This document shows positions 1-64,000 of a stretch of DNA of 64,000 bases, one piece after another. The position numbers were made by a program, and so were the translations under genes. Position 1 is the first letter of the stretch; the number at the start of each line of letters is the position of its first letter. The notes below the pieces were generated by a model. The model saw nothing but the letters and a program-made list of their open reading frames with translations. It made no database searches and had not been told where the DNA came from. The DNA comes from the human T2T-CHM13v2.0 reference genome, Homo sapiens: positions 28,192,001 through 28,256,000 of the forward strand of contig CP068257.2 in the NCBI GenBank assembly GCA_009914755.4. The letters are read 5' to 3'.

Positions 1-28817: not shown

Positions 28818-28876
28818 TTTTAGAATTGACTTTTGAATTCAAAAAGTAAATCATTAGCTGGAGAACTAAGTCACTT
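28818..28876 (-). repeat. Right copy of the inverted repeat pair (partner at 27243-27296)
   Basis: See 27243-27296. Confidence 0.75.
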
Positions 28877-31750
28877 TTGCAAACCAGGGCATGAGCTGTT
28901 GAGGGCACTTTGGGCCTTTTCAAGACCTGAACTTGGGCTCTAGATCTGACATCATAGACAGTCATCTTGTAGTCTCAAACTATCAAACTAGTATGTATTG
29001 GAACCCTGTGAGATATCACTCATTGTCCTTAGGGCTAGGGAAGCAGTGGTGAAAAAGCTAATTCCTAGCCCATTGAGATATTTTATTACGGAGTGAAAGA
29101 GACACAAATTAAAGTAGTAAAATAAAAAAGAATAATATTGGTTACATATAAAGTCTATAGAGACAATTAAAATACAGGAAGTACTACACAGTCTGTCTGC
29201 AACTTCAGATGGCCAGCCAAAAATACCATCTTTAAAGAGTGATATTTAAGCTGAGATCTGAATGTCAAGAAGGAGCATGAGGAAGAGATTTCCAGCAGAG
29301 GAAATAACTAGACCAAAGGCAGCATATAACTTGACATAAGAAATAAGCCCAGCATCTTAGACCAAGTACAGTATATTGCCAGTGAAGTAGGCAGAAGCCA
29401 GGTGGGCCTTGTAGCTCATGATAAGGTATTTGAATTTTATTTGTATGTAATGAGCAGCCAAAGGAGGGTTTTAAGCAGATTAGTGGGATGTTCTAGTTTG
29501 TGTTCTTAGAAGATTAGGGATAGGGGTTGAGAATAGATCAGCTGGGGAAAGAGGCATAGGAAAGACTTGAAACCCAAGACAAGTAAGAAGGTTATGAAAC
29601 CAAATAAACAACCCAGATGAGAGGATGGTGATGGTGAAGGTGAAAAAATTAACTGATTGGTGATGTTTTTGGAGACACGATCGGTAGGATTTTCTGACAG
29701 ATGAAATGGGAGAGATTTTTTTTTCGAGAAGAATCAAGAGCAGCTAGCTCCTAAAGTTTTGGCTTGAACAACTGGGTGGTTTGAGGAATGTTTGGTAAAG
29801 GATGGAAGACTGGAATTGGGGGGAAACACATTTGGAGAGAAAAGCAAGAGCTTAATCTTGGAAATATTGTTTCAGATTCATACGTAAACATCAGTGTAGA
29901 GATTCCAAGCTGGTCCTTGAATATATGTCTAGATTTCTGGGGTACAAGTAGTGTTGGAGCTAGTTGTGGATTGAAAGTCAGCCCAGTGGTGGGTGTTTAG
30001 TATCATGGGGCTGGGAGAGTCATTCAGAGAGACTCTATAGCGGGAGATAAGCAGAGGACCCCAGGCCCCTGGTCTGGCCCCAGAGACTGTGTGGAGGAAG
30101 ATGAACCAGCAGAGGAGAATGAGAAGTTCTGGTAGTGATTTAGGTGGAAAATTATCAGCATACAGCACCAGAGCAGCCAAAAGAATGAAGTAGCCAATTA
30201 TGTTGAAAACTTTGAGGAGTCAAGAGAAATACAGAGAAATGGCATGTGACATGATCACATGATAATTACAAAGTCTCTCAAATGACTGCAATGCCCCTTG
30301 TGTGTTGTGAACACACAATGAATACCTGTGAAATAAAAAGCCACACACAAAATCAGGCTGATCCCAGTGCTGCATTTTTGCTGAACTGAAAATCGTTCAC
30401 ACATCTATTCTGAAATATTTGCTTAGCCCCACCTAAGTACCAGACACTGTCTAAGCACCGATGATATAGAAGGAGAAAATACAGATACAGTTCTTGCTCT
30501 TCTGGGGCTTACATTGCAGTGAATAAAGTTAGACAATCATCAAAAGGCTTATCAATAATTTATTTTCAGATGATGATAAATGCTATGATGAAAATGATGT
30601 AGAGTGATAGGATGCAGAGTGCCTGAGAGAGGCAGGTAGCTTACAGAAATCTCAGCACAAAGAACAGGAGGATGGAGACGTGGCAGACATAAACACTGAG
30701 AGAGCAGTATTTTAGGCACCACAAAGTCGAAGCCTAAGGACCCCGAGGTTGGAATAAATTTGTTATATTTGAGGAACTGCCAGGAGCTCTGCATTGATGG
30801 GATGAGGACTAAGAGGGAGATTATTATGAGATGAGGTAAGAGAGCTAAGGTGGGGGACAGATGATGCAAATCCACAGGAAGGATTTTAGATTTCATCATT
30901 CAAAGTAAAATTGAAAGTTATTGGAGGGGTTTAATCCAAGGGGTTATATGGATATAACTTTGTTTCAGTTTCAAATGTAAAACACTAGTGCAGGTGTAGA
31001 TAATGAGTGAGCATCAAAGTAACGTGGAAGCAGAGAGGTCAATGCGAAAGCTATCATGGTAGCCCAGGCAAGAAAAAATAGTGGCATGAAATAGTGCGAT
31101 AGAAATGAGCAAAGCGGTAAGTGGCAGAGCTGGGATGCCCACAATGGACCTGTCTGACTTCAAATTTGTGTTCTTTCCCATGATTTCACACTGCCTTCCA
31201 AGCCTGGCAATCCCTTGCAGTCTGGCGAGAATGCAGGAGTCAGTTACATAGCTACACGCCAAGTAACTAAGAAATGTTTCTTACAACAATGCATAAATGT
31301 GACAAACTTGGCATTTGTATAAGGAGTTTATGTTAGATCTGTCTGGGAAATAACAATGAAAACAGTGAGTTAAAACACAATAGAAACAACTTAAAGCCTT
31401 TGGCAGGCATTTTTGAGAATTTTTTGTTAGACATTGGCTATTTCCAGAAGACTTCTACCCAACAATAAATAATTTTCATTGTTATGAAAAGGGTAACCCT
31501 TTACATGGAAAACTTAACAAACAACTAATGTTAATATTAAAAGGATAATAAGCTGCTTCATTTCTAAATTAACAACTAAATAATAATCCTCTGATTATAT
31601 ATTTACATTGTTTTTCTTTGGATCTAACTTGGCCATTACTGGATTTAAGATTTGAGTTATCATGTCAAGACTTTAACCACCTTCAGCTCGAACATCAAAC
31701 CACTAAATTTCATCACCCCCTAGTCTCCTGTGAAGGCAGTAATTTTTCCA

Positions 31751-32048
31751 TTTTTATTTATTTATTCAAGACAGAATCTTGCTCTGTTGCCCAGTCTGGA
31801 GTGCGGTGTCACGATCTTGGCTCACTGCAGCATCCGCCTCCCAGGCTCAAGCAATTCTCTTGCCTCAGCCCCGCCGAGTAGCTGGGATTACAGGCAAGTG
31901 CTATCACGCCTGGCTAAATCTTGTGTTTTTAGTAGAGAAGGGTTTCACTATGTTGGCCAGCTGGTCTCGAACTCCCGGCCCCAAGTGATCTGCCCACTTC
32001 GGTCTCCCAGAGTGCTGGGATTACAGGCATGAGCCACTGTGCCTGGCC
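31751..32048 (-). mobile_element. Alu SINE, minus orientation
   Basis: tttttatttatttattcaagacagaatcttgctctgttgcccagtctggagtgcggtgtcacgatcttggctcactgcag ... ggattacaggcatgagccactgtgcctggcc. Possible short TSD atttttc(c/a)a on both flanks. Confidence 0.95.
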
Positions 32049-32756
32049 TATTTTTCAATTTTTAGAGAAAATAAAGGTAATAGAATAACAATTCCTCTGC
32101 TCTCTCTGAGAAGGTGACAATGAAGAATGACCCTCTCTCCACTCAGAGAAGGCTGGATTCTTCAATAGTGACGTTTGCCCATGAAACCCAGTGCATGTTG
32201 TCCTTCTGCCTCATCTCTTCTGCAGTACCAGGTCCTATGTCAGGGGCTCCCAGTGTCTCCCTGGAACCTCTTAATGACAGCAATTATCAGTCACCTCTGT
32301 CAGCTCTCCTTCCTTTAGGAAGTGACTCCCCGGCGGCTGTTCCTATGGGGACCCAGGTATTTCTTATTTCCTCTCAGTGCTAGAAAAATACCCAGGTCTC
32401 CCAGTTGCAGCTGGACTACTCTGTTGTGAAATATCAGGGCAGTTCACAGCATTGCCTTTTACAACAATTGCATGAAAGTCTTCAGAGGAGTTTGTTTCGG
32501 GAGCTAAGGGGCTGCACAAGAGAAGCAGCTAGCTCATGATACCACTCCTGCCAAGCCATGCCTGTAGCTCTGCTCAGTGACAGAGTCTGGCTTTTCATTG
32601 GTGCAAAATCTCATTCTCCTTGAAGAAGATTTACTTCATAGAAAAGCCCTTCACTCCACCCTGGCAGTCTCAGAAGTCATATACTCAAGGGGCCAAACAC
32701 ACAACTTCTTTGCACACCTCCCCACAGGATCAAAGGATCCTAGCCACAGCTTTGGC

Positions 32757-32851
32757 AGTTCTGAAGTTTCTCAGGAAAGTGATACAACATAAATTCTACA
32801 TTTTTTTTGTAGAATTTATGTTGTATCACTTTCCTGAGAAACTTCAGAACT
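32757..32851. other. Perfect inverted repeat (hairpin/cruciform-capable): 44-bp arms at 32757-32800 and 32808-32851, separated by a 7-nt T loop
   Basis: agttctgaagtttctcaggaaagtgatacaacataaattctaca + ttttttt + tgtagaatttatgttgtatcactttcctgagaaacttcagaact. The arms are exact reverse complements. The right arm ends exactly where the truncated L1 begins (32852). Confidence 0.95.
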
Positions 32852-33266
32852 CACATATACACCATCGAATACTATGCAGCCATAAAAAATGATGAGTTCA
32901 TGTCCTTTGTAGGGACATGGATGAAGCTGGAAACCATCATTCTCAGCAAACTATCGCAAGGACGAAAAACCAAACACCGCATGTTCTCACTCATAGGTGG
33001 GAATTGAACAATGAGAACACTTGGACACAGGAAGGGGAACATCACACACCGGGGCCTGTTGTGGGGTGGGGGGAGGAGGGAGGGATAGCATTAGAAGATA
33101 TACCTAATGTAAATGACGAATTAATGGATGCAGCACACCAACATGGCACATGTATATATATGTAACTAACCTGCACGTTGTGCACATGTACCCTAGAACT
33201 TAAAGTATAATAAAAAAGTATATATATATAAAATAAAATGAAATAAAAAAACAAAAAAAAATAAAT
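32852..33266 (+). mobile_element. LINE-1 3' end (end of ORF2 plus 3' UTR, L1PA-like), 5'-truncated, with an A-rich tail
   Basis: cacatatacaccatcgaatactatgcagccataaaaaatgatgagttcatgtcctttgtagggacatggatgaagctggaaaccatcattctcagcaaactatcgcaaggacgaaaaaccaaacaccgcatgttctcactcataggtgggaattgaacaatgagaacacttggacacaggaaggggaacatcacacaccggggcctgttgtggggtggggggagg...cctaatgtaaatgacgaattaatggatgcagcacaccaacatggcacatgtatatatatgtaactaacctgcacgttgtgcacatgtaccctagaacttaaagtataataaaaaa is the canonical primate L1 3' end. The tail is aaaagtatatatatataaaataaaatgaaataaaaaaacaaaaaaaaataaa. Confidence 0.9.
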
Positions 33267-34939
33267 TGTAAGAAGGCTCAAGAATCATTATTGATAGGAA
33301 TAATGTATTTTAAATTACTGACAGTTCCACTGCCCTCTCTTCTAGCCTCACAGAATGATAGTCAACAGCTAAGAAATTTCCAAGAAGTACTTGAATGTAG
33401 GGGGCACTCCCGTCTCCTCACACTGGGAAGGTAAGACTGCAAGGCTTCTTTCAAGTCCAGCAGTAATGCACTTGGCCAGTTGACATCAAAGGTGGGTCCT
33501 GAGGCTGAAAAGGATGATTTTGATTTATCAGCACTGGGTGGGGACGCTAACCTGGGCTCCCGATTCTTCTCTGATAAGCACCACATTATTATCTTGCTAG
33601 GCCTGAGAATGCTCTTTCATGTTTTGGAATTTGTAGTCAGACAAATGAAGTTTGAATTCTGCCTCTGCTCTTTTCTATCTGGGAGAGCCCAGGCAGGTAT
33701 TGTAACTTTTGAGTAGCTTAGTTCTATCTTATGTAATGTGGAAATAATGATACGTAACTCATGGTTTATAGGCAGAAGTAAATGAGAAACCATCTATAGT
33801 ACTCAGGACTCATCTTGGCACACTGTGTTTATTCAATAAATACCAGTGATTATTATATATTGCTCTTCATTTACAAAGGAAGAAAGTGCAGGGCATAAAG
33901 GGACCTCACTTGATGTTTCATAAAGACACATCATGGAGGAAAGAATAAGAATCAAAGACTTTTAACTTTCACTCTAGGCCAGGGTTTGTTAAGAGACCAA
34001 TAGCATACGAGTAAGATGCCTGGTGTCTAACTGATCCTCTTGGGGACTCCAGAGAAAATAAGAGGCTATCTACTCTAAGCCTTTTGACTGCTGGAAACCT
34101 CCTAGCTGCAGCTTGTGAGCCCTGGGCAGAGTTACAGCCTGCTGCTGTTACTGCCAACCTGGGGGAGTGACAGCATAATTGGATGCCTCTCTGTCTTTTG
34201 GCTCAAGACAAGGGCAAGGAAGAATGCCCACCTGCAGGGAGGAAGTAGAGTCCAGAAGACAGAAATTTTGACAAATAGGGAACTCATCTGCCTCTCTCAC
34301 CAGCTCTGTCCTCATCTTAGATCTGCAAGCCCTCACCTGAGCTCCCTTCCTGAATGACTTGAACCACAGGGACAAATTATGTCCACAAATGGGTCAAAGA
34401 TAACTATGTGCCACACCAGGAGGGTATGTAGGATTTGTGACCTTTGGATTGCAATTATTTGTTGACAACGCCTTTGGCAATGTGGTTGCTTTAAATGCAA
34501 AGCATGTAGCTGAGACATGAGTGTAATTTGGAGGAGAGTTAGATAATTATTGCATCGTTTAAATATTTATATATTTAAAAAAATTTAAATTGTAGAGTGA
34601 AAGAAGCAGTGCAAAAGAACATCTAGATCCATAGTTTTCAATACAGTAGCCACTAGCCTCATGTGGCTTTTGAACATTTGAAAGAGCCAGTGGCTGGTCC
34701 AGATTGAGTATGATATAAATAGGAGATATGAATATTGAAGAGAGTATAAACATAGAAAAACATTAATTTTAACTATCACATATTGGAAATGATAATATTT
34801 TGGATATATGGAGTTAACAGAATATATTATAAAATTCATTTCATCTGGTTTTTTTTTTTAACTTCTTTCAAAGTGGCTACTAGAAAATTTTAAATTACGT
34901 ATGTGACTCACTTTTGTGGTAGAGTCATTGAAATTTTTT

Positions 34940-35855
34940 GCAAAGACAAGCATGTCATCTGGAAATAAGAGATAGTTTTATGTCTTCCAATCTCCCGGTT
35001 GTCTATTTCTTTTATTTGCCTATTGCAGTGGCAAGAACTTTCAGCCTCATGTTGAATGATAGAAATGAGAAAGAATGTCTTTCTTCGTTCCCAATCTTAT
35101 GGGGAAATCACTCAGTCTTTCATCATTAAGATGATAACTGTAGCTTTTTGTACTTACTCTTTTTTTTTTCTTTTGGAGACAGGGTCTCACTCTGTCACCC
35201 AGGTTGGAGTGCAGCAGTGCAGTCTCAGCTCACTGCAACTCTGCTACCTGGGCTCAAGTGATTCTCCTATCTCAGCCTCCTGAGTAGTTGGGACTACAGG
35301 CACATGCCACTAAGCCTGGCTGATTTTTGTATTTTTTTTGTAGAGACAGGGTTTTGTCATATTGCCCAGGCTGGTCTCAAACTCCCGGACTCAAGCGATC
35401 TGCCCTCTTCGGCCTCCCAAAGTGTGGGATTATAGGTGTGAGCCAACACGCCCGGCTGCACTTACTCTTAATCAAACTCATTCCCTTCTTTTCCTAACTT
35501 GCTGAGAATCTTTCTAATGAATGAATATTGGGTTTTGCCAAATGTATTTTCTGCATAAATGTATTTGATTATATGCATTTTTCTTGTTTTGCCTGTTGAT
35601 ATGGTGGATTGCATTAATTTCTTTGTAAATCTTGAACCAGCCTTAAATACCTAGAATAAGTCCATTTAATTATGTTGTATAATTCTTTTTAATATGTTAT
35701 TGGATTCAGCTTGCTAATATTTTGTTGGGGATTTTTGCATCAAAATCTTTGAGAGATATTGTTTTGTAGTCCTTGTTATGTTTTCAATTTTTAATTTTGT
35801 ATTGTCTTTGTCTAGGTAATATTGCCCTTATAATTATTACTTATATTTAATTTAT
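34940..35855 (-). mobile_element. Older L1 (L1P/L1M) ORF2-region fragment, antisense; interrupted by the Alu at 35161-35456 and bounded by the Alu at 35850
   Basis: caagcatgtcatctggaaataagagatag...cctcatgttgaatgatagaaatgagaaagaatg corresponds to L1 antisense ...ATCATGTCATCTGCAAACAGGGACAATTTGAC...ACACTATGTTGAATAGGAGTGGTGAGAGAGGGCATCC. After the Alu, tattttctgcataaatgtatttgattatatgcatttttcttg...cttgaaccagcc...ggattcagcttgctaatattttgttggggatttttgcatcaaaatctttgagagatattgttttgtagtcc corresponds to antisense ...CTTTTCTGCATCTATTGAGATAATCATGTGGTTTTTG...TTGAACCAGCC...GGATTCGGTTTGCCAGTATTTTATTGAGGATTTTTGCATCAATGTTCATCAAGGATATTGGTCTAAAATTC. These matches are from memory of the L1 consensus. Confidence 0.7.
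35161..35456 (-). mobile_element. Alu SINE, minus orientation, inserted into the L1 fragment
   Basis: tttttttttcttttggagacagggtctcactctgtcacccaggttggagtgcagcagtgcagtctcagctcactgcaac ... gtgtgagccaacacgcccggc. TSD (tg)tacttactct (35149-35160) / (tg)cacttactct (35457-35468). Confidence 0.95.
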
Positions 35856-36138
35856 GTTTTTTAGAGATAGAGTCTTGCCCAGGCTGTGGTGCAATGGCAT
35901 GATCATGGCTCACTGAAACCTTGATCTCCTGTACTCAAGTGATTCTCCCACCTCAGCCTCCCCAGTAGCTGGGACTACAGGTGTGCACCACCAGGCCTGG
36001 CTAATTGTCTTATTTTTTTGTGGCAATAGGGTCTCCCTATGTTGCCTAGTCTGGTCTCAAACTCCTGGCCTCAAGCAACCCTCTTGCCTTGACCTTTCAA
36101 ATTACTGGTATTACAGGCATGAATCATCACACCTGGCC
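35850..36138 (-). mobile_element. Alu SINE, older and more diverged, minus orientation
   Basis: ttttttagagatagagtcttgcccaggctgtggtgcaatggcatgatcatggctcactgaaacc ... ctggtattacaggcatgaatcatcacacctggcc. Possible TSD acttatattt / acttattttt. Confidence 0.9.
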
Positions 36139-37599
36139 ACTTATTTTTATATGAAAATATTTTCTTCATCTTTTTTCCTCCACCAAATTCTTGTTGTAGG
36201 CTATTTTGTACCTCACATTTTATAATCAAATATGTTATTTTTAATTGTGGACTTTTTAAAGAAATTAAATTTAAAAACTTTCTATCAGTGTATATTGTCT
36301 AATTTATTGTTTGTCATTCAACAGTAAAACAGGATTTATTAGCTCTCCATGACCCAGCCTAGTTTGAAGATCAAAATCCAGGGTATCTACAGATCCGCTC
36401 CAGCTCCCCAAAGTCATCCATCATGAGGTGTGGGTGCAATGGCTCATCCTCCTATAACCTTCCTCATTTATCATGACATCTTGGACTCCAAATCATCGCT
36501 TTGTGCAGGTGTAACTTATGTTCTTTGGTTTACTGTAGGAAACAAAAAAACACTACAGGAGAGGAAGCAATAGCAAACATTCAGTGAAACTAAGTCATAT
36601 GCTTTTAATGAACCCCTTGTTTGTAAAGACAGATCAGTCAAATGCCCCCTAGGCAGACTATTTATATTTATGTTACCACTATCCAGGGTCTGGAATTGAA
36701 GATTTATGTGCTATGCTAAACACAGAACAAAACTAATTACCCAGCAGGTGAAATTTTTATGACAACAAAGACCTCAATATTTGGTCTGCTGGCAGTATTC
36801 CAATACTGATGGACAACTGTATAAAGATTTATAAAGATTCTGATTTCTCTGAGTTTAATGGATTAACTCTTGACAGTACCTGTGTATTTATCTCTGTGTA
36901 TCTATGTGTGTATATGTGTCTGTGAATCCATGTACTCAAATATTCTACAAATACTGGACCATAAAATTATTTTGATGTTGTTTTTGAAAATCATATTCTG
37001 ATACTTCAATAACTGAACAGTATATGTGTGATTTCCACACATAAATTTGATAAGCTTCTATTGGAGAGCTTTTATAAAAATACAGATTCTTGATATCCGT
37101 TGCTAGAAATTCTGATTCAGTAAGTCAGGGGTGGAGGTCCAAAAACCATATATCACGTGTGTCAACAGCACCCCAAAACTTTTTATGTGTGGTTGCCCAG
37201 AATTGCTTTGATTTTTAAATCAGTTTGTACTCTATAGAGTTAATAAACAAAACTACAAGCTCACTGTACAAAAAAAGAGAGGTTTTCTATTTTACCTTTC
37301 AGATTACTAGATTCCCAAACCCCAGCTCATCTGCTTTTAACTCTTTTAGCTATTAATATTTCATTTGGCATTTAGACACTTTAAAAAATTATGTTCACAC
37401 TAGTTGTCCTGGTTTTCTTCTTCTTTTGACATTGTCTATTATGCAAAAGGAGAATTTAGCTCACTTAGAAACCACGGACCTGCTTTTTCTTGTACTCCTG
37501 TCATTCTTCCAATGTTGTTTTATCACAATTTTTAAAAGATCAGCCATGAGTATTTTCATGATTACAACTCTTTAAATATGGTTCACGGTGGAGGAATGT

Positions 37600-38620
37600 A
37601 ATAAACTATTTTATGTTTTTGCGCAGCCCTGTGTTTTTTAAGGCAGGTAATACTTTTACTCATTTGTTTAGTTTGGTACAGATAGCTATCACACATTCTT
37701 CCCCTTCAGTCACCTACAGAATTACATACTTCTTCTCAATAAGGCCAAGCACATTAAATAATTTATTAGTTCGGTTTTTTCCCTTGGAGTCCTCATGTTT
37801 ACATCCCTTCATCCTCCTGTTCCAATAGGAATTCGTTGTTGTCTAGGTCTGCCATATCGTGAAACCTCCCTTTAATCATTATTTTGGAGATTCTCTGGCC
37901 ACTCTCTGTTATTTGGATCCTCCCTCATTCCAGTGAAGTATATTTAACAGATTTTTTTTTTTTTCCAAGACAAGATGCCTTGGAGGTATATTGTGAAGAC
38001 TGTGTTTGTGATCAGGTCTTAATTTTGCCTTCATGCTTGATTGATAACCAGGCTTATTAGAAATGTTTAGTTAAATATCATTTTCTGTCAAAATTTCAAA
38101 GACATAATTTCATTATTTTTTACTTTTCTTGGCCACAAAAAGTCTGATGTTATTCTGCTTTACAAGCATTACATGCAGGGAATTCCTCTCTCTCTGTCTC
38201 ATTCTCTTAAAAAATTTCTTCTACCCTACTTTCTCTGAATTTTGACCTCTTAAATCAATACTCAAATCTTACCTTTAAAGTTCCATTTTCTATGTATTTT
38301 CCGTTTTATTTGAATTTGTGAGAGAATTCTCAATTTTACCTTTTAAACCCTTCTATTAAGTTTTATTTCAAACATCATAATTTAATAACCAACAGGTCTT
38401 TCTTATTCTCTTATTTTAAAAAGAATGTGTTATTATTTGATGGATGTTCTATCTAATCTCATCTCCCTGAAGATATTATAATAGTGTAGTTTGAACTTTT
38501 TTTCTGCTTCTTATATTGCCTTAATTTTATTTTTTTCCTTCTCTTTGTTCATTATGCACTTTGTCTTTAATGTGAAATTTCTGTAAGTGCCTGTTCATCG
38601 TTTGTTGTCCATCAGTTCTT
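37600..38620 (-). mobile_element. Possible ancient L1 fragment(s), antisense
   Basis: A T-rich stretch with L1-antisense-like composition and a few short motifs. Not verifiable here, so very low confidence. Confidence 0.2.
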
Positions 38621-39350
38621 AAGTATGTGGAACTAGAAGCTCTGTCAGCCTGTGTGGGACCTGACGGACTTTACCATACAGGAAGCTCTACTCAACCCAA
38701 GGAGATTTTGCCCACACAGGAAATCTGGTAGTGTCTAAAGCCATTATTGATGGTCACGATTGGGTTGGGGTTGCTACTGGTATTTAAGGGACAGAGGCCA
38801 AGTAATGCTGCTAAGCATCCTACAACATTCAGAACAGTCCCACAATGAAGCATTATCCAGCTCTGAATATCACTGATGCCACTCTTGATAAACCCTAAGG
38901 TAGAGTGATCAGGAAGTAAGTTCCCTGCTGCATTCTTCCACAGGTTACTGTATACAGGACTTTTTTCCCTTGTGTCTATTTTTACAAAGCAGAATTTTCT
39001 GAACTCCTGCCTACAGTAGGTGAGTCAAATAATATTTTAGACATAATGTTATAGTAGCACCATGATTCAAAAAGCATGTTTATTGTCAATTCAAAATTTT
39101 ATGTACTATAATTTATTTCAGACATAACTGTGATTATTTACGGTACATTTCTCACATCCCCACTCCAAATAAAAACAACTTTTCTGGGCCTCTATTCATT
39201 TAGCATTCTATATTTCCTAAAAATGTTCATAAATACATTAAATCTGACCTTTTAAAAATGAAAACACTTTTATACCATTTACTAGAATAAATACGTAAAA
39301 TTCTGGGCTTCAACTTGAGAAGTAATAATCAGCTCTGCTAGTTCTATCAC

Positions 39351-39410
39351 AGTAAACACAATGAAATGTGTAAACACAATGAAATGTGTAAACACAATGA
39401 AGACAAGCAG
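39351..39410. repeat. Tandem repeat, 19-bp unit (taaacacaatgaaatgtg), about 2.7 copies
   Basis: acagtaaacacaatgaaatgtgtaaacacaatgaaatgtgtaaacacaatgaagac. Confidence 0.9.
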
Positions 39411-39921
39411 ATTTCAGCAAGGGCACTAATTTTGCAAACACTGGGAACCTCAAACATCACTTAAAGGAGGATATGATTGCATAAATTATGGGGCATATAT
39501 GTGAGAAAATGCCATTCATTCATTAACAATAGAAGTTTTTGAATTAATGACATAAGAAATGTGTGTCCCAATATTAAGTGAAAGATGCATAGTAACTTTG
39601 AAACAAATCTTGGAAATATTTTTCAAAATAAAATATGCGTATATTCTTTGACCAAGTCATTCCAGTTTTCACAAATCTATAGTGTGGCATGACCCCCAAA
39701 TGTGCAAATATGTTTGTATAAAGATCTTCACCATCGTTTGTGACGATGGCAAAAGCCACAGCCCTAATGTGTCTTGGTAGGCTTGTTAGATAAAGCACAG
39801 AAACCAGGGTACTTGCATGCAATGCCCTGGACAGTGGTCATTTAGAAGAACAAGGATGACTGACATCTGCTAAGAAGGGAGCACATTCCATGTTTATCAT
39901 CAGTACCAAAAGAGTTTTTAC

Positions 39922-40213
39922 TTTTTTTTTTTCTTTTAAGATAGGGTCTCCTTCTGTTGCCCAAGCTGAAATTCAGTGGCACAATCACTTTTCACTATAA
40001 CCTCAACCTCCCAGGTTCAATCAATCTCCCATCTCAGCCTCTGGAGTAGCTGGGACTAGGCAAACACAGTAGGTGGTATAGGTACACACCACCAAGCCCA
40101 GCTAACTTTTGTAATTTTTTGTAGAGACAGGGTCTTGAACTCCTAAGCTAAAGTGATCTGCACCTGCCTCAGCCTCCCAAAGTGCTGAGATTACAGGTAT
40201 GAGCCACTAAGCC
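39922..40213 (-). mobile_element. Alu SINE, old and diverged with internal deletions, minus orientation
   Basis: cttttttttttttcttttaagatagggtctccttctgttgcccaagctgaaattcagtggcacaatcac ... gattacaggtatgagccactaagcc. TSD gagtttttac (39912-39921) / gaatttttac (40215-40224). Confidence 0.9.
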
Positions 40214-41365
40214 AGAATTTTTACATGTTTAATTGTTTTTAATTGCTTTCATTTTTTTTTTAAAGGAAGCACATGAAACTGCACCTGCTATTACCTCTGG
40301 GATGTGGAATGGAAGTTAGAAACAAAATTTCTACTTTTCAATTTAGCCCATTAGTTACTGTTTGACATTTTCACAATGAGCATTATTTTTATTATTAACA
40401 ATAAATCACAGTCTGGAAACTTGGCCATGGTAGTGGTGGGTAAAGATGGGGGACTTTTGGATCTAAAATTGGGAAGTGAAAACAAAAGAAGTGGGGATGA
40501 CACTTCTGATGAACTGAGCAAGTACAAAATAATGAAGACGTCAAAGATTACGGCATGTCATTAAAAAGCATGTTGAAATAACAGTATGGCACACAAAATT
40601 CAAATGATGTTTTGAAGTGTTATTCTTGCAAAAGAAAACAAATTTTGAGCTTTGTATTCAAAATTGGTTCTGACATTTCTTGTCACAAAAACTCTAGGTA
40701 TATATAGAGTAGAGAAAAACAAATTTCATCAAACAAAGTACACTTGAATATCTACGTGGCCTTTTGAGTCCTGCACTCAGTTTGGCTCTTTCAAATGTCT
40801 AATTCATTCAGCATGTGAGCCTCACATATTTGTTTGAACCCAGTGGATGGTCAATAGATTTGTATTCTGTCCTTTATGTCATCATTAATAAATTACATAC
40901 AAAACATTTGGGAACAAAAAGTCTAATGACATTTTTAGTATACGCTCAATAACCTTTTGGAAAACACTCCATGTCTCTTGTTTCTGGGTGCAGGTAGTGA
41001 CTTTTAAATCTGTTAGAATTTAGAAGCATTGAAGACCACTTAGCTTGCCTCTTAGTGTGGAGCTGCTTTAGTGAATTAGAATAAAAGATCCTTAGAGACA
41101 ACAGCTATAAAGCTGTTTCACAATGAAAGCAAAAGAAGCGATACGACAGATGAATAAAGAAAACATAAACTAAGCTTAAAAAATAGAACAAAGTGAAGAA
41201 AAATAAAGAAAGGAGAAGATGAAGAGGACCAGGCAGAAAAGGGATAGGAGGGCTGAAGAGAGGAGGAAGGGACAGAAACTCCTAGTGTGTACCTAAGTTA
41301 CCCCTAGAAAAGTGAATCTGTAGCTTCATTATTCCATCACCACGACTTCAGAAAAAGCTACGAAG

Positions 41366-41925
<560 letters not shown>

Positions 41926-52893: not shown

Positions 52894-55800
52894 GCCACTC
52901 AATGGTTGAAAGAGGAGCAGGACAGAGAGGAGTTAAAGATGAGTCTAAACATCCTGGTCTGAGCAGGAGGGTCTAAGCTTGTCAATCCTGTTAATGGAAT
53001 TAGGCAGCATAGAAGAAGGAACAACTTTCAGTAGAAGACAGAGGGCTCAGCTCTGCACATGGGTTTGAAACAATAGCGGGGAAGCTATTAGAAATTTCTA
53101 AAAATGCTGTTGGAATTGGTGGTCTGGAGTTCTTAGGGAAGTCAGGTATAGAGGTATCTATGTTAGAGTGATCAACAGAGAGAAAGAGCTGCCAACTGTG
53201 GTACCCAGGAGAAGCAAAAGAGTAAAGAGGGAGCTGTCAAAGGGGAAGAGTTAGTGAAAGGCATCCAGAAGGGACTTGTATTACACTGGCTACCAAATTG
53301 TTCAGGTTCACGAGATACATGGAAGAAACTACTAGATAGCTAGGTATGCATTTAAATGTACCTAAGTATATCTGACCACTTTAAGAGAAAGTATTTTCTT
53401 TCCTATTTTTGTTTTAATTAGTTGTATTTAGAGTTGGCTCCAGGGTTTTACTTATCCTCTTAAAACCTGGTAATTGTAACGTTGATTCATGATTTCTTTG
53501 TTATTGCTGTTTTTTTCCCCTATAGTTAAAACTAGTAGAACAATTAGCAGTCCCGATCTTCCATCTAAAGACATTTTAGGAAAAACGGTAGCTCTTTAAG
53601 GAGCTAGTTTATTAAAAAGAAAGAGGATAATAAGGCCAAGCAATTTTGCAACTGTCTTCTGCTTATTTCCCTGAGATGAAAGATAATAACAACCTCTTCA
53701 CACAGCCCCAGTTCTTTGATTTTTTTTTTAACAAATGCTTAACATCAAACAGGAGATGAAGAAAACCTCAAGCCAACCATCTTAAAGGCCTATTAGCATT
53801 TAACCTCTTAATATTTTGTGGTGAAAAGAGTTTACATATGCAATTGTTACAGTAATAGTTCCCTGAAGCCCCTGGGGGCCTTCATATTATGGTGGGACTA
53901 CAGAGTTTCAGAATACGATTTGTATAATAACCCTAATCAGAAAAATAAATTACTCACGCTTCACTGTATTTCAAACATAGCACTAATTCACCTCTGATGT
54001 AATCAAATATTGAGGTGCTAAACACAAAAAAACCTCAAGTCTATATTATTCAGTGTACCATTTATATCCCTTAAGTATTGACAGGAAAGGTATATTTACC
54101 TTTTATTTGTCAGCATAAAACTTCCTACACTGTCATTAGAAAAATCTTTACCAACTCATTTCATGTTTCTTTGAATCAGAATGATTTCATTTTTCTGCCA
54201 AGGAAATGTTGCCAACTTCAGATGTGCATTAAGAAAAATGGTCTGGCAAGATAGCAAATTCCAATTTCCTATGATCAGAGAATCTTATTACATTCATCCT
54301 CTCTCTTCCTTCCTGTTCACATAGGAAGTTAAAAGATGTTTTTAGGTTTGAATTTGCTTAGCTCTACATTCTCATAAATGGAAGGTAATGTTCTGGGAAC
54401 TGGCCAAACACTAACTACATCTAAGAAATGAAATTCTAAAGCCCAAGTTTATTTCTGGTTGCTATTGAACTTTCCCATTTGTTGTTAAATGTGCAGATTG
54501 CCAAGTAGCATATTGTCTGTGACAACTTTACACAATGGTGGAGATCTGCAGATGGAGTGTCTTTTCACATATGATAAATGCCTAATTTAATGCTGATTTG
54601 TGGCAATCAGGACAATGCTGCAGGCTCTTTCTGCTCAGGGATGTCTTGATAGTAGACCCAGGAGCAGGGCATGAGCTCAGGCCCAACCATGGGTTTATGA
54701 CTACAGCAGTGTTGCCCACTGTCCCTCTTAAAACACTTAAGCTGGAAGGGACCATCATCTGATAAGTGCATAGGTGGAAGTCCAGGAAGGCTAGGTGATA
54801 AGGTGAAGATCTCTGAGGTTAGTAGTGCCCCAGGTTGGGTGCCACTGAACAACACCAATGTAATTTGTTTTGAGAAGCACCCAGGAGCACAACAATCTCA
54901 AGACTAAATTTCTGTGGAAAAGCCTAATCCTGATTTGTTATTACAACCCAGAATAGATCCTGGCACACTGTAAATAATCAATACATGTTTGTAGAATGAA
55001 AATTAATTAAAATGATTTAAAGTACTCTGAACCACTTGTAAGTTTTGCTAGCACTTTCCCTCTTAGTATAGCTTTGCCTTATTTCTCCTGTAATTTATGT
55101 CCAATTTATTTGCCTAATCTGAGTGCTAGATAGCTTCCTATTGGTTCTAAAATGCAGTTGGGTATATATGTAATCATGCTTATTGAAGATTAACTTAACT
55201 GGATTAAAAATGGTATTTTATTTTCATAAAATTTCAATAAAATAAAACAAAATAAAATGGGCTCCAGAGTTTGGAGATACTCAGTTTTTAAAGAATTAAG
55301 AATCAGAGAGGCTGAGTCGCTTGCTCCAGACCACACAGCAGATAAGTGTCTTATTCCATGCAAGGGTCAGATTCATCTAACACATGTATCTGGAACTCTA
55401 TTGGAAATGTTTACATATAAAAATATGGCTTATCCCTTACTGGGTCCCTCATTTTATAGATCAGGAAACCAATGTCTAAAGTGGTTAAGGCATGAGTAGA
55501 AGGTTGACTGGTTAATAGAGGTGAAATTGGCATATGAACAAGATTCTTCAATTCCCTGTCCCTTTCTTCTTCTACTGCACCATGACTCCTTTGGCTAGAG
55601 TGGGAACTCAGTACTCTTACATGTGTTGGAATCATCCCTTGATATAAAAGACTTTTTATATTTACTATCTTTGGCAGTAAAGTGTGCTCCACAATGGTAT
55701 TCAAAATACTATGTAATATTTAATTTGTAAAAAATAAAAGACAATCTTTTACAATTGACACATTTCCATTTTCTCCCAACAACCATCCATTTGTTTGCTT

Positions 55801-58800
55801 TTTCTATTCACTATGCTCGGAGGCAGGAATTCAAAAATTAATAAAACATACTCCTTGGCATCATGGGATTCGTAGAACAGAAAGGAGAACAGATGGTTGG
55901 GGTAAAGGTATCTGAGGCAAAGCCTTCACAGATCAGAACAGAGACAAATTAAACAAACAAACAAACAACAGTAACAATAAATAATGACATCAAAAAAAGG
56001 CCATAACAGGCATTTGTTGTCCGTTTAGGAAGAGATGGGACTTTTGGGTGGTTTTACTGTTTGGAAAATGAGTTTTGTGGTTTCATTTCTATCCTCCACA
56101 TTCCATTAATTCCATGGTTCCCTGATGACTACCATATTATTCCTAGGTACCCCTTTTTTGACTTTTAAAAGAGTTTGGCCCATACTTAATGTATTTTTAA
56201 ACGTTTTAACATTTACTAATATAGAACCTTCTATTGCCTATTTCCTTCTGGTTTATTCCCTTTCCTTCTGTCATTGAAGAAATGGTTCTAGTGGTAGAAA
56301 TACTCCACGATTGAGAAGAATGTGGGAAGAAAGGAGGGCTGGTGGGTAAGAATTGCTCATGATGTCTCCCTCTGAATTCTGTGCTCTCACAATGACACTC
56401 CAATGTGTGGTTTGACGCCTGGAAGAAGCAGCTCATGATGGGGAAGAATCCAAAGCAATGTAGTTGGAATATCATGCGCAAAGAACTTACAAAGGGAAAA
56501 AGCTTATCAAATTCACAGAACCGAAATGAGGGTCCTTGGGAACAGAGAATTATCTCACATGCATATTCCCTGGCCTAGGTAAATAAGTGCTAGGCAAAAG
56601 TGCATGAGTAATTGAATGAGCCTGGAAAGTTTGTTTCTATTTCTCCACACATGAAATTCTTGTTTATCCTTTAAGTCTTAACTGAACATTGGCCTCCTCC
56701 ATGAAGCATTCTCTATCTACCACGATCTATACAGAGCTCTCTTTTCCTTATTTATTTTTATACTAATAACCAGGGGCTGCAACTTGCTTTACTTTCTTGA
56801 TGTCTAATTACTTTTTCTTTCCAACCAGCCCCCAAGGTCCTTGAAACCAGAAGTCCAGCTTTAACCTTAGTCATTACCTCCTTCAGGCTTTAACATAGTT
56901 CTGTGTTCATGGAATCGTGGCTTGTCTGTTGCTAATACCTGAGGGACTCAATCCAATACTAATTCAACAATGTCATGCTCATCTGGAAGCAGTATTTAAT
57001 ATATTTGGAAGGTAACTTAACCCATTTAGTGGTTTTCAGATATCGGGAAGTAGGAAAATGTATTTGTATATTCTACAAAATATTTCTAGTTATCTAACTT
57101 TCAGCAACCATTTAAATTTACTTTATAAACTCTTGTGGTTCTATGAAACAGTATTAGAACTGATAATAAGTGCAATAGAGGCTGGTGAGTCAAATAAAAA
57201 TAATGGCTTCACATTTGACCTTTAGCAAGTAAAGAATTCTCAAGTATATAGATTTGCAATGGTTTTACTTCATTAAGTCACTCAGCGAGACTGACTATTG
57301 GTTGTTTCAGGAAAGAAAGTCATAACTAACAAGCAGAGAGTTCTTAATATCAGCCTCTGAGGTCCCCTGTTTGCCACAAAGCAAGTGGTGCACATTTTCC
57401 TTCCAAATAGAAAAAATAAAAATGAAATATAAAAGCTTATTAGACCTTCCAAATCAGGATCTTCTGTAGACACACTCAAGACACCCAGGAAGGCATCAGT
57501 GTTATCAGGTATCAGGTTATAAAGAAATCAGACTATAATCCTGTGACATTCTGAATGGGAATGGAAAGACTGGTTTACAATGATAGTTTAAAATTTAAAA
57601 ATATTTATGTGTTTTTTCTCAAAGTCCACTTTCTTTTTTTTCTCATTGCAAGAAAATTAGAACAGACACATTTCAAAATCTCCCAGCACAGAATAGCTAT
57701 ATTCTGCAGTGAATACCAGTGAAACCACAGAATAATTAGAAAGAAAATACCTAAGAGAAAACCAATCAAAGAAAACCCGACAGGCTTCAACAGGTTTCCT
57801 TCAGGCCTGAGATATTGAAGTCCTTTTCCACTCTGACTCTTCCTAAAAAGAAGGGGGGGATGCTTTATGTAATCTATTGATAAGAAAGGAGGTAGACAGA
57901 AATCTTGACTCCCATGTGCTGCTCCATTTTATACAGGGAAACACATTGTCTACTGTTAAATAATTTTTCTTTGTAGTATGGTTCTGTTACCTGCCCATAT
58001 CACTGTTCGATAAGCTGCTATGAGCAAACATATTATATTTAATGGAAGTTGAAAGAACAGGCAGAGGGTTAAGTTTTCCAACATGTATGGTTCACAAAGC
58101 CAGATGCCAAGATATGGTCTAATCTTCTAAATATATACATTTGTCCATTATAAATCCTTTTTCCAGAGTAATTTTTAAAACAAATCTCATTTTACTATCC
58201 TATCGTAAAATGTTTTTGAATTAACCAGAGTCTACTTACCATTTCTCTAAGTATGGTCAAGAGGAAGAACAGGTTGGTTGTATTTTTTTCCATATGAGGA
58301 CTTTCGTCCCTCTACTCCCACCCCCGACTCTTTGTATTATGGACAGGGAAACAGAAAGGAAATTACTAAGTCAGGGAGAGAGTTACTTGATGGCCATGTT
58401 CATCTCTCAGTTTGCCATTTGATGACGTAAAACATAAGAAAACATGAAAGTGGGTGCCAATGTTTCTAACCTAACAGATAAAGTTTGTGGATTTCTGAGC
58501 TACATTGCATTACTAGTAATAACTGAAAACATAGATTATCAGCTATTGTGCTACATGCTTTACTTAAAGTAGTTATTATCTCCACCTTCAAGACGAGACA
58601 ACGGAGATTTAGAAATTAAGTAACTTGACTAGTTAAAACTGACACTAAACCTCTTAATTTTAATCTCTCACTATAGCTACATGCATAAAGTTATGATTAC
58701 TTAATTGCTGGAAGGGAATCTTCAACAGACATCCAGTGTTCACCCACAGAGCTATCCAGAAAAAGTTCCCAAATCACACAGATACTGGTTCACTTGGTGA

Positions 58801-61800
58801 CGATGTTGCTCAAAACTGTTCCATAAAAGATTCTAATCCCAAATGAAACATTTCAATATTATTTTCATTATTGGAAAAATCTCCATATTTTAGGTCTCCT
58901 TGAGTAAATGAGAATGAGCTGCATTTTAAAAACTACTTTTTAATGGACACATTGTAATTATGCATATTTATTGAGCAAAAATGTGATAATGTGATGTTTC
59001 AATACATACATATATTGTATAATGATCAAATCAGGGTATTTATTGTGTTGACCGTGGATTTGCTTTCATGAATGTTCATATGTATGTCAGAGTTTCATGT
59101 CAGGGCAATGGACGTTGTATGGTTAAATAGTCTTCAACTTCTTCTTCTAAGCCTTTGCTAGATGGTTTTTAACTAAATATAGGCATATTAAAAGTTCTCT
59201 TCTCATACCACAACCCTGACCTAGCTGTAGTTGGTTTACAGTGGGACTCAGATGGATGGAATTATTTTTTCTTAACGTAAGAAAAATAAATTCCTTCCTA
59301 GAGATCTGCAAAAAAATCTTGTGATATAGAATTGGTGGGAGTGAAGGAATAGAATTTAGCCCTTGATTAAATACAGCACCTATTTGCCATTTAGAATTTT
59401 AGTGAAAGATATTGTCTTAGAAAACTTGCTTCAAAGGAAACATTAATGAAAAGGTAGAATGAGTGACAAATACTGCCAAAATTTCTATCATAGCATCAAT
59501 GATTACATGAGTTAATGTACTGATGACTGCCTGCTGTAAATGCCCATCACTGTCAGCAACATTTTTCTAACAAGGAGGACTGCTGTGCCATCTCATGTTA
59601 AGCAATAAAACTTAGGAGGTGAATGACCTGCCATAAACCATCAAAAGCATTCAGAGCTGTTCTCCTTTGAATACCTCCAATTATCTAAATTTATAACTGA
59701 TATAAACAGGAAAATCAGAATTAAACGTTTAAATTGCTGCTTCTCCACCATTTGGTCTTCTTTATCTTTCCCATTAGAACCATTGTTAGTCTAGCTGTCT
59801 TAGCTAATTCAGAGGAAACATCAGGGGAAGATCAATGTATGAATCCCTCATGGCCTATTTGATGTCAATCTAGTCCTTTTTATGAAACACTCTTCCTATA
59901 GATTTAGAATGTGTTATTGCCAATGTTTCAGGCTGACCAGCAAAATGCTCAATAAACAAGGCACTTTCCTCCCAAATGACACAAGAGTCAAATGGATGCT
60001 GGATACTTAAAAGAAACAAATCTTTACTTATAACATGAGATTAGCTGAACAGAACTTGAGTTGAAACAGAAAATGCCTGTGAGTTCCAAGGGATCATAAC
60101 TAATATTAATGCATTTTGCTTTCATCCAGAGAAAAAAATATAAAGTCTATGCTCTCTTTTGCCTCACTCCTTTCACCTCTTTTTCAGGCTGACTTTGTTC
60201 TGTTCTTTGCACATATTTTCCAGGAATACCAATATTGGAACAGTTTTGAAGATATAGAACTGGGCTGACACTGCAGTGTGTTCATTGTGTTGGCTACCAC
60301 TGGAAGGCCCACCAGCACACTTCTGTCAGGAAGAAAAGCATTCCAACACACTTATTATAAAGATGGAGGAGAAGGGCATTCACTTGTTTTCTATTGAATG
60401 ACTTCTATTCTATGTACAAGACACTGTAGGGAATTACAACTTCGTACTTAAAAAAAAAGTATCTTGTTGTGTGTACAATAACTTTAAGGGTAAGTTCAAA
60501 AGACCCCAAACACTTGCTTTTTTGGCTTTTCTTTTCCTACTTACAATGGATCCTTTCAACTCTGTTGCCTGGCTTATTATATCCTTTCTTATCACCAGGT
60601 TAATAGAACTCTAGGCAAATTTGACAGCCAAATATCGGAGTGCATCCGTAAACATAAATCCTGGTAGGTGCTCATAGACTCAGAAACAAAGGAGAAGAAC
60701 TGTGAGTTATGAGAGAAATGGCAACTAAGCCTTTTTCAAAGAGAAATGTACATATCCACACATAGGTAGCTGGAACAATTAGGGGAAGAAAAAACATCAG
60801 TGAAAGTTAAAGAGAGACACCTTATTAGATTTATTTGGGGGGATGATTAAGGCATAGCTCATTAAAATTCCTTTAGTCTTTCTTCTCATTTACTTTATTC
60901 ACCATAGGCATGTCAACTTATACTAATTGTATGGTGGTTTTATAAGTATCGAGGAAGATTATCTGACTAGCTGAAACTACTTTCATTCTAAATCAGACAA
61001 CTTTGAAGGTTACATTAACTCTTTCATGACACTGAATGAGCTAGAGTGTTATGAGTTTTCAGACTACAAAGTCATTGCCTACACTGCACATTTTTGTTGC
61101 ATCCCAAAAATTTTAGGCATTTTAAAATTTAATTCACATGAAATAAGTGTCACTTACTTCTTTGGAAGAATATGGGGGTACAGAAGTTCTAACCTAACAA
61201 TCCAGGTCAAGTCAATAAATCTGACTCCCATATTCCACTTCAATCTGAGTTATTTAGAGGAAACATTGAGCTCTTCTGAGGGACTCATCACAGCCTTTGC
61301 TTCCATTAAGTAGTCACCTGGTGATGTCAGACATGGGTAGATCAAGATATTGAGCAATCATGTTAGCACACCTCTATCTACCATTGCAAGGGTATCAGAA
61401 CTGTGCTAGACTACTGATAACAACATACATAACCACCAGGTGTCTTGTACACATTTCAGGCAATTTTTTCTCATATAATAAGAAAGTCAGAGGTAAGGGG
61501 TTGCTTGCTTGGGTCCAGCTGTTCAGTAATGCCAGCCTGGACCTAAGTTACTATAATCTTTTCCCTCTTCCTTCCTCAGTGTGTTGGCATTTTTTTTCCT
61601 TAGGCTTGTTATCTCATGCAGCTGTTCCAGAAATCATATCTATGTTCACAGCAGGAGAAGGGGAATGTGGAAGAAATTTCCAGTATGCTTATATCTCATT
61701 GCCCAGAGCTGTACACTATGGCCAATCCAAGGGAGACTGGGAAAATGAGTATCCCTCCAGAGCTAGGGATAATGCTTTCCCAAACAAAATCAGGGTTCTG

Positions 61801-62003
61801 TCTTTCTGTCTGCAGGAAAAAGGGTAGAATAAATACTAGATTGGCAACTAGAAGTATCAGGTGAACTATGGTAAAAACCAACTCCCCAAAAGCTAGAAAT
61901 GAGGGGCCTGCTTCCCCCAACAACCTCAAAGGACTAGGAAGAACATCAATGAGGGAGAAGCCTGCACTCCTTGCCTCCTTGTCTCCATTTTATAGCCCCT
62001 CCC

Positions 62004-62027
62004 TCCCTCCCTCCCTCCTTTCTTTTT

Positions 62028-62089
<62 letters not shown>

Positions 62090-62091
62090 TT

Positions 62092-62123
<32 letters not shown>

Positions 62124-62170
62124 CTTCCTTCCTTCCTTCTTTCTTTCCTTCCTTCCTTCCTTCCTATTTT
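62004..62170 (-). repeat. Polypyrimidine compound microsatellite (CCCT)n(TTTC)n(CT)n(CCTT)n, i.e. the expanded A-tail (on the minus strand) of the Alu at 62171-62458
   Basis: ccctccctccctccctcctttcttttttctttctttctttc...(tttc)n...ctctctctctctctctctctctcc(ttcc)n. It lies between the Alu body and the upstream TSD copy. Confidence 0.95.
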
Positions 62171-62458
62171 TGAGACAGAGTTTCTCCTCTGTCACTAAGG
62201 CTGGAGTGCAGTGGCATGATCACAGCTCACTGCAGCCTTGACCTCCTGGGTTCAAGAGATCCTCACCCCTAGGCCTCCTCAGTAGCTGGGACTACAGATG
62301 TATGCCACCATGCCCAGCTAATTTTTGTACTTTTTTGTACAGATGGTGTTTTGCCATATTGACCAGGCTGTTCTCAAACTCCTAGGCTCAAGAAATCCAC
62401 CCATCTCAGCCTCCCAAACTGTTGGGAACCACTTACAGGTGTGAGCCATTCACCCGGC
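62171..62458 (-). mobile_element. Alu SINE, minus orientation, with an expanded tail and a 12-bp TSD
   Basis: tgagacagagtttctcctctgtcactaaggctggagtgcagtggcatgatcacagctcactgcagcc ... ttgggaaccacttacaggtgtgagccattcacccggcc. TSD tagcccctccct at 61992-62003 and 62459-62470. Confidence 0.95.
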
Positions 62459-64000
62459 CTAGCCCCTCCCTTCTTAAGGTTTTATTACAGACTAGTCTAT
62501 TTCTGAAAGCTGTGACTCAACAGCTAACAAATGCCACAAATATTTCTAAATCCAATAACAGTCAACTATGCAATAATTGACAACTGATGTGCAGCATTGC
62601 AACAGCCTGAAGCCTTTTTATACACACTTGTAACAACAATGAAGCAGGTTTTAAAGGCCAGATAGCTGTACTCACCAAAGAAATCCACCATCTGGTCTCC
62701 ACTATGATGGCGTTTTAGATTAGAGGAGTTTTTTTTTCCCCCTCCCCACTATCTTTTGAAGAACAGGTGGTTGTCCTGGCCTTCCATCATGGAAAGGTTT
62801 CCCTTTTTATAAATGGCAACACAAAATATTCCATCCTGTTTTTTTGTAACTTTCTCCTGAAATCTTCTGCACCAAATCTGTTAAAGTTTCTTCTTCTCAA
62901 AATAGCTATGAGGAAGTTGACTTCTCAAGGGCAAAAACCTTTGCAGGGACCTCTTAGAATATGGAAATTGGACTTCTAAAATCTTCTTACTTGAAACAAA
63001 GTAGGTCAACTCTTTAAAAAGTATACCAGACATTTTTGACAACAGAATACCAAATAAATTTTAGATAATGACTGAACTGAATAAAATGCATGGACAAGGT
63101 AATAAAAATGGGAAAGTTAGAATACAATGAGAGTAATATATGTTAAGTATTTTTTCTTAAAGGTTATATTTATACACATTTTTAACATAAAAAAGGTGGA
63201 GAACATATTTGTCCTTCTTTCCATTCTCCGAGTTCTTTTAAAAGATATGGGAAACCTTTAATTATAAGTCAAGAGTAAATACTCCTACTGTGGTTCACTC
63301 CATCCAGGATAAATCCAGAATCACAAGGAAAATCTATAATTGTACTGATCCCTGAACATTTTGCGTTTCAATTTTTTCCTTCTCCTTCTTTTTTTTTTCT
63401 CCTCCACCTCTTGTTCTTCTATTCCAGTAAATATCCTGCTACACTATAGGCATTTGACAGTATGATATTAAATGACATTGCACCCTATAAATCTTTTATT
63501 CATCCTACAAAATCTTTGTAACATACATTACAGGATCTAAATTACTGCCCAGTAAGGAAAATCATCTCATATTTTAGAAACCATCTCTAATTTTCTGTGG
63601 CTTGTGCTATCTCCTCTTCTTCAGTTTAAAATAGTGTGTTTCAGCAAAGAGCAAATAAGTGAGTTAAAGACTAATTTACTTTATATTTTGGCATCCTGTA
63701 TTTTAAGTAACTTTTAAATGTATTAAATAGAATTATCCATAAAGAAGGAAGATAAAGCTAAGTATAAGTTTCTTATACATCTAAGTTTTAATTATAAAAA
63801 TTAATAATATTTATTTTGAATAACTGTGTCCTTTGTAGAGTTGTTCTGAAACACCGATGCAACCCTTATCTGTGAAAATGTCTAGATCTCCTGGGACAGA
63901 GTAATTGTATCTACCCTAAATTCAAGATTTATCTGTCATTTGACAATAAGTCATGTGATACTGTTTGTCTGAATTATACTTTAATGTTTAATCATAAATA

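What the first reader, a model, noticed from the sequence alone, without database searches (positions are those of the whole stretch)
32757..32851. Perfect 44-bp-arm palindrome (7-nt T loop) directly abutting the 5' truncation point of an L1 3' end
The arms at 32757-32800 and 32808-32851 are exact reverse complements with no mismatches. A palindrome of this length should form a very stable hairpin or cruciform. In a human genome, perfect long palindromes are rare, are deletion-prone in E. coli clones, and are associated with fragility. The right arm ends at the exact base where the truncated L1 begins (32852, cacatatacacc...). This suggests either that the hairpin-forming site was the L1 integration target, or that the palindrome arose during L1 integration or repair through fold-back synthesis. 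The arm sequence is not L1-derived as far as I can recognise. The 71-90 aa ORFs at 32577-32892 overlap it and are not credible.
Basis: seen in the sequence. Interest (0 to 1): 0.55.

Follow-up and report, generated by a model that had tools for sequence, protein, structure and literature searches.

The report
Fold-back flank copy at L1 junction
A perfect 44-bp-arm DNA palindrome sits exactly at the truncated 5' end of an old L1 retrotransposon and is most likely a scar left when the broken target DNA folded back and copied itself during L1 insertion, a rearrangement already seen in cell-culture and cancer genomes.

Summary
32757-32800 and 32808-32851 are exact reverse complements around a T7 loop. 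The right arm ends at the base before a 5'-truncated, polyadenylated L1 3' end, which starts at 32852 (position 5689 of a 6092-nt L1).

The arm is single-copy and not L1-derived. It matches no Rfam family and looks like no MITE.

Best explanation (confidence about 0.6): the right arm is an inverted duplication of the 5' flank, made during L1 integration. The 3' overhang of the 'reciprocal' break end folded back, possibly on a 2-bp CA/TG pairing. It copied about 42-44 nt of its own strand and was then blunt-joined to the L1 cDNA. This outcome is published for induced L1 clones and tumours.

Supporting but weak evidence:
- A 9/10 target-site-duplication candidate sits at the palindrome apex rather than next to the L1.
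- The 11-nt apex resembles the reverse complement of a nearby L1 A-tract.

The L1 is 1.9-3.0% diverged, so zero arm mismatches is unlikely but possible (P about 0.09-0.18).

The main rival (about 0.2) is a later replication template switch. Only orthologous primate loci can decide, and none could be reached with these tools. I rate it a new member of a known kind, of modest interest.

The parts
32757..32800 (+). Left arm. It is continuous with the unique 5' flank and is inferred to be the original genomic copy that served as template.
   Evidence: It contains the target-site-duplication candidate in direct orientation.
32801..32807 (+). T7 loop at the apex of the fold-back.
32808..32851 (+). 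Right arm. It is an exact reverse complement of the left arm and is inferred to be the newly synthesised inverted copy lying inside the insertion.
   Evidence: It ends at the base before the L1.
32799..32809 (+). Apex 11-mer CATTTTTTTTG. Its ends, CA and TG, could give the 2-bp pairing that primed the snap-back. It differs by one base from the reverse complement of L1 32881-32891.
   Evidence: At up to 1 mismatch the 11-mer has 11 other hits in 128 kb of strand, so there is roughly a 4% chance of one on the L1 minus strand. This is a post-hoc lead, not proof.
32852..33217 (+). 5'-truncated L1 3' end of L1PA type. It corresponds to positions 5689 to about 6055 of a 6092-nt full-length L1.
   Evidence: It has 7 private differences in 363 nt, and up to 11 against the closest group.
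32881..32891 (+). L1 internal A-tract CATAAAAAATG, a possible template for the apex filler.
33212..33260 (+). Degenerate A-rich L1 tail containing (TA)n and AAAT units.
32789..32798 (+). Candidate 5' target-site duplication ATAAATTCTA, at the end of the left arm and 2 nt before the loop.
   Evidence: It matches at 9 of 10 positions; the null frequency for a 20-nt zone is 3.4%.
33261..33270 (+). Candidate 3' target-site duplication ATAAATTGTA, directly after the A-rich tail.

Best explanation
The palindrome is a fossil of one aberrant L1 integration.

Proposed sequence of events:
1. L1 endonuclease nicked the bottom strand at an A/T-rich site, around ...ACAAC/ATAAATT on the top strand. Reverse transcription then started from the L1 poly(A).
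2. A top-strand break about 10 nt downstream left the upstream ('reciprocal') DNA end with a 3' overhang ending ...ATAAATTCTA.
3. That 3' end acquired a short T-rich filler, CATTTTTTTTG. The filler may have been copied abortively from the L1 RNA A-tract or poly(A), or added without a template.
4. The 3' end snapped back on itself. The 2-bp CA/TG pairing with a T7 loop is enough for this.
5. The folded-back end was extended along its own strand for about 42-44 nt, by ORF2p or a repair polymerase. This produced the right arm.
6. The extended end was joined without microhomology to the first-strand L1 cDNA, which had stopped at L1 position 5689.
7. Copying the unfolded hairpin completed the duplex palindrome.

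Shown: the perfect inverted copy of the flank, its exact position between the flank and the L1, the blunt junction, and the polyadenylated truncated L1.

Inferred: the order of events, the duplication, the origin of the T-loop and the polymerase.

The palindrome probably has no function. It is a structural scar that can form a very stable hairpin or cruciform.
For: Anatomy:
- The order is flank, left arm, T7, exact inverted copy, 5'-truncated L1, A-tail.
- No duplication flanks the L1 itself. The best direct-repeat match to the sequence after the A-tail is ATAAATTCTA against ATAAATTGTA, ending 2 nt before the loop. A 9/10 match in a pre-specified 20-nt zone occurs in 3.4% of null zones.
- The arm/L1 junction has no microhomology.

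Precedent:
[quoted passage not shown] Examples come from an induced-L1 clone and from a tumour.
- Those cases show 2-bp homology at the inversion junction and a small hairpin, and the authors state that the target-site duplication is preserved.

Enzymology:
- ORF2p copies DNA templates and extends short hairpins and 5-10-nt primers efficiently. It also adds non-templated bases and jumps between templates (PMC10830420).
- Poly(T) plus non-L1 filler between the 5' duplication and a sense L1 is a documented germline architecture (PMC2837659).

Other support:
- The apex 11-mer matches the reverse complement of L1 32881-32891 at 10 of 11 positions.
- The arm is single-copy.
- None of 48 other 5'-truncated L1 junctions in the sample has an inverted repeat of at least 10 nt ending at the junction. 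The association is therefore not a general property of L1 flanks.
- The L1 carries 1.9-3.0% private divergence. That gives P of about 0.09-0.18 for no substitution in 88 arm bases if the two are the same age. This is compatible.
Against: - No orthologous empty or filled site could be examined, so it is not shown that the palindrome and the L1 arose together.
- The duplication candidate is short and has one mismatch. I examined three possible positions for it, so the effective p is about 0.1.
- The inferred endonuclease site (bottom strand ...AATTTAT/GTTG) is a poor match to TTTT/AA.
- The 7-11 apex bases need an extra step, such as filler or abortive twin priming. The published cases do not require this step.
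- Perfect identity of the arms next to an L1 that has 7-11 substitutions in 363 nt mildly favours a younger origin.
- The L1 A-tract match was noticed post hoc.
Confidence: 0.6

Rival explanations
1. A replication template-switch mutation, unrelated to L1 integration, made the palindrome. At some time after the L1 inserted, a nascent strand paused at the T-tract, copied about 44 nt of the opposite or nascent strand backwards, and returned inside the L1. This overwrote the original L1 5' junction and its duplication.
For: - Short-range template switches are common in great apes: 4017 significant events were reported. They create perfect nearby inverted repeats and are associated with poly(dA:dT) tracts (PMC7954356). 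The apex here is a T7/T8 tract.
- A younger origin fits the zero mismatches in 88 nt better than an L1-age origin, for which P is about 0.09-0.18.
- An L1 truncation point is arbitrary. An overwrite would therefore also look like an exact abutment.
Against: - The duplication candidate at the apex and the L1-like apex filler would both have to be coincidences, each at about 3-4%.
- There is no microhomology at the return junction.
- The event would have to fall within about 50 nt of an L1 5' junction.
Confidence: 0.2
2. The palindrome existed before the L1. The L1 then integrated at the base of its right arm, for example at a nick at the foot of an extruded cruciform, without a target-site duplication.
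For: - Both L1 junctions would then lie exactly at the cruciform base.
- In that case the bottom strand at the 3' junction would read ...ATTTATTT/AGTTC, an acceptable endonuclease-like site (read).
Against: - It requires an unexplained perfect palindrome that is older than the L1.
- It also requires a rare insertion without a duplication.
- It leaves the direct-repeat match at the apex unexplained.
- The arm is single-copy, with no TE-like termini or flanking duplications.
Confidence: 0.06
3. The palindrome is an assembly or library artefact, such as a hairpin chimera, and is not present in the genome.
For: A palindrome of almost the same size (43-nt arms, 9-nt loop) sits at position 1 of an unrelated metagenome contig, L048. 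This shows that assemblers can produce such structures at contig ends.
Against: - The palindrome lies in the middle of a gap-free 64-kb window with no Ns.
- It sits at a biologically meaningful junction.
- Cloning in E. coli tends to delete palindromes rather than create them (established knowledge).
Confidence: 0.05
4. The 95-mer is a palindromic transposable element (a MITE) or a conserved microRNA precursor next to which the L1 happened to insert.
For: A perfect hairpin of pre-miRNA-like size gives sub-threshold, structure-only Rfam hits.
Against: - There are no other copies in the window or in 459 kb of human-derived contigs.
- There are none in the metagenome or viral collections.
- The Rfam hits are all far below gathering scores, for example 59 against 230 and 57.5 against 90, and occur on both strands.
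- There is no TA or 8-bp duplication around it.
- The sequence was not found in full-text literature.
- A genuine old MITE in the same window has arms only 73% complementary.
Confidence: 0.03

Closest known systems
[quoted passage not shown] 4D-E)
   Same: In both, a polyadenylated 5'-truncated L1 is preceded by an inverted copy of the adjacent upstream genomic sequence. Both have a small hairpin apex with 2-bp homology. In both, the duplication lies between the poly(A)-side breakpoint and the fold-back apex.
   Different: - Those cases are somatic or experimental, whereas this one is a fixed and old germline copy (L1 about 2-3% diverged).
- This apex carries an extra T-rich filler of 7-11 nt.
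- The duplication here is only a 9/10 candidate.
- The sizes of the published duplications were not available to me.
Twin priming and 5' poly(T) L1 loci (Ostertag and Kazazian model; Meyer et al. 2010, PMC2837659)
   Same: The second, top-strand 3' end is used as a primer during integration. A T-run and non-L1 filler lie between the 5' duplication and a sense-oriented truncated L1.
   Different: - The inverted segment here is flanking genomic DNA, not L1.
- The T-run is 7-8 nt, against 14-39 nt in those loci.
- The L1 here keeps a long A-tail, so the primary priming site is the usual one.
Short-range replication template-switch mutations (Loytynoja and Goldman 2017; Walker et al. 2021, PMC7954356)
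   Same: They also make a perfect reverse-complement copy of adjacent sequence in one step, often at poly(dA:dT) tracts, and create stable hairpins.
   Different: They occur at replication forks with no need for a retrotransposon. They predict neither a duplication at the apex nor abutment on an L1 end.
Palindromic MITEs such as the MER5A-like element at 43835-43989 of this window
   Same: Both are short inverted-repeat DNA capable of forming a hairpin.
   Different: MITEs are multi-copy, have diverged arms (73% here) and have flanking duplications. This palindrome is single-copy and perfect. The MER5A name is from my memory of the consensus, not from a tool.

Membership tests
L1-integration-coupled inverted duplication (reciprocal-end fold-back) | A polyadenylated L1 insertion at the junction | tested here: met
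   The L1 3' end at 32852-33217 aligns to positions 5689 to about 6055 of a 6092-nt L1 and is followed by an A-rich tail.
L1-integration-coupled inverted duplication (reciprocal-end fold-back) | An inverted copy of the immediately adjacent upstream genomic DNA lying between that DNA and the L1 5' end | tested here: met
   The arms are 44/44 complementary, and the right arm ends at 32851, one base before the L1.
L1-integration-coupled inverted duplication (reciprocal-end fold-back) | A target-site duplication between the poly(A)-side breakpoint and the fold-back apex | tested here: inconclusive
   ATAAATTCTA (32789-32798) matches ATAAATTGTA (33261-33270) at 9 of 10 positions. The null frequency is 3.4% per zone, and three zones were considered.
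L1-integration-coupled inverted duplication (reciprocal-end fold-back) | Short microhomology at the inversion junction | tested here: inconclusive
   CA (32799-32800) and TG (32808-32809) flank the T7 loop. In a perfect palindrome this cannot be told apart from copied sequence.
L1-integration-coupled inverted duplication (reciprocal-end fold-back) | An L1 endonuclease-type target site (TTTT/AA) at the priming junction | tested here: inconclusive
   The inferred bottom strand is ...AATTTAT/GTTG or ...GAATTT/ATG. It is T-rich but a poor match to the consensus (read).
L1-integration-coupled inverted duplication (reciprocal-end fold-back) | Palindrome and L1 appear together in phylogeny, and the empty site lacks both | not testable with these tools
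   No primate genome is reachable. ORF look-ups, the protein search and the collection scans were all empty.
Classical twin-priming 5' inversion | The inverted segment is L1 sequence | tested here: not met
   The arms have no similarity to full-length L1s. Only the 11-nt apex resembles the reverse complement of L1.
MITE / palindromic transposon | Multiple dispersed copies | tested here: not met
   The only matches are the two arms in the window. There are none in 459 kb of human-derived contigs and none in the metagenome or viral scans. Sampling of the human genome was small, so this is not exhaustive.
MITE / palindromic transposon | The element is flanked by its own target-site duplication (TA or 8 bp) | tested here: not met
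   The flanks are ...gctttggc and cacatata..., and the right flank is L1.
microRNA precursor family | A match to a curated family at its gathering score | tested here: not met
   The best hits are 59 bits against 230 (MIR7533) and 57.5 against 90 (mir-561), on both strands, which means structure only. The window has no gathering-level hits.
microRNA precursor family | Evidence of transcription and processed small RNAs | not testable with these tools
   No expression data are available.
Replication template-switch mutation | The descendant carries a reverse-complement copy of nearby sequence that replaces the ancestral sequence | not testable with these tools
   The inverted copy is present, but the ancestral sequence is unknown.

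The most novel reading that the evidence does not exclude
L1 integration created, in the germline, a perfect 44-bp hairpin that has been kept mismatch-free for 10-18 Myr. The cause would be either function as a hairpin RNA (a new miRNA, endo-siRNA or dsRNA locus born from a retrotransposition accident) or continual intra-palindrome correction. If so, aberrant L1 insertion would be a recurrent source of new hairpin genes, alongside replication template switching.
Probability: 0.05. Interest if true: 0.7.

Novelty: new member of a known kind. Interest (0 to 1): 0.35.

Why it matters
If orthologues confirm it, this would be a fixed germline example of a rearrangement class so far documented in L1-induced cell clones and tumours. 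That class is fold-back remodelling of the L1-generated break end.

It would show three things:
- The process also shapes inherited genomes.
- It can create long perfect palindromes in one step.
- Such palindromes can persist for millions of years.

It also gives a concrete locus for three tests: whether such scars are fragile, whether they vary in length between individuals, and whether they yield hairpin RNAs. It does not open a new field.

Tried and rejected
Routes to orthologous or independent assemblies all failed:
- Exact-product look-ups of four local ORFs.
- A protein homology search with the 90-aa ORF that spans the palindrome.
- An exact 24-mer scan of metagenome contigs and a 22-mer scan of viral contigs.
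- A full-text search for arm 20-mers in DNA and RNA alphabets.

Known RNA families were rejected. Rfam gives only sub-threshold, two-stranded, structure-only hits.

A MITE or other TE was rejected as far as the data allow.

An alternative duplication reading was rejected. This reading takes TTGTA at 32807-32811 and at 33266-33270, with the T-run native to the target. It would put the primer end at ...TACAA-3' on the bottom strand, which cannot pair with poly(A), and the T-run would predict an L1 in the opposite orientation.

Three RNA- or cDNA-based models were rejected:
- Copying of a local polyadenylated transcript (dual priming): the top-strand primer is identical to such an RNA rather than complementary to it, and the poly(A) site would have to coincide exactly with the nick.
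- Extension of the first-strand cDNA into the left flank: the bottom strand is interrupted at the first nick, so it cannot template a contiguous copy of flank plus duplication.
- T-tail pairing with the AAA of ATAAATT: this would not copy TGTAGAATTT.

I considered finding a coding exon in the window, so as to fetch orthologous gene ranges, and dropped the idea. ORFs of at least 90 aa are Alu-derived or low-complexity, and the chance of success did not justify a 13-CPU-hour search.

Full report
OBSERVATION

The window reads ...cacagctttggc AGTTCTGAAGTTTCTCAGGAAAGTGATACAACATAAATTCTACA TTTTTTT TGTAGAATTTATGTTGTATCACTTTCCTGAGAAACTTCAGAACT cacatatacacc.... The repeat finder reports arms 32757-32800 and 32808-32851, 44 nt, 100% complementary, 7 nt apart.

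- At up to three mismatches the arm occurs only at these two places in the window, with none expected by chance.
- A scan for perfect inverted repeats with loops up to 20 nt finds 15-nt arms as the next best in the window.
- In 459 kb of other human-derived DNA the same scan finds only (TA)n runs and one palindrome at a contig end.
- The strand folds at -50.9 kcal/mol as DNA (z = -16) and -77.2 kcal/mol as RNA (z = -17).
- The arms are 32% G+C, so this is not an AT-dinucleotide palindrome.
- The window has no Ns.

THE NEIGHBOUR IS AN L1 3' END, AND THE ABUTMENT IS EXACT

I fetched 145 L1 3' ends from human contamination in bacterial-genome and metagenome contigs, using a 25-mer.

- Aligned to a full-length copy (L005, 6092 nt), the window's L1 begins at reference position 5689, which is window 32852.
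- Upstream, the L1 reads ...AAGAAAATGTGG, whereas the window reads ...CTTCAGAACT. The junction is therefore blunt, with no shared bases.
- The L1 runs to ...AAAGTATAATAAAAAA and then a degenerate A-rich tail to about 33260.
- The arms and left flank have no similarity to any of the L1s or other human DNA in that sample.
- The flanks are single-copy in the window.

WHAT IT IS NOT

- Rfam gives only sub-threshold hits, on both strands, to many unrelated miRNA models. Examples are 59 bits against a gathering score of 230, and 57.5 against 90. This is the signature of any perfect hairpin. Nothing in the window reaches a gathering score.
- The arm is absent from metagenome and viral contig collections and from full-text literature.
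- It has no TA or 8-bp flanking duplication.
- For contrast, the MITE-like inverted repeat at 43835-43989 has arms only 73% complementary.
- The overlapping ORFs have no homologues.

AGE

Seven L1 positions differ from every sub-group consensus I could build: 32866, 32964, 33077, 33095, 33120, 33128 and 33157. Against the most similar group the count is 11 of 363. Divergence from its source is therefore about 1.9-3.0%.

From memory of published L1PA ages (Khan et al. 2006, about 0.17% per Myr), this corresponds to an L1PA3/4-like element of roughly 11-18 Myr. If the palindrome is equally old, the chance of no substitution in its 88 paired bases is about 0.09-0.18. That is uncomfortable but acceptable, and no special maintenance mechanism is required.

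TARGET-SITE DUPLICATION

Nothing resembling the sequence after the A-tail is found next to the L1 5' end or left of the palindrome. The best direct match is AACATAAATTCTA (32785-32797) against AAAATAAATTGTA (33257-33269). Its core is ATAAATTCTA / ATAAATTGTA, ending two bases before the loop.

A 9/10 match within a given 20-nt zone occurs in 3.4% of null zones from the window. Allowing for the three positions I considered, p is about 0.1.

If real, the duplication places the T-loop, the right arm and the L1 together inside the insertion. The empty site would then be ...GTGATACAAC ATAAATTCTA AGAAGGCTC...

An alternative reading uses TTGTA as the duplication, with the T-run native. I rejected it because it leaves a bottom-strand primer ending ...ACAA-3' and predicts the opposite L1 orientation.

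MECHANISM

The right arm contains the reverse complement of flank plus duplication as one contiguous piece. After the first, bottom-strand nick, only the top strand is contiguous across that boundary. The right arm must therefore have been copied from the top strand, starting at its 3' end. That is a snap-back of the upstream ('reciprocal') break end.

[quoted passage not shown] That outcome was observed in a doxycycline-induced L1 clone and in a tumour. Both cases showed 2-bp homology at the inversion junction and small hairpins, and the duplication was preserved (bioRxiv 10.1101/2024.12.14.628481).

ORF2p itself copies DNA, extends short hairpins and 5-10-nt primers, adds non-templated bases and jumps templates (PMC10830420). 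The fold-back extension and the blunt transfer to the cDNA could therefore be its own work. Repair polymerases plus end joining are equally possible.

The apex needs 7-11 bases that are not in the presumed empty site.

- The 11-mer CATTTTTTTTG (32799-32809) has self-complementary ends, CA and TG.
- It differs at one base from the reverse complement of the L1 A-tract at 32881-32891. That tract lies only 30 nt inside the retained L1.
- Such near-matches occur about once per 11.6 kb of strand, which gives roughly a 4% chance for the L1 minus strand. I noticed this post hoc.
- It suggests, but does not show, an abortive twin-priming step before the snap-back.
- Germline L1 loci with a 5' poly(T) and non-L1 filler between the 5' duplication and a sense L1 are documented (PMC2837659).

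RIVALS

1. Replication template switch. Such switches create perfect nearby inverted repeats and favour poly(dA:dT) tracts; 4017 events were found in great apes (PMC7954356). One that returned inside the L1 would overwrite the true 5' junction and look identical. It would also fit the perfect arms better. It makes the apex duplication and the L1-like filler coincidences.

2. Pre-existing palindrome used as target. This would explain why both L1 junctions lie at the arm base. It requires an older unexplained perfect palindrome and an insertion without a duplication.

3. Assembly artefact. This is unlikely in the middle of a gap-free 64-kb sequence. However, the terminal palindrome of contig L048 (43-nt arms, 9-nt loop, position 1) shows such artefacts exist.

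4. A TE or miRNA. Rejected above.

I put these at about 0.2, 0.06, 0.05 and 0.03, against 0.6 for integration-coupled fold-back.

RARITY

Among 48 other 5'-truncated L1 junctions with at least 150 nt of flank in my sample, none has a perfect inverted repeat of 10 nt or more ending within 6 nt of the junction. The arrangement is therefore uncommon. The sample bounds its frequency only at below about 6%.

VERDICT

It remains unproven without orthologous loci.

This is a new, germline and fixed member of a known kind. Interest is modest (0.35). It would rise if primate comparison shows simultaneous origin, or if the hairpin proves to be transcribed, polymorphic or fragile.

Noticed in passing
window 43835-43989: An imperfect palindrome with 77-nt arms that are 73% complementary, 1 nt apart. 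From memory of the consensus it looks like a MER5A-type hAT MITE (cagataaataatgaataatt...ttactcattgtttatctgaaattcaaat). It is a useful contrast to the perfect palindrome.
   Followed up: partly
L048 1-95 (metagenome contig Ga0115842_105211): A perfect palindrome with 43-nt arms and a 9-nt loop lies at the very first base of a contaminant human contig. It is not next to that contig's L1 junction. It is most likely an assembler or library artefact at a contig end. Its total length (95 nt) happens to equal that of the window's palindrome.
   Followed up: partly
loci L001-L025 (GTDB species-representative genomes): Twenty-five contigs deposited as bacterial or archaeal genome sequence contain human L1 3' ends, and several contain near-full-length L1s. 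Examples are Streptomyces, Mycobacterium and Bifidobacterium assemblies. This is human contamination of public prokaryotic assemblies.
   Followed up: no
window 33218-33260: The L1 tail is not a plain poly(A). It reads GTATATATATATAAAATAAAATGAAATAAAAAAACAAAAAAAAAT, which suggests (TA)n and AAAT microsatellites grew from the tail.
   Followed up: no
window 32763-32779 and 33272-33284: There is an imperfect direct similarity, GAAGTTTCTCAGGAA in the left arm against GAAGGCTCAAGAA just after the candidate 3' duplication. It could be chance or an old local duplication in the target.
   Followed up: no
window 41595-42163 and 61868-62173: Long purine/pyrimidine low-complexity tracts of (GAA/GAG)n type give spurious 100-170-aa ORFs rich in KERK or SLSF. 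They have H-DNA-forming potential.
   Followed up: no
window 4063-4226 and 8600-8750: A (TG)n/(CA)n pair forms a 33-nt inverted repeat. Separately, an AT-rich block of ATTAATATT-type repeats contains many overlapping inverted repeats.
   Followed up: no
window 12908-13202, 19971-20228, 21156-21407, 24907-25193, 31741-32060, 35875-36075, 41366-41627, 45615-45910, 46052-46278, 62165-62382; 35593-35743: There are ten Alu copies and one further small L1 fragment. Young repeats cover only about 3 kb of the 64-kb window, and this is the only young L1 3' end in it.
   Followed up: partly
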